64,000 nucleotides of DNA from a phage, in sequence record PX880101.1. One strand, written 5' to 3'. The notes under the pieces were generated by a model. The model ran no database searches, was not told the origin of the DNA, and was given only the letters and a program-made list of their open reading frames with translations. Positions 1 through 64,000 of the stretch are shown here, in pieces. The translations under genes and the position numbers were made by a program. Each line of letters opens with the position of its first letter. Position 1 is the first letter of the stretch.

Positions 1-872
1 CAGAGGAAGCAATTAACTCCTTGTATGCAAACCAGTTAGGGTTTGATGTTAAAGAGTTTGTTGAAGATCCTAGCCAGTTTTTAACTGATCAAGAACACGC
101 AGAGATTCACCAATCATGGGCAAAAGCTGGAAAAATCAAAGTGTTCAAACATTTCGGATCTATTCCGGTGGACGAGTTGATTACCAAGCTTAAGCAAATG
201 GTTTGCCTGTACCATTGCCGTTATATTGTGCTGGATCACCTGTCCATGGTAATTTCAGGGCTTAATGTTAAGGATGAGCGAAAAGAACTGGACATGGCTA
301 TGACTCAGCTGGCTGCGTTTTGTAAGCAGTTTAACGTGTTTATCTTGGTGATCGCTCACCTCAAACGTACAGAGATTGTGCCTCCTAAGGACAAGGATGG
401 TAACCCGTTACCTTTCTGGTATCCTGTGCGAAAAGAGAATTTGCGAGGATCGGCGGGGCTTGAACAGTTGAGTTGGGTAGTCATAGGTGTCGAGGCCGAA
501 GAAATGGTGGATCGTTCTCGTGGACGTGTCCGTCTGGTAGGTCTTAAAAACCGTCCAGCAAAAACTCTAGGTATTGCTGACACTTTGGTTATGGACCCGC
601 ACACAGGTAAGTTCCATGATGCCAGTAATTGGTACTGGGACAAAGAAATGCAAATGTTTACAGACGGAGAAGGTGGGGAGGTTGTTTGGAGACCTCAGGC
701 TATGTTTGAGGATCAGGAGCATGCAGTTGTAGAAACACCTATGGGCAAGGTTGTGGCTGATAAGGTTGTAACTCCTACTGTTAAGCCTGTTGACACGCAG
801 GAAGACCTCCAGTACGATGATCCATCCTCTGACCAGGTCCCTGGTTTTGAGGATGATGAAACGCCTTTTTAA
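1..872 (+). CDS. Replicative DNA helicase, C-terminal RecA-like domain (T7 gp4/DnaB-like); 5' end lies outside the window
   Basis: Frame is open back to the window edge; LRGSAGLEQLS and IAHLKR segments resemble the DnaB/gp4 helicase C-terminal motifs. Confidence 0.65.
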   Translation, partial: EEAINSLYANQLGFDVKEFVEDPSQFLTDQEHAEIHQSWAKAGKIKVFKHFGSIPVDELITKLKQMVCLYHCRYIVLDHLSMVISGLNVKDERKELDMAMTQLAAFCKQFNVFILVIAHLKRTEIVPPKDKDGNPLPFWYPVRKENLRGSAGLEQLSWVVIGVEAEEMVDRSRGRVRLVGLKNRPAKTLGIADTLVMDPHTGKFHDASNWYWDKEMQMFTDGEGGEVVWRPQAMFEDQEHAVVETPMGKVVADKVVTPTVKPVDTQEDLQYDDPSSDQVPGFEDDETPF

Positions 873-930
873 TGTTTAACAAAGAGTGGGAGGGGTAGTA
901 CAACCGCCTCCCCTTTAAGGAGAACTGTAT

Positions 931-3354
931 ATGAGCATGTGGTCGTTCGATTTTGAGTCATCCGGTTTGCTGGAAGACCCAGATCTTTATTATCACTGCG
1001 GTCTGTTTAAAGAGCTGAATAAGAACCGTTTTATGCTGTTCCTTCCTCTAAATGACCGCACACACTACTCCGAGGAGGATATAGAAAAGGCTAAGAACTT
1101 CATTCTGGCAAAGAAAACTCTTTATAAAGATTTTGAAGTTCGCATAGCAGATTTTTCGGAGTTGGAAGGTTGGCTTACAGGCAATTCCGACTGGTCACCA
1201 ACAGCTTTGAACTGCCATAACTGCTACAGTTATGACTTTATGCTGATGGAGAGATTGTCCGGTATTCATTTTGATATGTTCCGTGATCCTAAATGCATGG
1301 GGACTATCAACGACCACCAGGTTAACCTGTTTGATACGTTGGCGATGAGCCGAATTTTGTGGCCTGATCGCCCTCTACCAAAAGGTTGTCCGGACGCTGT
1401 ATTCAACCCGGTTACTAAGAAAATGCAGCCTGTTGGTCCTCACGGCCTTATGGCATGGGGCTACGCCCTTGGTAACCAGAAAGTTCAAATTGATGACTGG
1501 CGCGATCTTCCGTTGTGGAAGTATGTGGATCGTGTATTCGAGGACGTTATCATCCAGGAGCTGCTCTGGAAAGAGCTGGTAGCGGAATCAAAAGGTGTAT
1601 TCTACGGCAAATCTGACATGCAGAACTTTATGTACGATCCTGCCAAAGAGAAGCCGAAAGGGTTCAAGAAGATCACCTGGAAGAACGCATTACGCCGGGG
1701 TATGCTGCAGCACTTCCTGATGGAGCTGCAGGCCCGTCAGGGTGTATATTTCGACATAGATGGAGCTATTGCTTTACGTGACCGTTGTGATGCGTGGATG
1801 AAAGAGATCGCTGATCGTGTTGAACCTCAACTTCCTTTAAAAGAGTTGTCAATGTCTCAGCGGCCCAAGTTCCCTGAAAAGCCGTTTAACCAAGATGGGA
1901 CAATCTCCAATAATGGTTGGAAATGGTTAAAAGATAAGCTTGGCTATCCTGTGGACATGAGCGCTTTAGAGTTCAAAGCCCCACCTAAGCGAGCATTTAC
2001 CTCCACAGGGGATGTCAGTAAGATGGGGATAAAATGGTGTGAAGAGATGGGCTGTAAAGACCCTGATAAGATGGCTGATTTCTTGAGGGGCTATATTAAG
2101 GGCACCTCCACACCACAACCTTTACCTAAAGAGCTAATGGATCAGGCAATAAGTGATCTACAGCAGAAGCGAATGCCTGACTGCAAGATACCTATGAAAA
2201 TCAGCAATCAGGACGACATTAAGCGATACCTGATCAGTGCTGGTTGGCTTCCGACAATGTGGAGAACTAAGGATGTAACTAAAGACAGCAAGAAGAAAGC
2301 TCTACCTGATGCAGATGTTGATGCACGAGTATATGCATATATGGACGAGCTTTTAGAGTCAGAGTATTGTGACCTGATTATCAACTTCTGGAACAAAACT
2401 GATGCTAAGTTCCAGACAACCGTGCACAAGTTCCGAAGCTTTCCTAACTCCGAAAGGATTAAAAAGGAAGTATTCGGGAAAATACGTAGAAAAGCCAGGG
2501 CACTTATTACTTCTCCGCAACTGAAAGATACGTTTGGACACCTATGTCCGAATCTTGAAAAATTGAACGGAGAGATGGCTAAAGATATCGTCTTGTGGTT
2601 ATCCTTGCGAAACCGCAGATCGGTCCTTGATCCAATCAAGGAGGATAAGGTTGATACTGGTCTTCTTAATCACCCACGTTTGAAGATTGACCATAAGCTT
2701 CCTGCTAAAAGTTCTGGATTAACAAACACTTCCCGACAGAAACACAGTATTTGTGCGAACATGCCTAAACCATCTCCTAAAGTGGTTATGGGTAAAGAGA
2801 TGCGTAGTCTGTGGGGTGTTCCTCCAGGATACTTTGAGATTGGTATTGACGGGTCCAACTTAGAGCAGCTTATCGGGGCTTGGGGTGCCTTTGAGTTCGA
2901 CAACGGCTTGTATTATGATGTTGTAAGTAACGGGGACGCACACCAAAACAATGCTGAGGCATATACAAAAGTAGCAGGTAGAGAGGTGTCTCGTAACGAC
3001 GGTAAACCTATCACGTATGGGGTTATGTATGGGGCACAAAAAGATAAAGTTGCAGATATGCTGGACATCTCTCCAGAGTTGGGACAAAGGGTAATCGATG
3101 CACTCTGGGATGCCAACCCAGGTCTTAAGGGGCGCAAAGAGGATCTGGAGAAATTCTGGGAAGCAACAGGTAAGAAGTTTATCTACTCTTTTGATGGTCA
3201 TGCTATCTGGACCCGATCTAAACACTCTTTACTTAATGCATACCAACAAAATGGCGGTGCATCGTTGTGTGACTTAGTTGGAATACTCATGCACCACCAG
3301 ATGGTGAAGCGTGGGTGGTACGATGAAGGTGTTCGTCGTATTATTTATTACCAT
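931..3354 (+). CDS. DNA polymerase family A, exon 1 (3'-5' exonuclease plus polymerase motifs A and B)
   Basis: FDFESSG (Exo I), IDGSNLEQL (motif A), KPITYGVMYGA (motif B), NAYQQNGGASLCDL (helix before motif C); the unspliced frame ends IIYYH-K-stop at 3355-3360, before motif C is complete. Confidence 0.85.
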
Positions 3355-3630
3355 AAATAACATTGTGGCTTCATAGAGTAATCTATGTCGAATAACCTCT
3401 TTAACTGCGGGAAGCCTAAACCTTATGGCAAGGTAATCCGCAACGAAGCGCTCAAAAGAGCGAACGCTCAGAGGCCATTCCGAAAGGAAGTAGACCAGCA
3501 AGTGCGGTCGAAATGGGAGGATTCCTGTGGTTGCTTATCATAGGAATATGAGATGGTCCGATCCTACGTGAAAACGTATGGCTATGCACGTAAAGGTGCG
3601 GGGTAGCTTAACGACCTACCTGAACTATTG
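3355..3630 (+). other. Candidate group I self-splicing intron without ORF, inside the DNA polymerase gene
   Basis: Follows exon base U (3354) and ends in G (3630); GTGG at 3365-3368 can pair with exon end CCAU; GNRA-capped hairpins at 3372-3387 and 3478-3489; R-like UCAGAGGCCAU (3468-3478) and S-like AGAUGGUCC (3551-3559). Confidence 0.55.
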
Positions 3631-3984
3631 GATGAGTACCAACTTCAAGTCCCTGACACACCGAAGTATAAGACTGTGTACACCTTCGACACAATCGAAG
3701 AACTGGAAGCATTTAAGGCAGAGCAGGAGGCCAAACTTCATGTGTTCGACGGTCATAAGTACAAAAAGGCACGCAAGGATGAGGACGGAAACGAAGTGGT
3801 TGACAGAGACGGAAACACGGTGTACGATCCTATCCTGAATGATGACGGAAAGCTTGAACTTATCTGGAGCCCTGTGGGTGAAATGGTGGTGCATTGCTTC
3901 TGGCAAGCTTCTAAAATGATGGGCGTCCCGTTCCAGATCACAGGTGAATACTTGTGTGGTCGTAATTGGGGTGATTGTCACTAA
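3631..3984 (+). CDS. DNA polymerase family A, exon 2 (motif C Asp-Glu through conserved C-terminus)
   Basis: No ATG (only in-frame TTG at 3628); frame starts DEYQLQV, completing YH|DE motif C, and ends GRNWGDCH, like the T7 gp5 and Klenow C-termini. Confidence 0.7.
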   Translation, partial: DEYQLQVPDTPKYKTVYTFDTIEELEAFKAEQEAKLHVFDGHKYKKARKDEDGNEVVDRDGNTVYDPILNDDGKLELIWSPVGEMVVHCFWQASKMMGVPFQITGEYLCGRNWGDCH

Positions 3985-4033
3985 TGTAAACTATCAACAC
4001 ATGGAAGTGTTGTTGAGCAAAGAGGAGACTTTT

Positions 4034-4318
4034 ATGGTAGTAGAACCAACAAAAACATTTACATCCATGACTATCCCTGTTATTATGCAGGTGGAGTGTG
4101 TTCAGGTATCTCAAGTGTGGCCAGGCACTAAAATCCCAACAGGGCCTGATTTCTTTCAGGTTGGGAAAGTGTACAATGTCTGGAAGGCACCAGATTGTCA
4201 CCCTTTCATTAAAGATGACCGTGGAATGCTGTGGTATCTTGGAAATGATTTGACACTGCACCTTGGGAATGCTATTATTGCAGTATTCAGACTTAACAAG
4301 AAGGAGACCGATCAATGA
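4034..4318 (+). CDS. hypothetical protein
   Basis: ATG 6 nt after GAGGAGA; upstream part of the listed ORF 3944-4318 overlaps the polymerase 3' end. Confidence 0.5.
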   Translation: MVVEPTKTFTSMTIPVIMQVECVQVSQVWPGTKIPTGPDFFQVGKVYNVWKAPDCHPFIKDDRGMLWYLGNDLTLHLGNAIIAVFRLNKKETDQ

Positions 4319-4542
4319 CGACTTTGGTTAAAGCTACCTTTGTAGAAGAAAAGATGACAGACATGTCATTCTTTAAAGAAGGAAAGACCTACGAGGTTTA
4401 TTACGATAAAGCTCGTGCAAACAAAATGATTAAAGACGAGGAAGGGGTTGACTGGTATATCTCTCACCTGGCAAACGGTGAGTATCATATCTACGGAACC
4501 ACTTTGCTTGCCAAGTTTGTAGTTGTTGAAGAGGACCTATGA
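4315..4542 (+). CDS. hypothetical protein
   Basis: AAGGAG SD; start overlaps the upstream stop. Confidence 0.55.
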   Translation: MTTLVKATFVEEKMTDMSFFKEGKTYEVYYDKARANKMIKDEEGVDWYISHLANGEYHIYGTTLLAKFVVVEEDL

Positions 4543-4733
4543 AAGTAAAGTATCTTGCTGAAGGTATGAATAGGTATTTTACCCTTGGTGAAGAATATTG
4601 GCCCTTTACAAACAACGGCGATGTCTACGTGAAAGATAATTTCGGCACGCCGTGGTTTCTGCACTCTAATGGGCTGGGATACTCCATTTACTGCGGTGCA
4701 GTGAACAACACAACTCTTGCAGAGTTCGTTTAG
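4539..4733 (+). CDS. hypothetical protein
   Basis: Start overlaps upstream stop (ATGA); SD-like GAGGA. Confidence 0.5.
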   Translation: MKVKYLAEGMNRYFTLGEEYWPFTNNGDVYVKDNFGTPWFLHSNGLGYSIYCGAVNNTTLAEFV

Positions 4734-4743
4734 AGGAGGTAGG

Positions 4744-5115
4744 ATGTTAGTAAAAGGTACCCACACAGTCAAACAACGTATTGAAGTTGAGATTGATGAT
4801 TGTGAGCTGAAGCATATTTTACGGTCATGCTCCAACGTTTTGCTCCTTAGTATTCTTCAGGAGCGAGCGGAGAACGAGTTCTTAAATGCATTGGCAGGCC
4901 GTCCCGGTGACTTCTGTGTGCGTAAGCGTGGTGACAACAAGTCGTGGTTGTGGGAGATCGATGCCGACTGGGATTACCACAAAAATGAGGGTATAGATGG
5001 GCCTATTCGTGAACTGACGGACAAAGAGATTCAGATGTACAATGAAGTTTGTCATTGGGCAACACGCCAACAAATTTACCTAGACCCTGTGTGGCTGATT
5101 GAAAATAGTCGTTGA
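4744..5115 (+). CDS. hypothetical protein
   Basis: Internal ATG preceded by AGAGGAGGT chosen over the listed upstream start at 4717. Confidence 0.5.
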   Translation: MLVKGTHTVKQRIEVEIDDCELKHILRSCSNVLLLSILQERAENEFLNALAGRPGDFCVRKRGDNKSWLWEIDADWDYHKNEGIDGPIRELTDKEIQMYNEVCHWATRQQIYLDPVWLIENSR

Positions 5116-5140
5116 CAAGAAGTAAGGCTAGATGTAAGAT
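5112..5140 (+). promoter_or_regulatory. sigma70-like promoter TTGACA-N17-TAAGAT
   Basis: Hexamers read directly, 17-nt spacer, about 50 nt upstream of the 5192 start. Confidence 0.5.
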
Positions 5141-5191
5141 ACTCCCCACAAACAGAGTATTGATTGTTAAATAATTAAGGAGACCTCTAAG

Positions 5192-5446
5192 ATGAAAATC
5201 ATGTTGAAACCAGAATGCGTTGCAAACGACCGAGCTTTTAAAGATTGCACACTTGGCGCTACTTATGAAGCAGAGTTTTGTGAGAACCCTTTGGTAAAAG
5301 CCCTTCTGGAAGAAGGGGCCCCTTTATCACAAGAAGAGATTGATGAGCTGGAAAACTCAGCACAGTGCCTTACCTTTAAAGATGATGAAGGAGACTCTGT
5401 CTGGTGCACTGTTAATGAAGTAGTTTTTGTAAAACCTGAACATTAA
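5192..5446 (+). CDS. hypothetical protein, paralogue of 5510-5782
   Basis: AAGGAGA SD; shares the segment RAFKDCT / SAFRDCT with the next gene. Confidence 0.6.
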   Translation: MKIMLKPECVANDRAFKDCTLGATYEAEFCENPLVKALLEEGAPLSQEEIDELENSAQCLTFKDDEGDSVWCTVNEVVFVKPEH

Positions 5447-5449
5447 TAC

Positions 5450-5478
5450 TTGACAACAGTGATGGGGCCTAATATAAT
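5450..5478 (+). promoter_or_regulatory. sigma70-like promoter TTGACA-N17-TATAAT
   Basis: Consensus hexamers with 17-nt spacer; lies inside the listed ORF 5450-5782, so the real start is downstream. Confidence 0.55.
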
Positions 5479-5509
5479 GGCCCTATCAAAACGAAAGGGG
5501 ACCACAGCA

Positions 5510-5782
5510 ATGACCAAACAATATCAACGAATTAAAGCCAAGGTTAAGCCAGACTATCTGGAGAAGGACTCTGCTTTTCGGGACTGCACAGCTGACAAAG
5601 TTTATACAGGGGCCGTCCTGTTGAACGATGAACTTGAAGTAGATATTCTGGGTAAAGAGGCAACTATTAAGGACGACCAAGGCGATTATGTTTGCTGCAC
5701 CACACGTGAGCTAGAAATCTTAGAATACTTCGGTGAAATCTTCACCTCTCTTGATGATTACTTAGATGATGAGGAAGCGTGA
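5510..5782 (+). CDS. hypothetical protein, paralogue of 5192-5446
   Basis: ATG after AAAGGGGA, downstream of the promoter; shared KDCT segment. Confidence 0.55.
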   Translation: MTKQYQRIKAKVKPDYLEKDSAFRDCTADKVYTGAVLLNDELEVDILGKEATIKDDQGDYVCCTTRELEILEYFGEIFTSLDDYLDDEEA

Positions 5783-6171
5783 TGAAAAATATTTGGGATA
5801 TCGATATCTTTGAAGCCTCTAAGCTTGATGGTGCTGATGGAGTGATTATGGTGTCTGATGGCAAGGCAACACTAACTTCCGGAGATATCATCTATGCCTT
5901 GGACGAGCTGGCGCTTCTGAAATCTACCGGTAACACTTTGGAGGAGCGTCTTCAGGGATTCGCTTTCAAAGAAGGTACAAATACAGCCATGATGTGCACC
6001 ACACGGACAGTTCAGGTTGGTAACGGTGTCTATATGATTATTGCTGTGTGTCCTAAATTCAGCAACGTCAACAAAGATGATGCTGACGCGGTCAACGATG
6101 TGGTTGTTCTCTTCGTGGGTGACGCTATGGCAGATCTGATGAATGCAGGAGAAGCAGCAAATGAAGACTGA
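5779..6171 (+). CDS. hypothetical protein
   Basis: ATGA start/stop overlap with the upstream gene. Confidence 0.55.
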   Translation: MMKNIWDIDIFEASKLDGADGVIMVSDGKATLTSGDIIYALDELALLKSTGNTLEERLQGFAFKEGTNTAMMCTTRTVQVGNGVYMIIAVCPKFSNVNKDDADAVNDVVVLFVGDAMADLMNAGEAANED

Positions 6172-6463
6172 AAACATCACCCCAGCAGGGTTCTTAAAAG
6201 TATACCGTGAACTGCTATATACTACAGAGGACAGTGTTCTAGAGTATCCAGAATATCTTTTGCTGTATAAGTATCTGCAGGAGGCTGGTGAAAATCTGCC
6301 AGTTAGTGCAGAAGGTGGTCCAAACTGGATATACAGCGCATGGAGAAAGGTTGACATTCTCCCAGACCCAGGTAAAGATATGGTAGTTTGGCAGCTTATC
6401 AACAACATCGGGATTCCAATCTTTGATGAAGCTGTTAAAATCTATTTTGAACTTGACGATTAA
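6161..6463 (+). CDS. hypothetical protein
   Basis: ATG 9 nt after AGGAG; the listed 6143 start has no SD. Confidence 0.45.
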   Translation: MKTENITPAGFLKVYRELLYTTEDSVLEYPEYLLLYKYLQEAGENLPVSAEGGPNWIYSAWRKVDILPDPGKDMVVWQLINNIGIPIFDEAVKIYFELDD

Positions 6464-6480
6464 TATCAGGAGACCTTAAG

Positions 6481-6726
6481 ATGACTGAAGCAGTTGCTCG
6501 CGCAGGACAGAAAGTACGTTGTGTTGAAGTGGGTTTTGGTGGCAAAGGGTGTCAAAACTTGACTCAAGGCAAGGAATATGCTGTTATCTCTGGTGGTGGC
6601 GACGAAAGTATTGTGTTCGAGGGCCACATCCTGGATGCTGAAAACTTTGAAATCTTTGACGACGATGGGGATCCGATCACCTGCCTGCTGGACGGGAATT
6701 GGGGAACTTTCGAAGTGATTGGCTAA
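6481..6726 (+). CDS. hypothetical protein
   Basis: AGGAGA SD 7 nt upstream. Confidence 0.55.
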   Translation: MTEAVARAGQKVRCVEVGFGGKGCQNLTQGKEYAVISGGGDESIVFEGHILDAENFEIFDDDGDPITCLLDGNWGTFEVIG

Positions 6727-6809
6727 CAAATACCTATTGTAATTTACAGAAGGGGATGCTAAAATAGTATCTCCTTCTATGTTGTTCAAATAAAATCGGA
6801 GATTCCATA

Positions 6810-7178
6810 ATGGAACAAATGAACGATCAAGAGTCGGTTGCGATGAACGAGCAAGAACAACCTCAAGAATTTTTCTTAGGGTTAAGTAAAGATCAAGTGT
6901 CTCTTTTGCTAGTGCTTTCTTCTTTCATGGGAAGACTTCAGGAGCTCACACAACAACCGGAGGCTGAACAATTATTTCAGGCTCTGCGTGAAGAAGAAAA
7001 ATATCGTCGTTTGGACTATGCCTTAGGTTGGGTAGCTCAACAACGAGATATGTTGATGGCCCTCTCTGGGACCACAAGTTTTGCAATGGGCCTGTTGGCT
7101 CAAGTTCAGGACAAATTAATTCAAGCAGGGTTTGCACACACGGCAAACACTAACGAAGAACAAGGAGACAAAGAATGA
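6810..7178 (+). CDS. hypothetical protein
   Basis: GGAGA SD; coupled to the next gene by ATGA overlap. Confidence 0.55.
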   Translation: MEQMNDQESVAMNEQEQPQEFFLGLSKDQVSLLLVLSSFMGRLQELTQQPEAEQLFQALREEEKYRRLDYALGWVAQQRDMLMALSGTTSFAMGLLAQVQDKLIQAGFAHTANTNEEQGDKE

Positions 7179-8446
7179 GCGTTATTCAACAATTCGCTAA
7201 CCCGATGAATCCGCGTGAAACTGTTTTACTGGCTCACGGCATGATTAAACGCGTCAGCATCAAGCCTATCAAAGGTGCTGATCCTACAACAGGTATTAAA
7301 ACCACTGTGTGGCAAGGTAAGAAAATTGAGTCCAGCCACACCATCTCTTTACTGATTTCTGAACTGGATTCCTCTGATAACCTACTTCAAGGTGGTGAAG
7401 AAGTTTGGATCAGTATGGGCGATAAGCTGCTTAAACCGGGTCATCAAGACTCTGTCTCTGTTAAAATTGATGACAAGTGGGAAACCGTAACGCCAGGATG
7501 GATCGTAAATATCCCTTTGAAGGCAAACGAGCATAACGGTAAGACCTACTACAAAGGCTCACTGGCTAAGATGGTTAAGCTGGGTGCAGGAGAGACTCCA
7601 GCAGCGACTCAGCAGCAAAAACCGCAACAAGGTGCACAATCACAAGGCCAGAAGCAGAAACCTCAGCAGAATGCCAATCAGGACGTTTTACGCATCTATG
7701 GTGATGTGACTCAGATTGTTGGCAACGTGGTTACTGTTAATGACCACAAGATTGGCGAAGGTGCTATGGTTGTAACTGATGAGCAGCTTAAAGACCTGGT
7801 GGTAGGTGGTCGTGTTGCAGCCATTGTTGACAAAGACACCGGAAACATTATCAGTGGTTTCAAAGCCTATCCTCCTAAGGCAGAGAACGGTACTCAAGGC
7901 TCTGGTGGCAAGCGTAAATCCTCTTACGACCCTATCGGTGTGGAAACGGGGCATAGCATCAATGCGTTGCAAATCATCCTGGATCGCGGGTTTAAGGTAG
8001 ACGACCCACTAGGAGTGGCTAAAACACTACACGTAGTCACTATTGAGCTTAAGAAAGAGTATGCTCAAGCCACCAACCGAACTGAAGATGAAGTAGGTGC
8101 CAGTGTCGGTAATGCGGTGTTGAACGCTTGTCGCCGTATTGACAAGAAAACGAAAGTTGATGATTTTGCAGCGGCAATTACTGCAGAAGCAAAAGATGTC
8201 TTGACTAATCTGGCTGAGCCGTTGTACGATTGGATCAAGAACGGTGCTGGGTCAACTGACCATCAAGAACCTCAGGCTGCCAAACAGGAAGCAGCTCCAC
8301 AGCAAAACACTGTAGACGCTCCTCCTGTAAATGATGGGGAAGATGACCCGATGGATCAGAATCCAGCACAGTATGACTTCTGTGATGACATACCTTTCGC
8401 TCCGGTAGGTCTGCAATATGGTAAAAGTAGAATCTACGCATTGTAA
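7175..8446 (+). CDS. Putative ssDNA-binding protein (Q-rich linker, acidic tail with DDIPF motif)
   Basis: Low-complexity [20 protein letters not shown] linker and acidic segment DFCDDIPF resembling the E. coli SSB tail, but 15 residues follow the motif; position after helicase and polymerase. Confidence 0.4.
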
Positions 8447-9041
8447 GAGGTGCATCAAGTGCGGAGAGGTGAAAAACCTCTCCGAGTTCTACAAACATCC
8501 AAAGATGGCTGACGGTCATCTTAATAAGTGCAAAGAGTGCTGTAAGAAGGCCAGCAGAGAGGCTGACCAGTTTTCCCACGACTCTTCAGAAAAAGGTGTA
8601 ATACGCGTGCTGTACAAGGCTCAAAAGTGCAACAGCAAGCAAAGAGGTCACCCTCCTCCGACTTACACCAAAAAAGAGTTTAAGGAGTGGCTATACCTGA
8701 ACGGTTACAAAGAGTTGTATGATCAGTGGGTAGCCAGCGGATACGACAAAAGGAAAAAGCCTTCTTGTGACAGGATAGATGATTTCAAAGGGTACTCTTT
8801 TGATAATATCCGTTTAACAACCTGGGGAGAAAATAAAGACAAGCAGACGGAGGATATTCTGTTGCATAGAAGCACCAGCGGTAGACGGTGTAAAAATGTA
8901 AGGAGGCTGGACATGAATGGCAACGTTCTTAAAGAATGGGTATCCCACAATTCTTGTAGAAGAGAAACCGGAATATGTGTTGATTACTACATTCATGAAA
9001 AAATTCCAGCTCCCGATGGATACCTCTATGAATACTTTTAG
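8418..9041 (+). CDS. HNH homing endonuclease (N-terminal zinc finger plus HNH_3-like CDRID...[10 protein letters not shown] motif), free-standing
   Basis: CKRCIKCGE...HLNKCKEC zinc-binding segment and [24 protein letters not shown]; overlaps the 3' end of the SSB-like gene by 29 nt. Confidence 0.6.
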
Positions 9042-9056
9042 CACCTAACTGACATA

Positions 9057-9086
9057 GCCCTGCCCGAAAGGGTGGGGCATTTTTGT
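9057..9086 (+). terminator. Rho-independent terminator (9-bp stem, GAAA loop, T-run)
   Basis: GCCCTGCCC-GAAA-GGGTGGGGC followed by ATTTTTGT. Confidence 0.55.
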
Positions 9087-9103
9087 ATAAGGAGATCTGA
9101 AAA

Positions 9104-9520
9104 ATGACATTAGAAGATATCATTGTTAAACCTGAGAACTATGACCAATACAACCTGTCAACTCAATCTGTAGACCTTGGATGCGCCACGGTCAGTGCGT
9201 GGATGGTTAACGGAAAAGAGCTGGATAAATGCTTAGAAGCTCACATGTCTATTAACAAGTTTCTGGATGAAAATACTCACTGGCTTGAGGGTGCAGGTGT
9301 ATATGCTTCATGGTTGGAGAGTATGGGATTCGACTACCAATCTGAAGAGGGGTGGTGGAGCTATTTAGCTATCTGCCCAGAGACGCTGCAATGCTTCATG
9401 AAATATTCTGAAGATTTGGAGTACCGGGCGGTGGTTGATAGTGCTATTGCCCGTTATAGCCGTAAACCTTTTTCCCACGACATTAAAACTGTGGAAGAAT
9501 TTGTTGAAGTTTTCTGTTGA
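9104..9520 (+). CDS. hypothetical protein
   Basis: AAGGAGA SD. Confidence 0.55.
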   Translation: MTLEDIIVKPENYDQYNLSTQSVDLGCATVSAWMVNGKELDKCLEAHMSINKFLDENTHWLEGAGVYASWLESMGFDYQSEEGWWSYLAICPETLQCFMKYSEDLEYRAVVDSAIARYSRKPFSHDIKTVEEFVEVFC

Positions 9521-9616
9521 CACAAGTTGAAAGGTGTGCAATTATAACTTCATAGAACGGGAGGACGTGATGAACGAAGAAAACTGGGATGTATAACTAA
9601 CAGGAGGCCACTGCCC

Positions 9617-9814
9617 ATGATTTATCGAATCCGTGTAAGAGAAGATGCACCAGGCTGTTACTTTGACTGGCGTGGGTGGTGGTTTCTCCACCCAATGGAT
9701 GGACTCACAGATAGAATGCTGGAGGCTGCCCTTTATACAGATACCGACATAGAATATAATCTTTATCTGAAGGACGGTATAGATAACGGCCTGTTTGAAG
9801 CAATTCCTGTGTAA
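9617..9814 (+). CDS. hypothetical protein
   Basis: AGGAGG SD. Confidence 0.45.
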   Translation: MIYRIRVREDAPGCYFDWRGWWFLHPMDGLTDRMLEAALYTDTDIEYNLYLKDGIDNGLFEAIPV

Positions 9815-9882
9815 GAGACTATGATAGCCATGTTTTATGATCTTCCTGTAGCACCACCACCTGTTGAACCCGGAGAACTAAG

Positions 9883-10308
9883 ATGATCTATGAAATGCCA
9901 AAACTGATTCGCGACGATGCCCAAAACGCCCACACCTTTATCATGGGCAAGCGCATGGATATTATTTGTCATAAAGACTTCTGGGAAGGGAGTTACTTCA
10001 CAGAGTATTTTGGTAAACTGGACAATGGTCTGCTGATCCAGTTCTACACCGATGCGGAAAACAACATTCACTGGGAGTTCGAAACTGAAGATATCCATAA
10101 ACTTTTCACCTTCCTCGGTATTAAGGTTGAGGCCAAGTTTGAAGAAGGTGAGTGCGACGATTGTGGATTCTATGAGGTAACAGATTTCTACCTTCCAAGT
10201 GGTAAAAATCTCTACTACGAAAGCCACTTCGGCAACTCAAATATGCCACAGTGTTGGGATGAGTTTTTGGAAATTGCAGAAGAGGAGCTGGAATACCGTG
10301 ATTATTGA
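9883..10308 (+). CDS. hypothetical protein, translationally coupled to the macro-domain gene
   Basis: ORF; the downstream GTG start overlaps its stop. Confidence 0.5.
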   Translation: MIYEMPKLIRDDAQNAHTFIMGKRMDIICHKDFWEGSYFTEYFGKLDNGLLIQFYTDAENNIHWEFETEDIHKLFTFLGIKVEAKFEEGECDDCGFYEVTDFYLPSGKNLYYESHFGNSNMPQCWDEFLEIAEEELEYRDY

Positions 10309-10756
10309 TACTGTAGAGGGAGATCTAATCTCCCTTTTCAAGAAAGGGGCAGGACACATGATCCACGGTTGCAACTGCTTTCACACAATGGGTGCAGGCA
10401 TAGCGAAAGATATTGCCCGTGAGTTCCCTCAAGCATTGGCAGCAGACAAAGAGACTGCTTATGGTAATCTAGACAAGCTGGGTATGTTTTCTTGTTGGGA
10501 GCATTTTGCCAAGAACAAGGTTGTATATGGAATCAACCTATATACTCAGTTCTACCCAGGACCTAATGCTGAATACTTCTCAATCATGAAAGGCTTTGAG
10601 CGAGTCAACGAGGTATTCAAAGGTATGTCATTACCGTTCTACATTCCTAAAATCGGATGCGGTATTGGTGGTCTAAAGTGGGAACACGTGGAAGACGTCA
10701 TTAATCTTGCCACCACCGACATCGATGTGATCGTGGTGGAGTACAAAAAGTGTTGA
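10298..10756 (+). CDS. Macro-domain protein (ADP-ribose binding / hydrolase fold)
   Basis: VEGDLISLFKKGAGHMIHGCNCFHTMGAGIAKDI and IPKIGCGIGGLKWEHV match the macro-domain NAAN and G-rich loop pattern; GTG start assumed (GAGGAG upstream). Confidence 0.65.
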   Translation: MIIDTVEGDLISLFKKGAGHMIHGCNCFHTMGAGIAKDIAREFPQALAADKETAYGNLDKLGMFSCWEHFAKNKVVYGINLYTQFYPGPNAEYFSIMKGFERVNEVFKGMSLPFYIPKIGCGIGGLKWEHVEDVINLATTDIDVIVVEYKKC

Positions 10757-10781
10757 CGACCATCTTCTGAGGTGATATAGT
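10753..10781 (+). promoter_or_regulatory. sigma70-like promoter TTGACG-N17-TATAGT
   Basis: Hexamers read directly. Confidence 0.5.
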
Positions 10782-10810
10782 TTCCACAACAACTAAGAGA
10801 GGAGAGCACT

Positions 10811-10981
10811 GTGGAGACTAAAATCTTAATTCTTGCTGTGGTAGATACAACCGAAGGAGCTATATTCGAATCTGCAGGAGGGTATTTCTACCTACCATAC
10901 GGAAAAAGAACTTCCGAGCCAAGTAAAGATTCAATCCTCAAAGTGTTCCCGTGTGCTTTCTGGCTGGAGATTTTGGTATAA
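10811..10981 (+). CDS. hypothetical small protein (GTG start)
   Basis: GTG after AGAGGAGAG; 56 codons; not in the supplied ORF track. Confidence 0.3.
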   Translation: METKILILAVVDTTEGAIFESAGGYFYLPYGKRTSEPSKDSILKVFPCAFWLEILV

Positions 10982-11007
10982 GATTGCAGAGGATTTTGGA
11001 GAGAATT

Positions 11008-11202
11008 ATGAGAAACAAGAAAGAGCTTTACTCTGGCGAGTGGATTAACGATCAACAGATCGGAGAGGTAACCTGCTTCCGATGTTTTACCAGGTACAAT
11101 ATTAAAACTGCACCAAAAAGTGTTCCAAAGACTGACGGTTATTACATAAAAGAACCTCATTGCCCAAAATGTAAATGCCGATTGTACTGGAGCAATCTGT
11201 AA
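11008..11202 (+). CDS. hypothetical small zinc-ribbon protein
   Basis: CFRCF...CPKCKC cysteine pairs; internal ATG chosen over the listed 10951 start. Confidence 0.4.
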   Translation: MRNKKELYSGEWINDQQIGEVTCFRCFTRYNIKTAPKSVPKTDGYYIKEPHCPKCKCRLYWSNL

Positions 11203-11206
11203 GAGG

Positions 11207-11234
11207 TTGACATCTGAAAACTGCAGTGTATAAT
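11207..11234 (+). promoter_or_regulatory. sigma70-like promoter TTGACA-N16-TATAAT
   Basis: Consensus hexamers upstream of the 11266 gene. Confidence 0.55.
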
Positions 11235-11265
11235 ATACGCATAAACTAACAGAGAGTGATGTATT

Positions 11266-11457
11266 ATGGTAATTTTTAACCGGGATGGTATCATAGTTAG
11301 ACAGCACCCGTTCCTTGAATACTATCAAATTGAGCAATGGTGCTACGGGGATTGCAGTCACTCCTATGGGCAAAGTTGGGGATATCGCACAGTTTTTGAA
11401 TCAACAGACCTTGACAAAGTAAGACAGAAAGTTTTAGAACTTATTAACAACAAGTGA
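11266..11457 (+). CDS. hypothetical protein
   Basis: ORF downstream of the promoter. Confidence 0.5.
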   Translation: MVIFNRDGIIVRQHPFLEYYQIEQWCYGDCSHSYGQSWGYRTVFESTDLDKVRQKVLELINNK

Positions 11458-11466
11458 GTATGATAT

Positions 11467-11799
11467 ATGGTAACATTAGAAAGACGTAAAGCTATCGCCG
11501 CCACACTGGCAGACATCTTTTGGGATTGCAACTTAAAAGATACCAGAAATTGTGGCGCATCTGTAGATGTATTATTCCCACGGCCCACCATTGTTGCAAT
11601 GGGAAACCTGTTAAACGTAGTGTACGGAGCATGGGACAAAGAAGGTGGATTCTATATCTGGCAACCTGACTACAGAGCCTGGAAAGAGGTAAGGGGTGCG
11701 GTTGACTTTGGGCCTGCAAGTGCTAAGATGGATGGCTGGGAAATTTATGTTGGAAACGACATGAAGCTGAAAGGCGAGATTGTTTACTGGTTACCTTAA
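11467..11799 (+). CDS. hypothetical protein
   Basis: ORF in co-oriented array. Confidence 0.5.
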   Translation: MVTLERRKAIAATLADIFWDCNLKDTRNCGASVDVLFPRPTIVAMGNLLNVVYGAWDKEGGFYIWQPDYRAWKEVRGAVDFGPASAKMDGWEIYVGNDMKLKGEIVYWLP

Positions 11800-11819
11800 G
11801 AAAGTGCAGGAGATAAAGT

Positions 11820-12065
11820 ATGAACAAAGGGTGGACATTTGTAGACGGAGTTAAAAACATGCCTCTAGGAAAGTATATCGTAGCCATGGCTGATGAGGAT
11901 GGCAATGTAGATTTCGGAGCTTGCGAGGTTGTTCTTGCAGGATCTGGTAACTATGTGAGTAAAACCGGGATAATTAACGGTCAGTTCTACTTTGATCACA
12001 ACCCTGTTGTAGCGTATATGGCTATGCCAGAGTTCAAGTTCCCAAAGGAGGGTGCAGATGTTTAA
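11820..12065 (+). CDS. hypothetical protein
   Basis: AGGAGA SD. Confidence 0.5.
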   Translation: MNKGWTFVDGVKNMPLGKYIVAMADEDGNVDFGACEVVLAGSGNYVSKTGIINGQFYFDHNPVVAYMAMPEFKFPKEGADV

Positions 12066-12255
12066 GCTTAAATCTGCATGGAACATCGCTGTGGGGGACG
12101 AGATCCGTATCCCAGGTGGAAAGACCATTATGAAGATATCTCGTATTGAGTACGAAGGTGACCGTGTATTCCACATCTTCGCAGAAGATGGTCGAGAAAT
12201 TTATATACAGGCAGGTTCTCACATTTATATCCGTAAGAAAGGGGACGACAAATGA
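12058..12255 (+). CDS. hypothetical protein
   Basis: ATG after AAGGAGGG. Confidence 0.5.
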   Translation: MFKLKSAWNIAVGDEIRIPGGKTIMKISRIEYEGDRVFHIFAEDGREIYIQAGSHIYIRKKGDDK

Positions 12256-12581
12256 CAGAGATCATCATTTCAACTGCAGGGTATGTGTTCCTGACAATCA
12301 TTGCACTGACTATTTTGGTGACAGTGTATGGGTTTGTTATCCTTCCTATCCTTGAGACATTTAGTTTGTGTCGGTGTTGGAGAAAAGCTTACGGTCCACA
12401 ACCATGGAAGGACTGGCCCCACCTGGTGCGCTTAGCGTTCTCTTATGCTTACGATCACTCCAGTAGTGCATGCATAACCGGATACCACGCCCACAACTGG
12501 AGCTGGGAAGGATTGAGGAAATGGAATGTTACAAAGACCATACCTCTACGCATGTACAAACCTAAAAACAAAGACAGCTGA
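12252..12581 (+). CDS. hypothetical membrane protein
   Basis: Hydrophobic N-terminal segment; ATGA coupling. Confidence 0.5.
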   Translation: MTEIIISTAGYVFLTIIALTILVTVYGFVILPILETFSLCRCWRKAYGPQPWKDWPHLVRLAFSYAYDHSSSACITGYHAHNWSWEGLRKWNVTKTIPLRMYKPKNKDS

Positions 12582-13598
12582 TACTTGAAAATTCCTGGCA
12601 TATCAAGTGTAAGGGGGATTTCTAAAATGGATTTCCTCCTTTTGATATTTCACCGGGCTGGATATTTTAAAATTCTTAGAAAATCAGAAAATGGATCGAA
12701 AACTAAAATGGATTTTTCAGAGTAGGCGCGACAAGCTGAATAACTCATCCTATCGTTTGCACCATATTCCAGGCCACCATTATAGATTTCCCACACATGC
12801 TAACCTCCCTCTACTAGAACTTCCTCCACTTGCCCTTAACCTTCTATGGTAACAATCTAACCACTATCTTGAAGTTGCGGTGCAGCTTTCCAAGTACTCG
12901 ATCTACTTTTCATTTCATGGCTTGGATTTTCTGAAAATTTTTCTCGATAAATTTCTCAGTACTCGATCTGTTTTTCGTTTTCTGAATCGGATTTTCTGGA
13001 AATCGTTCCGGATCTCGACCTGAAATTTTTGGGGACGAAATCGATTTTTCGTTTTCAGAAATGGATTTTTAAAATTTCTATATGGGAATATTTTATGGGA
13101 TACTGTTTTATAGGAAATTGTTACGGAGGGTAATTAGCATGCTAATTAAATTTATTAAATGCGAGGAGTTCTCATTTAGAATTTTGAATGATAATCATTC
13201 TCGTTTGCAGAATAACGGGCAGGCCCGGTGATTGTCTCCCGGCCCCTGTTGCCCCGGCTTGTTATTATAGTATCACACAGGACAAAGAAAGCAAGGATTT
13301 TTTGCATAAATTTTTAAATGATAATGATAACCGTTCTCATTTTATGCAGCGCCCATCCCCGGTGGTTGTCTCCCCCGTCACCGGTGCCTGCCGTCCTTTC
13401 GATAGGTATATTTTGCCACCTGGCGGGGCCGCTGTCAACACTTTTCAAAAAAAAATTTCTAACCTGATGCGCTGACCGCTGCAACCTGGCGGGGCCAGCC
13501 TGGCAGGGCCTAACTGACCAGGTAGGAGATAATGAAGGCTTGCAAACCTGGTGGGCCTATGCTATAGGATAGGTAACAATTGAAGAGGAGGTACAAAA
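12582..13598. repeat. Repeat-rich non-coding spacer (AAATGGATTT-type motifs, about 45-bp degenerate direct repeats, two about 60-bp tandem units)
   Basis: No convincing ORF; direct repeats read at 12620-12720, 12895-13075, 13185-13250 and 13313-13375. Confidence 0.55.
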
Positions 13599-13775
13599 AT
13601 GGAAGGTAATATGATCCCCCTGGAAAATGTAGCTATTAATGACACTGAGGCTATCGCCCTGGTTGAAAAGGCTATGGCGGGAGCGTTGGAACATAAAGAA
13701 GAGTACGAAAAAATGATGGTTAACCTGGCAGGGGCGGCGGCTGGAGAATTCTACCCAAAAAATAATTTTAACTAA
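13599..13775 (+). CDS. hypothetical protein (58 aa)
   Basis: ATG after GAAGAGGAGGT; not in the supplied ORF track. Confidence 0.4.
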   Translation: MEGNMIPLENVAINDTEAIALVEKAMAGALEHKEEYEKMMVNLAGAAAGEFYPKNNFN

Positions 13776-13778
13776 TGG

Positions 13779-13807
13779 TTGACAGCTCGGACAGTTCTTG
13801 TTATTCT
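13779..13807 (+). promoter_or_regulatory. sigma70-like promoter TTGACA-N17-TATTCT
   Basis: Hexamers read directly. Confidence 0.45.
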
Positions 13808-13860
13808 TATCCTCGCAAGGTGAACAACACCACACCAATTAACAGAGAGGATAAAAAATC

Positions 13861-14058
13861 ATGAACGCCTACGGAATTAAAGTACGTCGCAACACTCGCC
13901 AGGTGGTCACCAATCAAGTGATTTGCCGGGTGGATGTAACCATCAACAACGGGCAAGGCCTTTATAAATTTCGTCGCGGTCATAGCTATACCCTGCAGCA
14001 GCTTAACCGTTGCGCCCTGACAAAAGGTCAGATCAACCACTGGTTTAATAAAAAATAA
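13861..14058 (+). CDS. hypothetical protein
   Basis: AGAGGATAAAAAATC-ATG leader. Confidence 0.5.
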   Translation: MNAYGIKVRRNTRQVVTNQVICRVDVTINNGQGLYKFRRGHSYTLQQLNRCALTKGQINHWFNKK

Positions 14059-14061
14059 ATA

Positions 14062-14090
14062 TTGACACGTAGTCTGACACAAAATATACT
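14062..14090 (+). promoter_or_regulatory. sigma70-like promoter TTGACA-N17-TATACT
   Basis: Consensus hexamers. Confidence 0.55.
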
Positions 14091-14122
14091 TAAATCACAA
14101 AAGACACTAAGAGGATAAAATC

Positions 14123-14521
14123 ATGAAAACTACAACCTTTAATTTTGACAATGCCGACTTCTCTTTTTCTGATGTTAAGAATTGCCGCCGTGATCGTGGA
14201 TTTTACAAGGCTTATAATCTGGTTGGCCTAGACGATGATAATAATTTGCACGAAGTAGCGGAGATCCGGTACTATGCCGCCGCCAGCGGTAACACTAACT
14301 ACTGCGTTTTTTGGATACACGACAACAAGAATAATAAGTACGGTTATACTGGTGGCAAGGCGAGCGGTCACGGTTATGATAAGGCCAATGCAGCACTTGA
14401 GAGCGCGTTAAATGCTATGGGGATCACTGCCAACGGCTGGATCTATGAAGATGAGTTTTTGTCAGCACTTGCTGCCCACCTGGGGTATAAAAAGCACATT
14501 GTGACATGCGCCCACGAATAA
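14123..14521 (+). CDS. hypothetical protein
   Basis: AAGAGGATAAAATC-ATG leader. Confidence 0.55.
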   Translation: MKTTTFNFDNADFSFSDVKNCRRDRGFYKAYNLVGLDDDNNLHEVAEIRYYAAASGNTNYCVFWIHDNKNNKYGYTGGKASGHGYDKANAALESALNAMGITANGWIYEDEFLSALAAHLGYKKHIVTCAHE

Positions 14522-14531
14522 AAAAAAATTA

Positions 14532-14559
14532 TTGACACGCTGCAAAATTAAAGTAAACT
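14532..14559 (+). promoter_or_regulatory. sigma70-like promoter TTGACA-N16-TAAACT
   Basis: Hexamers read directly; followed by leader hairpin GGCGGGAA-TGT-TTCCCGCC. Confidence 0.5.
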
Positions 14560-14608
14560 AGACACAAAAGGCGGGAATGTTTCCCGCCAACACAAAGGAA
14601 AAAAGATC

Positions 14609-15004
14609 ATGAATAAGAACGTACGCCGCATCATGAACGAACTGGCAAACGATGAAAAAATTATTGATATGCATTTGGTAAACATTTGCCGCCGTTGTGT
14701 AACATATAACAACCGCGCCGCAAAAGCGCGTGAGATGAACGCAAAAGGCACCTTAAAGCCCTTTCAGGTGGTTGTAAAATCTATAACCAGTGCAGCAGAC
14801 CAGGCGCATGACCACAACAACGGGAGCACTAATATTGATCCGTCTTACGTAATGAAACGGATCCGGACTTGCAAGAATAAAGAGCAGGTGTATAACGTCA
14901 TAGATTGGTTGGACTCCCTGGGCGATGTGGTTTATAATAGGTTTTCTGCAGCTATCGAGATCCAGCTTGACAGACTGGACGGGAAAGTACTGAAAACTTA
15001 CTAA
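14609..15004 (+). CDS. hypothetical protein
   Basis: ORF after promoter and leader hairpin. Confidence 0.55.
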   Translation: MNKNVRRIMNELANDEKIIDMHLVNICRRCVTYNNRAAKAREMNAKGTLKPFQVVVKSITSAADQAHDHNNGSTNIDPSYVMKRIRTCKNKEQVYNVIDWLDSLGDVVYNRFSAAIEIQLDRLDGKVLKTY

Positions 15005-15051
15005 GTTTATTTTTAGATGGCCTTGACGCCAGGGCCATCAATAAAGTAAAC
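15005..15051 (+). promoter_or_regulatory. Conserved 45-bp intergenic cassette, copy 1 (T-tract, inverted repeat GATGGCC-N10-GGCCATC, embedded TTGAC and TAAAGT/TAAACT)
   Basis: Near-identical copies at 15626-15670 and 19364-19408; each follows a stop codon and precedes an SD. Confidence 0.5.
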
Positions 15052-15083
15052 TAATCCCAGTTAAGCTAAAAGGAGGCTTGAAG

Positions 15084-15203
15084 ATGAGCACTACACGCCA
15101 GCACACAAAGGTAACTATTATCGTTTGCATCATTGGTTATATCCTGGCGCAAATGTTGATGGGTAGCGCCAACGGTGTCGCAAAATTTTTCTTAAACTTT
15201 TAA
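15084..15203 (+). CDS. hypothetical small membrane peptide (39 aa)
   Basis: AAAAGGAGG SD; hydrophobic core. Confidence 0.35.
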   Translation: MSTTRQHTKVTIIVCIIGYILAQMLMGSANGVAKFFLNF

Positions 15204-15231
15204 TTGACAAGCTAACTTAGATCGGTATACT
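15204..15231 (+). promoter_or_regulatory. sigma70-like promoter TTGACA-N16-TATACT
   Basis: Consensus hexamers. Confidence 0.55.
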
Positions 15232-15281
15232 AAACACATCAACGGGAAAACTTCCCAGAACACACAAAAGGAGAAAACACC

Positions 15282-15623
15282 ATGACCACTATGACCGCCG
15301 CAGAAAAAGCTATTCAGATCGCTGCCCTGAAAAAACAGATCGCAGACCTTGAGAATAAGATCGATAACTTTGAAATCGACGAGGACAAGTACGACGAAAA
15401 CTATGATGAATGGTTAGACGAGATCTACGGCGAAATTATGATCGGAAACATTTCTTTTCTTCCGTCGCGTATCCTCAAGGAGCTAGATCCTATCGCTTAC
15501 CGCTGCGGATTTAGCGACTACATCGACAGCCTGGATATTGAGGACGATGAAGAATACCAGGAATTACAGACAGAGTTGGAAGAAGCAAAAGAAGAGCTTG
15601 CGGAGCTGGAAGAAAACGAGTAA
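15282..15623 (+). CDS. hypothetical acidic coiled-coil protein
   Basis: AAAAGGAGA SD; D/E-rich heptad-like sequence. Confidence 0.55.
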   Translation: MTTMTAAEKAIQIAALKKQIADLENKIDNFEIDEDKYDENYDEWLDEIYGEIMIGNISFLPSRILKELDPIAYRCGFSDYIDSLDIEDDEEYQELQTELEEAKEELAELEENE

Positions 15624-15625
15624 GA

Positions 15626-15670
15626 TTATTTTTAGATGGCCTTGACTCCAGGGCCATCAATAAAGTAAAC
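15626..15670 (+). promoter_or_regulatory. Conserved 45-bp intergenic cassette, copy 2
   Basis: ATTATTTTTAGATGGCCTTGACTCCAGGGCCATCAATAAAGTAAAC. Confidence 0.5.
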
Positions 15671-15712
15671 TTTATACTGTTAACACTGAACTAATGCATA
15701 GGAGTTAAAACC

Positions 15713-15958
15713 ATGGCAGCACTAATCACTAAATATTACGCCCCTACCAACACCAAAAGCGCCCGTATCATGGTAAAAGGCTTCGGACGTAAAAAGGTTT
15801 ACACCTGGGATTATGCCTTAGACACGGAAGACAACTACACCAACGCGATGACAGATTTTATTAATGAGCTGAACACGCGGATCTTGACAAATTATAAAAT
15901 TACCGATATTGCCTATATAGGGGAAGGCGGGATCTGTTTTGTCGGTATCGTCAAATAA
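15713..15958 (+). CDS. hypothetical protein
   Basis: TAGGAGTTAAAACC-ATG. Confidence 0.5.
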   Translation: MAALITKYYAPTNTKSARIMVKGFGRKKVYTWDYALDTEDNYTNAMTDFINELNTRILTNYKITDIAYIGEGGICFVGIVK

Positions 15959-16034
15959 ACTGTTTTTTCGGTGGTCCTGGTAGCAGGGCCATCTATAAAG
16001 ATAGTTTATCAATACAATGAAAGGAGAAAGTAAC

Positions 16035-16388
16035 ATGATCAGTGGGGCAAGTTTTATTATTGGCGCTATTGCTACGGCTTTAATTGTAAACAAGATCCAA
16101 TCTAAAAACGAAAAAGAGAGCAACGCGCTCACAGAATACCCATTTTGGATATTCAACGACAATGAAGACTACATTATCAAGTACAAGAATGAGAAGGGCG
16201 ACCAGGTAACACCGCGACCGATCCCGGCCTACAAGATGCAAGAAACACTATACCGCCTAAAGGCTGGAGGCGCAAAAATCGTAGACTTTTGGGGATATGA
16301 TTGCAAGGATCAGGAGGTTATAAAACGGCGTATCCGGGCTATTCAGGCCAATATTGAAGTTAGCAAGGGGGGAATATATGAAGATTAA
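16035..16388 (+). CDS. hypothetical membrane protein
   Basis: ATG after GAAAGGAGA; hydrophobic N-terminus. Confidence 0.5.
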   Translation: MISGASFIIGAIATALIVNKIQSKNEKESNALTEYPFWIFNDNEDYIIKYKNEKGDQVTPRPIPAYKMQETLYRLKAGGAKIVDFWGYDCKDQEVIKRRIRAIQANIEVSKGGIYED

Positions 16389-16575
16389 TTTTGAGAAGAT
16401 TGTAAAGCGATCTCATGATTCCGAAGAGCTGCCGGAACGCCGCCAGCGTAACAATAAACTGAATAAGCCAAAAAGATTTGGGAAGATCTGGCGGAATCAT
16501 TATGATCGTAAATTGCCGGGCCTCCTTTTGGAACGTGAACGGCAGGCGGAACGATACCGCCACAAAGGCAACTAA
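16378..16575 (+). CDS. hypothetical basic protein
   Basis: ATG after AAGGGGGG; R/K-rich. Confidence 0.4.
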   Translation: MKINFEKIVKRSHDSEELPERRQRNNKLNKPKRFGKIWRNHYDRKLPGLLLERERQAERYRHKGN

Positions 16576-16583
16576 CAACCAAC

Positions 16584-16611
16584 GCCCCGCCATCGTGCGG
16601 GGCTTTTTATT
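16584..16611 (+). terminator. Rho-independent terminator
   Basis: GCCCCGC-CATCGT-GCGGGGC followed by TTTTTATTT. Confidence 0.6.
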
Positions 16612-16755
16612 TCTACCCTACGAATAGCGCCCCTGGTTGGCCCTGTAAGCGCCAAAAAGGCCCCACCTATGCAATCGCCCCCTTTAACCTGAAAACATCG
16701 CTTAGGGCCGTTTTATGGCGTTAAAAATATCATTGACAGTGATTTTATTTAAAGC

Positions 16756-16783
16756 TTGACATCTTAAACAGGTTAGCTATACT
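16756..16783 (+). promoter_or_regulatory. sigma70-like promoter TTGACA-N16-TATACT
   Basis: Consensus hexamers. Confidence 0.55.
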
Positions 16784-16815
16784 AACCACATCAAAGAGAG
16801 AAAGGAGTAAACGCC

Positions 16816-17076
16816 ATGCGTAAATTAAAAAATTTTGATAAAGTTGATGTTGTCCTGAATAATTTTTACTACTGCAACAACAAGGCCATTTGGTGGCGTG
16901 ATAGTTCCACCGATAAAGTCAAGGCGCGCTTTCTCCAGGGGCACTGGCAAGGCCGCCCAGTGATTAAAATCATGGGGCAATTGGTAGCGTTTAAAAATTG
17001 CCGCCGTGTTGATGACGTTGAGGAGATTTTAAACATTTTGCGCCACAATAATTTAAAAAATAGTGTTGACAAGTAA
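16816..17076 (+). CDS. hypothetical protein
   Basis: AAAGGAGTAAACGCC-ATG. Confidence 0.5.
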   Translation: MRKLKNFDKVDVVLNNFYYCNNKAIWWRDSSTDKVKARFLQGHWQGRPVIKIMGQLVAFKNCRRVDDVEEILNILRHNNLKNSVDK

Positions 17077-17093
17077 ATCTCAATAAGTATAAT
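17066..17093 (+). promoter_or_regulatory. sigma70-like promoter TTGACA-N16-TATAAT
   Basis: Consensus hexamers; followed by leader hairpin GGCGG...CCGCC. Confidence 0.55.
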
Positions 17094-17150
17094 TAAACAC
17101 ACAGGCGGGAAAACTTACCGCCACTAACAAAGAAAACAGGAGAAAATATC

Positions 17151-17774
17151 ATGACCACCGTTAACATTACCACAGGTTACAATTTATCTTTCGACGTGCT
17201 GACCGACGAACAAAAAGAAAAAGCCATTGAAATGGTACGCGAAAGAGAAGAACACAGCGGGGATGACTTTTTTGCAGAAAGTGTAATTGAACACTACAAA
17301 GAATATATCTTTCCAGAGTACGGCCTTGAAGATACCGAAGTACATTGGTCCGGCTTTTGGTGCCAGGGTGACGGCGCGTCAATCAGTGCTGAAAACGTGG
17401 ATTTAGAAAAATTTTTGCGTAAAGTAAAGGCCCTGACCAAGTTCCGATCAATTCGTCACTTGTTCGGCACAATGCACGATGGCGAGTTATCAGCCAGTGT
17501 TGAACGCGACAAGTACAGCCATTACAGCCATGAAAACACTGTAAGCGGATACATTGATACCACCTGGCTAGATCTGACCGCCAAACAAGAAAACAAAGTG
17601 GAAGACCTGGAAGAGCTGATCACCGAGACGGTACGGGAGCTATCCCGCAAGGTTTACGTAGACCTGGAGGAGGCCTATCTAGAACAGTTCACTACCGAAA
17701 ACCTGATCGGCCTTATTGAGGCCAATGATTGGCGGTTTGATGTGGATGAATATGGAGAGATGAGTTTTTCATAA
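17151..17774 (+). CDS. hypothetical protein (207 aa)
   Basis: ACAGGAGAAAATATC-ATG; no motif I can name. Confidence 0.55.
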   Translation: MTTVNITTGYNLSFDVLTDEQKEKAIEMVREREEHSGDDFFAESVIEHYKEYIFPEYGLEDTEVHWSGFWCQGDGASISAENVDLEKFLRKVKALTKFRSIRHLFGTMHDGELSASVERDKYSHYSHENTVSGYIDTTWLDLTAKQENKVEDLEELITETVRELSRKVYVDLEEAYLEQFTTENLIGLIEANDWRFDVDEYGEMSFS

Positions 17775-17865
17775 ATAAAGTGTTGCAATAATCTAAAAAC
17801 CTGCTATATTAAAACTCAAGGGGGGGCAAGACGTTTGCCCCACACAAAACAAAGAGGAAAACATT

Positions 17866-18246
17866 ATGAAAAACACTACTAAAGCTATTGACACCGTTAT
17901 GTTTAACCTGGTTACCTTTCGCGAGGATATGAAAGATCTTCCACGTGAAACAGTGTGCGATCACATTGAAAACTATCGCAAACTAATCAAAGAGTTGCCT
18001 TTAAAACGTGACCAGTATGCGGCTAACGCTATGCTCAACGCCATGATCAAAAAGATGATTCAGTGTGATTTAACCCTGGCCTATGATTATGCAGGTGGTC
18101 GTTTTGCAGTATACAATCAGCCCGTGCCTGGTATGAGCACCACCGAAGAATTGCACGCGTTAAATCTGAAACAAGATGTATGGGATAACATGCCCCGCGT
18201 GGTGGTGTGGGCAGAAAGCGGAAAGATTTACGGCGATAATTTTTAA
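17866..18246 (+). CDS. hypothetical protein
   Basis: AAGAGGAAAACATT-ATG after promoter TTGCAA-N16-TATATT and GC hairpin. Confidence 0.55.
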   Translation: MKNTTKAIDTVMFNLVTFREDMKDLPRETVCDHIENYRKLIKELPLKRDQYAANAMLNAMIKKMIQCDLTLAYDYAGGRFAVYNQPVPGMSTTEELHALNLKQDVWDNMPRVVVWAESGKIYGDNF

Positions 18247-18310
18247 TCAGGTAACAGGCGGCATATTTGCCGCCTTATTGTTAAACAGAACTGCAAAAGA
18301 GGTACATAGA

Positions 18311-18682
18311 ATGGAATTTATTATTTTGGCTGTAGTAGTTGCCTTGTTCAACGCCTGGATCGCTGGCAAGATAGGTAGATCCGCTTTTCTATGGTTTGTT
18401 ATATCTATTTTCCTGGGAGTGGTTGCAACTATTGTATTGGTTATCCTTGCAATTGTTGACAAGGGCGATAATAGAAAGGGTAAAGTGTTTTCCGACCTGT
18501 ATGACGCACAAACGTTTGTCAACGCCTATTATAGTGATCTTCCAGTCTCCCTACGCTGCAGCCTGGCACAACAGGTTTTTGATGAGGCTAAAACCAGAGA
18601 CCAAGCCCATGAGATATGTTTAACTGAAGCGGATCGCCTATTTGAGAGGAATAGAAAATATGTGGACCAGCCGTTTAAATAA
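18311..18682 (+). CDS. hypothetical membrane protein (two predicted TM helices)
   Basis: ATG after AAAGAGGTA; hydrophobic N-terminus. Confidence 0.5.
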   Translation: MEFIILAVVVALFNAWIAGKIGRSAFLWFVISIFLGVVATIVLVILAIVDKGDNRKGKVFSDLYDAQTFVNAYYSDLPVSLRCSLAQQVFDEAKTRDQAHEICLTEADRLFERNRKYVDQPFK

Positions 18683-18900
18683 CGCCACGTTAATTAATCC
18701 CTTTAGTGAAGATTTGAAGCCAGCCGCCTGGCGTGACGGATTCAATAACGAACGCTTTATTTTCAGGCCTGATCTTGAGGAATTTTATAACAATGGATCG
18801 AACAACAGCGGAGATAATTTTTCTTGTGGTGTGCGTGGTGATAGGACTCCTGGGGGCCATTGTAAACCACGTCACTACTAACAGGAGGGAAGGGGGAGAC

Positions 18901-19020
18901 GATGACAACCAAGGATAAGCCATGCGCTGATAAGGTGCGCCGTGTTATGGTATGGCTTGAGATTATCGCCCTTGAAATATTGTTAGGCGTAGGGATGTAC
19001 TTTATCGCTGTAAGTAACTA
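18901..19020 (+). CDS. hypothetical small membrane peptide
   Basis: ATG after GGGAAGGGGGAGA; the region 18640-18920 has overlapping alternative frames. Confidence 0.3.
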
Positions 19021-19025
19021 AGAGC

Positions 19026-19060
19026 GGCCCCCGATCATGGGGGCCTATCTTTTAAAAAAT
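19026..19060 (+). terminator. Rho-independent terminator
   Basis: GGCCCCC-GATCAT-GGGGGCC followed by a T-rich run. Confidence 0.55.
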
Positions 19061-19159
19061 TTTTCTTCCGGGGTGTTGCAATCCGGTCCGGAATGTGGAT
19101 AATAACAATCAACGGGGAGCTAATCCCCACCACCACAAAAACCAGAAAGGAGAAACAAA

Positions 19160-19360
19160 ATGAGCAACAATATCCGCGTTATTAACTTCAAAAAAGAAGA
19201 AAAAATTGCCGTGCTGATTGACGGTCAAGAAATCTTCAAGGGCGACTATGAAGATCATCAAACGGCGATTAGTATCACTCGCGTGATTGGTTATCATAAT
19301 TTCTACCCCCAAGGCGCTGAGGCAGCAGTTAAACGAATCAAAGAGATTGTAGGCCTGTAA
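19160..19360 (+). CDS. hypothetical protein
   Basis: GAAAGGAGAAACAAA-ATG. Confidence 0.5.
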   Translation: MSNNIRVINFKKEEKIAVLIDGQEIFKGDYEDHQTAISITRVIGYHNFYPQGAEAAVKRIKEIVGL

Positions 19361-19363
19361 AAT

Positions 19364-19408
19364 TTATTTTTAGATGGCCTTGACTTCAGGGCCATCGATA
19401 AAGTAAAT
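19364..19408 (+). promoter_or_regulatory. Conserved 45-bp intergenic cassette, copy 3
   Basis: TTATTTTTAGATGGCCTTGACTTCAGGGCCATCGATAAAGTAAAT. Confidence 0.5.
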
Positions 19409-19444
19409 TTAAACCCTGTTAAAATACCACGCAGTTAACAAGGA

Positions 19445-19753
19445 GTGATAGACATGTTTATCCAGGCTAATAATCTTTATTTCTTTGATGGTCAGATCGT
19501 AGATGGTGTGGAAGTGGAGATCACCGGGTGCCCTGGCGGTCAGGCTATGACTTTTCGGAATAATGCCTTTGATGATTCTCATATCGTTATGAGAATGGAA
19601 GTTACGAAGCTGGACGACAAGAAAACACTTATTGACTATTCTGTGAAAGATCATCCAGACTACCGCATGATCCATGGTGATTTGTGCATTGTTGACCGTG
19701 ACAAGGTGGGCGGCATTGTGATCGCTATTGTGAACGATGTTTTCTCAAACTAA
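19445..19753 (+). CDS. hypothetical protein
   Basis: AACAAGGAGTGATAGAC-ATG. Confidence 0.55.
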   Translation: MIDMFIQANNLYFFDGQIVDGVEVEITGCPGGQAMTFRNNAFDDSHIVMRMEVTKLDDKKTLIDYSVKDHPDYRMIHGDLCIVDRDKVGGIVIAIVNDVFSN

Positions 19754-19846
19754 TTTCAGCAGGCGATTTTATGAAAGTCAAACTATATTACCTTAATGAG
19801 CTTAACCCCCTTGCCCAGGTCCGCGCCCTAGCTAATACCTTGATTT

Positions 19847-20110
19847 GTGAGAAATCTGTATATTGTGTTGAGCTTAACACGTCTCAAAGGTGGTTACTTT
19901 GACATCCATGCTGCAATCAACGGCCTGAATATGGAATTTATACGCTTACGTAACAGCCGCCGGAATCTGGCAAGAATGGAACAAGATCCGGCCCACCTTC
20001 GCAAGCTGGTTATTGAAAATCATCTGATGTTTAATGCCGAGGGGGATTATTACCATTTTCACCGCAAACGCTGGTACCGTGGCGGCAATACAGGCAAGAA
20101 TGCAAAATAA
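19847..20110 (+). CDS. hypothetical protein (start uncertain)
   Basis: ORF; no clear SD at the first ATG. Confidence 0.3.
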   Translation: MRNLYIVLSLTRLKGGYFDIHAAINGLNMEFIRLRNSRRNLARMEQDPAHLRKLVIENHLMFNAEGDYYHFHRKRWYRGGNTGKNAK

Positions 20111-20146
20111 GGCCCCTAGCAGGGCCTGCAGCAATATAATCACATA

Positions 20147-20180
20147 AAGGCCATGCGGTTGCATGGCCTTTATTATTTTG
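20147..20180 (+). terminator. Rho-independent terminator
   Basis: AAAGGCCATGC-GGTT-GCATGGCCTTT followed by ATTATTTT. Confidence 0.55.
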
Positions 20181-20312
20181 GCGTTACAACGGCATACGGG
20201 GCGCTTAAAAAATTTTTAAAGAAGTACTTGCATCATTCCCGACAATATGGATAATAAGAGTTGTCGAGGGGGAGGCCCCCAATCGTTGACCAGATAGATA
20301 GGAGTTAAAATC

Positions 20313-20597
20313 ATGGCTATTGTTACCGCTGGCGATGTAGTAGAAATGGAAGCAAAATACTTAAAAGCGGGTATGCACATCCTACGGAATGATCAAGAGT
20401 TATTATTAACGATGGTTGACTATAATCACGGCCAGGATTATCCAAGCATCGACTACTTTTTTGAGTATGTTGATGAAGAGTTGAAAGAGGATGAGGCCTA
20501 TTGCGGTGAGTTCTGCAACTTCTTTTGTCCTGATGAGGTTGTAAAGGTTATTTATCAACCTGGCGTAGCTTTCCCGCTGCACGCTATCAATAAATAA
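20313..20597 (+). CDS. hypothetical protein
   Basis: TAGGAGTTAAAATC-ATG. Confidence 0.5.
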   Translation: MAIVTAGDVVEMEAKYLKAGMHILRNDQELLLTMVDYNHGQDYPSIDYFFEYVDEELKEDEAYCGEFCNFFCPDEVVKVIYQPGVAFPLHAINK

Positions 20598-20652
20598 ACC
20601 TGGCGGGGCCGAAAAGGCCCCCAATTATGAAAATAAAGAGAGGCAAATCATC

Positions 20653-20886
20653 ATGATGGAACAAATTAAACGCGCCGAGGCTATTAATGGCAACGTGATC
20701 TATTTTGTCAGCAAAAACGAAAAAGGCGTACCATATGCGGCAGTAATAGTACAACCTGACGGCGATTATTGGTTTACTGTGTACGGCGCTTATTCTTTTG
20801 GGCGTCCAGTGCATGATAAAATTTTGAAAGTAGCGAACCCTACCGGGAAGAATATCACAGCAGAAAAATTTTTTGAAAATAGTTGA
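20653..20886 (+). CDS. hypothetical protein
   Basis: AAGAGAGGCAAATCATC-ATG. Confidence 0.5.
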   Translation: MMEQIKRAEAINGNVIYFVSKNEKGVPYAAVIVQPDGDYWFTVYGAYSFGRPVHDKILKVANPTGKNITAEKFFENS

Positions 20887-20961
20887 CATGACCATATAAG
20901 ACTGTAATATATAAATCAAAGGGGGCAACGAACCCCACCAACTACAAAGAGGATAAAAATC

Positions 20962-21141
20962 ATGGCTATTATTGCAAAGACTGAGATCGTAGGCTTAGAT
21001 TCTATTCTCCTCGCATATGAGGAAGCTATAGAAATGTATGTGGTTTCCTATGGTGAGTATATCCGTGAATATAAATCTATTGATCTGGCTTTTGAATGTT
21101 ATATCCGCCAGGTTAATAAAGCGTACGATGATTATCGTTAA
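20962..21141 (+). CDS. hypothetical protein (59 aa)
   Basis: Promoter TTGACA-N16-TAATAT, then AAAGAGGATAAAAATC-ATG; not in the supplied ORF track. Confidence 0.4.
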   Translation: MAIIAKTEIVGLDSILLAYEEAIEMYVVSYGEYIREYKSIDLAFECYIRQVNKAYDDYR

Positions 21142-21225
21142 AATAGTTTGACAACAGCCATCTTACAAAGCATAATACATAAGGCGGTGGAATGGTCCGC
21201 CACCTGGAACAAAGAAGAGGTAAAC

Positions 21226-21474
21226 ACCATGAAAAGCAATAAAGGTTATAACGGTTACAAAAACAAAACTCATTGGAATGTAAGCCTTTGGATTAATAAC
21301 GATGAGTCATTGTACCGGTTGGCCCAAGGCTTTATTAACGCCAATGCTAATCGTAATGATGCGGCGCGGGATATGATGCTTTTTCTGGAGCTAACCGGAC
21401 AAGATAAGACCCCGGACGGCTTCAAGTACAGCACTACGGCGATCCGTGCCGCGATGGTTGGAATGAAACACTAA
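21226..21474 (+). CDS. hypothetical protein
   Basis: Internal ATG after GAAGAGGTAAACACC; promoter-like TTGACA lies inside the listed 21148 start region. Confidence 0.45.
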   Translation, partial: TMKSNKGYNGYKNKTHWNVSLWINNDESLYRLAQGFINANANRNDAARDMMLFLELTGQDKTPDGFKYSTTAIRAAMVGMKH

Positions 21475-21665
21475 AAGCACATAGCTGCCTTACCCTGGGG
21501 CTGTGGTAGCGGCCCCATGAATAAGGTTACTAACAGAAGAGAATAAACACCGTGAAACAGAAATTAATCGATGCAGTGATCTTGGTTATTGCCCTGGGTA
21601 TTGGCCTGATTGCAACCATGTCTAATATGATCTTGTCTTCCAACGGTATCTGGTGAGGTTGGCAA

Positions 21666-21881
21666 ATGATCACTAACAAAACAGGCAAAACGGAATTTTT
21701 ACGCAACTTACAGATCGGCAAGCCTGAGATCTGGTACTGCACTAAAACACCGCGTGACGAAATGAAAGACTTCACCGCCACGCTGCAACGGGTAAAGATA
21801 TCTATCACGCAGAAAAAGGCCTTACTAGTGGTGGAAGGGGAGATCCCCCAAACCGTTGTTATAGTTGAGCGTACAGCATAG
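21666..21881 (+). CDS. hypothetical protein
   Basis: ORF with GAGGT upstream. Confidence 0.4.
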   Translation: MITNKTGKTEFLRNLQIGKPEIWYCTKTPRDEMKDFTATLQRVKISITQKKALLVVEGEIPQTVVIVERTA

Positions 21882-21972
21882 TTTAATTTATACAGATACC
21901 TGAAAATTAACCAACAAAGCATAAACAGGCGGTTACCGCCGCCTTAAACGTAGCAGAAAGAGGATAGACACA

Positions 21973-22257
21973 ATGAAAAAGATGATCGCAGTGGTTACCC
22001 TGGTTGTTGGACTTAATGCGCCTGTAATGGCTAAAGAGCTGGCAAAAGAGGTTAATCTAACGGATATTCATGCCGTCAATCAAATCGGGGTTACTTATCG
22101 CTTATGCCTTGCCGCTAAAACTTTTAAGGACGGCACAACAGAGTACTACGGATTCGAGGGTATCCGGTGCGGTGAGCTTGCTCGCGACCTTAAGGAAGAT
22201 CCAGACCTGGAGGAACTGCCCATAACCGTGAACGGGAAAACTTACGTGAACCGTTAA
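21973..22257 (+). CDS. hypothetical secreted protein (N-terminal signal peptide)
   Basis: MKKMIAVVTLVVGLNAPVMA signal-like N-terminus; GAAAGAGGATAGACACA-ATG. Confidence 0.5.
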   Translation: MKKMIAVVTLVVGLNAPVMAKELAKEVNLTDIHAVNQIGVTYRLCLAAKTFKDGTTEYYGFEGIRCGELARDLKEDPDLEELPITVNGKTYVNR

Positions 22258-22259
22258 CC

Positions 22260-22394
22260 ATGAGAAAGATAATTATTACCATGGGGATCGTGGCGGCAAT
22301 GTTGGCGATCTTTCCCTTTATGGTTAGGTATGTGCTGATTAATGTTGTCCTGGTAGTCAGCGATCTGGTGTTATATATTAACTCATTGTTTTAG
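22260..22394 (+). CDS. hypothetical small membrane peptide
   Basis: ATG overlaps the upstream stop; hydrophobic. Confidence 0.3.
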   Translation: MRKIIITMGIVAAMLAIFPFMVRYVLINVVLVVSDLVLYINSLF

Positions 22395-22402
22395 GCGCGA
22401 TA

Positions 22403-22594
22403 ATGACAGCGGAAGAAGTTAAAAAAGTACTGGCGGTACTGCGTTATCATAATCATTGCAAGGTGAAGAATGATCCTGATTATCTTGATTCATCCCTTGA
22501 AGAGGATACACTACAAGCCATAAGCAACATGCAAGAATTGCTTAAGCGTATGACAGAGAAAAACCGACCGGACTACATAGGGGGTAAAATATGA
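22403..22594 (+). CDS. hypothetical protein
   Basis: ORF in array. Confidence 0.45.
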   Translation: MTAEEVKKVLAVLRYHNHCKVKNDPDYLDSSLEEDTLQAISNMQELLKRMTEKNRPDYIGGKI

Positions 22595-22902
22595 TCGCTA
22601 TTACGCCAACCGTTTTAGATTGGTATCGGCAACGCATAGCGCCTCCGCTGGCTATCTTCAAAGATGCGGAAGCAAAACAACGCCGGATCTCAATACATGA
22701 GATCATCAACCTTAACGCTGGAGGCACACCATACCGCCCAGGACCTGGCCGTGAGATGGACAATACATTGGCGATCCTGAAGATACGCCGTAAACGGTCC
22801 TCCCTTACGCTGGATTCATTACACACAATGCAGTCTCCGTTCCAGGTGACTGGGAAACGGATCGCCAGGTCCTGGACAAAGGCCAATGACCGGACCGTAT
22901 AA
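22591..22902 (+). CDS. hypothetical protein
   Basis: ATGA coupling. Confidence 0.45.
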   Translation: MIAITPTVLDWYRQRIAPPLAIFKDAEAKQRRISIHEIINLNAGGTPYRPGPGREMDNTLAILKIRRKRSSLTLDSLHTMQSPFQVTGKRIARSWTKANDRTV

Positions 22903-23121
22903 ATAAAAAGTGTTTTGGTACTGATTTTGGGGTTGACTTGTTCGGCCCCTTTTGCTATTCTTATTAAACGGGCGGCACTTGGGAACAGGGGGAGACAATC
23001 ACCAGGCCTGCCTGTCATATAAGAACTATAAAAACCGTTGACATCTGCCAGGGGGGTGGGGTAACATTTATCTTGAAGGGGCAAAGGTGCCCACACAACA
23101 ACCAGAAGAGAGGAAAACACT

Positions 23122-23394
23122 ATGTCAAGCTGGATTAATCAAGAAGTCGAATCACGTTTTAATGCTATTTGGGATCTCATCGAAAAAGAAGACGGCACAT
23201 CAAGCCCCTACCTCAACAATTTGGAATTCCATTTTGTGGAAGCGATGAACGCAGAACATGATCACGAAGGTGGTGCGGACGAGTTCGCTAAAGGGTATGG
23301 CTTCAATAATGCCAACGAAATGATCGAGGCGGTTGTACTCCAGGCTGAGGAAGATTATCAATTAAAAACGCTTGAATTCTGCCGCCGTAAGTAA
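23122..23394 (+). CDS. hypothetical protein
   Basis: Promoter TTGACA-N18-TAACAT, hairpin GGGCA-AAGG-TGCCC, CACACAACAACC, AGAAGAGAGGAAAACACT-ATG. Confidence 0.5.
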   Translation: MSSWINQEVESRFNAIWDLIEKEDGTSSPYLNNLEFHFVEAMNAEHDHEGGADEFAKGYGFNNANEMIEAVVLQAEEDYQLKTLEFCRRK

Positions 23395-23454
23395 TAGGAT
23401 AATGACACGGGCCGGGAGGCCCACTAATCAGAACCACACAAAGAGGTAAACATC

Positions 23455-23718
23455 ATGAAACGTCTTGATCAGCTTAAACTAGTTCAGTACATGGCCTACA
23501 AAGTTCTTGAAGTCCAAAAAGGTAGCAAAAAAGAGGTTTGCGAGAAAGCATATAAGATCTTTACCCGTAAAAAAGATGATTGGATGTTACGCCAGACCAA
23601 AAAAGCCGATATCCTGGGATACCTGGAAGAAGAGATCCGACTTGAAGAACAAGAAGAGATCCGCCGTAGTGAGGCAGATTATCAGGCAGCTTGGGAAAAC
23701 TGGATGAGTAACAAATAA
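23455..23718 (+). CDS. hypothetical protein
   Basis: Hairpin GGGCC-GGGA-GGCCC, CACACAA, AAGAGGTAAACATC-ATG. Confidence 0.5.
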   Translation: MKRLDQLKLVQYMAYKVLEVQKGSKKEVCEKAYKIFTRKKDDWMLRQTKKADILGYLEEEIRLEEQEEIRRSEADYQAAWENWMSNK

Positions 23719-23785
23719 TACAACAAGTTACATGGTCAGGGGCAATAAAGCCCCTTGATCGCATAAAAAATTATGCTATCCTTGG

Positions 23786-23814
23786 TTGACAAGGATCGTC
23801 AGTTTTGCTATATT
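23786..23814 (+). promoter_or_regulatory. sigma70-like promoter TTGACA-N17-TATATT
   Basis: Consensus hexamers. Confidence 0.55.
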
Positions 23815-23862
23815 CTTTTTGAAGGGAAGTTGTAAGAAAATTAACTAAGAGGTAAAAACACC

Positions 23863-24282
23863 ATGAACATTAAATCTAATAATCCGGCATATAGCTTTGA
23901 TAACGCTTTTTGTCACGGTCCGGCGGCGAAAGGATTCGAAATCGATGGTAAACTAATTATTGTCAATGTTGACGGGGAAGAGGTTGCAGTATATCCGGTG
24001 GCAGACGTAAAAAGCCGTTTACAATGCCGCATTGATGTTACCGCCTATCAGCTTGATCCGGTCCGCATAGTTGCCCTGGTCCTGGAAGAAGAAATTAAAG
24101 CCATGCACCATAGCAACAGATTTATTGGTGACGCGCAGGATAATATGAAAGTATGCCGCCATAAAGTTAATGAAGTGCTTAAAGAGTACGGCTATAAAGA
24201 TCTTATGATCAAACGTGAGGAAAAATTCCGCTACCGTAACGACCTGGCAAATCGAATCTATGAAATATACGAATCATTATAA
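23863..24282 (+). CDS. hypothetical protein
   Basis: TAAGAGGTAAAAACACC-ATG. Confidence 0.55.
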   Translation: MNIKSNNPAYSFDNAFCHGPAAKGFEIDGKLIIVNVDGEEVAVYPVADVKSRLQCRIDVTAYQLDPVRIVALVLEEEIKAMHHSNRFIGDAQDNMKVCRHKVNEVLKEYGYKDLMIKREEKFRYRNDLANRIYEIYESL

Positions 24283-24300
24283 TTTCTTAACTAAACTATC

Positions 24301-24328
24301 AGGGGCTTTAAAAGGCCCCTTTCTTTTT
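24301..24328 (+). terminator. Rho-independent terminator closing the plus-strand early block
   Basis: AGGGGCTTT-A-AAAGGCCCCT followed by TTCTTTTTGT. Confidence 0.6.
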
Positions 24329-24929
24329 GTCTGTATTTCTCCTACCACAAACGGCCCAGCCTGGCAAGTGGAATAATTGACTAGCCATCAATCCCACACA
24401 CTGTACAAATATACATGGAAAATAACTATTGCATAATTTTTCATTGTGTGGTAGCAAGTCCATTTTTACCCGTTTTCTCTCTCAAAATTGCACGTAATGC
24501 CGCTATTGCACAAATTTTAACCTGATGCACATCTCCAATATCTTGTCAACAACTAAAAATCTTTATAAGTCATACACTTACACAGCATCGAAAGCGTGTT
24601 CTACGCGAAAAATCGAGTATAACTATAGCCGCCAGATCTCAGAATTCACGTACGCACGCCATTCTATAGCCTGCAAAGTATTTATTCCAACCACAGAATA
24701 ACGGAATAGTCAATACCTGCATAAAATAATTATTCGTGTAAACTGCATAACATAAATCAGCTCAGGTGTCAACATTTTTCGTAAACAGTCCGAAATTATC
24801 ACGATGAGTTATCATAAACAGAGAAATCTTTAGTCGTCTAATGTTTACTGTACATTACTATACTGACTGGAATCATTAGATGACTAAGAGAAAGATAAGA
24901 AATAATTAATAATGTAATTATTTTACCTG

Positions 24930-25240
24930 TAACAATAAGGCAACTATGCAAACGAATGGCATGGCGCGACGGAGTCGCGACATAATATAAAAGCAGTAAC
25001 CATCACCCCCGTGATAGTTTGTCTGCAATCTATTAATCAGATCATAGTTGCCTTGTATTCAGTTAATCATGACATAATAAGCAAGGCAACTATAGATCTG
25101 CTAATAGTTGCCCTGCTTTTATATTATGTCATAGAAACACCCGAAGGGGTGACCAAAGGTCACCTGGCATGGCCAGTGAAAGATTATTAACTTGTTAATT
25201 GTTAACTTGCTAATTGTTTTCATGCAAACGAATGTCATGG
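24930..25240. repeat. Cluster of inverted and direct repeats (GGCAACTAT in both orientations; 18-bp inverted arms GACATAATATAAAAGCAG; CATGCAAACGAATGNCATGGC direct repeat; palindrome CGCGAC-GGA-GTCGCG)
   Basis: Read directly from the sequence. Confidence 0.6.
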
Positions 25241-25249
25241 CTTATCCTA

Positions 25250-25330
25250 TCTGTGTAAACAGTTAAGGTGTAAACTATCCAGGCGTAAACAGTCTATGCG
25301 GGAACAATCTATACGTGAACAGTGAAACAT
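25250..25330. repeat. Iteron-like array: five or six copies of GT(A/G)AAC(A) at about 15-bp spacing
   Basis: tgtgTAAACAg, gtGTAAACt, gcGTAAACAg, gGGAACAat, cGTGAACAg, GTGAAACat. Confidence 0.55.
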
Positions 25331-26805
25331 GAAATAATAACAATCGTTATTGTGTCGAAAGTGTATAAGGTGTCATAGTATGTCAGACAAGTTTTTCTCC
25401 TCTTTGTCAAGTGCTGCATGAAAATTTACAAACTGGTATGGTAGCATTTTTGCGGCCCTGTTTACATTCAGTTGTGTATGTATAACCCTTGTTGTGTGGG
25501 CGTTTAGACGTCTGGACGGTTGGAAGTCTACAGGTCAATATCTAATCTATTGGCTGCTAACTATATCCCACACAAATAGTAAGAAATACAATTGTTATGT
25601 GAGTAAACGGTAACTCATGTTATCAATCCCTGTATGGATCGCCAGTGGTGCGCATAATGGGTATTATGTTAAATTGCCCGTAATGATAACTATTCTCACA
25701 ATGATAGGTATTCTCATTCACTCCCACAAGATAGGTTGCAAATGTTGTGCCACTGTGTGAACGGCCTCACCTATTAATTTGCCTCACTGCCTCGATATTT
25801 GAGAATTGTTATAAGAATGAGAAGTATTCCCATTTCGTCCGCCTGGCAGCACTCCAGTCGCTACCGCTCATGACAGGGCAGAACTGGGTCCATTCAGATA
25901 TTTCTGGCTGACTCTTCAGGTCTGTGTGGGAAAAGCCAACCTCTCCGGCGGGGCAGGGGTAGGTCAATTAAAAAATTTACGTGGTGTATGAAGAGCCCTT
26001 CAGGTAAGGCATGTATTATGGGATGAAACACCCTTCAGGCAATGATATTTGTGGGTGGGATATTTGCTGGAAAGCCAGATATGACGGGACTCCTGGCGGG
26101 GCAGGGGTAGTACAGACAGGGGAAATATGGTGGATGTAGTTGGGTGGATTGATCAGGCAGGTAGAGTATGGAATATGTTACAAGTATGTTAAATATGGAG
26201 GATGAATATCTGTAGGATTTGTGTGTAAAATCAAAGACTTAAGTGGTGTTGTGGTATTTTCTATAAATAATTCAAGTTTAATAGGTAATATTTGTCTCTA
26301 TCCGCTTTGTGTGGTAAACAAATTCAGATGGTGTTGGTTTACAAGTGTATACATAATATACAAATTAAAGATACAAGAAACCCCCCTCCCCCTTCGGCTA
26401 CCATTCACCTTTTCCTCTGACTGGTACTTAAACACTTATTCAGACTCTTCAGGTTATCACCCATATATCATATGGCAGTGACTGGTGTCCTCCGGCCCCT
26501 CTTTCGTCACCCGTCCGCTTCGCCATGCTAATGCCATAGCCAACGGTTCGGTTGTTCACCCTGTTCACTCAGGTGTATCTCCATACCCCTTCAAACCGAA
26601 GAGAACAGAAAACCCGAATTACTCGGTAAAAGAAAAGAGAAGAACTTAATTTTATCAGGATAGGCAAGAATGTCAAGGCATGACTGCTCACTAAACAAGC
26701 AAACAGTCATGTGTGGAAGGTAAGTGATTGTGGTGGTAGGAAATTTAGTTGAAAGATGTGTTATAGGTGCGCTTCCAGCACTTTAGCCGGGCAGCTAATT
26801 GTGTG

Positions 26806-27021
26806 TCAGTCCAGCGGTTCATCCTCTACTTCACTGAAATCAATGTTCATGGTCTCTTCCCAACCATCGATCTCAGCACAAGAGTGGAGTTCTTTAGGGT
26901 TTACTCCCAAAGCCTCAGCAACAGAGTCTATATTTAACACCTCTGGCAGGTATGATTCATCGAATTCAAGGTAAATCAGGCCACGAGTGTTGTCAGCTCC
27001 ACCAAATATTTCTATCTTCAT
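26806..27021 (-). CDS. hypothetical small acidic protein (N-terminus MKIEIFGG)
   Basis: Own promoter with extended -10 (TGTATAAT) and CAGAGGAGA SD upstream on the minus strand. Confidence 0.5.
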   Translation of the reverse strand: MKIEIFGGADNTRGLIYLEFDESYLPEVLNIDSVAEALGVNPKELHSCAEIDGWEETMNIDFSEVEDEPLD

Positions 27022-27142
27022 AAAATCTCCTCTGGAAATGAGAGTGTGAACAGGGTTTTATACGTTCTAATGCACAGGAATTATACACGTTTTCCTCTTC
27101 AGGCCATGCTTTAGCATGAGGAACCTGTGTGGGCTCGGTGCT

Positions 27143-27355
27143 TCATAGTCTACCACCCCTGAACTCTTCGTGCTCAGGCATAATAGAGAACCAGATATCT
27201 ACGATGTCTTCCCACGTTAGGTCATCAGCCTCAGGATCTACCTGGAGCGAAGATGGAGAATCTTCAGAATCGAAGTTTTCCTCTTTCACTGGCTCAGCCA
27301 AGGGACATATAGTCACTCCTTTGGATGTCTCTTCAGATGCATGTGTGTTTATCAT
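27143..27355 (-). CDS. hypothetical acidic protein
   Basis: ORF in the minus-strand array. Confidence 0.45.
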   Translation of the reverse strand: MINTHASEETSKGVTICPLAEPVKEENFDSEDSPSSLQVDPEADDLTWEDIVDIWFSIMPEHEEFRGGRL

Positions 27356-27715
27356 GTTCCACCCGTGAGTATTCCGGCAACAGCCGCTATGGACGTAATG
27401 ATCATCAGGATCACCACTAAAACTTCGGACAATGTTCTCATTGTGTACCTCATATTCTCCAAACTATGTGTGGATACTATCACGAGAGTGGCAATGTGTC
27501 AACAGAAACGCCGCGAGGGTTTGGTTAAAATCCGAGCGTATGGTGATTTGGGTCAAAACGGACGTGCGTTCTCGCTACGCTCGAAATATGGAGTTGTTTG
27601 TAGGAAGCTCTTAAACGCTCTGTAATGAGATTATCTGTCCAAGGTATGCAATCGTGCACCAGATAAAGAAAAGGACGCCACAGAGCGTCCTAGGTGTCTT
27701 AAATTTGATATTTTG

Positions 27716-28015
27716 CTATACCCATGAGGGCTTATCAAGGTTGGAGTAGCTGAAAGGTGTCAAAAGGTGACTGTCAAAATCCCTCAAACTATCCAAATCT
27801 TTTTCCTCGTCCTGACACCATCTGTGCCTACATTTATTGTTGTAGTGCATGGAATGCATGGCGTTCTGCAACTTAACAGGCACAAGTGATTCAGGAGTAG
27901 ATAGTATTGTTGGGTATGCCAGAACCACCTCAAACAGTGGAAACACATCGAAACTAAAGTCTACCTCTGCAGAGGTTGATGGCATATAGGAGTATTTAGC
28001 CGCCTTTGTAGACAT
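27716..28015 (-). CDS. hypothetical protein
   Basis: ATG after GAGGTGG overlapping the upstream stop. Confidence 0.45.
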   Translation of the reverse strand: MSTKAAKYSYMPSTSAEVDFSFDVFPLFEVVLAYPTILSTPESLVPVKLQNAMHSMHYNNKCRHRWCQDEEKDLDSLRDFDSHLLTPFSYSNLDKPSWV

Positions 28016-28023
28016 AATCCACC

Positions 28024-28356
28024 TCACACAGGTTTGATAATACCTTTACCGAATAACTCTTCGTATCTAATCTTGTCCGGATCCCACTCCTGGATAATTT
28101 CGAAGACAATATCCAACCCAGGAACAATCACTTCTCCAGTGTCAAGCTTAGCAAGAACAAAACCGGAAGGTTGAATGGTTTCCCAGTTACGGCGATCAGA
28201 ATAAAATACTTCGAAAATATCACCAACCTCAATCCGTTTCTGTTGCTCAAGATGCTCAAGGTTCTCTTTCATACGGATGCAACGGATTTTTCGTACAGGC
28301 CATAGACCACCTGCATCACGTTCATTCAATTCTTTTACAGTGATCGGCATACCCAT
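28024..28356 (-). CDS. hypothetical protein
   Basis: ORF downstream of the terminator at 28378-28410. Confidence 0.5.
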   Translation of the reverse strand: MGMPITVKELNERDAGGLWPVRKIRCIRMKENLEHLEQQKRIEVGDIFEVFYSDRRNWETIQPSGFVLAKLDTGEVIVPGLDIVFEIIQEWDPDKIRYEELFGKGIIKPV

Positions 28357-28377
28357 CTCAAATCTCCTTCATAGATA

Positions 28378-28410
28378 GTAAAAAGAGGGGCCTAAGCCCC
28401 CCTCTTTGTC
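28378..28410 (-). terminator. Rho-independent terminator (minus strand)
   Basis: Minus-strand AGAGGGGGGC-TTAG-GCCCCTCT followed by TTTTTAC. Confidence 0.55.
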
Positions 28411-28411
28411 A

Positions 28412-28717
28412 TTATTCTACAGAGCGTTTGAACAGAATGTCTGCCTCAGACATGTGCTCAACCTCTTCTTCGATTTTAGCTCGACGTTTTTCAGCCTCAT
28501 ATCGAATATCGAACTCGGTAGCCACCAAAGATTTGATGAATTTAGGAGAATACAGATGATCCTGCTTCTCAACAAGAATGATATCCTTGATGGCATCTTT
28601 CAGATCTTTAATCTGAAGCTGGAGTTCCACCAGTTCTTCGATTGTTTTGCGAAGGCGATCACGTTCTGCAGTGTCAGAAGGAAGAGAGGTGAACAGTTCA
28701 ACTTTAGATTTAGCCAT
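28412..28717 (-). CDS. hypothetical coiled-coil protein
   Basis: ORF; charged heptad-like sequence. Confidence 0.5.
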   Translation of the reverse strand: MAKSKVELFTSLPSDTAERDRLRKTIEELVELQLQIKDLKDAIKDIILVEKQDHLYSPKFIKSLVATEFDIRYEAEKRRAKIEEEVEHMSEADILFKRSVE

Positions 28718-28745
28718 AGTAAGAGTCTCCTTATGTTGTTTTAAA

Positions 28746-28997
28746 TTAACGTTCTACAAAAATACCGTTCAGTTCAATAACCAGGAATTTCTGGTCTTCA
28801 CTATCGTCTCGTGCCAGCACCTCACAGACGTATCGGTCATCCCCATCATCATCGCAGTCAAATACAAGACTGAGGACTTTATCATGATAAACCTTCGCCA
28901 CTACCGCCTCATAAGTATTGCCGATTGTGAATCCAAGATAATCTCCGATGCATTTGACAACAACATGGTCGCCAGCATTCAAGTCAATCTTCGTCAT
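28746..28997 (-). CDS. hypothetical protein
   Basis: ATG after AAGGAG (internal start of listed ORF 28746-29063). Confidence 0.5.
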   Translation of the reverse strand: MTKIDLNAGDHVVVKCIGDYLGFTIGNTYEAVVAKVYHDKVLSLVFDCDDDGDDRYVCEVLARDDSEDQKFLVIELNGIFVER

Positions 28998-29152
28998 TAC
29001 TGCGCTCCTTGGGTAATAATACTGTATGTAAAACTTTAACCAGAGATGTGAATAACGCCCCAAAACACACCGATAGCGCTAAAACAGACAAGGCCATCAT
29101 TAAAGCTTCAGTAAAATCAGTCACTCCTCACCTCTTGTTAGTCACTATACTG

Positions 29153-29416
29153 TCATTTATCCTTGCCGTCAAGAACTTTTTTAAATCTTTCAGGAATATC
29201 ACCTGTTCTTAGATAGTTCATGACCTCACAAGGTTCCCACTTGAATTTCTTACAAAGCAGGGCGGCTGAGATTGTTTCATTGCGAAAAGAAAGGATATTA
29301 ATATCCCATTCTGAGAACCCCAACTTCCGAAGGGTAGCTACAGAAATCCTCACCGCAACCCAGCAGCAAAAACATGCAACAAACGCCACTGCTATAACCC
29401 ACATCAGGATGTTCAT
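29153..29416 (-). CDS. hypothetical membrane protein
   Basis: Hydrophobic N-terminus. Confidence 0.45.
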   Translation of the reverse strand: MNILMWVIAVAFVACFCCWVAVRISVATLRKLGFSEWDINILSFRNETISAALLCKKFKWEPCEVMNYLRTGDIPERFKKVLDGKDK

Positions 29417-29505
29417 ACAAGCACCTCACTGAAATACAAGACACAGTGTTAAGGTTACTGACCAGCAAATAATTAACAGTACCGTTGCAACCTTGGCAAG
29501 ATTTA

Positions 29506-29793
29506 TCATAGTGCCTCTAAGATTTCATATCCTTCGGGTCGGAATACAAGCCACTCCGTGGCTCCGTTTGGTCGATACGCTTTATACAGAACAACCTGGT
29601 CTCGGCACATGCACATGGCTACATAGTTTTCATCCACACCTGCAGCCTGCATTGCATCTTCTTCTCCGGCAACTGCTTTGCTTACAACTTCCTTGGTAGG
29701 CAGGTGTGCGATCAGCTCGTCACCATCATTAATTCCAAAATGGCTGAGTTCGCCGTTGGTATCTTTAATCTTAATCTTAACCAGATCTTTCAT
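29506..29793 (-). CDS. hypothetical small acidic protein (tandem family member)
   Basis: MKDLVKIKIK N-terminus, acidic C-terminus; ATGA coupling. Confidence 0.5.
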   Translation of the reverse strand: MKDLVKIKIKDTNGELSHFGINDGDELIAHLPTKEVVSKAVAGEEDAMQAAGVDENYVAMCMCRDQVVLYKAYRPNGATEWLVFRPEGYEILEAL

Positions 29794-30122
29794 TAGTCTT
29801 CCCCCAGGTTCAAAGGTCCTAAGATTTCATATGCCAGATTAGAAGTTACAAGAGGGTCTTCTGCGTCTTTAGTATTATACCACCCGTGAATAACCAGAGT
29901 CCCACTTTGTTTCATGTCCAACTGGAACTCTTCTGCCGTTTCCTCATCCAGCTCCAAGATTTCCATAAGGTATTTGATGTTAGGGAGGTATGCAGCTGTT
30001 ACAGTCCCCTCTACCAGACCTTCAGGCCAACCTACATCTGGATGACAAGTAGGAACCAGGTTGGTCAGCTTAATGGTGTACGCTTTTTCTGCACGAGCCT
30101 TCAGTAACGGGTCAATCTTCAT
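29793..30122 (-). CDS. hypothetical small acidic protein (tandem family member)
   Basis: ORF; coupled starts and stops. Confidence 0.5.
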   Translation of the reverse strand: MKIDPLLKARAEKAYTIKLTNLVPTCHPDVGWPEGLVEGTVTAAYLPNIKYLMEILELDEETAEEFQLDMKQSGTLVIHGWYNTKDAEDPLVTSNLAYEILGPLNLGED

Positions 30123-30472
30123 TATTCGTCCTCCTCTTCGGTACCTGCTTCCAGTAATAAGTTAAGAATATCTTCTGCACAAGGCTCATAGAACTCTTGG
30201 CCTTCATTATCGATGATTTTATAGTCATCTCCACGAATAATCAGGGGATCACTCTCAAAATTATCGAGACCTTTAACAACGACAACACGATCGATTGCCA
30301 TCATTGTAAGAACTTTATCGACATCTTCCTCTGCTACACCATACTGCAGCAGAATGTCTTTGGTAGGAGGAACAGCATCCACCACAACACCGTTACCAAA
30401 ACCTTCCGGGAGTTTAGCTAAAATATCTTCCGGAACCACATTCACATCAAAACCAGTAATTTCTACTTTCAT
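30122..30472 (-). CDS. hypothetical small acidic protein (N-terminus MKVEITG)
   Basis: ORF; acidic C-terminus EEEDE. Confidence 0.5.
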   Translation of the reverse strand: MKVEITGFDVNVVPEDILAKLPEGFGNGVVVDAVPPTKDILLQYGVAEEDVDKVLTMMAIDRVVVVKGLDNFESDPLIIRGDDYKIIDNEGQEFYEPCAEDILNLLLEAGTEEEDE

Positions 30473-30733
30473 TTACAGCACCTCTTCGTCAACTACTTCA
30501 TAAAAATGGCTTGGGATTGCAATAGCGTTCTCACCTTCACCCAAGAACACTGTCCCACTAACGATTAACATTAGAAGAACGTCTGCGATACCTTCCTCGG
30601 GGACGTTGCCAAAACCTTTGATCAGCTCGTAGGTTGGAATATTTACCTCTAAGATGTCACCATCTTTAGAACGGAAATCAACACCGTCCTGAATCTCTGC
30701 CGTTTCAAGGTTTTTCAATTTAATCTTCATCAA
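30473..30733 (-). CDS. hypothetical small acidic protein (tandem family member)
   Basis: MMKIKLKNL N-terminus; C-terminus VVDEEVL. Confidence 0.5.
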   Translation of the reverse strand: MMKIKLKNLETAEIQDGVDFRSKDGDILEVNIPTYELIKGFGNVPEEGIADVLLMLIVSGTVFLGEGENAIAIPSHFYEVVDEEVL

Positions 30734-30809
30734 TCGGTCTCCTGTCTTGTTAAGATGAAGGTATTATTTCACACAGGGTTGGCGTTGTCAACACCTGTGT
30801 GCAAGAAAA

Positions 30810-31205
30810 TTACTGAAACAGTGCAGATAAATTACCTTCTGGTGGGAACTTATCTGCCAAAAACGGTGTTAGCACAGTAGCCTTCTGAAGATCTGGGGTC
30901 CACTCGTTGTTCAGAACATCCCAGTAGTACGCAATATTGCTGTGTGGGTGCCGCATTACGAACTTTTTCCCTTCGTAGTCATCTGAAACCTCTACAGAAG
31001 AAATAACAACAGAATCTTCAAGGGTTTCTTCATAGAAAGATCCACCTTCAAATTTCCAACGAGATGCAAGAGCCCCTGCCTTGAACGCTGCAGATAACGG
31101 ACTGTCGGCAAGAACATACATTTCTTGCACTCTGTCGCTGCGATCTTTGCTTCTTACGTTGTATACAGTATCTGAGCTATACTCAACACGGTATAGGCTT
31201 ACCAT
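30810..31205 (-). CDS. hypothetical protein, paralogue of 33017-33415
   Basis: Shared segments HP.S...YW....W.P...A..L. Confidence 0.55.
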   Translation of the reverse strand: MVSLYRVEYSSDTVYNVRSKDRSDRVQEMYVLADSPLSAAFKAGALASRWKFEGGSFYEETLEDSVVISSVEVSDDYEGKKFVMRHPHSNIAYYWDVLNNEWTPDLQKATVLTPFLADKFPPEGNLSALFQ

Positions 31206-31537
31206 TACCGCACCTCCTCAATAACTTCCACATCTGAACCTACCACAAATGCAAAAGGACAGGTTTCATGAAAGATATCCGGATCGCCGCCAAGCTTGCT
31301 AACAATTTCTCCACCACTAATAAACACAAGCTCACCGATATTCATCAGATTGCTGAAATAGTACCCATAATGATTAAAGAATGCAGCAGGGTCAGGTAGA
31401 CTAGTAGCCTCAAGCACTACATCGGTTGAGGTTACTTTCTTATCATAACCTCTCGCCTTTTGAGATGCAAGATCTGCAGAATCCTCAGGAGACCGGAGAT
31501 GCACAGGAATTGTTTCACCAATAAAGCGTACTTTCAT
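31205..31537 (-). CDS. hypothetical small acidic protein (tandem family member)
   Basis: MKVRFIG N-terminus; C-terminus GSDVEVIEEVR. Confidence 0.5.
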   Translation of the reverse strand: MKVRFIGETIPVHLRSPEDSADLASQKARGYDKKVTSTDVVLEATSLPDPAAFFNHYGYYFSNLMNIGELVFISGGEIVSKLGGDPDIFHETCPFAFVVGSDVEVIEEVR

Positions 31538-31541
31538 ATTA

Positions 31542-31805
31542 TCACCCAACAACCATAGCTTCAAAAGGAGTCATGAACGAATAAACGGCATCATCATCTG
31601 CTTCAGGGAATGCTCCCAAAGACTTCATGTCTGAGCCCTTGACAAATACAAGGTTTTGATCAAAAGCTTCTTGGGGGTCAATCCGATACATATTTCGTAG
31701 AATATCGCTTACCTCCTCATCAAGAGGTGAGTATGCTGTGCACGTTTTTCCGATCAAGCTTTGAGAATCAGGGTAGCCACCTGAAGTTTTAAAATAAACA
31801 ATCAT
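31542..31805 (-). CDS. hypothetical small acidic protein (tandem family member)
   Basis: ORF in tandem array. Confidence 0.5.
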   Translation of the reverse strand: MIVYFKTSGGYPDSQSLIGKTCTAYSPLDEEVSDILRNMYRIDPQEAFDQNLVFVKGSDMKSLGAFPEADDDAVYSFMTPFEAMVVG

Positions 31806-31896
31806 ATAGTATCACCTCTGGTAAGAGATTGGGATTCCTTTCCCATAAATAATTACAAATCTTCCTTAGCGAGGAAGTATGCTAATCCAAGCAGGA

Positions 31897-32166
31897 TTAT
31901 TCCTCTACAATCTCATACACATCAGGAGTTACAATCAACTCTTCTCCATTACCAGGTGCAACAAACACCACCAAACCCTCAGGTGTGTGCTTTTTAGCCA
32001 TCTCGATAACATCTTCTCGCAGAGCTGGCTCCATCAGATCAAAACCTTCACCCAGGGCATCACGAACCACCTTCATATAGTCCACTGGTTGTGCTTCAAC
32101 AATCATGCCTTCAACCAGACCACAATTTTTGTCTGCCAGCTCAGTTTTGAATAATTTAATTTTCAT
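31897..32166 (-). CDS. hypothetical small acidic protein (tandem family member)
   Basis: MKIKLFK N-terminus; C-terminus VYEIVEE. Confidence 0.5.
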   Translation of the reverse strand: MKIKLFKTELADKNCGLVEGMIVEAQPVDYMKVVRDALGEGFDLMEPALREDVIEMAKKHTPEGLVVFVAPGNGEELIVTPDVYEIVEE

Positions 32167-32303
32167 TTAGAGGTCTCCTCAATTATTTGATATTAATAGC
32201 CGTAACCTAACACATTAACTACAACTGCGATTGCAAACATAATTTCAAAGCATGCAATCTCTACATTTGGGACTAATTTCTTAATCACACCCATTGTAGC
32301 ACC

Positions 32304-32624
32304 TCATTCTCCAAAGTCAATCTTTACTTTGCCTTTCCCCTTACCTTTCTTTCCACCGCATTTAGCCAGCTGACGTGCTGCAACATCTACCATACGGTCA
32401 GTTGCCTCGTAAGCATCACTGCCTTTAGCCTTGGCAATAACTTCTTTTCCAGAATTGTCAAAAATGAACGCCATAACTTCCTGGTGATCATTTTCAACTT
32501 TTACACTCACACGTGCATAGTTAACAGAGGGATGTAAACGCTCCAGCTTGGACATTTTGCGGGAAATAAAAGATACCATACCTTCTGTGATTTCTACATT
32601 GTTGCCAGTGATTTCAATTTGCAT
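32304..32624 (-). CDS. hpf: Ribosome hibernation promoting factor / RaiA-family protein (HPF homologue)
   Basis: MQIEITGNNVEITEGM...KLE...VKVE...AKAKGSDAYEATDRMVDVAARQLAK aligns along its length with E. coli HPF (recalled as MQLNITGNNVEITEAL...KLEQ...LKVEK...ASAEGQDMYAAIDGLIDKLARQLTK). Confidence 0.75.
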   Translation of the reverse strand: MQIEITGNNVEITEGMVSFISRKMSKLERLHPSVNYARVSVKVENDHQEVMAFIFDNSGKEVIAKAKGSDAYEATDRMVDVAARQLAKCGGKKGKGKGKVKIDFGE

Positions 32625-32673
32625 AACGTGTTCCTTTTAAGGAAGAGGGAATAACTATCTCTCTTTGAAAACA

Positions 32674-32702
32674 ATGATACTAAATCTGAAGCGTTGTGTC
32701 AA
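32674..32702 (-). promoter_or_regulatory. sigma70-like promoter TTGACA-N17-TATCAT driving hpf (minus strand)
   Basis: Minus-strand hexamers with 17-nt spacer, about 50 nt upstream of the hpf ATG. Confidence 0.55.
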
Positions 32703-32708
32703 CAGTTT

Positions 32709-32999
32709 TTACAGCTTGTTGTCGATAGTTTTTAAAATATCCACAGCAAGATCTGCCATTTTTCGAACATACTCTGCAAACTCAACAGGATCCTTGATCA
32801 AAGAATTCACAGGGTCGTACCCTAGAGCGTTTAAAATGGCTGCAGCATCTACAACCTTCTCATCATTTGCGAAGATCTCTCCGTCAAACTTGTAGGTCCA
32901 TTTTGAGTCAACCTTAGCAGAGCAGGGTTTGTCCATGCTTGTTACACCATCGTCTTTAAACTCTCCTGCGTTATCAATATTTAGAATTAAATCCATCAT
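32709..32999 (-). CDS. hypothetical protein
   Basis: ORF. Confidence 0.5.
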   Translation of the reverse strand: MMDLILNIDNAGEFKDDGVTSMDKPCSAKVDSKWTYKFDGEIFANDEKVVDAAAILNALGYDPVNSLIKDPVEFAEYVRKMADLAVDILKTIDNKL

Positions 33000-33016
33000 G
33001 GTGACACCTCACTGTT

Positions 33017-33415
33017 TCAGTTTAGCTTTTCTTCAACAACCCCATAACTTGGGGCAGAGTCAAGAGCTTTCTGGTTTAAAAGTGGCGTAGCAGAATCTGC
33101 AAACGGTGTCCAAGTTTTTGTTCTGGCATTCCAGTAATGCTTCACTCTGGAATCTGGATGCACTATAACAAAAACTTTTTCACTTGTCAACACATTAATT
33201 TCTTCTACACCCTTGCTGATAATTTCTCCGTCATAGCCCCCAGTCTGGTATCCTTCGTACCAGGTTCTTGCATAGGCATAGCCAGCCTGCCAGCATGCAG
33301 CCTCCTCCGAGGTGGAGACTACGTAGAAGTCTTTCTCAAATTCCGGAATACGCCCTTGCTTTACGCTCCAAGCTCCGCGAATTTTCATTGTTACTTTGAA
33401 AAGCTTGTTCTTCAT
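33017..33415 (-). CDS. hypothetical protein, paralogue of 30810-31205
   Basis: Shared segments with 30810-31205. Confidence 0.55.
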   Translation of the reverse strand: MKNKLFKVTMKIRGAWSVKQGRIPEFEKDFYVVSTSEEAACWQAGYAYARTWYEGYQTGGYDGEIISKGVEEINVLTSEKVFVIVHPDSRVKHYWNARTKTWTPFADSATPLLNQKALDSAPSYGVVEEKLN

Positions 33416-33416
33416 A

Positions 33417-33671
33417 CTACCGCTCTACAATCTCTACGTCTGTTCCTACACCGAAGGCATAGTAATGTTCTTCCCCAAAGTAATACTTGGGGACACCCGC
33501 TTTGATCAGATCTAACCCGCGAATAAATACCACACCGTGTGATACAGTGGAATGCTTCTGACGCACAGGATCGTTGTCAGGCAACCATTCAAAGTACACC
33601 GCAGGTACAACCTTTCCCTTCAGGAAGGATTGTCCCAAGTAGACGTTAGAATCAAGAATTTTAACCTTCAT
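33417..33671 (-). CDS. hypothetical small protein (MKVKIL family)
   Basis: MKVKILDSNVYLGQ...GTDVEIVER. Confidence 0.5.
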   Translation of the reverse strand: MKVKILDSNVYLGQSFLKGKVVPAVYFEWLPDNDPVRQKHSTVSHGVVFIRGLDLIKAGVPKYYFGEEHYYAFGVGTDVEIVER

Positions 33672-33888
33672 TCTCGTCCTCCACTATCTCTACATCCTCA
33701 CCAAGGGCAAAGTTGTAGGTCCACTGGCTGTCAAAGCAGTCCTGAGATGCACCAGCGGCAATAAGATCTGCACCTTTTATTTTTAAAAGGTCAGGATAAT
33801 CTTCGTTAGGGATAGCGGTAAACACTTTCCCCACTAAGGGCTCCTGACCAATATAGAAGCTTGAATCTAAAACTTTAACTTTCATCAA
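33661..33888 (-). CDS. hypothetical small protein (MKVKVL family)
   Basis: MMKVKVLDSSFYIGQ...GEDVEIVED. Confidence 0.5.
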   Translation of the reverse strand: MMKVKVLDSSFYIGQEPLVGKVFTAIPNEDYPDLLKIKGADLIAAGASQDCFDSQWTYNFALGEDVEIVEDENEG

Positions 33889-34172
33889 CGGTCTCCCTCA
33901 GGCGGTTGTGGGACGTAAACACTGTTACGAATATCGTCAGCAGTGTAGTAATAAGTGGTTCCAACCCTATCTCGGGCTGCAATGTACTCTGCTATACCAA
34001 CAAGTGCCATTGATTTGGTGGCGTATCTTCCCCACTCGTTAGCTCCCCAGTAGAATTTAGACCAGTAGGGAATAAGACCGAACAAATATACCTTTTGACG
34101 AACTTCCCAGTAAGTGCCTTTTCCGACAAGTTTAAACTCTACTTCACTACTGTTAATCTTTTTCATTATCAA
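33885..34172 (-). CDS. hypothetical protein
   Basis: ATGA coupling. Confidence 0.45.
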   Translation of the reverse strand: MIMKKINSSEVEFKLVGKGTYWEVRQKVYLFGLIPYWSKFYWGANEWGRYATKSMALVGIAEYIAARDRVGTTYYYTADDIRNSVYVPQPPEGDR

Positions 34173-34465
34173 TCTCCCTCTACCGTGGTCGGATTGTCAG
34201 TAAGAAATTGAGCATTGGCTGGAGGCACGCCTGACATTTTCCACACAACCATAAGTTTATAACCAGGCACTCTATTAAGTGCAGATCGAGTAGAGTTTGT
34301 GCACGTATACTTTCGCTTTCCAAACCCGTTCTCCATCATAATCCAGTACCCAGTATCTTTGTCACCAGGTATCGGTAGACCACCTTCATCAACCCACTGA
34401 ATTGACCACGGCACGATGGCTACAGCTTTATATTTAAACTTTTTAAACCACTCAAAAAGTTTCAT
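34169..34465 (-). CDS. hypothetical protein
   Basis: ORF. Confidence 0.45.
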   Translation of the reverse strand: MKLFEWFKKFKYKAVAIVPWSIQWVDEGGLPIPGDKDTGYWIMMENGFGKRKYTCTNSTRSALNRVPGYKLMVVWKMSGVPPANAQFLTDNPTTVEGD

Positions 34466-34560
34466 AATTCAGCCCCGCATAGACATAATCACTATAAACA
34501 GGCAAACAATGAATCCGAATGCCACGCCACCCATAAACGTTAATATTGATGCAATCATAG

Positions 34561-34746
34561 TCAATCAGCCTCGCCTGGCAACTCTTCTACCTTAACATGC
34601 CGAAAAGTGTTACCGTAATGGTTGATCCATGACATCAGCTCACTTTCTTGCTCTTCCTCTGGGATGAACTCTCGAATACTGACAAGTTTTAAGAAAACCC
34701 AATCACAATCTGCACCCATTCTACCAGACAGACAATAGTGCTTCAT
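34561..34746 (-). CDS. hypothetical protein (start uncertain)
   Basis: Internal ATG after GGAGGG. Confidence 0.35.
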   Translation of the reverse strand: MKHYCLSGRMGADCDWVFLKLVSIREFIPEEEQESELMSWINHYGNTFRHVKVEELPGEAD

Positions 34747-34765
34747 AAAAACCCTCCCGCCCGGT

Positions 34766-34960
34766 TTAGAATATTGCTTCTTCCATTGCGCCTGAGAGCA
34801 ACAAAGAGGCAATCTGGCTAACATTCATCTCAGACTCTACTTCCTCCCCTTTGAAAGGTTCGCGGCAGAATAGGACTGTTTCAGGACTTTTACTTCGAAC
34901 AATATAATACAAATCATTCAATGTGTTGTAGTAATAAGTGTTAAAACGTAAGTTTTTCAT
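34766..34960 (-). CDS. hypothetical protein
   Basis: ORF. Confidence 0.4.
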   Translation of the reverse strand: MKNLRFNTYYYNTLNDLYYIVRSKSPETVLFCREPFKGEEVESEMNVSQIASLLLSGAMEEAIF

Positions 34961-35244
34961 TTTCTAGTCCCCTTCTTAGATTTTTGTGCAGAAACGCTTT
35001 CTGCAATACGAGACAGGCGTTCTTCTGAAGCTTTACCTATCCCAGGTTTCTTGAGCGGGTTATCTTTATGACCGCAATCCAATTGGATATTGGATACCTC
35101 CCCAATCTTGTAAGTCAATTCTAGCAAAAGGTTGTCGTCCTTGTCAAATGTTTTTACGATAAATTTTTTATCGTTCTCCTGAACTTCATATCTGGTACCT
35201 GCAGTATACAGCATGGTGCCATCAGCATAGGATATCCAGATCAT
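34957..35244 (-). CDS. hypothetical protein
   Basis: ATGA coupling. Confidence 0.45.
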   Translation of the reverse strand: MIWISYADGTMLYTAGTRYEVQENDKKFIVKTFDKDDNLLLELTYKIGEVSNIQLDCGHKDNPLKKPGIGKASEERLSRIAESVSAQKSKKGTRK

Positions 35245-35588
35245 TGAGCCTCCTTTTGCTGCAACAGCATTAACTCTTTGTTAGAGATCTTTACTGCTGT
35301 TTTTATTGTTCCATCTTCACGAAACCACGACCAGAACTCTACAGTGTCACCACTATCAAGTAAAGCATACCCATGGTAAAAATCTTTGTCCTTAGACAGT
35401 TTCTCATCGATATCTGCATCGACACATTCGTGATCCATAGCATTTTGCCTGAACGCATCGGTTATGCCAATGCACGCCTTGCTCTCAAGACTGGTATATC
35501 CGATATCTTTTAATTCAGTTTCCCAAGTCCAGTACCCTATAAAAGCTAAAACAGCTACCCACAGTAATAACGTTTTAATCTTTGGCAT
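35241..35588 (-). CDS. hypothetical protein with N-terminal signal anchor
   Basis: MPKIKTLLLWVAVLAFIGYW hydrophobic N-terminus. Confidence 0.5.
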   Translation of the reverse strand: MPKIKTLLLWVAVLAFIGYWTWETELKDIGYTSLESKACIGITDAFRQNAMDHECVDADIDEKLSKDKDFYHGYALLDSGDTVEFWSWFREDGTIKTAVKISNKELMLLQQKEAQ

Positions 35589-35650
35589 TCTCTCTACCTC
35601 TTTCTTAGTTTATTTCACTATGGCACATCCTTTGTGCCATATCTCAACTA

Positions 35651-36121
35651 CTACTTAAATAGTAGTTCAAAATAGTGCAAAATTAACAGAAGTTGAACTA
35701 CACCTAGTGCAACGGCGAGTATGTTAATCTTAGAATCGAAAAACTTCTTAACTTTTACTCTAAAAGGTTCCTTAATGTCCTTTACGATCCTATCTATAGA
35801 TGACCTCATATCCCTGATTACCATCCTGAACATTAAAGACGGATGCTCCCCCATCTCTGTAACGGAATCGAAAACATACTCTCTTCGGTCATAAGGGCCG
35901 CCAGCTCTGCGTATTAACCTCTCCACAGAGACCTCGAACGTCACACCTGTAACGTAATCATCTATAACAAGTCGTGACGGGTCTTTACCTTTACTATCAA
36001 GAGGTATCAAAGTTATCTTTCCAGATTTTGTTAAAATTTCCCCTTTTTCAAGCAAGGTGTACCAATGCTCTCTGCCAAGACTGTTGAGGCACGTTTTTAC
36101 ATATTTAACAAACATCGTCAC
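35651..36121 (-). CDS. hypothetical protein with C-terminal TM helix
   Basis: Hydrophobic C-terminus. Confidence 0.5.
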   Translation of the reverse strand: MTMFVKYVKTCLNSLGREHWYTLLEKGEILTKSGKITLIPLDSKGKDPSRLVIDDYVTGVTFEVSVERLIRRAGGPYDRREYVFDSVTEMGEHPSLMFRMVIRDMRSSIDRIVKDIKEPFRVKVKKFFDSKINILAVALGVVQLLLILHYFELLFK

Positions 36122-36303
36122 CCCTCATCGCACGTCTGATATAACCACTCTATAAAATCTTGATACCATTCGCCCTCTGAGCGCTCCGTAGGCCAATAAT
36201 CTTCACCCTCTCGTGCATTAAAATCTGAGTATTCAACTTTCCACTCCTTTACCAGCTCGTGGAGAAGGTTTTCAGCCTGCTCTAAAGATTTATTTTTTAC
36301 CAT
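36118..36303 (-). CDS. hypothetical protein
   Basis: ATG after AAGGAGA. Confidence 0.4.
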   Translation of the reverse strand: MVKNKSLEQAENLLHELVKEWKVEYSDFNAREGEDYWPTERSEGEWYQDFIEWLYQTCDEG

Positions 36304-36522
36304 TGCTGTCTCCTTTTTCAAGATAGTTATACATCAGAACTGCACCACCTAAGATGGCTACCAGTAACAATATCCCAGATAGCATCTCAATAAACATGGC
36401 TTGAAACACTGGAAGGTCTCCCTAAATTAACGCACCATTTTAAATACATGCTCTTTTCCCATAAAGGTGCCTGGCTAAGATCTGCGTAGAACGCAATCTC
36501 TTTAAGAACAGTATAGATAGTT

Positions 36523-36750
36523 TTAGGTGCGGTCTCCATCCCTACTCTCCTTCCTGATATTCTTGTAGTAATCAACTAGGCACATTATTACGATGAAGAT
36601 AACAACAGGCCAAAAAGGTGCAGCAGTGATGATGGTGATAAAATCATCAAACTTCACCCTTCGTCTGGACACGATGCATACACCTGTCAAGAATACCGCT
36701 GTTATAACGGACATTACCAGGTAACCTATTAGCACAACATTTATACTCAT
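36523..36750 (-). CDS. hypothetical membrane protein (two TM helices)
   Basis: Hydrophobic. Confidence 0.45.
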   Translation of the reverse strand: MSINVVLIGYLVMSVITAVFLTGVCIVSRRRVKFDDFITIITAAPFWPVVIFIVIMCLVDYYKNIRKESRDGDRT

Positions 36751-36780
36751 TGGTCCTCCCTTTGTAGGTTAAATTGTATA

Positions 36781-37314
36781 CTACAAATGGTCGCTGAGGG
36801 TGTCAAGAAAATTATCCCGTTCTTTCTCAGAGTTTTCATGTGTGTAGCTGAAAAACATATCGAGAATAACCTTATTGATATATTCCAGCTCCTCTGTGTT
36901 CAGATGCTTAGCAGGATCTACAATGACATCCCAAATATCATACAGACCACACTCATGATACCCATAACGCCACTCAATTGTCAAGCTGAGCGGCAAATCT
37001 TTACCTTCACAAACAACCTTCCATCTACATATGTTGGTATCTGGTCGTACCTGTGCACGGTACACCTGCACAAAATCCAATTTGAATTTGAGGTACTCGT
37101 CATACAATTTAAGCACAAAGCTCTCGATTTGTGGAGACACTTTTGCAGCAAACTGTGCGTATTTGTACTTGCACTGGATGATCTTTCTGCGTTTTGCAGT
37201 TAAATTTTTTGCCGCCAGTTGTTCTTCAGTGTATCTCCACCTACGATCAACAAACGCAACAGGGTCTTTGTCCCCATATAGGTCTTCCCAGTTAATCAGA
37301 AGCATACCTGTCAC
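36781..37314 (-). CDS. hypothetical protein
   Basis: ORF. Confidence 0.5.
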   Translation of the reverse strand: MTGMLLINWEDLYGDKDPVAFVDRRWRYTEEQLAAKNLTAKRRKIIQCKYKYAQFAAKVSPQIESFVLKLYDEYLKFKLDFVQVYRAQVRPDTNICRWKVVCEGKDLPLSLTIEWRYGYHECGLYDIWDVIVDPAKHLNTEELEYINKVILDMFFSYTHENSEKERDNFLDTLSDHL

Positions 37315-37544
37315 TCCTCCACAACTTCAAGGCCTTTACCGCCTCGCTCTGGCAGATTACTTAAAGATAGGTAATACATATAATCAGGAGAGATCCTGCC
37401 AGACTCTGCACCTGCAGCTAGTAAATCCTTCCCTTTAACCAGGACAACATTCTCGTTTGCAGATAGCCGTTTTGCTTCCACAATTTTACCAACACAGTCA
37501 ACCAAGGAAGGGTACCCTAAATCTGTAAGAAATTTAACTTTCAT
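37311..37544 (-). CDS. hypothetical small protein (MKVKFL family)
   Basis: MKVKFLTDLGYP...VVLVKGKDLLAAGAES...LEVVEE. Confidence 0.5.
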   Translation of the reverse strand: MKVKFLTDLGYPSLVDCVGKIVEAKRLSANENVVLVKGKDLLAAGAESGRISPDYMYYLSLSNLPERGGKGLEVVEE

Positions 37545-37581
37545 GCTACCTCCTACCTACCGTCCCTGGTAAGATAAATTA

Positions 37582-37980
37582 TTACTGAACAGAGCGCGGT
37601 GCTGGGAAGGATAACTCTTCTAAAGAGAAGATTTCATTTCCTACCACCCAAGTTGCTGGGTCATCTGGATCAACAGGTTGGATAATCATTACCTCATCCG
37701 CCTCGCACACACGTTTCCCACCCATAGTAGCGTCAGCCACTAACATACGCGGCTCTTCAGAAATGCACAGGTAGCCACCTCGGCCCACTGTTCCTTCCAC
37801 GGGATCCTGCCCTTTGACCACAATGAATACCTTCTCTCCTGTGGCGATATTACTTTTCACACTAACAGTTTGACCAACTTTAGATGTACCGATCTTGGTG
37901 GCTTCAAACATTAAATCCCGAATTACTGTTGCATAGTTGCCGGACACTTTCTTACCTTCTTTAGTAATCTCAATCTTCAT
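37582..37980 (-). CDS. hypothetical protein (N-terminus MKIEITKEG)
   Basis: ORF. Confidence 0.5.
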   Translation of the reverse strand: MKIEITKEGKKVSGNYATVIRDLMFEATKIGTSKVGQTVSVKSNIATGEKVFIVVKGQDPVEGTVGRGGYLCISEEPRMLVADATMGGKRVCEADEVMIIQPVDPDDPATWVVGNEIFSLEELSFPAPRSVQ

Positions 37981-38216
37981 AATCTAGGCTCCTTAAATGA
38001 ATCTATGTAATCAATTAAATCCCAAGCATCGCGATGGGCTGTCAGAGGGTATACTTCTCCGAGAGGGATCATAGCAATAAGTCTATCAAAAACCCAGTCT
38101 GGACGCAACATTTTATGGTGATATTCCCACTCACCTTCCACAGATTTTTTCTCAGTGATCAGGATCTCTGTGTAGTGTTTCGCCTGTCTTGAGTAGATTG
38201 AAAATGACTTGTACAT
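37977..38216 (-). CDS. hypothetical protein
   Basis: Internal ATG after AAGAGGGGG. Confidence 0.4.
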   Translation of the reverse strand: MYKSFSIYSRQAKHYTEILITEKKSVEGEWEYHHKMLRPDWVFDRLIAMIPLGEVYPLTAHRDAWDLIDYIDSFKEPRL

Positions 38217-38252
38217 AAATGACCCCCTCTTGTTGAAAACAACAATACACAA

Positions 38253-38537
38253 CTACCAGGTTACTGTCAAGTAGGCAACCGTATTATTTTTCTCTGGGGA
38301 GATGCCAACAACATCTACCTGCAGACCTCCTGCCCTTAAATCTCCAACAATGTGCGGGAAGTAATCTGAGAGATGCGAGGGTAGATTTATCGAAAATCCG
38401 CACCCCAGAAAGCCTGCTAACGCTTTATTTTGTATCTCCCCTACAATCGCATCATAAATGGAGTTAAGCTCGTCAGGGAGCGTTACAGGACGTTTTAGCG
38501 CTAACTGGTGTAATTTGTCCTTAGCACTCATTTTCAT
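38253..38537 (-). CDS. hypothetical protein
   Basis: ATG overlaps the methyltransferase stop (ATGA). Confidence 0.45.
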   Translation of the reverse strand: MKMSAKDKLHQLALKRPVTLPDELNSIYDAIVGEIQNKALAGFLGCGFSINLPSHLSDYFPHIVGDLRAGGLQVDVVGISPEKNNTVAYLTVTW

Positions 38538-39067
38538 TTCAGGTCTACCTCTGGTGGTGCCAACCACATAAATGGCGGCAAGCCTAAACGGTTTTTCTTA
38601 TCCCACACAAAATATGCATATGCTTGCCCGTCAGTTCTGCCATTTGATTGAAAAGATGGACGCTTAGATATTGTGATCACAGTGGTAGGTGCATTATCAA
38701 GCCACCATTCAAATCTGGCTTTGCTTTCCAGAAAATTAAGACGCAAAAGCATAATAACTACGTCAGCATCTTTCAACGCCTTGTCTACAAACTCACGAGC
38801 CAAACTGTATGGTGGGTTGGTGATAATACAGTCAACATGGTTGTATTCTGTATTCAGATAGTCAACACCTTCTTGGATTTCTCCCCATGCAGATCCTAAC
38901 GGCATACGGGAGTAGAACACACCTGAGGCACTATTCCTGCAAGGCTCTAAGTAGGTCCAGTCTTCTGGGAACGGAATAAGGTCATACAGCCCTTCTGCAC
39001 ACCACTCCGGTGTCACATACTCATCGTAGGCGTTACGTTGTTCATCAGGTTTTCGAGCACAAGTCAT
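38534..39067 (-). CDS. DNA methyltransferase (N6-adenine or N4-cytosine type, NPPY motif)
   Basis: IITNPPYSLAREF catalytic motif. Confidence 0.6.
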   Translation of the reverse strand: MTCARKPDEQRNAYDEYVTPEWCAEGLYDLIPFPEDWTYLEPCRNSASGVFYSRMPLGSAWGEIQEGVDYLNTEYNHVDCIITNPPYSLAREFVDKALKDADVVIMLLRLNFLESKARFEWWLDNAPTTVITISKRPSFQSNGRTDGQAYAYFVWDKKNRLGLPPFMWLAPPEVDLK

Positions 39068-39118
39068 GCAAATCTCCAGATCATAAAAGCCCTCCGAAGA
39101 GGGCTTTAGAATTAATGT

Positions 39119-40168
39119 TTAAGCTTCTTCGACAATCCCTGCACCCAGGATTTTTTCATTGAGCTCTTTTGCTGTTTTAATAATATTGTCCACCAGACGC
39201 TTGCGAGTCTTATCTTTTACCTTAACCTCTTCACCGCCGTTCAGGGTTGTCTTCAATTGGGACAGAATGTCTTGAAGTTCAACGACAGAGAATCGCTGCA
39301 GATCTTCTGAGGTAATCTCGCCTAAGGCAATCTTAACGGTCTCACCACTTTCCATCTGCAGGTTCAGGAACACAGTGTGAACATCACCTTTCGAACCACC
39401 CGCTTTTGCAGATTCAACAGCATGAACTAGCTCATCTAAAGAGGTGCACTGGTGAATCTCCGGAAGACCTGCTTCACCTAGCACACCTTCTTCATCACCT
39501 TTTGCCAAAAGCTTTTTAGGTTTTTGTCCGTTCTGGATGCGTTGTATGTTGCCTTCATCCAGAATGATAGCTCCAGTTCGAGCTGCCAGCTCCTCTCCGT
39601 CCAACCACACTTCGCCACCAGCTGTGATGGATGCGATCTCATCTTCTGTCAGCACCCAACCGTAGTATTTTTCGATCAGGCGTTCGAAACGTTTTTTCCA
39701 GTAGCTGACCTGAGTATTCATGTTCACACCATTGCCATAAGTGCCGCCTTGATAGTAGTGGAACATAAACTCTGTGTCCGGAGCCACAGTGCGTTCTTTG
39801 CAACCCAGCCATAGGATTGTTCCAGCAGAGCAGCACATCCCTTCAGCATGTGCAACAACGCTTGCCTGAGACTCGCGGAATGCCTGTAGATAAGCCATTG
39901 CAATGTGCACGCAACCCCCAGGGCTATTGATGATCACACGAATGCTTTCTTCCGGCTGAGCCATACGGATCGTCTGCAGACGAGACATATGATCCTGCAG
40001 GTCCTCCAAATCGTCGATATAAAGAACGTGGTCAACAACAGGTGTTGGGTAGCTGTATGTTTCCATAATACCACCCGGCATACCAAACATTTTATTACTC
40101 ATAGGTTCGAAACCGTTCTGTTTTTCTTTCATGCCGTGTACCATGGTGCTGCGAGGTGTTAAATTCAT
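39119..40168 (-). CDS. ClpP/S14-family serine protease with about 150-aa C-terminal extension
   Basis: VINSPGGCVHIAMAYL and GMCCSAGTIL (active-site Ser context). Confidence 0.65.
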   Translation of the reverse strand: MNLTPRSTMVHGMKEKQNGFEPMSNKMFGMPGGIMETYSYPTPVVDHVLYIDDLEDLQDHMSRLQTIRMAQPEESIRVIINSPGGCVHIAMAYLQAFRESQASVVAHAEGMCCSAGTILWLGCKERTVAPDTEFMFHYYQGGTYGNGVNMNTQVSYWKKRFERLIEKYYGWVLTEDEIASITAGGEVWLDGEELAARTGAIILDEGNIQRIQNGQKPKKLLAKGDEEGVLGEAGLPEIHQCTSLDELVHAVESAKAGGSKGDVHTVFLNLQMESGETVKIALGEITSEDLQRFSVVELQDILSQLKTTLNGGEEVKVKDKTRKRLVDNIIKTAKELNEKILGAGIVEEA

Positions 40169-40228
40169 GAGAAATCCTTAATATTGGAAGTTGAAAGCTA
40201 TTTATTTAAACCTGATTCACATTTACCT

Positions 40229-40540
40229 TTATTTAGCAATCACTATGGAATACTTACGATTGTCAGAAGCATCACAACTCAATGATTGCCAGTCTACCAC
40301 ATACCACGTATCATTGTCAACAATTACTTTATCGCCTGTTCTGTAGCAGATGCTGCTTTCAATAATTCGAGACTCGATAAAGAATCTGTGTCGGCGCTCA
40401 CGTAGCAACGCTAAGTTGATTATGTTACCACCGCTGTCCTTGATCCACACATTCTTGGATCCTTTATTTGCCAAAATTGTCTCGCCGTTATAGACAAACA
40501 GGCAGTATATTTTATTCAGTTTCTCTTGTATTGTAGCCAT
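40229..40540 (-). CDS. hypothetical protein
   Basis: Promoter TTGACA-N17-TATTAT (40566-40597) and GAGAGAAGGA SD. Confidence 0.5.
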   Translation of the reverse strand: MATIQEKLNKIYCLFVYNGETILANKGSKNVWIKDSGGNIINLALLRERRHRFFIESRIIESSICYRTGDKVIVDNDTWYVVDWQSLSCDASDNRKYSIVIAK

Positions 40541-40565
40541 ACTGTCCTTCTCTCTGTTTTGTCCG

Positions 40566-40597
40566 ATAATAATATCTAAAGTTTACCTATTTGTCAA
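40566..40597 (-). promoter_or_regulatory. sigma70-like promoter TTGACA-N17-TATTAT (minus strand)
   Basis: Minus-strand hexamers; preceded by hairpin GGGTGG-TTATT-CCACCC, a possible terminator after phoH. Confidence 0.55.
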
Positions 40598-40641
40598 CAA
40601 CTGTTTTAGATATTTAAGGGTGGAATAACCACCCTTCTGTA

Positions 40642-41430
40642 TTACTCGGAAACAGGGGTCCAAATATGATTTGCACGATCCTCAATAAGATTGAGTGCGA
40701 TCTGACGACCCAACCCAGAACGAACGACATCGTCTGGACTATCAAAGCTGATCATTCCAACCTCAGGATCTGGATGACGAGTAAAGAAATCCGTCACCCA
40801 TGCAAGGCCAGATTTACCAGGGATGTCACGTTGGCTATTATCACCCATAATTACAAGGGTGGCTTGATCAGAGATCCTTGTGATAATTGACAACATTTCT
40901 TCAGGGTTAGTTTGCTGTGCCTCGTCAATCAGGACAAAGCATCGCTCATCGAAACTACGACCACGAATGCTTTCAACTTCACAAATCTCGATACGGCTGT
41001 TCTGACCGTCTCCCAGCATTGCGGCAAAAGCACCTTTGCCAACACGACGACAAATCGTGTCCATCATGCTTCGAAGATAGGGCCACAGTTTCTGCATTGC
41101 ATTTCCAGGTTTAAATCCTGAAGTCTTTCCTGTCTGAACGTAAGGACGTGCAACAATAATCTTATCAATCTCGTTCTTACGCAGAAGATCACCTGCATAT
41201 GCAGATGCCATGAATGTCTTACCGGATCCAAACACACCGTTTACAATAATAATCTTACGTGACCCTAGATAATCAAGATACTTTTGCTGCTTCTTATTCA
41301 TTGGTCGGAGAGCTGGAGCGGTGTGCTCTCTTTCGTCAGCAAATTTCTCAGCAGCCTTACGCAGGCGATCAGATTTGCGAGCCTCTCTAGCTTCATCACG
41401 CATGCGCTTTGTTTCTTTAGCTCGACCCAT
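40642..41430 (-). CDS. phoH: PhoH-like ATPase
   Basis: Walker A VNGVFGSGKTFMA and PhoH-like length and layout. Confidence 0.8.
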   Translation of the reverse strand: MGRAKETKRMRDEAREARKSDRLRKAAEKFADEREHTAPALRPMNKKQQKYLDYLGSRKIIIVNGVFGSGKTFMASAYAGDLLRKNEIDKIIVARPYVQTGKTSGFKPGNAMQKLWPYLRSMMDTICRRVGKGAFAAMLGDGQNSRIEICEVESIRGRSFDERCFVLIDEAQQTNPEEMLSIITRISDQATLVIMGDNSQRDIPGKSGLAWVTDFFTRHPDPEVGMISFDSPDDVVRSGLGRQIALNLIEDRANHIWTPVSE

Positions 41431-41468
41431 GTTGGGACTCCTTTCAGATTGAGATGTGCCAAGTACTT

Positions 41469-41819
41469 TTACTGCAACAGTTTTTCAATAGCCGCTTCCA
41501 TGCTGCTTGCAACAGCCTGAACTCGGATATTCATCTCTTCTTGGTGGATCAGCTCCTTAAGCTCTTTAATGGTAAATTCTTTAGAGAAACCTTCCACCAT
41601 AATCTTGTGCAAGGCTTCTTGCGTGTCTACTTGCAAGAACTTTTCCAGTTTGTTGGCAGAGGCTTCTAAATCAGCCCGAATACGAGGGTCATCTGTGCGA
41701 TTCAGCATTAGGCGTAAGCCATCAAGATTAGTAGAAATAGCATCTGCATGTTGAGTAACTAACCGTGGCAAAATGAGATCTACAAACTTATTAGCCAAAT
41801 CGATACGTTCTTGTGTCAC
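41469..41819 (-). CDS. hypothetical protein (GTG start)
   Basis: GTG overlaps the upstream stop (GTGA). Confidence 0.45.
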   Translation of the reverse strand: MTQERIDLANKFVDLILPRLVTQHADAISTNLDGLRLMLNRTDDPRIRADLEASANKLEKFLQVDTQEALHKIMVEGFSKEFTIKELKELIHQEEMNIRVQAVASSMEAAIEKLLQ

Positions 41820-41929
41820 TGTTGCACCCCCTCTTCATCTTCATGATGTTTCTTTTCACGCTTGTGTTTTTTCTTAAGCTCAAGCGCAATCTCTTTCTTG
41901 TACGCCTTCTTCAAGGCTTTTTTAGCCAT
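41816..41929 (-). CDS. hypothetical small basic protein (37 aa)
   Basis: ATG after GAGGAGGTG; K/R/H-rich; not in the supplied ORF track. Confidence 0.35.
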   Translation of the reverse strand: MAKKALKKAYKKEIALELKKKHKREKKHHEDEEGVQQ

Positions 41930-41991
41930 TTGGCACCTCCTCTGCTTTCATTACGGCAATTATAACCAACTCAACAAAGCTTTGTCAACAA

Positions 41992-42465
41992 CTAGTCTAC
42001 CTGAACCCAACCGCCTGATACTTTTTTAAACATTCTTTGGTTATCACTGCCTCGGAACGGTTTCTTGGTTGGTAAATCTTTTACATACTTACCGTCAATG
42101 ATGATATCAGCCAGTTTAAGAACATCACTAGAGATATGGTCAAATGTGAACCCAGTATATACAAGAATAGTTTTCTTGTCACCAAATTTTTCCTTAATTT
42201 TCTCCATCAGGCTAATAATATCTGGCTCATTATAGTATGCTAAGGGTTCTCCACCCAGTAGAGAGATACCGCACACAGACGGGTTATCTAAATCTGACAA
42301 GATTTTTTGCAAGTCTTCTTCAGTGAACTTCCTCCCCTTATCTTTTGACCAAAATGCCTGATTAAAGCAACCAGGGCAAGCGTGTGGGCACCCAGATACC
42401 CACAAGGCAGTTCTAATACCTGGTCCTTCGGTGTAAGATATTTCTGTGTATCCAGCAATGTTCAT
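41992..42465 (-). CDS. nrdG: Anaerobic ribonucleotide reductase activating protein (radical SAM)
   Basis: CPHACPGC CxxxCxxC cluster; adjacent to nrdD. Confidence 0.85.
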   Translation of the reverse strand: MNIAGYTEISYTEGPGIRTALWVSGCPHACPGCFNQAFWSKDKGRKFTEEDLQKILSDLDNPSVCGISLLGGEPLAYYNEPDIISLMEKIKEKFGDKKTILVYTGFTFDHISSDVLKLADIIIDGKYVKDLPTKKPFRGSDNQRMFKKVSGGWVQVD

Positions 42466-42578
42466 AGATACTCCGCATCACATTTAGGGCAATGCCAAAT
42501 AAAATCGTCTAGTGCCTTGCACCAACGAAGATTACAACTACAGCCGCACTTGCAAATTTTATAAATACCTGATGACAT
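42462..42578 (-). CDS. hypothetical zinc-ribbon micro-protein between nrdD and nrdG (38 aa)
   Basis: ATG after TAGGAGGTG; CKCGCSC...CPKC; stop overlaps the nrdG ATG. Confidence 0.4.
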   Translation of the reverse strand: MSSGIYKICKCGCSCNLRWCKALDDFIWHCPKCDAEYL

Positions 42579-42641
42579 ACTGCACCTCCTAGCTCACTGT
42601 GTGTCAATAATATGCCACATCCTTGTGGCTTTTGTCAAGAA

Positions 42642-44765
42642 TCAGCAACCACAACTTCCGTAGTGCTTAACTCGCTCGATAACTTCCGCTTGCTTACCTT
42701 TATTGTAAGGACGGGAGTTAGGACTGGAAAGGTATCCAGACACACGTCGAATTACACTGATCGTTCCCTCTTCATGGTTTCCACACTCTGGGCATACAAA
42801 GCCTTTAGCTGTTGCACTGAACTCACCAGAGAAACCACACTTGAGACATTTATCCACAGGTTGGTTAATACCAAAATACATAATGTGTTTATACCCGAAG
42901 TCAACAAGAGCCTCTAAAGCATCCAGGTTGTTTTTCAGGTTAGGTGTTTCTACGTATCCGATGTTGCCACCAGAGGAGATCATAGCAAAACCTTCCTCAT
43001 ACTCCCACTTATCAAAAGGAGAGCTATTTATCCATACTGGCTGATGGAAACTGTTGGTGAGATATTCATGCTCGTGCTTCAACACTTCCGGATATTCACG
43101 ATCCAGACAGGTTGCAGCTTTATAGCATAGACTCTCAGAAGGAGTGCCGTACAAGCTAAATGCTAGTCTACTTTCCTTCTTGTATCGCTCACAAGCATCT
43201 CTCATGTGCTGAAGGATTCCAAGAGCTAAAGCCTTGTCACCCTCTCTGCCCAAAATCTGACAGGTTTCATACACACCGATATACCCAATACTGATGGAAG
43301 CGTACCCGTCATAGAAGAGTTTATCAATACTCTCTTCAGGATCCAGGCGAGCAAGAGCGCCTTCACACCACATGATGGGGTTCTGCCCTGCCTTTGTTCC
43401 TTTTAGACGATTAACCCTTACAAGGTGAGCCTCGTATGCAAGATCCAAGTATTCGTCAAGAACTGCAAAGAAATCAACACCTTCCGTCTTGGCTTTTGCC
43501 GCAATCATTGGCAGGTTAAGGCTAACAACGCCTAAGTTAAATCTGCCAAGGTATTTCTCCTCGCCTGTTTCCAAGTCATTGTATTTGCTAAGAAAACTCC
43601 TGCAACCCATGCTAGTTACTTTGCCATCTGTCGAGCCTGTCACTTTTCTATTTAGTGGTACAGATACGAAGTCAGGATAGATACGTTCTGCACAGCATTC
43701 CAGAGCTAATCGTTTCAAATCATAGTTAGGATCCCCAGGGTTCATGTTGACACCCTCTTCCAGGAAGAACAGCACTTTAGGGAACACAGGTGTGATACGT
43801 TCTTCACCAAGACCCATTTTGTGGACTTTCAGGTAGTTTTTGGTAATCATTCTACCAAAGACCGAGGTATCCAGTCCTAAACTCAATGTGATGAATGGAG
43901 TTTGCCCGTTGACAGAAGTTAACGTGTTGATTTGATAGAGCAAAGTCTGCATGCTGTCAAATACGTCTTTATCTGTCATTTGCATTGCAACAGTTTCAGC
44001 ATCCGGCAACCAATGTTCCTGGCAAAATTTAAGGTTCTTCTCATAGGTTGCTTCAGCATACTGTGCCAGATAATGATCAATATGGCTCATAGTCTGACCA
44101 CCATATTGAGCACTAGCTACCGCACTAGAGATTTGGCTAAGGATTGTTGTTGCAACCCCTATTGACTTCGGCTTACTGACATAGGCGTTACCAATGTTGA
44201 ATCCGTTTTCCAACATATCTGGATAATTTACCAAACAACAGTTTGTTAACGGACTGATCAAGTAGTCAAGATCATGCACATGGATGAATCCTTTATTGTG
44301 CTCTTCGGAGACACGGTCTGGCAGGATCTGTGTTGATGCAAGGTGTTTGCTAAGAATACCTGCAAGCAGGTCGCGATGAGTGTGTACATGATTAGTAGGC
44401 TTATTTGCGTTTTCTTTTGTAAATTCATCACAAGTTCGATCCAAGAAGCCACTAATATCTGCAAGCAGTTTTCCACCTGCCTCTCTGTTATTATCTCTTG
44501 TCTGTCTATACTGGATGTATTCTCTGGCTGCACATTTTAAACCCATATCCATAAGAGCATCTTCAACAAGGATATGGATATTTTTTACAGAGATCGTGCA
44601 CTGGTCGGTTGGTAGATTGTTAGCAACAACTTCATTAACCGCGCAGGCGATCCGGTAAGCTTCTTCTTCAGTATGTCCAGACTCAAGTAAGGCGGACTCT
44701 GCCGCCTTGATCACCTTAATTCCGTTATAGAACTCTTCTCTACCGTCCCGTTTTACAACTTTCAC
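42642..44765 (-). CDS. nrdD: Anaerobic ribonucleoside-triphosphate reductase (class III) with ATP cone
   Basis: N-terminal ATP-cone KRDGREEFYNGIKV; glycyl-radical motif RRVSGYL near the C-terminus; cysteine cluster. Confidence 0.9.
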   Translation of the reverse strand: MKVVKRDGREEFYNGIKVIKAAESALLESGHTEEEAYRIACAVNEVVANNLPTDQCTISVKNIHILVEDALMDMGLKCAAREYIQYRQTRDNNREAGGKLLADISGFLDRTCDEFTKENANKPTNHVHTHRDLLAGILSKHLASTQILPDRVSEEHNKGFIHVHDLDYLISPLTNCCLVNYPDMLENGFNIGNAYVSKPKSIGVATTILSQISSAVASAQYGGQTMSHIDHYLAQYAEATYEKNLKFCQEHWLPDAETVAMQMTDKDVFDSMQTLLYQINTLTSVNGQTPFITLSLGLDTSVFGRMITKNYLKVHKMGLGEERITPVFPKVLFFLEEGVNMNPGDPNYDLKRLALECCAERIYPDFVSVPLNRKVTGSTDGKVTSMGCRSFLSKYNDLETGEEKYLGRFNLGVVSLNLPMIAAKAKTEGVDFFAVLDEYLDLAYEAHLVRVNRLKGTKAGQNPIMWCEGALARLDPEESIDKLFYDGYASISIGYIGVYETCQILGREGDKALALGILQHMRDACERYKKESRLAFSLYGTPSESLCYKAATCLDREYPEVLKHEHEYLTNSFHQPVWINSSPFDKWEYEEGFAMISSGGNIGYVETPNLKNNLDALEALVDFGYKHIMYFGINQPVDKCLKCGFSGEFSATAKGFVCPECGNHEEGTISVIRRVSGYLSSPNSRPYNKGKQAEVIERVKHYGSCGC

Positions 44766-45040
44766 TTTTTCTCTCCAAAACCATTCTTAACAAAAGAGAT
44801 GAAATCGTCGGCACCGCCTATATGGACACTGTCAAGATCGCTTTCTAAGAAGATCTGCGGCAACGTTCTGGGGACAATTGGACTGCACTTCTCAATAAGC
44901 TCTTCTTTTGTGTAGCCCTCGCCAAGTGTCTTATATACAAAAGGCAGACCTTTGCTGATTGCAAATTCTTTTGCTCTGACACAATGTGGGCAGTTATCCT
45001 TACCGTAAATGATGATGAAAAAAGATTTTTCGCAGCTCAT
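44762..45040 (-). CDS. Glutaredoxin / NrdH-like redoxin
   Basis: CPHC active site in IIYGKDNCPHCVRAKEF; 92 aa. Confidence 0.8.
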   Translation of the reverse strand: MSCEKSFFIIIYGKDNCPHCVRAKEFAISKGLPFVYKTLGEGYTKEELIEKCSPIVPRTLPQIFLESDLDSVHIGGADDFISFVKNGFGEKK

Positions 45041-45043
45041 ATA

Positions 45044-46132
45044 TTAAAACTCCCAAATTTCTTCTTCAGCGTCGTTAACAGTTGTGTTGACGCGGTAGTC
45101 AGTGTTCGACATTTCTTGGTTCGCCGTCTGTTGTAATGAAGGTTTCATCCACACCTGCATGAACGGTAGCGGGTCCTTTGTTGGCGGCACAAAGTCTTTG
45201 TCGATGTCGTAGTAATCATAAATCGGTGAGCAGTTATAGTCAACCCACTCTTTAAGCAACGGTGAGTTAAGACCTATAATCGCTCTTCCTTCGCTGAAAA
45301 TATAGTCACTCCAACCGTACTCTTTGGTTCGTACTTCATCAAAAATCTCTTTTAACTCCCCCTTTATCTCAAGGAAGCTTTTCTCCCATGCGGGATCATT
45401 AAGCAAGATATCAATGATGGCAAAATCACCTTTCGAATGTAGCATTTCGTCAAGCATGATTTTTTGAACAAGCTGCGCCACCTGAACAAAGATACCCTGT
45501 TCAGCTACTGCGAAAGTGCATGCAAAACTTGCAATAAACTCAATACTTTCCAGAGCTAAAAGCGCAAAAAGCGCTCTAAGAATGCATTTCCGCACAATAT
45601 CTTCTTCAACACTAGAAGGATCCAAGCGGTATTTTGCACCAATAACCTCAAGCTCTTGCATGTATTTGACAATAACGCCGGATCTGCTCAGAACGTTTTG
45701 GTTTTCCTGAATCTCTTCTATAATCTCACGGGCATTGGGGAGGCATTGTCTAACAATCTCTGAGTAAGTTAGTGCGTGAAGAACTTCAATCTCTGACTGT
45801 TTCATCAATAGAGTGAAAAGCTCACTATTAGTGATGAATGGTGAAAAGAGGCAGATGATCGATCTTGCCGCAACGCTATCAGCCTCCCATTGCCACATCA
45901 AGGTCTGCACCATCACGTCATAAGTTGACTTTGAGCATGTTACAAAATCTGAAATAGATTGCGACAAATCCACTTCATCCTCTGCCCAATCTTGCTCTTT
46001 TTGTTTTTTGTATAGTTCAAACAGTTGTGGATATTTTTTGTTGATAGAGTCGTACATACCCATTTGCTGTCCCAGAAACAGCGGATAGTCACCAGTTTTA
46101 TGAGCGGTGTTCTCAGCATTAAATACAGCCAT
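45044..46132 (-). CDS. nrdB: Ribonucleotide reductase class Ia small subunit
   Basis: Ferritin-like diiron fold segments; directly downstream of nrdA; internal ATG with GAGGT SD taken as start. Confidence 0.85.
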   Translation of the reverse strand: MAVFNAENTAHKTGDYPLFLGQQMGMYDSINKKYPQLFELYKKQKEQDWAEDEVDLSQSISDFVTCSKSTYDVMVQTLMWQWEADSVAARSIICLFSPFITNSELFTLLMKQSEIEVLHALTYSEIVRQCLPNAREIIEEIQENQNVLSRSGVIVKYMQELEVIGAKYRLDPSSVEEDIVRKCILRALFALLALESIEFIASFACTFAVAEQGIFVQVAQLVQKIMLDEMLHSKGDFAIIDILLNDPAWEKSFLEIKGELKEIFDEVRTKEYGWSDYIFSEGRAIIGLNSPLLKEWVDYNCSPIYDYYDIDKDFVPPTKDPLPFMQVWMKPSLQQTANQEMSNTDYRVNTTVNDAEEEIWEF

Positions 46133-46170
46133 TATTCTACCTCTAAAATGGGGCCGAAGCCCCTTTAAAA

Positions 46171-48486
46171 TTATAGTGCACAGCTTTCGCAATACGGATC
46201 TTCAACTGAACTATCTGCAATCAAAGGATAGTTCTTTCTGGTTTCATCTTCAGCCTGTTTCTTGGCATGAAGTTCCTCTGCCAAGGAGTCACCAGCACCA
46301 ACCCTAGAGTTTAAATAATACCATGTCTTCATCCCGAATTTAGTGGCACGGATAAGGTACCCTAACTGCTCCTTCATTGAAATTTTACCATCTTTCAACT
46401 TGGTGTAGTCTATGTATAAATCCGCGCTGATTGCCTGACCTGTGAATTTTTGAATCACGGCATACATATCGATCATGTCGTTAGTATCAACGTCCCAAGC
46501 CGAGGTGTAATACTCTTTCAACTCATCATAGTCAGGAACGATAAACAGCACCTGCCCTTGTGGCGACTTTTTAAAGATAATGTGCTCACGGACAGGATAA
46601 ACCCCGTTAGTGGTGTTTGTTGCCAGCGAAGAGCTTTCATTAGGCATATATGCTTCAAGAACGCTATTACGTAGCCCACCATTCTCAATGATTTCTTTAC
46701 GTAACCCTTCCCAATCCTGTTTAAGAGAAGGATCTTTCACCACGCTATCGACCTCTTTGTTATAGGTGTCGATTGGTAACCAACCTTCTGGATATTTTGT
46801 TTTATGCATCCACTCGCAGACACCACGCTCTTTTGCCAACCGTAAACTTGCCTTATGCAAGCTGTAGCTGTGAAGTTCTGCAAGATCGTGAACGAGCTGT
46901 TTACTTTCAGGAGACCCGTAAGTAACCTTGTGGCTGGCAATAAAATGTGCAACATTGGTAAGGCCAACCCCGATGGATCTGCGTTTTTTAACTGTGCTTT
47001 CCATATTTTCATACGGATATGTCATGATTTCCATAACATTGTCAATCATAAGCACCGTATAGTATGCAACATCCTCATACTCCTCTGGAGTAACCCTCCC
47101 AGCTACAAGAGATGACAGGAAGCACAATGCAACCTCTCCATCATCAGCATCGTACTTGAAGATATTACGCATATCTGAATAGCCTTTTGTCGGGAGGGCT
47201 ATTTCTGCACACAGGTTGCTTGAATAGATCACATCTTTAAAAGGTGTATGTCTATTCATCTCATCTGTCCAGTATACGTACAGCCTTCCCACCTCAGTGC
47301 GCTGCGTGATCAGTTCAACAGCAAGATCTCTAGCTCGGATCCATGTTTTAGGAATACTGTCATCTTTAGCAATACGATCAACCTCTGCATCAAACTCCTC
47401 CATAGACATGGTGAAGATACCCTCATGCAGTTGAGGCGCGTGCTTATAAGAAACAAGCATCCAATCTAAATTCTTAGCCACACGGTTGATAAACGACCTA
47501 TTAATACCGATGGAGTAGTCCATGGTGTTGATTCTTTTTGAAGCAACAGTCATAGGGTTTCTCAAACGGATTAGCTCATCAATCTGCGGGTCCAGTGCAA
47601 GGAATGATACTGTTGCAGAACCACCACGTGATTGTTGTCTGTTCTCCTTAACCCCAGCATCAATACCTCGATAATATGGAATCTTACCCATATGTTTAAT
47701 AGTGTTACCACGAACACCATCGCCTGCAGATCTTGAGGATAAGTAGTAGCCGATACCTGCTTGGTTAACCGTCATTGTGTACGCAACTTCACGTGCCACA
47801 CCAATAGATTTTGCTGTATCGTCAGCTTTTATTACACAACAAGATGCATACCCTGTCTTACCTGTGCGCAGCCCGTTTAAGTACGGTGTTGGGGCATTGA
47901 TCTTTAAGTCGGACAGATAAGTGTATAATTTTACAACATCGTTGATACGACGTTCTTTCGGCATATTCTTCATGACAGCCATTGCTATCCCCATAAACAT
48001 CATCTGGGGAGATTCAAACAAGGTGTCTTTAAGAGTATCCTTGATCCCGTATTTGTCGCGAAACTGTTTAAGGACTGCATAGCCATAACCGAGATCTTTA
48101 CTGTGGTCAATAACAGCGTCTAAAGTGTTTAGCTCGGTAAAGCTATAACCCATATCCTCCCAATAACCTTTCTCAACCATGTCATTGTAAAATGATGGTA
48201 AGGAAGGGATCTTTGTAAACCCTCCAAAAGCCTCTTTATAGATCTGACCAATAAGAACACGACCAGCCATACGGGAATGTGCTTCGTCTTTACGGCTAAC
48301 ACAAGAGTCTATAATAGCTTGGTTAACTTCTTTGGTTGTACATCCATCATACAACCGCTTGTAGGCATCCAGTGCAATATGTGACCAATTGCCGTTACCA
48401 TCGTCACCGAAAATAGCTGCCTTATTTAAACGTTCTGGATCGAATGCCACTTCACATCCGTTGCTTTTAATTACCTTGGTGATCAA
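46171..48486 (-). CDS. nrdA: Ribonucleotide reductase class Ia large subunit with ATP cone
   Basis: N-terminal ATP cone VIKSNGCEVAFDPERL; 771 aa; C-terminal CESCAL tail. Confidence 0.9.
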   Translation of the reverse strand: MITKVIKSNGCEVAFDPERLNKAAIFGDDGNGNWSHIALDAYKRLYDGCTTKEVNQAIIDSCVSRKDEAHSRMAGRVLIGQIYKEAFGGFTKIPSLPSFYNDMVEKGYWEDMGYSFTELNTLDAVIDHSKDLGYGYAVLKQFRDKYGIKDTLKDTLFESPQMMFMGIAMAVMKNMPKERRINDVVKLYTYLSDLKINAPTPYLNGLRTGKTGYASCCVIKADDTAKSIGVAREVAYTMTVNQAGIGYYLSSRSAGDGVRGNTIKHMGKIPYYRGIDAGVKENRQQSRGGSATVSFLALDPQIDELIRLRNPMTVASKRINTMDYSIGINRSFINRVAKNLDWMLVSYKHAPQLHEGIFTMSMEEFDAEVDRIAKDDSIPKTWIRARDLAVELITQRTEVGRLYVYWTDEMNRHTPFKDVIYSSNLCAEIALPTKGYSDMRNIFKYDADDGEVALCFLSSLVAGRVTPEEYEDVAYYTVLMIDNVMEIMTYPYENMESTVKKRRSIGVGLTNVAHFIASHKVTYGSPESKQLVHDLAELHSYSLHKASLRLAKERGVCEWMHKTKYPEGWLPIDTYNKEVDSVVKDPSLKQDWEGLRKEIIENGGLRNSVLEAYMPNESSSLATNTTNGVYPVREHIIFKKSPQGQVLFIVPDYDELKEYYTSAWDVDTNDMIDMYAVIQKFTGQAISADLYIDYTKLKDGKISMKEQLGYLIRATKFGMKTWYYLNSRVGAGDSLAEELHAKKQAEDETRKNYPLIADSSVEDPYCESCAL

Positions 48487-48713
48487 TTTGCTTCCTCCAC
48501 TTCACTAACGTATTTATCAAGGCAGGTATCAGTATCTTGCTGGATAAAAGTATCCTCTTCTACAGAGATATTTATAATTTTACCTGTATACTCGTCATAA
48601 TAGACATCATCATACATTTTAATATCGTTTGTCAGGCCATTGAACCAAAGCCAACCAACATACTCTGCCCGACTTGCAAAACCAAGATCCTTCCACTTGG
48701 AGTTATGACTCAT
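48483..48713 (-). CDS. hypothetical protein
   Basis: ATG after AAGGTGGTG. Confidence 0.4.
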   Translation of the reverse strand: MSHNSKWKDLGFASRAEYVGWLWFNGLTNDIKMYDDVYYDEYTGKIINISVEEDTFIQQDTDTCLDKYVSEVEEAN

Positions 48714-48723
48714 CTTCACCACC

Positions 48724-49224
48724 TTAGCTTTCAATACCGAATAATTTTTCCAGGCGATGCAGATCTTCAAAATTGAAAGGTTCATCAACAATATGAATAT
48801 CTTCAGCCTTTTCAGATTGTTTTGTATACTTTCTTACATTAACACGATCCTCTACAGGGATATCATACGGGAGATCTTGAACAAGCATTGCCTCACCAGG
48901 TGCTTTATCTACATCTAAAATATCTACACCGTTATACATTTGTGGGTATCTAAAGTCTGCACGCATGACACCAGCAAATACATCTGCCTTTCGATAATGT
49001 GTTGGCTTATTTTTGCATCGAACGTTTTTTCCACGAAGAACATCAATACTTTTTAAATCAAACCCTACGGCAAAGAGTGCAGCTCGGAGACCGTTTCGTG
49101 TGCGAACGTTAAACCCGGGGACGGTAGATAGAAAATCTAAAGTAACTGAAATAAATGTCTTTTTAGGAATCATAACATTACTCATATCTGTCTCCATTTC
49201 TGGCTCACCAACAAAGTGAGCCAT
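48724..49224 (-). CDS. hypothetical protein
   Basis: ORF. Confidence 0.5.
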   Translation of the reverse strand: MAHFVGEPEMETDMSNVMIPKKTFISVTLDFLSTVPGFNVRTRNGLRAALFAVGFDLKSIDVLRGKNVRCKNKPTHYRKADVFAGVMRADFRYPQMYNGVDILDVDKAPGEAMLVQDLPYDIPVEDRVNVRKYTKQSEKAEDIHIVDEPFNFEDLHRLEKLFGIES

Positions 49225-49283
49225 TATTATAGATTATCTAATACTATTAGTCAACACAAAAGTTACCTATCGCTGTGATAGGA

Positions 49284-50267
49284 TTAACCTTTCACGAAGT
49301 GGTTATTAAGCAGTTGTCTGTGCTGAACCCACCCACAAAAGTTGGCAGACCAGAATTTACCATCACGGTCTTGATGGGTTACACCTTCCTGCCAAGTACT
49401 GATGTCTTGTGTGATTTCACATGAAGACAGGTAGTAGTTTAAACGTTCCATTGCGTTATCGTGATCCATAGGTGTTGCCTGGTGCTCGTAAGGGCTTGCA
49501 TGAATACGATCCCCACCAATCAATTTTTTAGCCACACTATCTGCCTTTTCAAACGTGCTGTCAATATTTCGATAAGATACTTGTGCACAGCAACTAGCAC
49601 TGATAGACAGAGCTTCTTTAGTATCGAGAATGCAGAGCTTTCCTTCTGTGTCACGTACAGCGTAGTTAAACTCTCCGTCCAAATAAACGTGCTCTACATA
49701 TGGGGTGTGCCATTGACCCGGTTTAAGGATTTCAGGAGTGCTATTCTCAAGAGCCTCCCACATACAATTAGCTAACATCTGAATCGTAGGATCCGCATCG
49801 TGCCAGCAACGGAGGTGGAAAAAATTATTCCACTCGGTGCTTGTTACAACTGTTTTCATGCGCTGGAACGGCTCCACTAAGCGGTTACATACTTGCTTAT
49901 GGTAACCAGCAAGGGCGAACTTCTCTGCATGCCAAGCGGCGTTTTTTGCAGCTTCTTTCCAAAACTCTTCAGGAGTTAGCTCCATGTCAGTGTACTCTAC
50001 ACGGATCTTTTGATCGTGTTCCCCACCATCTTCCATTCCTCGCTTATTTACACCGAAGCGAACTGGCATTGCCGGATTCTCCACAATCTGTTGCAGCATC
50101 TTGCCGACAGGTACTGCACGGGAAGACATGGCGTTTCGGCTGAACACTCGGTGCGTCATAAGCTCTGAGTGAATAATTCGAGGGTACTCTAGTTCAAAAG
50201 TGGTGATACGCTTACCTTTCTCGGAAATGCTGTCAGCAATAATCTTTGCAGTGCACAGTTTTAGCAT
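49284..50267 (-). CDS. thyX: ThyX-like flavin-dependent thymidylate synthase (variant signature THR-X7-S)
   Basis: ELMTHRVFSRNAMSSRA compared with the ThyX signature RHRX7S. Confidence 0.6.
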   Translation of the reverse strand: MLKLCTAKIIADSISEKGKRITTFELEYPRIIHSELMTHRVFSRNAMSSRAVPVGKMLQQIVENPAMPVRFGVNKRGMEDGGEHDQKIRVEYTDMELTPEEFWKEAAKNAAWHAEKFALAGYHKQVCNRLVEPFQRMKTVVTSTEWNNFFHLRCWHDADPTIQMLANCMWEALENSTPEILKPGQWHTPYVEHVYLDGEFNYAVRDTEGKLCILDTKEALSISASCCAQVSYRNIDSTFEKADSVAKKLIGGDRIHASPYEHQATPMDHDNAMERLNYYLSSCEITQDISTWQEGVTHQDRDGKFWSANFCGWVQHRQLLNNHFVKG

Positions 50268-50467
50268 TATTTAGCTCTCCTTGTTTTAATTTTGGAAATT
50301 TCGTCTGGGTTTATGTTGGCCTTAAATGCAAGGTATCTGTTGAACATGTCAGAGCACATATCTTGGGTGATCCTAGAGGCATACACTAGCTTACCTCCTA
50401 GATCATACACCTCTAGCCAGTCACCGTATCTGACTACAGGATCGCCACCTTTAGAACATCTGCCCAT
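50267..50467 (-). CDS. hypothetical protein
   Basis: ORF. Confidence 0.4.
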   Translation of the reverse strand: MGRCSKGGDPVVRYGDWLEVYDLGGKLVYASRITQDMCSDMFNRYLAFKANINPDEISKIKTRRAK

Positions 50468-50468
50468 T

Positions 50469-51062
50469 TCAAATACCTTCTAAAAATTTTCCTATTTTAT
50501 ACCAGCTATTAGCGGTATAGTCAACACTGACCTTTAACTCCTCGAATTGCTCATAAGGCGTATCTTTTAGGATTTTAATAACTTCAGGTCGTGAAGCGAA
50601 TTGGTTCAGGTATTCATGCCTGTCGTCAATTATAACATCTACAGCCACATTCCCTTTGAAATGTGTGGCGTAGAAGCCGTGGCCCTGGGTGTGATCGTCC
50701 AGATCCATAAAATCACTGGTCCAACGCTTTAAGAACCTTGATTTAGATGCAAGGTGACCTTTCTTGCATACCGAGATAAATGCAAGCTTGTGACCACGAG
50801 CCACCAAATCTTTCATAACCTCAATAGCCCCCTCTTCAGGCTTAAGGAAGTCGTAGAGGAACGGATCACTCCAGAAATCAAAAGGTCCTATGATGTTTTC
50901 TTTGGGACGATCAGGCCAATACTTTGACAGATCGTAATACATTAGCCCATTAGAAGGTTTAGCCACTGTCTTACTGGCTGGACCATACAAACGCTCCAAC
51001 CACTCCCACCATGCTGTTCCTGAATCTACCAGTGTCAGATCTACATCAATTCCGATTAACAT
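50469..51062 (-). CDS. HAD-superfamily phosphatase (putative 5'-deoxyribonucleotidase)
   Basis: HAD motif I IGIDVDLTLVD. Confidence 0.5.
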   Translation of the reverse strand: MLIGIDVDLTLVDSGTAWWEWLERLYGPASKTVAKPSNGLMYYDLSKYWPDRPKENIIGPFDFWSDPFLYDFLKPEEGAIEVMKDLVARGHKLAFISVCKKGHLASKSRFLKRWTSDFMDLDDHTQGHGFYATHFKGNVAVDVIIDDRHEYLNQFASRPEVIKILKDTPYEQFEELKVSVDYTANSWYKIGKFLEGI

Positions 51063-51673
51063 TCTTCTTGGGCCTCTTTAGCATCAATATACTTGCACAC
51101 AATCTCCGATGCACACTCCCAAGGTGCACCTTCAGGGTTTACAACATCAAACTCAACCCCTTTTATTCCGTTCTTTTCCAGACTTAGATAGGTTCTGGAA
51201 TCATTTCCCCAGTCATATCCTACACGGTGAATACGGAACAACAACAGATCTCCACCTGTGCTGTATGCGTACTCGCTAAGGCATGCCAGCTCCTCTTTGA
51301 ATCCCCCATCGGAGTAAACAATAACCCCTTTACCTTCAGGGAAATCTTTCTTCAAAGATGCGACTGCGGCTTTACCGAAAGCATCTTCACCAAAGATAGG
51401 TTTAATCAGATTTTCACTACAATGGATCATCCATTCTCGCGGAGAAACATGCTTGCCGTCTATCATTAAGAAAGGGCAAGGCTCTTCTTTGTAGTGGCGG
51501 TCATAAAGTGCATTCCAGAGTTGAGGAGTTACACCAGCTGCCTTAATTGCCACGCTGAAGAGCATCTCCTTAACCTCACGGTGGTGTGAGTTAGGAATAG
51601 CTTCCAACAAGAGATCTGCAATGTGATCCTTACCACTGCTGGGTGGGGCGTTAAGAACAATAATATCCATCAA
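51056..51673 (-). CDS. P-loop kinase, putative deoxynucleoside monophosphate kinase
   Basis: LNAPPSSGKDHIADLL resembles the T4 gp1 dNMP kinase P-loop (GVKRSGKD). Confidence 0.5.
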   Translation of the reverse strand: MMDIIVLNAPPSSGKDHIADLLLEAIPNSHHREVKEMLFSVAIKAAGVTPQLWNALYDRHYKEEPCPFLMIDGKHVSPREWMIHCSENLIKPIFGEDAFGKAAVASLKKDFPEGKGVIVYSDGGFKEELACLSEYAYSTGGDLLLFRIHRVGYDWGNDSRTYLSLEKNGIKGVEFDVVNPEGAPWECASEIVCKYIDAKEAQEEC

Positions 51674-51873
51674 AAACCTCCGTGGTATTCTTCAACTGCA
51701 TCAATAATACTTTTACACTTATCTACCAGCTCGTTAGCCACTACAGCATCGTCTTCCCAAACAGCTTCCTCAATCTGATCAAGCAATGATCGCATCTTAC
51801 CCATCATTTCTGGGATAAAGTTTTCTGAAAAGCTGTCTGGAATTGTTAACTTTAGTGTCATTGCGGTCTCCAA
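51670..51873 (-). CDS. hypothetical protein
   Basis: ORF. Confidence 0.45.
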   Translation of the reverse strand: METAMTLKLTIPDSFSENFIPEMMGKMRSLLDQIEEAVWEDDAVVANELVDKCKSIIDAVEEYHGGF

Positions 51874-51888
51874 TCATACTATGCGTTA

Positions 51889-52347
51889 TTAGAAGTTTGT
51901 TTTTACACGTCCCTTTTCATCAACTTCGTTGTTAGCTAAAAGCGTTACAAAGTCTGTGAAACGGACATGAAGAACTCTTTTCTTGTCAAGGTATCCTAAA
52001 GCCACCCCTGAGAAATTTAGCATCAAAGGGGCTAAAGAAGCTCTAGCACTGAAATGCTGTTGTTCTACCCTTCCAACACCCTTAGTATAGGATGGGTTGA
52101 GATTGTAAGTTCTGAATCCAAGTTTTGTTGGAGCTTTAGAATTAAAAACAACTTTGTAGCGTTTCTTACTCAACTTATGCTCCAGGATAAGCATTCCCTT
52201 ATCGCCCTTGATAAGTTGAAAATCTGTAAAGTGCTCTTTTAAGACGAAAGGTAGTGCCAGTCCCATCGCCTGCCCCCTTTGTACCGCTGTCTCACCAAAA
52301 GCTTTTGCATCAGTAAGTTCTTTGGTCAAGTCTATGCTTTTGATCAT
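51889..52347 (-). CDS. hypothetical protein
   Basis: ORF. Confidence 0.5.
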   Translation of the reverse strand: MIKSIDLTKELTDAKAFGETAVQRGQAMGLALPFVLKEHFTDFQLIKGDKGMLILEHKLSKKRYKVVFNSKAPTKLGFRTYNLNPSYTKGVGRVEQQHFSARASLAPLMLNFSGVALGYLDKKRVLHVRFTDFVTLLANNEVDEKGRVKTNF

Positions 52348-53128
52348 ACCTAGTCTCCAAAATGTATTGTAGTTCTTTCTTACCTATACTCTTCATTCCG
52401 GCAGTCTTACCTGCTTCTTCTTGAAAGGAAGAATAGCATTCAGCAAACACTCTGTCAACACCGTCAACTAAAGATTTTATGAAATATGTTGATTCTTCAG
52501 ATTTTGGGTCATCCTCCCCCAATACTTTTCCAGCATTATACCCAACACGTCTTACACAGAAGTCGTAGTCATCTGGAGTGCTAAAAGAAAATAACCTATT
52601 CTCCCCAATCTCTACAGGATCCCTATTGCACTCCTTTTTCTCCCAAATTTGGAAAACACATGGCACGTCATAAGGTTTGCCATTAAGTAAAAACGAATTC
52701 TTAGGGCACCTTTCGCTGTAGACAAGGTGCATCGACATGTCCAGTTTGTTTGCAAAAAATATTTTTTCAAATGTCCGTGGCAAGATGAAGGCTATAGCCC
52801 CTCCAAGCTCTAGCAATGATGCACAATGGTTGAAGAATTTGCAAGCTAAAGATGAATTCTTGCCAAATGGTGGGTTACCTATGAAGACATCTGCCTTGGG
52901 ATGAACCTCCAAGAAGTTTGCCTGAATGCACGGTGTTGGTCCTTCAAATTCAGGATCTGGTACTAAATCGTACGACAGTATCTCTGAAAATAGTTTTGAA
53001 AAAGAACCCCTTCCAGCAGAAGGCTCAACGTATGCACAATTCCCATACTTATCTTTTACTTTACCAACAAGATATTCTGCATACTCAGGGTTTGTGTAAT
53101 ATTTGTCGTTGGACTCTTTCTTGCTCAA
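52310..53128 (-). CDS. N6-adenine DNA methyltransferase (NPPF motif)
   Basis: EPSAGRGSF (AdoMet motif I) and FIGNPPFG (motif IV); no ATG, TTG after GGAGG taken as start. Confidence 0.65.
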   Translation of the reverse strand: MSKKESNDKYYTNPEYAEYLVGKVKDKYGNCAYVEPSAGRGSFSKLFSEILSYDLVPDPEFEGPTPCIQANFLEVHPKADVFIGNPPFGKNSSLACKFFNHCASLLELGGAIAFILPRTFEKIFFANKLDMSMHLVYSERCPKNSFLLNGKPYDVPCVFQIWEKKECNRDPVEIGENRLFSFSTPDDYDFCVRRVGYNAGKVLGEDDPKSEESTYFIKSLVDGVDRVFAECYSSFQEEAGKTAGMKSIGKKELQYILETRYDQKHRLDQRTY

Positions 53129-53135
53129 AGTGCCT

Positions 53136-53165
53136 CCAAAAGGAAAAGGGAGGCGCAAGCCTCCC
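53136..53165 (-). terminator. Rho-independent terminator (minus strand) immediately upstream of the methyltransferase start
   Basis: Minus-strand GGGAGGC-TTGC-GCCTCCC followed by TTTTCCTTTT. Confidence 0.55.
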
Positions 53166-53173
53166 TATAATTG

Positions 53174-54157
53174 TTAGATTATCTGAATCAGGGTGTTTTT
53201 CATTTCTTCTCTGGTACGGATGTTGTTACGGTCACGAACAACAGATCCACAACCTTCGCAGCGGTATGTTTTAAATGCACTCAGCTGAGTATATGCCAAA
53301 GCTTCTTCCTCGTGAAGGTGTTCTCCACCACAGCGTGGGCAACGAACCTTTGGCTCCTCGTCCTGGTAGTACAATGACATGTTTGGGTGCTGCTTAGCAA
53401 ACGGGCGAGCCAGCAAATACAGTCCTTCCAGAGACAGGATATCACCAACATTATACTCCCGCATCTGTTTAAATGCCTCAAGATCGCCATGGACACACTT
53501 GATCCACATTTCAAATGTGTGATCAATCAGTTTCTGTCTGGCCAGTTGGAAGTATTTGCATGCATACTCCAAAGTGTTTGCATTCAAACGGAATGCCTTC
53601 TTGATCATTTTAAGGGTGTCAACCTCTTTGTAGGGGCTTGTTGGAGGCAACCCGTGAAATGCAAATCGTTGGTTGGCCCACCCGCAGTCAAAACCTGAAT
53701 TGTGGGCTACTGCGACATCGCATTTATCCAGATAATACCACAAATCCTGAATCAATTCGAGATCATTGTGAATATCCTCATCCCACATTTTGTAATCGGG
53801 AAGAGCGCAGTCAACCACACTAGGGCTGTCTAACCACTTACCTGCGAAAGTTAGCATATAAGGCATAACTTCAATACCACAGGTTTGAATGTTGGTCTTA
53901 TAGTGCCCAAAGAACCAGCCGTTTGTTGGGGATGTCTCTGTATCATACACCCAAACTTTAGCGCCTTTGTGCTCTTCAAGGAAGCGCTCCGTTGCTTCTC
54001 CTACAATCTCTGACATATTCTCTTGTGCACGTTTAAGCTGTAGTCGGATCCAGCTCTCACGTGACTCACGGCCTAAAAATTCACGAGCAATTTGTCTATT
54101 AGTGTATCCCTGTTGCTTTAGTGTTAAAATTTGCTCAAGAGTTAACTTTGTCATCAT
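53174..54157 (-). CDS. DnaQ-like 3'-5' exonuclease with N-terminal HTH and C-terminal zinc ribbon
   Basis: VWVYDTETSP and VAHNSGFDCGW (DEDD-type exonuclease); CPRCGG...CEGCG. Confidence 0.55.
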   Translation of the reverse strand: MMTKLTLEQILTLKQQGYTNRQIAREFLGRESRESWIRLQLKRAQENMSEIVGEATERFLEEHKGAKVWVYDTETSPTNGWFFGHYKTNIQTCGIEVMPYMLTFAGKWLDSPSVVDCALPDYKMWDEDIHNDLELIQDLWYYLDKCDVAVAHNSGFDCGWANQRFAFHGLPPTSPYKEVDTLKMIKKAFRLNANTLEYACKYFQLARQKLIDHTFEMWIKCVHGDLEAFKQMREYNVGDILSLEGLYLLARPFAKQHPNMSLYYQDEEPKVRCPRCGGEHLHEEEALAYTQLSAFKTYRCEGCGSVVRDRNNIRTREEMKNTLIQII

Positions 54158-54169
54158 CGTTAAGATTCC

Positions 54170-54391
54170 TTAGTAAAACTGAAGAATGTCTTTTAAAGCG
54201 AAGTCACGATATTCGCCCTTGTCTACATCGAAGGCACGCATCAACCACTGCTCTTCTTTATGATACTCTGTAGAGCCAAACCATAAATTAGGCTCAGTAA
54301 CGCAGCGATCTGCAACAACACCTTTCCAGTTACGGTATTTCATCCTGATCAGGACTGAGTCGCAAGGATTGAATACCTTTTTCATCCCCAT
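54170..54391 (-). CDS. hypothetical protein
   Basis: ORF. Confidence 0.4.
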   Translation of the reverse strand: MGMKKVFNPCDSVLIRMKYRNWKGVVADRCVTEPNLWFGSTEYHKEEQWLMRAFDVDKGEYRDFALKDILQFY

Positions 54392-54935
54392 AGAAATCTC
54401 TCTCCTCAGTTTTCTTTATAAACTCCTGCATGTAGAACTCAATAGCCTCATGCTTGGTGCACTCCGGATTAATGACAAGATTGAGATCTGATTCTGCTCG
54501 TGCAATGATCGTAGCTTTAGAGCATCTCCTCAAGAACTTTGTCATATCATCTCTGTAGTTTTTGTGGAGCGGGAAGTCGCTGTAGTCTTTCTCCAAATAG
54601 TCAGCCATCCGGCGCAACGCCTCTGATAAACTGCAATCTGTATACTCGTTACAGTATTTCATCCAGTATTTAAGCACATACCCCTCAAAGGTATTAGTGC
54701 ATTGAGACAAAACACCCCTGCAACGACCAGTCAGATGATCATGATCTAAACAAGGCTTACGAAGTGGCTCGCACAAGATTGGATCAAGACCATCCTGCTC
54801 CTCTGACAATTCTTTTCGAAAGTTGGCTATGTCCTTAGAATCTTTTAACCACCCGTTATGAACGGGAGCTTTGACAGCTTTCTTTCTTATTTTACGCTTT
54901 GCGATAATCCCTCCAGATGCGCCCTGCCTATCCAA
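54330..54935 (-). CDS. Endonuclease VII-family (T4 gp49-like) junction-resolving nuclease
   Basis: CLDHDHLTGRCRGVLSQCTN matches the EndoVII DHDH...RG.LC..CN motif. Confidence 0.6.
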   Translation of the reverse strand: MDRQGASGGIIAKRKIRKKAVKAPVHNGWLKDSKDIANFRKELSEEQDGLDPILCEPLRKPCLDHDHLTGRCRGVLSQCTNTFEGYVLKYWMKYCNEYTDCSLSEALRRMADYLEKDYSDFPLHKNYRDDMTKFLRRCSKATIIARAESDLNLVINPECTKHEAIEFYMQEFIKKTEERDFYGDEKGIQSLRLSPDQDEIP

Positions 54936-55516
54936 TAAGCATCTGCAAGATCGGCCTTACCTTGTACCAAATTGATCCCATCTAGGAACCCAGGTTCAGA
55001 TACTTCGCAGGCCTTAACCATCAACTTTTTATCCATCGTAACAGGTTTCTTCACAGTATGCTCTTTACCTGTCCTTTTGTCAAGCTTTTTCTTCTCCTCA
55101 AAAGCAAGTTCCTCAGGAAGATGACTACGAGCAAACTTTTTGGCAGTTGTTGGTGTCACTGTGTGAACCTTAAACAGGCCGTCATTTTCACAATCAGCTA
55201 AAGCATCCCAAAGCATAACTTCGAGACCGTAAAACAACCCAGCCAGTTCACGTGTGGCATCCCCGCGTGATCCAAAGGAAAGCCCTTCCATAACCACGGT
55301 GTCAACGTGGTGCGTGTGGATATAATATCTGACCTGTTTGCAGATCCAGTCAATACGCTCAGCAGCTGTTGCAAAAGAAACCGTCCCTGGTTTCTTCTCT
55401 TTTGCAGATGAGCTTTGAGTTCGTAACACAACCTTGTGAACAGGCTTTCCATCGTCCCATACAACGCAAGCTGTGTGTGTCAACGACTGGTCTATGGATA
55501 ATAGACGCTCTCTCAT
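54887..55516 (-). CDS. RuvC-like Holliday junction resolvase
   Basis: LSIDQSLTHTACVVW, VVMEGLSFG and ADLADAYWIG fit the RuvC-fold acidic residue pattern. Confidence 0.6.
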   Translation of the reverse strand: MRERLLSIDQSLTHTACVVWDDGKPVHKVVLRTQSSSAKEKKPGTVSFATAAERIDWICKQVRYYIHTHHVDTVVMEGLSFGSRGDATRELAGLFYGLEVMLWDALADCENDGLFKVHTVTPTTAKKFARSHLPEELAFEEKKKLDKRTGKEHTVKKPVTMDKKLMVKACEVSEPGFLDGINLVQGKADLADAYWIGRAHLEGLSQSVK

Positions 55517-55848
55517 GCTTCCTCATCCTCCTCTCCTTCATCAGGAGCATAAGCCTTATCTTTGAACAGGACGAGAGAGCAAAGCTTAACATCTGTTTCC
55601 ACACTGGTGAACATGCATAACCGCTCGCCCTCAATCAGCTCACAATCCTCTTTTAAAACAGCAGACCATACACGGTCATCTGCGTAATCATCCGTGTACA
55701 GGATGTATGAAATGGTGTCATCTTCGTACAACCGCCACATACCTGTGGCAACAATAAATGTATTTTTTGTTTTAATGGTCCCTGTTGTATGATCATCCTC
55801 AAAAACAGCTTCCATAATTGCATTATCTACAGAATTTTTAGTCATCAA
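55513..55848 (-). CDS. hypothetical acidic protein
   Basis: ATGA coupling. Confidence 0.45.
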   Translation of the reverse strand: MMTKNSVDNAIMEAVFEDDHTTGTIKTKNTFIVATGMWRLYEDDTISYILYTDDYADDRVWSAVLKEDCELIEGERLCMFTSVETDVKLCSLVLFKDKAYAPDEGEEDEEA

Positions 55849-56984
55849 ATTGCTCCAACATTTCTAAGAACGTTAACAAGTTTTGTTTGATCATTGAATG
55901 TTCGCTTCATATACAAACAGTCAAAAATTATACTCATCCATTGACCTACGGAAATTCTACGATCAACACCATTGAAGTCAGTATACTTAACAACACCTTT
56001 CGGGAACCACTTCTTGTACTGATCAATAATAGCCACCCACATCTCCTTTGGAGTGCTGCACTGAGACAGTAGGTAGAATGCTGAGGCATCCCCGAACTTA
56101 CCCTTACCGATAAGTCCTTGATACGGCTTGATATTGTCAGCAGAGTCACCACACAGCATTTGGTATCCGAAGAACAGCATTCCGTAACCACCAACCTCTC
56201 CATTAGGCTTCATGAAGATGTTCCCCATACCGTTATCGATCAGCATAGGGGTTTCCCTTACAAAATCTCCCTTATCGTTTCGCATGGGATCGAACACAAG
56301 CCCCGGTAGTGTTCTTTGGTCCTTATCAATAGAGATAATAAACTTGTTGAACTTACCTGTTTTTTGGTAGTGGTTCCAACCTTCAAATTGCTGAATAGCT
56401 AACCAGTCGTCAGCCTCGATACCGTTGATCACTTGAGCATTATACTGCTTTTGGAGATACTGTCTTGCATCTCCAAGCAGCAGTGGTCGAAGAGTATTGT
56501 TACGGTTGGCCTTGTATCTTTCCGGCATTGGAAGATCTAGTCTGAAGTTACCTGTGCCTCCCAACACCCCGACACATCGCTCTTCCGGAATACCCAGATA
56601 GTTAAGAACTGCATTAGCTTTACACTTAATTGTGTGTAAGCAGTTCTCTACAGGATCAGGGGTTTGGATATCCAAGACATCGAAATCTTCTCGTGTCCAC
56701 GGAATAAACTCCTTGCCAGCCTTTTTACATGCAGCTTCACGGTTGGTATTCTCAGCTTTTAACCAACCACCAACGGTGTTCTTCTGCCGCCCCCAGAACT
56801 CTGTTCGTGTTTTAAACATCTTCTTACGTCCGGAGGCTTTGTGTGTTACCTCAATTGTCCTTTTTTCACAACTTGCTGCAGCTTGATATGCAACCTGATC
56901 GAAGTCATAATAAACTATAGCGTCAGGTTCAAGAAGATCAGCCAGACAATCTATGGACTCAATAAGTGGATATTCTCTACTCAA
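55845..56984 (-). CDS. 5'-3' exonuclease / flap endonuclease (FEN family)
   Basis: GIEADDWLA (FEN EADD motif) and CGDSADNIKPYQGLIGKGK (H3TH GDxSDNI...G.G.K). Confidence 0.7.
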   Translation of the reverse strand: MSREYPLIESIDCLADLLEPDAIVYYDFDQVAYQAAASCEKRTIEVTHKASGRKKMFKTRTEFWGRQKNTVGGWLKAENTNREAACKKAGKEFIPWTREDFDVLDIQTPDPVENCLHTIKCKANAVLNYLGIPEERCVGVLGGTGNFRLDLPMPERYKANRNNTLRPLLLGDARQYLQKQYNAQVINGIEADDWLAIQQFEGWNHYQKTGKFNKFIISIDKDQRTLPGLVFDPMRNDKGDFVRETPMLIDNGMGNIFMKPNGEVGGYGMLFFGYQMLCGDSADNIKPYQGLIGKGKFGDASAFYLLSQCSTPKEMWVAIIDQYKKWFPKGVVKYTDFNGVDRRISVGQWMSIIFDCLYMKRTFNDQTKLVNVLRNVGAI

Positions 56985-57285
56985 AGACCCTCCTGTTAGT
57001 TATTCTGCAAGATGGTTGGATGCTGTAATGGAATGCATCATCACTCTCTGCAATAAGTGACTCAACATCCCAATACTTTTCAAAAAGGAACGGATTAGAC
57101 CCCCAGTGGTGGGTTATTTTCATCAAGGAGTCTGGTATCATATAACCACAGATCTTAATTACATCGCCAGGTTGAATTGTGTTTTCATGAAGGTTGCTTG
57201 CCTTCTTCAGAATCATACCTTTATGATTCTCGTTTGCATACAACTGGACAATATCTTTATCTTCAACAATAAAAATTTTAAGCAT
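56977..57285 (-). CDS. hypothetical protein
   Basis: ORF. Confidence 0.45.
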   Translation of the reverse strand: MLKIFIVEDKDIVQLYANENHKGMILKKASNLHENTIQPGDVIKICGYMIPDSLMKITHHWGSNPFLFEKYWDVESLIAESDDAFHYSIQPSCRITNRRVFE

Positions 57286-57344
57286 ATCTAGTTCTCCTAG
57301 TTTATAGATATCTGACCGATAATATCAGATTAATAACACTTTTG

Positions 57345-57638
57345 TCAAGACTTTTTAGTCTTTCTTGGAGAGCTTTTTGTTGATCTTTTCCTTTTGTGGT
57401 AGATTCCAAGTGCAGCGTTTTCTTGGGCGCACGTTTTAACAGTTCTCAGACAAGAACTTTCAGCTTTAGGCAGGTTTAACTCCCACCAACCAAGCCAGTA
57501 AAGTTCTGATTCAGACAACTGCTCAGATTCAGCCTTCCGATACAGGGCTTGCATACCTCTGATGATATCGTCCAGAGGTGTATCGAATACAAAAGCTGTC
57601 TTATCAAATTTCTCTTTTGCAGGTTTCTTAGCCATCAA
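57345..57638 (-). CDS. hypothetical protein with basic C-terminus
   Basis: ORF. Confidence 0.45.
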   Translation of the reverse strand: MMAKKPAKEKFDKTAFVFDTPLDDIIRGMQALYRKAESEQLSESELYWLGWWELNLPKAESSCLRTVKTCAQENAALGIYHKRKRSTKSSPRKTKKS

Positions 57639-58092
57639 GGTAACCCTCTATCCACGAAAAGTCAGTCTTCCATTCTGGAACTTTACTAAGCTCACGCCAC
57701 TCTGCAAAGCAGTCTCGGTAATACGCCTCTGCCATACCTTTGGTGATCTTATTCACCTTAGCCAACTGATTAACTGCTTGAGCATACTTTCCACGGATAT
57801 TTGCTAACCCAGGATGCACAGATGTGTGACAATCTGGGCACAACGCTATCAGTCCGACAAGCCGGATCACTCCCTCTTCGAAAGTGTAAAGTTCATGACA
57901 CTCCACTGGATGTTTGCTGCCTTTACCTCCGCACACCTCACAAGTGTAGTTGGCTTCTCTGTAGCACTTCTTACGGATCTTATCCCACTCACTCTTCTTC
58001 ACAGCGTTTCGTAGGTTATTATACCAAGCTGTTTCTGGGATCAGTTGCACAATAAGCCTGCGTTCAGACTTCATTAAACGTCCGTCTTCCAC
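57628..58092 (-). CDS. HNH endonuclease
   Basis: CEVCGGKGSKHPVECHELY...CPDCHTSVH. Confidence 0.75.
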   Translation of the reverse strand: MEDGRLMKSERRLIVQLIPETAWYNNLRNAVKKSEWDKIRKKCYREANYTCEVCGGKGSKHPVECHELYTFEEGVIRLVGLIALCPDCHTSVHPGLANIRGKYAQAVNQLAKVNKITKGMAEAYYRDCFAEWRELSKVPEWKTDFSWIEGYLDG

Positions 58093-58101
58093 GTATTCTC
58101 C

Positions 58102-58308
58102 TCATTCAAAGAAATGGGTGCGAGGACAAGATCCAGCCTCGCCTTGTTTCACAAGCTCGTAGAGCTCACCTTGACTTGTCTCATAAAGGCAAATACGTTT
58201 ACCATTGTCCCGATATACATCGACAAGATACGCTGTTTCACCTGCAAACACGACACCACAGGCCAGACATGCTGCCATGAACAAAATTGCCAACAGAAAA
58301 TCTTTCAT
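58102..58308 (-). CDS. hypothetical small secreted protein or lipoprotein next to the lysozyme gene
   Basis: MKDFLLAILFMAACLAC signal or lipobox-like N-terminus. Confidence 0.45.
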   Translation of the reverse strand: MKDFLLAILFMAACLACGVVFAGETAYLVDVYRDNGKRICLYETSQGELYELVKQGEAGSCPRTHFFE

Positions 58309-58371
58309 GGTTAAACCCTCCTAAACATTTTATGAGGCAACAATACCACGTCCGTGTGGTTATGTCAATGA

Positions 58372-58842
58372 TCAATCAAGGACAACACCGCCTGCCTTTT
58401 TAAACACCTCGATCAACTTCTCAATCTTCTGTTCATGCTGACCATATCCAGCACCAGGTAACGAAGCCCAGCGGGAACGGCATTTATGGATAGCCTCGTG
58501 GATACGCCCTTCGTCAATGTCGGCGAGAGCCTTGCACTCACGGATCAGTTGCAACGCAATCTTGTCCTGACTGGCAGGGCCAAAATCTGGCAATCCTAAC
58601 TGTTCCATGTAGTGTTTAGCAAACTTCTCCAAAACCTGGTAACGCCCAGCAGCGGAGGAGGTAAGTTTAGCATTTAGCTTAACGTACACACCTGGATGCT
58701 TGCTGTAATCGCTAAACAGCTTGCCACCAACTATGACATCATAGCCCCGATCCTTGGTGGGTTGTCTACCATTATCTGTGCCTTCTGAATATGCGATCAT
58801 ATCCAAGAAAGCTTTTCGTTGAACATTTTTATCAAGTTTCAT
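58372..58842 (-). CDS. Endolysin, lambda R-like lytic transglycosylase
   Basis: NVQRKAFLDMIAYSEGTDNGRQ...GYDVIVGG...AGRYQ...WASLPGAGYGQHE closely parallels lambda R. Confidence 0.9.
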   Translation of the reverse strand: MKLDKNVQRKAFLDMIAYSEGTDNGRQPTKDRGYDVIVGGKLFSDYSKHPGVYVKLNAKLTSSAAGRYQVLEKFAKHYMEQLGLPDFGPASQDKIALQLIRECKALADIDEGRIHEAIHKCRSRWASLPGAGYGQHEQKIEKLIEVFKKAGGVVLD

Positions 58843-58966
58843 TTTTCATACTCTCCAGTTTACTCATAACTAACCAGATCAACAACACTACACAGTGTGG
58901 TTATGTAGGTGCCAATTGAAAAACCATCATTCGATTGGCTACCGTTACCTACTAAACCTTCCTACA

Positions 58967-60250
58967 TCATTCCAGAACCTCCCAAGTGTCTGGGTCAACA
59001 TTTCGGACGCATATACCGACAGGGAATTGGTAGTTGTTGTCTTCTGTCCTTGATTGATATTTGAAGGTGACAAACTTGCCGATCATTTCCTGCATCCTGT
59101 CATAGCTACGCTCCTCGTGCGTGCCTTTCATCTTCATTTTAACAATAACACCTTCCTTGTCAACACAGATAAGAACACCTTCATCATTCTTATCTTTCTC
59201 AACGTCAATAACTTTCACCTCTGCGTCGTTGAACTTTTTCCATTTCAATGCTTCAGATGTTCGCTGACCGTACTCGTATTTACCGCAGAAATTACGCATG
59301 ATAGTACCTTCATATCCTTCGGACATGAATATACCAACAGATTCTTCGCAATGATCAACTGTGTACGCAAGCTCTGCGTCAACAACCTTGATATGGTCAA
59401 GCATCAGAGTGGTAACGGTATCCTCTGCATCCATAAGATCCTTGCAGCGTCCAGACTCTGTTTCTGGATCCCACCACACCTTGTCGCTAGGAATATCAAA
59501 AATGTGATACTCCAGATCGTAGCTACAGTACCCACCGTAACGCAAATCATCACGAACAGGCTCAACATCGACAGGAATATCTACCTTGTTGAAGTTTTTG
59601 TATGTTGATAAGCCTGCCTTAATTGCTGCATGACGGCGTTTTTTATCTGCCTCATAGTCTTTATCGATCTCGGCCTGAATCTCTTCCTGTGTGCGCCACC
59701 GTTTAGCAAGAGACACTATTTTCTGCAAAGGAAGACCATGAATGTATAGTTCCCCATCAAGTTGTTTAATCCCAGTGGTAGAATGGAAAGAACGAAGTTG
59801 CTCTAAAAGCTTTCCTTGAATAGGGTAGGACTTATTACCACGGGAAATAAATTTAGGCTCACCATTTTGGAAAACAACAAGCAGACGAAGGCCATCTAAC
59901 TTACGCAAGATCCAGCAAGGTAATTTAAGTGCCTTGCCACGCTTCAGGTAGTCATGCACCAGCATGGGTAAAAGATCAACACCCTGCTCGCAATCTTCCA
60001 TGTTTTCAACATACCCCAGACGGACTTGTTTTTCCCACTTGCTGATAGCCTCAAGCTCGGCCTGTTGCTCAGCTGTAGTCTCGTTGGCACGACCTACGTT
60101 CTTAGGTGTGCATACCGTCTCTTTGTACTGCAGTTTACCATCAAGCTTGCCAAACTCTACGATAACCTTATCACCATCCGTGAATACTTTCCACTGTTGG
60201 TAGCTGCCATCTTTATTCAGTGCGTACAGTGTTGTTTTGATCTGATGCAT
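58967..60250 (-). CDS. ATP-dependent DNA ligase
   Basis: Motif I KLDGLR (KxDGxR). Confidence 0.8.
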   Translation of the reverse strand: MHQIKTTLYALNKDGSYQQWKVFTDGDKVIVEFGKLDGKLQYKETVCTPKNVGRANETTAEQQAELEAISKWEKQVRLGYVENMEDCEQGVDLLPMLVHDYLKRGKALKLPCWILRKLDGLRLLVVFQNGEPKFISRGNKSYPIQGKLLEQLRSFHSTTGIKQLDGELYIHGLPLQKIVSLAKRWRTQEEIQAEIDKDYEADKKRRHAAIKAGLSTYKNFNKVDIPVDVEPVRDDLRYGGYCSYDLEYHIFDIPSDKVWWDPETESGRCKDLMDAEDTVTTLMLDHIKVVDAELAYTVDHCEESVGIFMSEGYEGTIMRNFCGKYEYGQRTSEALKWKKFNDAEVKVIDVEKDKNDEGVLICVDKEGVIVKMKMKGTHEERSYDRMQEMIGKFVTFKYQSRTEDNNYQFPVGICVRNVDPDTWEVLE

Positions 60251-60519
60251 TACTCGGTCTCTTCCTTAAAAATTTTAAACATCTCTTCTTTACTCATTAC
60301 CAACCAGTCTCCCATAAAGTCAACTAGCCAATCTCCCTGGTACAAGACAAGGTTACCAAAAGGCTCGACAAGCTCACACATGCGACGAAGATCTCTGGTC
60401 CGAACAGGTGACGATGTAAACACACCTGTATCAATCCACCGTTGCAGATCAGATACTGATGAAGAGCTTCCGTCAAACTGATGTGCTTCTACAGGTTTAG
60501 CAAGATTAAATAACGGCAT
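60250..60519 (-). CDS. hypothetical protein
   Basis: ORF. Confidence 0.45.
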   Translation of the reverse strand: MPLFNLAKPVEAHQFDGSSSSVSDLQRWIDTGVFTSSPVRTRDLRRMCELVEPFGNLVLYQGDWLVDFMGDWLVMSKEEMFKIFKEETE

Positions 60520-60814
60520 TGCAGTCCTCCTTCTGTAGTAGGTCTTTTATAGGATAAACAAGTAAGTGTGGGTCGTAATAACGTATAGTCCTATTCTGCC
60601 ACACTATGAACTTTATTACAACCAAATTTACAATATCTTTATCACCATGTAGCCCAACACACACATTTGTCCATATTTTGTGGTTGAAGACCTTGCTATC
60701 GATGTAGATTTTAGTGTCAAACTTATCTTCCATTCTACCAATAAGTTTGATCAGCTCCTTCATCTGGTCGCCAAACACAGCATCTTTTTCAAGATCTCTG
60801 GAATGCTTGTACAT
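60506..60814 (-). CDS. hypothetical protein
   Basis: ORF. Confidence 0.45.
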   Translation of the reverse strand: MYKHSRDLEKDAVFGDQMKELIKLIGRMEDKFDTKIYIDSKVFNHKIWTNVCVGLHGDKDIVNLVVIKFIVWQNRTIRYYDPHLLVYPIKDLLQKEDCNAVI

Positions 60815-60876
60815 AACTGACTACCTCACTGCATACTTTCCATAATAAGTAAAGCCGGGTAATCCCGGCTATGTTG

Positions 60877-61590
60877 TTAAATATACTCTGTTACATCCTT
60901 GAAGCTCGAAGGCTTCATAATCTTACCTTTACTGTCAAGGAATATAATAACTTTATTGCCGTTGTAGAACTCCTCTTTAGCAACGAAACCTTCGTAGCGA
61001 CCACCAAAACGACGCTCAAGATCTTTAATCTCCAACTCGATGAGTTGTTCAGCAGGCATATCTGCACTGGCACCGTGTGAATGCCGTAGATGGTTGATCC
61101 GTGCAAACTTACTGTCATTAGATTTTAGAACCTTCCGCATCATCCCACACACATCCCCGCTAAGCTGGAACAGCAAAGCTGTTGATAACTCCGCTAGTCG
61201 GTAAGATGACGCTCTTTGCTTGGATGTGTTTTTCGCAGCGATCAGTGTATCATAGAACTCACCGATCTTGAACTTAAGACCTCGCGGATTATCAAACAGG
61301 TTTGACCACTTTTCGTGGTTATCATTAACAAGATAAGCTGCATAACTTGTGACAACGTGAAGATCGCAGGCCTCTTTTAGCAGGTGATCTCCACCATCAC
61401 CTTTCTCCAGCTCTTCCAAAACCTCATTGAACTCTTCCTCAATGAAGCTAAGCTGTAATTCGAATGGTGTGTATGATTTTTTCACTTTAGCTGCCACACG
61501 GTTCCAGTTTTCCACCCAGTTGGCAGACCAAAGGTAGTTTTCAGGCTGGGACAGTTTTTCCAGGTTGTCGATCAGTTTAGTATTCAGCAT
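60877..61590 (-). CDS. hypothetical protein (possible MazG-like all-alpha NTP pyrophosphatase segment)
   Basis: EEEFNEVLEELEKGD...KEACDL resembles the MazG EExxE...E..D pattern; weak. Confidence 0.35.
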   Translation of the reverse strand: MLNTKLIDNLEKLSQPENYLWSANWVENWNRVAAKVKKSYTPFELQLSFIEEEFNEVLEELEKGDGGDHLLKEACDLHVVTSYAAYLVNDNHEKWSNLFDNPRGLKFKIGEFYDTLIAAKNTSKQRASSYRLAELSTALLFQLSGDVCGMMRKVLKSNDSKFARINHLRHSHGASADMPAEQLIELEIKDLERRFGGRYEGFVAKEEFYNGNKVIIFLDSKGKIMKPSSFKDVTEYI

Positions 61591-61603
61591 TAAAGGTCTC
61601 CTT

Positions 61604-62365
61604 TTAAAGTTCCATAAAGTTTTCTACAGTTTCAATAAATGCTTTATCAGAGAAAGCGTCAACAGCACCGTTAAACCATACAGGGATCCCGCGATCCTCA
61701 TATTGATAAAGGTCGCTACGTGAAATGCCACTTCCATCTGCACTCTGCGAATCATACTTGTTTACAATCAGCAGTTTTGTGCCTTTACAAGTAGCAGGAA
61801 ACAATTCCCAGTTAAAATTAATAACTGTGTTAGAACAACCTACCAGGATCACCATATCATTGCTTGTGAGAGATGTCAACAGGTCATACATGTCTGTATA
61901 CTTAGGAGCAACCTCACCGAAGAACACTACATTGGGCTTAACCCAGGTATACTTGCCTGTATCTACCTCCGTGTATCCGATATTTTTAATTACATCATTA
62001 CCTTCAGCATCTTCGTAGGTGATTTCAGGCAAATACCCGTGGACATGTAAAATATCTTCATGTTTTACACCAGCACGCTCCAGCAAATCATCTACATTGG
62101 TAGTAAGGTTGATCACACGACCAGACCAGCGGGAATACCACTCAGCGATCCGAAGATGTGCAAGGTTAGGATCAACACTGCCCAGAGCTACACGACGTGC
62201 ATTGTAAAAGTCATGCACCTTATAGTAGTTCTTGGCAAAGGTGTGGATGTTGCACACCTCATCGATGCTGAAATTCTCCCACATTGCAGTGCTACCAGAT
62301 CGGAAAGTGGGAATACCAGATTCAGCGCTCAAACCAGCACCGGAGATAATAATCAGTCGTCGCAT
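61604..62365 (-). CDS. Sir2-family NAD-dependent protein (sirtuin-like)
   Basis: ISGAGLSAESGIPTFR (Sir2 GAGISxxxGIPxFR motif) and TNVDDL. Confidence 0.75.
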   Translation of the reverse strand: MRRLIIISGAGLSAESGIPTFRSGSTAMWENFSIDEVCNIHTFAKNYYKVHDFYNARRVALGSVDPNLAHLRIAEWYSRWSGRVINLTTNVDDLLERAGVKHEDILHVHGYLPEITYEDAEGNDVIKNIGYTEVDTGKYTWVKPNVVFFGEVAPKYTDMYDLLTSLTSNDMVILVGCSNTVINFNWELFPATCKGTKLLIVNKYDSQSADGSGISRSDLYQYEDRGIPVWFNGAVDAFSDKAFIETVENFMEL

Positions 62366-62373
62366 AAGTGTCC

Positions 62374-62724
62374 TCAGTAGATGTTTTGTTTAATCTCTAT
62401 TCCAAACTTCTTGAATGAGTCAGCAGCAAGCATAAATTTACGAGCTGCCGATGGATTAGAAGTATGCACGAAAATAATCACGTTGTCAATAAGTGGTGGC
62501 TTTCCGAATACAAGTTTCTCCTCTAGCGCAGAGAAGCAGTCGTACCCTTCAAGCACTTCACCTAGATCATTGTCAAAATGCCACTCAGAAACGCGCCTGT
62601 AGAGCTTTCTATTATCGTTAATAAAATCCATGAACTCAGAAGAGTTCTTCAGCCAAAGAGCATCTTGGATTCCGTAATTTGACGGATCTCTCAAGTCATC
62701 TAGCCACACAATCAACTTCTTCAT
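62374..62724 (-). CDS. hypothetical protein, translationally coupled to the RNA ligase-like gene
   Basis: ATG overlaps the upstream stop (ATGA). Confidence 0.45.
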   Translation of the reverse strand: MKKLIVWLDDLRDPSNYGIQDALWLKNSSEFMDFINDNRKLYRRVSEWHFDNDLGEVLEGYDCFSALEEKLVFGKPPLIDNVIIFVHTSNPSAARKFMLAADSFKKFGIEIKQNIY

Positions 62725-63638
62725 TGCATATAGTCCTCGTTGTGAAAATAGCAATCAAGTATCTCACGGCGTTCCTGCTCCAGGAGGCAGTTCCACACAT
62801 CTTCTGTGTAATTGCTACGAATGAAGTTTACCATGCCATAAAACTCTTCGTCAATACGTTTAAAGATATCATCATCCCAAATCTTCCAAGCTTTACCCCT
62901 CATTACGGCCTTCCGTGCCAAATAGTATGGAGACTTGATCTTCAGCTGCAGGTCATAAGGGTAGTAAGGCTTACGGATCATATACCCTTCGCCCCTTGTT
63001 TCTGCAGCTAATTCTTTTGCATAGCTGAACGGGATTTCACGCACAGTGTGAGGACGTTTTGCACCAAGGTATTTGGCAATCCCATCTAAAGCTGCTTCTG
63101 GTAGCATTATTCCAGAATCATTATATCTGCAACCTATCAAATATGCGCCATGGTCTTCTTGAACAATATGCGGATCTGAAGGGTGACAAATTTCAAACAT
63201 GAATGTCATGTTTTCATTGCCCATAACCTTCTTGATAAGATCTAAATTACCACATTGCTCTTGGATGGTTTCCTTTGCAAGGTTACAATATGGAGAATCA
63301 AGAGACCCGGTTGTTGAGAACAATAGGTCACCTTTATGAGATGATACCACACCAAGGAATCCGTTCTTTTTCTCTACCGCAGTCACAAGCTTATTGTCAG
63401 GCAGGTTGGTGGAGTTTTCTCCCAAGTTAAACACTTTTGTGAAGGGCCATGCCACAACATTTCCTTCATTACCTACAACAATGCCTCGGCACTCCAGTAA
63501 ACGAGGGGACAAATGCCATAAATTGTTGTAAAATACTTTTCTAGCATATTTATAGATCTTTAACCCGAGATCTGGGTAATACCTACTGGTTACAAGACCT
63601 TTGTCAACTAGGTCGTCTGCATTAAAATACTTCATCAT
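62721..63638 (-). CDS. Putative RNA ligase (Rnl2-like nucleotidyltransferase)
   Basis: Motif I-like EKKNGFLG (compare T4 Rnl2 EKIHG), motif IV-like EGYMIRK, motif V-like LKIKSP. Confidence 0.5.
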   Translation of the reverse strand: MMKYFNADDLVDKGLVTSRYYPDLGLKIYKYARKVFYNNLWHLSPRLLECRGIVVGNEGNVVAWPFTKVFNLGENSTNLPDNKLVTAVEKKNGFLGVVSSHKGDLLFSTTGSLDSPYCNLAKETIQEQCGNLDLIKKVMGNENMTFMFEICHPSDPHIVQEDHGAYLIGCRYNDSGIMLPEAALDGIAKYLGAKRPHTVREIPFSYAKELAAETRGEGYMIRKPYYPYDLQLKIKSPYYLARKAVMRGKAWKIWDDDIFKRIDEEFYGMVNFIRSNYTEDVWNCLLEQERREILDCYFHNEDYMQ

Positions 63639-63699
63639 ACGTTCCTCATTTGTCGTTTTGTCAGTCTATCCTGTCACACAAATAACCTAGTGTCAACAC

Positions 63700-63728
63700 T
63701 TGAAATTAACAAAACAGTTAGATATACT
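63700..63728 (+). promoter_or_regulatory. sigma70-like promoter TTGAAA-N17-TATACT
   Basis: Hexamers about 30 nt upstream of the 63757 ATG. Confidence 0.5.
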
Positions 63729-63756
63729 ATCGTTGAAATTAAAACGGAGGGTCACT

Positions 63757-64000
63757 ATGTCTAAAATGCTATATATCGTGCGTGGTCTACCAAGGTCTGG
63801 CAAATCAACACTGGCAAATGCGCTATCTTTAGAGGGTCTGTATCCACATTTTGAGAACGACATGTTCTGGTATGACGATGACGGCAATTACAACTGGGAT
63901 GCAAGTAAAGTAACACTCGCAGCGAAATGGTGCAAAGATAACGTAGAAGATATGATGCGTATGGGATACGACCGTATCGTGGTAAGTAATACGTTTACAA
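63757..64000 (+). CDS. P-loop kinase, possible polynucleotide 5'-kinase (3' end outside window)
   Basis: GGAGGG SD; Walker A GLPRSGKST and later IVVSNTF resemble T4 Pnk (GCPGSGKST, VIISDTN); frame open to the window end. Confidence 0.45.
   Translation, partial: MSKMLYIVRGLPRSGKSTLANALSLEGLYPHFENDMFWYDDDGNYNWDASKVTLAAKWCKDNVEDMMRMGYDRIVVSNTFT

Follow-up and report, generated by a model that had tools for sequence, protein, structure and literature searches.

The window, which is the whole stretch of 64,000 nucleotides of phage DNA that was analysed, comes from an rV5-like E. coli phage and matched Escherichia phage ECO111 5-P, a Vequintavirus, at 100% identity. In the order of the minus strand, nrdD is followed by a 38-codon micro-ORF and then by nrdG, and the genes for glutaredoxin, nrdB, and nrdA lie upstream (Table 1). 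The original prediction had placed a micro-ORF between nrdD and nrdG and the three further genes upstream of nrdD; the micro-ORF was present at the claimed coordinates on the minus strand, and the identities of glutaredoxin, nrdB, and nrdA were confirmed by Pfam matches and by their coordinates. The translation of the micro-ORF is exactly MSSGIYKICKCGCSCNLRWCKALDDFIWHCPKCDAEYL, with the cysteine pattern C9-x-C11-x-C13-x-C15-x4-C20-x9-C30-x2-C33. The nrdD gene begins with a GTG that overlaps the glutaredoxin stop codon, and its product carries an N-terminal ATP-cone and a C-terminal zinc ribbon of its own with a CxxC...CPxC motif. The start of nrdB was set at the ATG annotated in relatives (1089-nt CDS); the mechanical ORF reaches a TTG at 46192.

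Table 1 Features of the ribonucleotide reductase (RNR) locus in the window, by position
Feature	Position	Strand	Basis or remark
nrdG, class III RNR activating enzyme (radical SAM), 157 aa	41992..42465	minus	Pfam Fer4_12 1e-42, Radical_SAM 1.5e-9
Micro-gene, 38-aa Cys7 mini-protein	42462..42578	minus	ORF and translation; PHROG 20137 member
GGAG Shine-Dalgarno of nrdG	42471..42474	minus	Inside micro-gene codons 35-36 (Ala-Glu), 5 nt from nrdG ATG
Shine-Dalgarno AGGAGG of micro-gene	42585..42590	minus	Sequence; 6-nt spacer to ATG (42578-42576)
Sigma-70-like promoter match	42609..42638	minus	TTGACA, 18-nt spacer, extended-10 TG, CATATT; 10/12 (consensus scan)
nrdD, anaerobic ribonucleoside-triphosphate reductase, 707 aa	42642..44765	minus	Pfam NRDD 1.1e-160, Gly_radical 2.9e-23, ATP-cone 4.2e-13
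Glutaredoxin, 92 aa	44762..45040	minus	Pfam Glutaredoxin 3.3e-8
nrdB, class Ia RNR small subunit	45044..46132	minus	Pfam Ribonuc_red_sm 8.7e-30
nrdA, class Ia RNR large subunit, 771 aa	46171..48486	minus	Pfam Ribonuc_red_lgC 2e-100, Ribonuc_red_lgN

The translation signals of the micro-ORF also agreed with the original prediction, which had described a strong Shine-Dalgarno sequence and a stop codon overlapping the nrdG start. The AGGAGG sequence stands at a 6-nt spacer from the ATG, and an in-frame TAG lies 12 nt upstream of this ATG. In 7 of the 8 aligned upstream regions, which cover four lineages and include the lineage with the 54-aa protein, the AGGAG core was kept at the same spacing; the lineage with the 41-aa protein (L016) has AAGAGG at this position. 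At the other end, the TGA (42464-42462) overlaps the nrdG ATG (42465-42463) as ATGA. The overlap, together with the GGAG embedded in the last codons, suggests translational coupling of the micro-gene to nrdG. A sigma-70-like match, which shares sequence with a 6-bp hairpin (42614-42629), was found between the nrdD stop codon and the micro-gene. This element was conserved among Vequintavirus sequences, with other sequence in its place in L008 and L009 in the alignment, and we infer from the match that it may act as a promoter; the regional total of promoter matches in the consensus scan was not above the shuffled expectation.

Judged by its pattern of substitution, the micro-ORF is a genuine protein-coding gene that is very strongly conserved. 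In a count over 11 DNA variants and a 25-codon core, the variable codon positions were third positions in 18 of 25 codons, first positions in 8, and second positions in 4 (chi-square p = 0.0055). Across lineages, pS in this core was 0.5-1.0 and pN was 0.03-0.12; the pN/pS of the mini-protein was about 0.05-0.15, with synonymous sites near saturation. In the comparison of the window with L008, pN/pS was 0.06 for the mini-protein, 0.12 for the glycyl-radical domain of NrdD, and 0.48 for NrdG. All seven cysteines were invariant, and the codons of all six core cysteines toggled between TGC and TGT; a Trp, an Asp-Asp pair, and a Pro were invariant as well. The ORF was intact in 121 of the 122 matching phage records.

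The gene had been described as unannotated, which proved incorrect, as the micro-ORF is already catalogued as a GenBank "hypothetical protein" and as PHROG family 20137. The match to phrog_20137 (hmmscan E 4.7e-30, 104 bits) aligned residues 1-38 with positions 1-38 of the 38-position profile. Many GenBank relatives annotate the ORF (for instance, JohannBauhin bas53_0180 / QXV81303.1), and identical or near-identical proteins occur at the same locus in related Vequintavirus genomes. Consistent annotation is nevertheless needed, because several GenBank records miss the ORF, misframe it, or replace it with a "terminator": rV5_ev147 is without annotation here, Murica has a terminator inside the ORF, and ORF114 of rV5 is in the wrong frame. 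The PHROG label "ribonucleotide reductase" was probably taken over from the neighbouring gene; the family in the analogous K1E slot likewise bears the label "DNA ligase". No homology to RNR proteins was found with Pfam, a PDB sequence search, or hhalign, and the label should not be counted as functional evidence. A literature search found no study of this mini-protein. A CRISPRi-ART study that targeted single genes of the Vequintavirus EdH4, namely those for the major capsid protein and rII, makes no mention of nrdD, nrdG, or ribonucleotide reductase (PMC11879866).

The gene is restricted to a single small lineage of phages (rV5-like) and forms a tiny family. Its carriers are Vequintavirus and three uncultured sister lineages, in all of which it lies between nrdD and nrdG, and, in addition, the podovirus ACG-C91. 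In GenBank, NrdG was encoded in 2134 phage records and the mini-protein in 122, and the mini-protein was missing from about 94% of the NrdG-encoding phage records. Of the matches from an exhaustive HMMER search over 1.84 billion representatives, two were spurious and just three were true relatives, namely P0007 (54 aa), P0009 (41 aa), and the deletion fusion P0011. In one homologue search, the query was a 41-aa sequence consisting of the 38-aa protein and three in-frame upstream codons. Three loci were found in IMG/VR and five in JGI metagenomes, and none among 185,579 bacterial and archaeal genomes. The mini-protein was present at 2 of the 46 IMG/VR NrdG loci, and a search of these 46 loci for positional analogues (any Cys-rich micro-ORF upstream of nrdG) gave only zinc-ribbon ORFs that were unrelated and non-adjacent (L047, L037-L039). 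Across phages and bacteria, the mini-protein did not generally co-occur with NrdD and NrdG.

Inside its own lineage, gene order with nrdD and nrdG was conserved. The order nrdD, micro-gene, nrdG was kept in four diverged rV5-like lineages (the window, rV5, 54-aa, and 41-aa types), so the conservation in other phages that had been proposed as a check was found; the ATGA overlap with nrdG occurred in the window type and the 54-aa type. In the nearest sister phages and contigs (L019 and L021), nrdD abuts nrdG directly. The neighbouring nrdG genes were 52-56% identical between carriers, and the genus contains an nrdG allele swap in which nrdG is just 53% identical to that of the window and the mini-protein 92% identical. 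Between the micro-gene and nrdG, rV5, Alma, and L016 have unrelated ORFs (190-390 bp), and these non-adjacent copies of the micro-gene keep their sequence, including the C-terminal AEYL; in L015, an insertion lies between the micro-gene and nrdD. The inserts that flank the micro-gene in relatives, on either side, are unrelated ORFs or an HNH gene. Other phages carry homing-endonuclease genes at the nrdD-nrdG junction (Matisse, K471, and segH of LZ2).

In the podovirus ACG-C91, the same ORF occupies a variable slot upstream of the DNA ligase gene. Its identity to the window was 84% over 111 nt, the homology was confined to the ORF, and ACG-C91 has no annotated RNR genes. The GGAG-N5-ATGA arrangement is found ahead of the ligase gene as well. 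Between identical flanks, K1E has in this slot an unrelated 38-aa CxxC...CxxC ORF and vB_EcoP_B a 57-aa ORF, and the three alternative cassettes of the Vectrevirus slot share one type of 3' end (ATGA overlap and GGAG). The ACG-C91 copy is an unusually clean case of an ORF-sized cassette of ~110 bp moving between unrelated phages, with recipient slots that preserve translational coupling.

The mini-protein plausibly adopts a zinc-ribbon fold, as had been proposed. Two Cys-pair knuckles are split by a predicted beta hairpin; C30-P-K-C33 was invariant, and the 41- and 54-aa homologues have CxxC as their first knuckle where the window form has CxC. AlphaFold modelled the 54-aa homologue with a zinc-ribbon-like core that contains the beta hairpin (core pLDDT 73-81, moderate confidence), and the model of the 38-aa form was unusable (pLDDT 55). 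The top Foldseek matches of the 54-aa model in the PDB were all zinc ribbons (the NUDIX N-terminal ribbon 3cng, Rpb9, and ZifS), with rmsd of 1.0-1.2 Å over 33 residues and probabilities of 0.98-0.99, but with E values of at least 0.25, which are not significant. The cysteine knuckles agreed with the proposal; superposition of the modelled core on the three-stranded antiparallel sheet of known ribbons fell short of significance. The PDB sequence search aligned solely IWHCPKC with a knuckle of eL43 (weak, E 0.3), and Pfam (E <= 1), NCBIfam, and PADLOC gave no meaningful match for the mini-protein. In such a fold, one Zn would be held by the first knuckle (C9/C11 here) and the CPxC knuckle (C30/C33), and C13, C15, and C20 on the hairpin could form a second metal site or a binding surface.

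Regarding the role of the gene, we give about even chances to the reading that it is a lineage-restricted, portable zinc-ribbon accessory micro-gene at a permissive junction rather than a subunit dedicated to the anaerobic reductase. In rV5-like phages, the micro-gene has been passed down at the nrdD-nrdG junction while both flanks were exchanged or interrupted, and the same ORF has been slotted ORF-for-ORF into the variable position upstream of the ligase gene in ACG-C91. The folded module might bind a partner macromolecule relevant to E. coli infection in general. Such a cassette may be tolerated before an essential gene without harm to its expression because the 3' end carries a Shine-Dalgarno sequence and an ATGA restart. 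However, the gene stands between nrdD and nrdG throughout the rV5-like lineages, two of which also couple its translation to that of nrdG, an arrangement to be expected of a functional partner. Outside an RNR context, the gene is represented by one isolate, ACG-C91, where it may have arrived recently as a passenger, and the fold depends on a model of moderate confidence and on non-significant structural matches.

The original prediction had named the micro-ORF an accessory component of the class III RNR. Beyond its position, this claim found no support, given the 122 against 2134 records, L019 and L021 without the gene, the swapped nrdG, the flanking inserts, and the ACG-C91 copy. A lineage-specific accessory that binds NrdD or NrdG and is made in step with NrdG through coupling is possible but doubtful. 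It could shield or stabilise the glycyl-radical domain, supply metal, or pass electrons through its extra cysteines to the [4Fe-4S] cluster of NrdG. The shared gene order in four diverged lineages and the ATGA overlap in the window and 54-aa types argue for this role, as do seven invariant cysteines, which exceed the needs of one Zn site, and a constraint equal to that on the NrdD glycyl-radical domain. Nevertheless, most NrdG-encoding phage records and the nearest sister phages lack the gene, the mini-protein stayed 92% identical despite the replacement of nrdG, unrelated ORFs stand between it and nrdG in rV5, Alma, and L016, ACG-C91 has an intact copy and no annotated RNR genes, and the PHROG label is apparently neighbour-derived.

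We regard as unlikely the stronger proposal that the Cys7 mini-protein is a lineage-specific third component of the phage anaerobic RNR, that is, a metal or Fe-S micro-subunit that would sit on NrdD or NrdG and assist the generation or protection of the glycyl radical in the gut, with the ACG-C91 copy as a passenger. Should the mini-protein act together with NrdD or NrdG, it would be the first additional subunit on record for a class III RNR and a good illustration of a functional micro-protein. On present sequence evidence, it appears as one more zinc-ribbon ORFan from a well-sequenced phage genus.

It is improbable that the micro-ORF is mainly a translational-coupling device that loads ribosomes on, or regulates, the downstream gene (nrdG, or the ligase gene in ACG-C91), with the peptide being of minor importance. 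The ATGA overlap and the GGAG within the last codons in both contexts, and the like ends of all three cassettes of the Vectrevirus slot, would fit such a device, but the amino acid sequence itself is conserved, with low pN/pS and invariant Cys, Trp, Asp-Asp, and Pro, and the copies of rV5, Alma, and L016 that do not adjoin nrdG are kept through to AEYL.

A decaying relic, either of a duplicated NrdD C-terminal zinc ribbon or of a leftover homing-endonuclease zinc finger, is very improbable. The junction is a hot spot for homing endonucleases, the second knuckle, (F/I)W-x-CPxC, resembles NrdD ribbons, and the segments "MSSGIYKI" and "CKCG" are reminiscent of the N-terminus and zinc finger of I-TevI. 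However, strong purifying selection excludes decay. A GIY-YIG or I-TevI remnant was rejected, as GIY occurs in the Vequintavirus form only (SVFKI, GFKVKV, and GGFKVKI stand elsewhere) and Pfam gave no profile match at E <= 1. A duplication of the NrdD ribbon was not supported, as no profile homology extended across both knuckles: hhalign against 27 NrdD ribbons aligned only the 7-column, generic CPxC knuckle, and the PDB sequence search (E <= 10) did not bring up the NrdD structures of T4 and E. coli. That the region is non-coding intergenic sequence with a terminator and the ORF a chance occurrence is scarcely credible: the Murica record annotates a terminator within the ORF, and a weak hairpin lies there at 42525-42509, but this hairpin has 7 pairs with just 3 G-C and a tail, ACGATTTTAT, with a poor T run, short of the G+C-rich stem and T run expected of an intrinsic terminator in non-coding DNA, Rfam matched no family in the region, and the terminator is refuted by the codon-position pattern of a frame under purifying selection, the intact ORF in nearly all records and in diverged lineages, and the conserved Shine-Dalgarno sequence.

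Compared with known systems, the window protein is a member of phrog_20137 (QXV81303.1 of JohannBauhin; PHAGEALMA_232), from which it shows no difference. The C-terminal Zn(Cys)4 ribbon of NrdD is encoded directly upstream of it, and both proteins have a CxxCG ... (F/I)(V/W)xCPxC-like arrangement, but the spacing differs (18 residues against 8-21), and homology beyond that of a generic ribbon is not demonstrable from these sequences. The gene shares its insertion-tolerant junction with free-standing homing-endonuclease genes and further optional genes of T4-like and other phages, such as segH in LZ2 and the HNH gene in Vibrio phage K471, but its product is much smaller than any nuclease could be and is without nuclease motifs. 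The K1E protein of the SP6/K1E-like slot between the nucleotide kinase and DNA ligase genes (38 aa, CxxC-x17-CxxC) is like the mini-protein in size and zinc-ribbon architecture, and its gene likewise stands directly ahead of a DNA or nucleotide metabolism gene with an ATGA overlap, but the two have no sequence relationship beyond CPxC. With the classical zinc ribbons (Rpb9/TFIIS-type, eL43/L37ae, the 3cng NUDIX N-terminal ribbon, and Thermus ZifS), the mini-protein shares two Cys knuckles around a beta hairpin and a second knuckle of the form hydrophobic-W-x-CPxC, and the predicted core superposes at 1.0-1.2 Å over about 33 residues, though with sequence and Foldseek E values that are not significant; unlike them, it has a CxC first knuckle in the window form and three extra invariant cysteines on the hairpin.

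Genes and features of the ribonucleotide reductase (RNR) region in the window and of corresponding loci in other phages
Sequence	Feature	Coordinates	Strand	Basis
Window	nrdA	46171-48486	-	Pfam
Window	nrdB	45044-46132	-	Pfam
Window	glutaredoxin	44762-45040	-	Pfam
Window	nrdD	42642-44765	-	Pfam ATP-cone, NRDD, Gly_radical domains
Window	Cys-rich NrdD C-terminus	42642-42665	-	
Window	micro-ORF, 38 codons	42462-42578	-	sequence
Window	antisense ORF, 60 aa	42382-42564	+	
Window	nrdG	41992-42465	-	Pfam radical-SAM Fer4_12 domain
Window	sigma-70 consensus	41959-41988	-	
Window	Lys-rich ORF, 37 aa	41816-41929	-	phrog_7670
L005 (rV5 type)	nrdG allele	3502-3975		
L006 (Alma)	frameshifted micro-gene	3501-3686		
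L008 (54-aa type)	insert in nrdD	6352-7492		
L009 (54-aa type)	insert in nrdD	2129-3961		
L016 (41-aa type)	insert in nrdD	2378-3364		
L015 (54-aa type)	HNH-like ORF, 169 aa	3399-3908		
L017 (metagenome contig)	deletion fusion	652-840		
L004 (ACG-C91)	micro-gene copy	4998-5108		
L065 (K1E)	slot ORF, 38 aa	799-915		
L066 (vB_EcoP_B)	slot ORF, 57 aa	799-972		phrog_15259

Every gene of the RNR region is encoded on the minus strand. The micro-ORF is preceded by a Shine–Dalgarno sequence (AGGAGG, 42590-42585) with a 6-nt spacer to its ATG, a TAG 12 nt before this ATG closes the reading frame, and the TGA of the micro-ORF overlaps the nrdG ATG (ATGA). A GGAG within codons 35-36 is located 5 nt upstream of the nrdG start. 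The position, strong Shine–Dalgarno, stop overlap, translated sequence and upstream neighbors described in the original prediction were all borne out by the sequence and Pfam. The nrdD gene starts with GTG, overlapping the glutaredoxin stop (44762-44765), and the Pfam ATP-cone at residues 1-91 supports the resulting 707-aa form; in some GenBank relatives, e.g., JohannBauhin, NrdD is annotated as 636 aa without the ATP-cone. The NrdD C-terminus ends in ...HYGSCGC; some relatives have SCSC, L015 has GDCCSIY, and an unrelated phage (L041) has GCGC. Directly downstream of nrdG, a conserved Lys-rich ORF (rV5 ORF118) is preceded by a perfect 12/12 sigma-70 consensus (TTGACA-18-TATAAT).

Public databases already contain both the gene and its family, and the window has an identical counterpart among sequenced phages. 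Over the 3-kb region, identity was 100% with Escherichia phage ECO111 5-P and 97-99.9% with many rV5-like members of the genus Vequintavirus. Nineteen GenBank records labelled Campylobacter phage (MG0656xx) also closely match E. coli rV5-like phages in this region (97.8-99.9% identity for the three listed) and are probably mislabelled or derived from contaminating coliphage. The description of the micro-ORF as unannotated was incorrect in general because many related records carry it as a "hypothetical protein" (e.g., JohannBauhin bas53_0180) and its product matched phrog_20137 end to end (E 4.7e-30). The rV5_ev147 record leaves it without annotation, and the original rV5 record has an overlapping ORF114 in a different frame. 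PHROG names phrog_20137 "ribonucleotide reductase" and phrog_13972, the family matched by the mini-ribbon of phage K1E, "DNA ligase"; in each case the name seems to come from the neighboring gene, not from homology. A literature search found no publication on the mini-protein.

To determine the distribution of the mini-protein, several databases were searched. It was detected by tblastn in 122 of 50,697 phage records, and the matches listed, ACG-C91 aside, were rV5-like genomes (~130-140 kb) or short pieces of them. A word-indexed search of 5.8 billion proteins gave eight clusters. Exhaustive scanning of 1.84 billion representatives with HMMER gave five matches, three of them genuine (54-aa form, 41-aa form, and a deletion fusion); the other two were spurious repeat proteins. 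Three loci were found in IMG/VR and five, all rV5-like, in JGI metagenomes, and the mini-protein was absent from 185,579 prokaryotic species (one genome per species). Two copies appear to be damaged: a deletion in an ENA metagenome contig joins micro-gene codons 1-20 to the ORF116 tail (P0011), and a codon-36 frameshift in phage Alma gives a 61-aa product. These may be natural loss-of-function variants or assembly or sequencing errors.

The micro-ORF had been proposed as an accessory component of the class III RNR system. The gene order kept within the rV5-like lineage means that an RNR role may exist, whereas all the other evidence argues against a dedicated one. An NrdG homologue (E <= 1e-20) was present in 2134 phage records, compared with 122 for the mini-protein, and only 2 of 46 diverse NrdG loci in IMG/VR, both rV5-like, carried the micro-gene. 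In the closest sister contigs (L019 and L021, with NrdG 63-65% identical to that of the window), nrdD is followed by 46 nt and then nrdG, and the two genes also abut in most other phages among these IMG/VR loci. A lineage-specific RNR accessory is therefore a rather unlikely reading.

The position between nrdD and nrdG, whose conservation in other phages had been suggested as a check, was kept in four rV5-like lineages. The micro-gene overlaps nrdG by ATGA in the window type and the 54-aa type (L008, L009, and L015); ~390 bp with ORF115 and ORF116 intervenes in the rV5/Alma type, and a 34-aa ORF plus ~190 bp in the 41-aa type (L016). The rV5-type insert (ORF115, 34 aa; ORF116, 78 aa, phrog_3249) accompanies the rV5-type nrdG allele, one of two in Vequintavirus with a protein identity of only 53%. 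Between lineage types, identity was 52-56% for NrdG (including window versus rV5, within one genus), 70-87% for NrdD, and ~88% for the mini-protein core. The pS between the window and rV5 was 0.14 for nrdD, 0.53 for the micro-ORF, and 0.69 for nrdG; therefore, the micro-gene lies at or beyond a recombination boundary. Between these two phages, the mini-protein sequence was retained while that of the adjoining NrdG was not. A free-standing HNH-like ORF separates nrdD from the micro-gene in L015, and HNH/Seg-type genes occupy the junction in other phages. HNH-ORF-bearing inserts, probably introns, split nrdD itself in L008, L009, L016, and slur16-type GenBank records. Both nrdD and the nrdD-nrdG junction are mobile-element hot spots.

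The coding status was assessed in 11 sources (the window; Murica, rV5, Alma, and Aya; two IMG/VR contigs; three Logan contigs; podovirus ACG-C91). Of the variable sites in the 25-codon gap-free core, 18 were third, 8 first, and 4 second codon positions (p = 0.0055), and each of the six core Cys codons alternates between TGC and TGT with Cys invariant. Between lineages, pairwise pS was 0.5-1.0 and pN 0.03-0.12. The AGGAG core and ATG spacing were kept in 7/8 aligned upstream sequences, including the 54-aa lineage; L016 has AAGAGG. These comparisons indicate that the micro-ORF is a real gene. For window versus L008, the mini-protein (pN/pS 0.06) was more constrained than the glycyl-radical domain of NrdD (0.12) and NrdG (0.48). 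A mere coupling or leader ORF is improbable, since the constraint acts at the amino acid level and the sequence is kept also where the ORF and nrdG are not neighbors. The antisense ORF over the micro-gene and the nrdG start is open in relatives as well, lacks a Shine–Dalgarno, and is probably a by-product of Cys/Trp-rich codons on the coding strand.

The invariant residues are C9, C11, C13, C15, N16-L-R-W-C20, L23-D-D, I27-W, C30-P, C33, and E36-Y-L, with three invariant Cys beyond the zinc-ribbon set. His29 is not a ligand because it is Tyr in Aya and ACG-C91. A canonical CxxC forms the first Cys pair of the 41- and 54-aa homologues, and the 53/54-aa forms carry a Lys/Glu-rich N-terminal tail. 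AlphaFold gave a poor model of the 38-aa form (pLDDT 55); the model of the 54-aa homologue was better in its core (pLDDT 73-81), where a beta hairpin separates the knuckles. The best Foldseek matches of the latter in the PDB were all zinc ribbons (3cng NUDIX N-terminal ribbon, Rpb9, ZifS, and C11; rmsd ~1.0-1.2 Å over ~33 residues), but no E-value was significant. Sequence searches reached only the generic second knuckle (eL43 IWHCPKC, E 0.3, and weak L37ae matches). "Zinc ribbon" is thus a reasonable label for the predicted fold. That the ORF is left over from an NrdD ribbon duplication or a GIY-YIG endonuclease is very improbable: selection contradicts it, GIY is not conserved, Pfam gives no match, and the hhalign alignment is restricted to seven columns. 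Non-coding sequence can practically be dismissed; the "terminator" placed inside the micro-ORF in the Murica record is a weak hairpin with only three G-C pairs inside the constrained frame, and no Rfam family matched the region.

We give roughly even chances to a portable, lineage-restricted zinc-ribbon accessory micro-gene. It would have lodged at the nrdD-nrdG junction, a site tolerant of insertions, and its product would be a metal-stabilized binding module that does not specifically target the reductase. Small zinc-ribbon ORFans are common in phage genomes; the strength of constraint and the clean cassette transfer make this one mildly notable.

This transfer was seen in ACG-C91, a 43.7-kb SP6/K1E-like Vectrevirus whose 56 annotated features include no RNR gene. 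Its intact 36-aa copy (MSVFKICKCGCRCNLRWCKALDDVIWYCPKCNTEYL) has a GAGGA Shine–Dalgarno and overlaps the DNA-ligase gene by ATGA, and its DNA was 84% identical to the window over 111 nt, with homology restricted to the ORF. Between identical flanks, the same slot holds an unrelated CxxC-x17-CxxC ORF in K1E and another ORF in vB_EcoP_B. This slot of interchangeable micro-ORFs lies between the nucleotide kinase and DNA ligase genes in Vectrevirus. The ORF-confined homology and the variable contents between identical flanks thus show that the Cys7 ORF was transferred as a cassette of ORF size, and that the variable slot which received it keeps translational coupling. In a phage without annotated RNR genes, it has replaced, or can be replaced by, another mini zinc ribbon: the K1E slot ORF resembles the Cys7 mini-protein in this respect, whereas its sequence is unrelated.

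Follow-up and report, generated by a model that had tools for sequence, protein, structure and literature searches.

A cluster of six genes in a Vequintavirus (rV5-like) phage of E. coli probably encodes a module that repairs breaks in RNA, with a core that heals and seals RNA ends and an arm linked to NAD+. The evidence supports the RNA-repair core well, whereas the NAD+ arm is no more than plausible; the substrate is most likely tRNA. In all six proteins the catalytic motifs are intact, and a domain identity could be assigned to each by profile searches and alignments. An initial annotation of this DNA had proposed an RNA end-healing and sealing module beside an NAD+ enzyme, and the profile matches bear it out. 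The cluster has been known as a prediction since 2022, when Iyer, Burroughs, Anantharaman, and Aravind (Viruses 14:1977, PMC9503650) described a type 2 sirtuin-centered RNA-repair neighborhood with Escherichia phage V5 and Proteus phage Mydo as its prototypes, and it is present in existing annotation. We add checks at the level of residues and folds, and we identify the phosphoesterase, ligase, and kinase as the core, from which Sir2 and the cREC protein are separable.

Source and layout of the locus

The window, i.e., the whole stretch of 64,000 nucleotides (nt) that was analyzed, ends within the cluster. The locus is 99.8 to 99.9% identical to deposited genomes, which already carry the labels RNA ligase, sirtuin, and polynucleotide kinase. 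Because 121 deposited phage genomes have at least 90% DNA identity to positions 60800 to 64000, and because each of the module proteins has relatives with 35 to 62% identity in other phage contigs, the open reading frames (ORFs) are real genes and not chance occurrences. All four ORFs of the initial annotation (Sir2, a coupled gene, the ligase, and the kinase) were recovered at their coordinates; a fourth operon gene encoding a MazG-like protein, the hairpin that closes the operon, and a metallophosphoesterase gene downstream of the kinase had been missed. The features in the window are as follows.

60853 to 60870, no strand: terminator-like hairpin, palindromic and G+C-rich (AGCCGGGattaCCCGGCT), then a T-rich tail
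60877 to 61590, minus strand: fourth operon gene, encoding a 237-aa MazG-like nucleotide pyrophosphohydrolase of the all-alpha type
61604 to 62365, minus strand: sirtuin, probably of class III (CobB/SIRT5-like), 253 aa, containing GAGLSAESGIPTFR
62374 to 62724, minus strand: cREC (cyclic-phosphate-processing receiver) protein, 116 aa, Pfam cREC_REC PF20274
62721 to 63638, minus strand: first operon gene, encoding a 305-aa ATP-dependent RNA ligase (Rnl1/Trl1 clade)
63639 to 63756, no strand: divergent intergenic spacer between the ligase start and the kinase start, 118 bp
63757 to 64000, plus strand: polynucleotide-kinase-like P-loop kinase, first 81 codons (the window end cuts the gene)

The four minus-strand genes (ligase, cREC, Sir2, and MazG-like) form an operon. 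The ATG of cREC overlaps the ligase stop codon by 4 nt (ATGA), 8 nt separate cREC from Sir2, and the MazG-like gene, with AAGGAG ahead of it, starts 13 nt past the Sir2 stop codon. The hairpin lies 6 nt past the MazG-like stop codon and, as a consensus match only, is terminator-like on both strands; it is likely to be the 3′ end of the operon. On the other side, the kinase ATG is preceded by a GGAGGG Shine-Dalgarno sequence, and the spacer contains a promoter-like site (63700 to 63728, plus strand) that, as a real promoter, is suggestive only. The scan of 60200 to 64000 gave 13 promoter-like sites versus 9.0 ± 2.3 in shuffled sequence, which is no excess. Thus, of the divergent promoter region proposed initially, the 118-bp divergent spacer stands, but the promoter idea is supported by gene layout only.

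In whole genomes of this phage type, the metallophosphoesterase gene (184 aa) lies 8 nt downstream of the kinase, just outside the window, and all six module genes fall inside 3.9 kb, both here and in MaxTheCat. The locus fits the type 2 neighborhood, in which genes for a sirtuin, a T4-like ligase, cREC, a nucleotide kinase, and MazG are co-located in a medium-sized proteobacterial phage and a calcineurin-like phosphoesterase is optional. No tRNA genes were found within the window; the whole genomes have six (Arg, Tyr, Lys, Thr, Ile, and Pro) 3.5 to 4.7 kb past the kinase. The DNA polymerase gene of the phage has a self-splicing group I intron inside it.

The ligase, kinase, and phosphoesterase

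The ligase matches Pfam RNA_lig_T4_1 (PF09511) at 1e-14. The three motifs pointed out initially in this nucleotidyltransferase (KxNG, EGYMIRK, and LKIK) are all present: KKNG (K90), EGYM (E217-G218), and LKIK (K233/K235) are invariant among 36 homologues and align, in the family profile, with the corresponding motifs of T4 Rnl1. The Rnl1-specific N-terminal elements, namely, the arginine of ECRG and the lysine and phenylalanine of PxxKxFN, are also there. A search of PDB sequences with the single ligase sequence gave no match, after which structural relatives were reached via the family profile; the nearest folds were those of T4 Rnl1 and fungal tRNA ligase. The protein had been called Rnl2-like, but it belongs to the Rnl1/Trl1 clade, and neither its fold nor its sequence is nearest to T4 Rnl2 or the RNA-editing ligases. 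We also rejected a DNA-ligase paralogue because of the nearest folds; a true ATP-dependent DNA ligase is encoded by a separate gene at 58967 to 60250. The label "tail attachment" in many GenBank records is an annotation carried over from T4 gp63, for which there is no evidence here.

Within its clade the ligase stands apart from T4 Rnl1. It scores 38.8 bits versus a cutoff of 242 for the T4 RnlA equivalog TIGR02308, and the T4-type C-terminal tRNA-specificity domain was not found in it: the profile alignment ends at motif V, past which there are ∼65 residues versus ∼120 in T4 Rnl1. The ligase is a distinct short subfamily, found in 815 phage records.

The P-loop ORF of the kinase reads MSKMLYIVRGLPRSGKS. 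At full length the kinase is a stand-alone protein of 136 aa consisting of a kinase domain only. The 81 codons in the window match phrog_2071 at 4.2e-31, and the full-length homologue from MaxTheCat matches AAA_33 (1e-10) and phrog_505, "polynucleotide kinase" (4.7e-10, residues 3 to 128). An NMP kinase was rejected because NMP kinase matches are confined to the P-loop, whereas polynucleotide-kinase profiles span the whole length; a PDB search with the single sequence gave P-loop noise only. The P-loop, GxxxxGK[ST], and D35 are invariant among 11 homologues. At position 4 of the P-loop, the kinase in the window has Arg where every aligned relative has Gly or Ser, which counts against the repair module as the best explanation. 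The likeness to T4 polynucleotide kinase noted initially holds for the full-length profile matches, the P-loop, and D35, but the protein is not an orthologue, since at 136 aa it has no fused C-terminal HAD (DxDxT) 3′-phosphatase domain.

The metallophosphoesterase scores 27.9 bits against Pfam Metallophos (cutoff, 21.5), its nearest solved relative is 1XM7 (1.8e-10), and its motifs DxH, GD, GNH[DE], H, and GHxH are all kept in 6 homologues. The kinase matches positions 2 to 109 of phrog_8238 (737 positions) and the ligase matches positions 440 to 686, which points to a fused kinase-ligase relative. The phosphoesterase-ligase-kinase trio is also contiguous in three other phage contexts; it is a recurring core across phage lineages, and Sir2 and cREC are separable add-ons. 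In seven ∼146-kb relatives all six genes occur together, with 42 to 63% protein identity for five module proteins and 32 to 36% for the MazG-like protein. There the genes are rearranged onto one strand in the order ligase-cREC-kinase-Sir2, and an ATP-dependent DNA ligase gene travels with the block. The conserved gene order could come largely from the common ancestry of Vequintavirinae-like phages and not from selection for linkage.

The sirtuin, cREC, and MazG-like proteins

The Sir2 gene and motif reported initially at 61604 to 62365 were found, and the match to Pfam SIR2 (PF02146; 6.9e-28, 98.2 bits, cutoff of 24) identifies the product as a true sirtuin-family NAD+ enzyme. Among solved structures, it is closest to E. 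coli CobB (1S5P, 3e-21) and SIRT5, with ∼45% identity across its N-terminal 100 residues. Invariant in 10 phage homologues are GAGxSxxSG..FR, FYNxRR, TxNVDDL, HG, and FGE, including residues G9-A10-G11, S13, S16, F21-R22, N90, D92, and H109-G110. The catalytic His, Asn, and Asp are kept, as is the class III Tyr-x-x-Arg acyl pocket, of which Y54 and R57 are invariant (FYNxRR) and align with FYNARR of CobB. In SIRT5 and CobB this pocket holds the anionic end of succinyl- or malonyl-lysine; by analogy, it may be suited to phosphate.

Other features set the phage protein apart. There is no Cys between H109 and F149, the four-cysteine zinc module of the small domain is missing from all 10 homologues, and the cysteines of CobB align with non-Cys positions. 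The sirtuin falls below every NCBIfam CobB cutoff (122.6 bits versus 243). Its clade occurs essentially on phage-sized contigs and has its own motif, GCSNxVINFNWELFP. GenBank records name the protein an NAD-dependent deacetylase. No KptA homologue was found in the module and none is annotated in the genome, so the sirtuin would be at most a functional analogue of Tpt1/KptA, with a putative activity.

What had been called a coupled unknown gene at 62374 to 62724 is indeed coupled to the ligase by the ATGA overlap, but it belongs to a known family, scoring above the gathering score of PF20274. The protein has a receiver fold with conserved acidic active-site residues: D9, D10, and D51, together with T88/S89, are found where strands 1, 3, and 4 end. 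FDNDLG is invariant and resembles the DxD of HAD phosphatases. No histidine-kinase partner was found for cREC. The MazG-like protein matches phrog_671, "nucleotide pyrophosphohydrolase" (1.9e-21), and, weakly, Pfam PRA-PH (0.088); an EEEFNE...EACD motif is visible in its sequence. NCBIfam gave no match for either cREC or the MazG-like protein; MazG is listed in the published neighborhood (PMC9503650).

Proposed pathway, alternatives, and known systems

In the pathway that we propose, the stand-alone kinase would add a phosphate to the 5′-OH, the metallophosphoesterase would open or remove a 2′,3′-cyclic, 2′, or 3′ phosphate, and the ligase would join the 3′-OH to the 5′-phosphate via lysine K90-AMP. 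In the NAD+ arm, the zinc-less sirtuin may strip RNA 2′-phosphates with NAD+, as does the unrelated Tpt1/KptA, and the ADP-ribose product may then be broken down by the MazG-like pyrophosphatase and phosphoesterases. The whole would be a Trl1/Tpt1-style pathway made of separate, partly nonhomologous proteins, with which the phage would have another way to join RNA when its ends block a T4-type ligase. Sirtuins and Tpt1 work in parallel ways: an oxygen of the substrate attacks C1″ of NAD+, after which O2″ of the ribose attacks in turn, at the acyl carbon in the one case and at the phosphorus in the other. The steps of the Tpt1 reaction are given in PMC11417386, and that the sirtuin acts on RNA 2′-phosphates like Tpt1/KptA was proposed in PMC9503650. 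We infer, as did the 2022 paper, a counter-defense role and a coupling to NAD+, both of which are plausible. In a more specific form, which we offer tentatively and regard as rather doubtful, the sirtuin would be an RNA 2′-phosphotransferase whose Tyr-x-x-Arg pocket takes the 2′-phosphate, cREC would open cyclic phosphates through an aspartyl-phosphate intermediate, and the ligase would accept a 2′-phosphate. T4 Rnl1 does not join 2′-phosphate ends (PMC12440814), which counts against the best explanation. We found no biochemical or genetic tests of the module proteins, cREC, or phage sirtuins in the literature.

The NAD+ arm would be unnecessary if the metallophosphoesterase could do all of the 3′-end healing, as in bacterial Pnkp. 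Two unrelated functions may instead adjoin, the Pnkp-style trio being self-sufficient, with Sir2, cREC, and MazG acting not on RNA ends but on ADP-ribosyl marks or on NAD+/ADP-ribose metabolites in solution; they might, for instance, destroy immune signals derived from NAD. Several distributions favor this possibility and count against a single module: the trio stands in several lineages without Sir2 and cREC beside it; the same Sir2 clade lacks ligase, kinase, and cREC within 10 kb in six other loci, lacks them also in many 110- to 155-kb phages, and occurs by itself or next to a NADAR gene for ADP-ribose processing; and cREC is found without Sir2. Furthermore, cREC is often fused to Nudix, cyclic ADP-ribose derivatives are also among its predicted substrates, and NAD+ salvage-type genes (NAPRTase and PRPP-synthetase-like) adjoin these genes in relatives. 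However, the ATGA overlap couples the translation of ligase and cREC in this phage, and Sir2 follows 8 nt farther on; in the 146-kb relatives, the cREC and Sir2 genes alternate with those for the ligase and the kinase; and the genome annotation shows no Macro, 2H, or Nudix partner. On this evidence we consider two adjoining functions possible but on the whole improbable.

It is unlikely that the sirtuin is a CobB-like lysine deacylase that resets host or phage protein acylation beside RNA-repair genes by accident. CobB and SIRT5 as nearest solved relatives, the retained catalytic residues and acyl pocket, and the GenBank name agree with a deacylase, but the score is far under the CobB cutoffs, the peptide-binding small domain lacks zinc cysteines in all 10 aligned homologues, the clade is essentially confined to phage-sized contigs and has its own motif, and RNA-end or ADP-ribose enzymes recur in its neighborhoods. 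Still less probable is that the module serves the phage's own RNAs, in tRNA or transcript maturation or quality control, and not antidefense. The six tRNA genes past the kinase and the group I intron speak for it, but neither group I introns nor tRNA maturation of the bacterial type calls for a ligase, and T4 Rnl1 with Pnkp counters PrrC. That counter-defense against the PrrC anticodon nuclease is, to our knowledge, the sole characterized phage Rnl1 system.

If the NAD+ arm of the proposed repair module is real, sirtuins gain a nucleic acid substrate, and phages have reinvented eukaryotic Trl1/Tpt1 tRNA ligation against tRNA-cleaving defenses such as PrrC and RloC. If the sirtuin is a phosphotransferase, it would have a new sirtuin catalytic activity and cREC would have its first assigned activity. 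Such an arm would bear on phage host range and on the choice or engineering of therapeutic phages. Because rV5 and several phages of the BASEL collection, all E. coli phages that are easy to work with, carry the module, the biochemical question is directly testable.

The ligase shares the Rnl1-type nucleotidyltransferase fold and motifs with T4 Rnl1 (gp63), the kinase shares the P-loop 5′-kinase domain and the conserved Asp after strand 2 with T4 Pnkp (pseT), and the presumed task, healing and sealing cleaved tRNA, is the same. In contrast, the ligase here has 305 aa, versus 374 aa for T4 Rnl1, and its C-terminal helical tail is short and different, and the HAD 3′-phosphatase fused in T4 Pnkp is replaced by a separate metallophosphoesterase, and perhaps cREC, to which phosphate removal is assigned. 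The parts of fungal and plant Trl1 (LIG-KIN-CPD) and Tpt1 are separate proteins here; cREC, with its receiver fold, is the proposed cyclic phosphodiesterase and is unrelated to the 2H CPD of Trl1, and the sirtuin-fold protein proposed as the phosphotransferase is unrelated to Tpt1, which has the ADP-ribosyltransferase fold. Bacterial Pnkp of the Clostridium thermocellum type unites the same three activity types (kinase, metallophosphoesterase, and ligase) in a single polypeptide, and many phages have this trio as adjoining genes, ordered phosphoesterase-ligase-kinase. With E. coli CobB and human SIRT5 the phage sirtuin shares the NAD+-binding Rossmann motifs, catalytic His, and Tyr-x-x-Arg pocket, but it differs in its lack of zinc cysteines, its clade-specific C-terminal motif, its confinement to phage-sized contigs, and a score under the CobB cutoffs. 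NARP3 (PMC13464706, 2026) concerns a host Sir2-HerA defense, not the protein described here. The closest counterpart is the type 2 neighborhood, which has the sirtuin, T4-like tRNA ligase, cREC, nucleotide kinase, MazG, and calcineurin-like phosphoesterase in common with this cluster; it comes from the same phage genus, is practically the same locus, and differs from it in nothing of substance.

Phage identity and operon layout

Over bases 60800-64000, the sequence shares 99.9% identity with Escherichia phage A6-1 and 99.8% with MaxTheCat, AlexBoehm, and EduardKellenberger from the BASEL collection; 121 phage records match this region at an identity of at least 90%. The matching phages belong to the genus Vequintavirus, rV5-like myoviruses with genomes of about 135 kb, and in their records the genes here already bear the labels RNA ligase, sirtuin-domain NAD-dependent deacetylase, hypothetical protein, and polynucleotide kinase. 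When the ORFs were checked, the coordinates in the initial annotation proved exact for Sir2, the small gene, the nucleotidyltransferase, and the P-loop ORF, and all the motifs quoted for them were found. A fourth minus-strand gene had been left out.

60853-60870, G+C-rich hairpin with a T-rich tail, six nt past the 60877-61590 gene
60877-61590 (-), MazG-like gene (phrog_671), the one left out
61604-62365 (-), Sir2
62374-62724 (-), 116-aa gene (cREC)
62721-63638 (-), 305-aa nucleotidyltransferase (ligase)
From 63757 (+), P-loop ORF (kinase), of which the first 81 codons precede the window end

The ligase stop and the cREC-gene start share ATGA, an 8-nt gap with GAGGA separates the cREC gene from Sir2, and a 13-nt gap with AAGGAG separates Sir2 from the MazG-like gene (phrog_671, 1.9e-21; the match to Pfam PRA-PH is weak). 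This tight packing and the closing hairpin mark the minus-strand unit as a predicted four-gene operon.

Elsewhere in the window, a group I catalytic intron (Rfam RF00028, 64.7 bits, E = 4e-14) lies in the DNA polymerase gene at 3345-3580 (+), inside 931-3984; the MaxTheCat record joins its DNA polymerase CDS from two pieces. About 2.5 kb at 24283-26805, where plus- and minus-strand gene blocks converge, has no annotated gene, only short ORFs, and the lowest G+C of the window (0.39). Two exact copies of the 16-mer GGCGGGGCAGGGGTAG lie in it at a spacing of 148 bp, and it also has an 18-nt inverted repeat without mismatches (24979 and 25113); Rfam and tRNA scans of this region gave no match. At 32304-32624 (-) is a homologue (DNA 95% identical) of the MaxTheCat "ribosome hibernation factor" gene, a translation-related function that is unusual for a phage gene.

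Families of the encoded proteins

The ligase had been called Rnl2-like. It matched Pfam RNA_lig_T4_1 at 1e-14; searched against the PDB as a single sequence it gave no match, and a profile of 36 homologues matched T4 Rnl1 at 5e-14 over the nucleotidyltransferase domain but neither Rnl2 nor any DNA ligase. The residues invariant in these 36 homologues (K90 of KxNG, R51, K68, F70, E217-G218, K233, and K235) align with their counterparts in the motifs of T4 Rnl1. AlphaFold gave a confident model (pLDDT 94), whose fold-comparison scores were 23.1 for T4 Rnl1, 21.2-22.0 for the fungal tRNA ligase Trl1-LIG, about 16 for the archaeal Rnl3 type, 12.4 for Rnl2, and 10.4 or less for DNA ligases. The profile matches and fold comparison thus identify an RNA ligase of the Rnl1/Trl1 clade, and neither the Rnl2-like label nor a DNA-ligase paralogue is tenable. 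Nor is it an RnlA orthologue (38.8 bits versus a cut-off of 242 bits); its C-terminal tail is short and differs from that of RnlA. The short form occurs in 815 phage records (Escherichia, Pseudomonas, Streptomyces, Vibrio, and others).

A separate, true ATP-dependent DNA ligase (DNA_ligase_A_M plus OB domain) is encoded at 58967-60250 (-), 0.6 kb from the operon. Because in the 146-kb relatives described below the DNA ligase directly adjoins Sir2, it travels with the block.

The proposed resemblance of the divergent kinase to T4 polynucleotide kinase stood in part. The full-length MaxTheCat protein (136 aa) matched AAA_33 at 1e-10 and, over its whole length, the PHROG polynucleotide kinase family at 4.7e-10, but it stands alone, with no fused phosphatase. 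An NMP kinase was rejected, as those families match the P-loop only. The P-loop and D35, the Asp after strand 2, are invariant. Eight nucleotides downstream is a gene whose 184-aa product is a calcineurin-like metallophosphoesterase and has the five canonical motifs complete. In the present isolate the P-loop reads GLPRSGKS, with AGG (Arg) at codon 13 (window 63793-63795); this Walker A residue is Gly or Ser in all 11 relatives aligned, including the 99.8%-identical MaxTheCat, and Arg13 might weaken the kinase.

Just downstream of the kinase-phosphoesterase operon, 3.5-4.7 kb past the window end, MaxTheCat (L001, 12846-13658) carries six phage tRNA genes (Arg-AGA, Tyr, Lys, Thr, Ile-ATA, and Pro). 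Host anticodon nucleases are known to attack Lys and Tyr tRNAs, and genes for replacement tRNAs thus neighbor those for repair enzymes.

The assignment of 61604-62365 to Sir2 was borne out: the protein is a genuine member of PF02146 (6.9e-28). Among solved structures, E. coli CobB and human SIRT5 are closest to it, and its score is below every CobB cut-off. Ten phage homologues, down to 33% identity, all retain the residues for NAD+ binding and catalysis (GAGxSxxSG..FR, TxNVDDL, HG, and FGE) and the class III Tyr-x-x-Arg motif (as FYNxRR), and the zinc-binding cysteines are missing in all ten; GCSNxVINFNWELFP is specific to the phage clade. This clade is large, occurring in phage-sized contigs of 110-155 kb that include T5-like and Mydovirus phages. 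In comparison contigs L013-L017 it has no other module gene within 10 kb. A distant member (35% identity) in a 345-kb jumbo phage (L019, 7475-9180) follows a NADAR domain gene (Pfam, 4.8e-53) at a distance of 0.5 kb, a different, ADP-ribose-centered context.

The gene at 62374-62724, previously listed as unknown, belongs to a family defined in 2021 by the Iyer/Aravind group (PMC7824862): its product matched Pfam cREC_REC ("cyclic-phosphate processing receiver domain") at 4.3e-14. It keeps the acidic residues typical of receivers (D9-D10 after strand 1; D51 and D53 where strand 3 ends), and T88-S89 after strand 4 is conserved. The invariant FDNDLG appears, at the sequence level, to resemble the DxD of HAD acyl-phosphatases.

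Gene order in other phages

Seven phage contigs, each about 146 kb long, keep all six module genes together (proteins 42-63% identical; MazG-like, 32-36%) on a single strand, arranged as phosphoesterase ... ligase-cREC-kinase-Sir2-DNA ligase ... MazG. In distant lineages (a Vibrio phage and a 125-kb metagenomic phage) phosphoesterase, ligase, and kinase are contiguous, often overlapping, without adjoining cREC or Sir2. One contig (L003) has this trio and cREC without Sir2, and a Pseudomonas-type contig has ligase-kinase. The kinase matches the N terminus and the ligase the C terminus of phrog_8238, which indicates a fused relative. In our reading, the trio is a conserved healing-and-sealing core and Sir2 plus cREC a separable add-on.

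In the 125-kb metagenomic phage (L025), a HAD_SAK_2 "Swiss-army-knife" HAD phosphatase gene (3322-3801) lies 2 kb upstream of the trio and a NADAR gene (11332-11706) 4.5 kb downstream. NAPRTase-like and PRPP-synthetase-like genes adjoin cREC or ligase-kinase in three contigs (L002, 1376-4107; L003, 642-3539; L023, 7505-11404); the pair is similar to NARP1, a published pathway of NAD+ reconstitution that PMC13464706 mentions. The annotation of the present Vequintavirus has no such pair.

Proposed mechanism and relation to known systems

The core is quite likely to repair RNA: the kinase would make the 5'-phosphate, the metallophosphoesterase would clear a 2',3'-cyclic, 2', or 3' phosphate, and the ligase would seal through K90-AMP. 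That an NAD+ arm also operates is plausible but less likely than not. In it, cREC would open cyclic phosphates, the sirtuin would move the 2'-phosphate to NAD+ in the fashion of Tpt1/KptA, and MazG and phosphoesterases would dispose of the ADP-ribose product. This arm is favored by the translational coupling of ligase, cREC, and Sir2 and by the way cREC and Sir2 are interspersed among ligase and kinase genes in relatives, and probably also by the similar chemistry of the sirtuin and Tpt1 reactions along with the kept putative anion pocket. However, the metallophosphoesterase may make the arm redundant, the gene order shared by related phages may be inherited rather than selected, and it counts against the arm that many lineages dispense with Sir2 and cREC. 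Also on this side, T4 Rnl1 itself does not join 2'-phosphate ends (PMC12440814), and our literature search found no experimental work on the module, cREC, or phage sirtuins.

The same neighborhood was described by Iyer, Burroughs, Anantharaman, and Aravind (Viruses 2022, section 3.7.3; PMC9503650), who took Escherichia phage V5 and Proteus phage Mydo as its prototypes and proposed that the sirtuin is analogous to KptA and acts on 2'-phosphates derived from cyclic ends. The initial annotation, which coupled RNA end-healing and sealing with NAD+ chemistry, thus rediscovers a published prediction, with the ligase family mislabeled and cREC unrecognized. The module is real, coherent, and already known from database annotation and from computational prediction for the same phage genus. 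What remains of interest is how the sirtuin and cREC act biochemically, a question to which rV5 or the BASEL phages give direct access. The phage core is analogous to bacterial Pnkp but is split over three genes.
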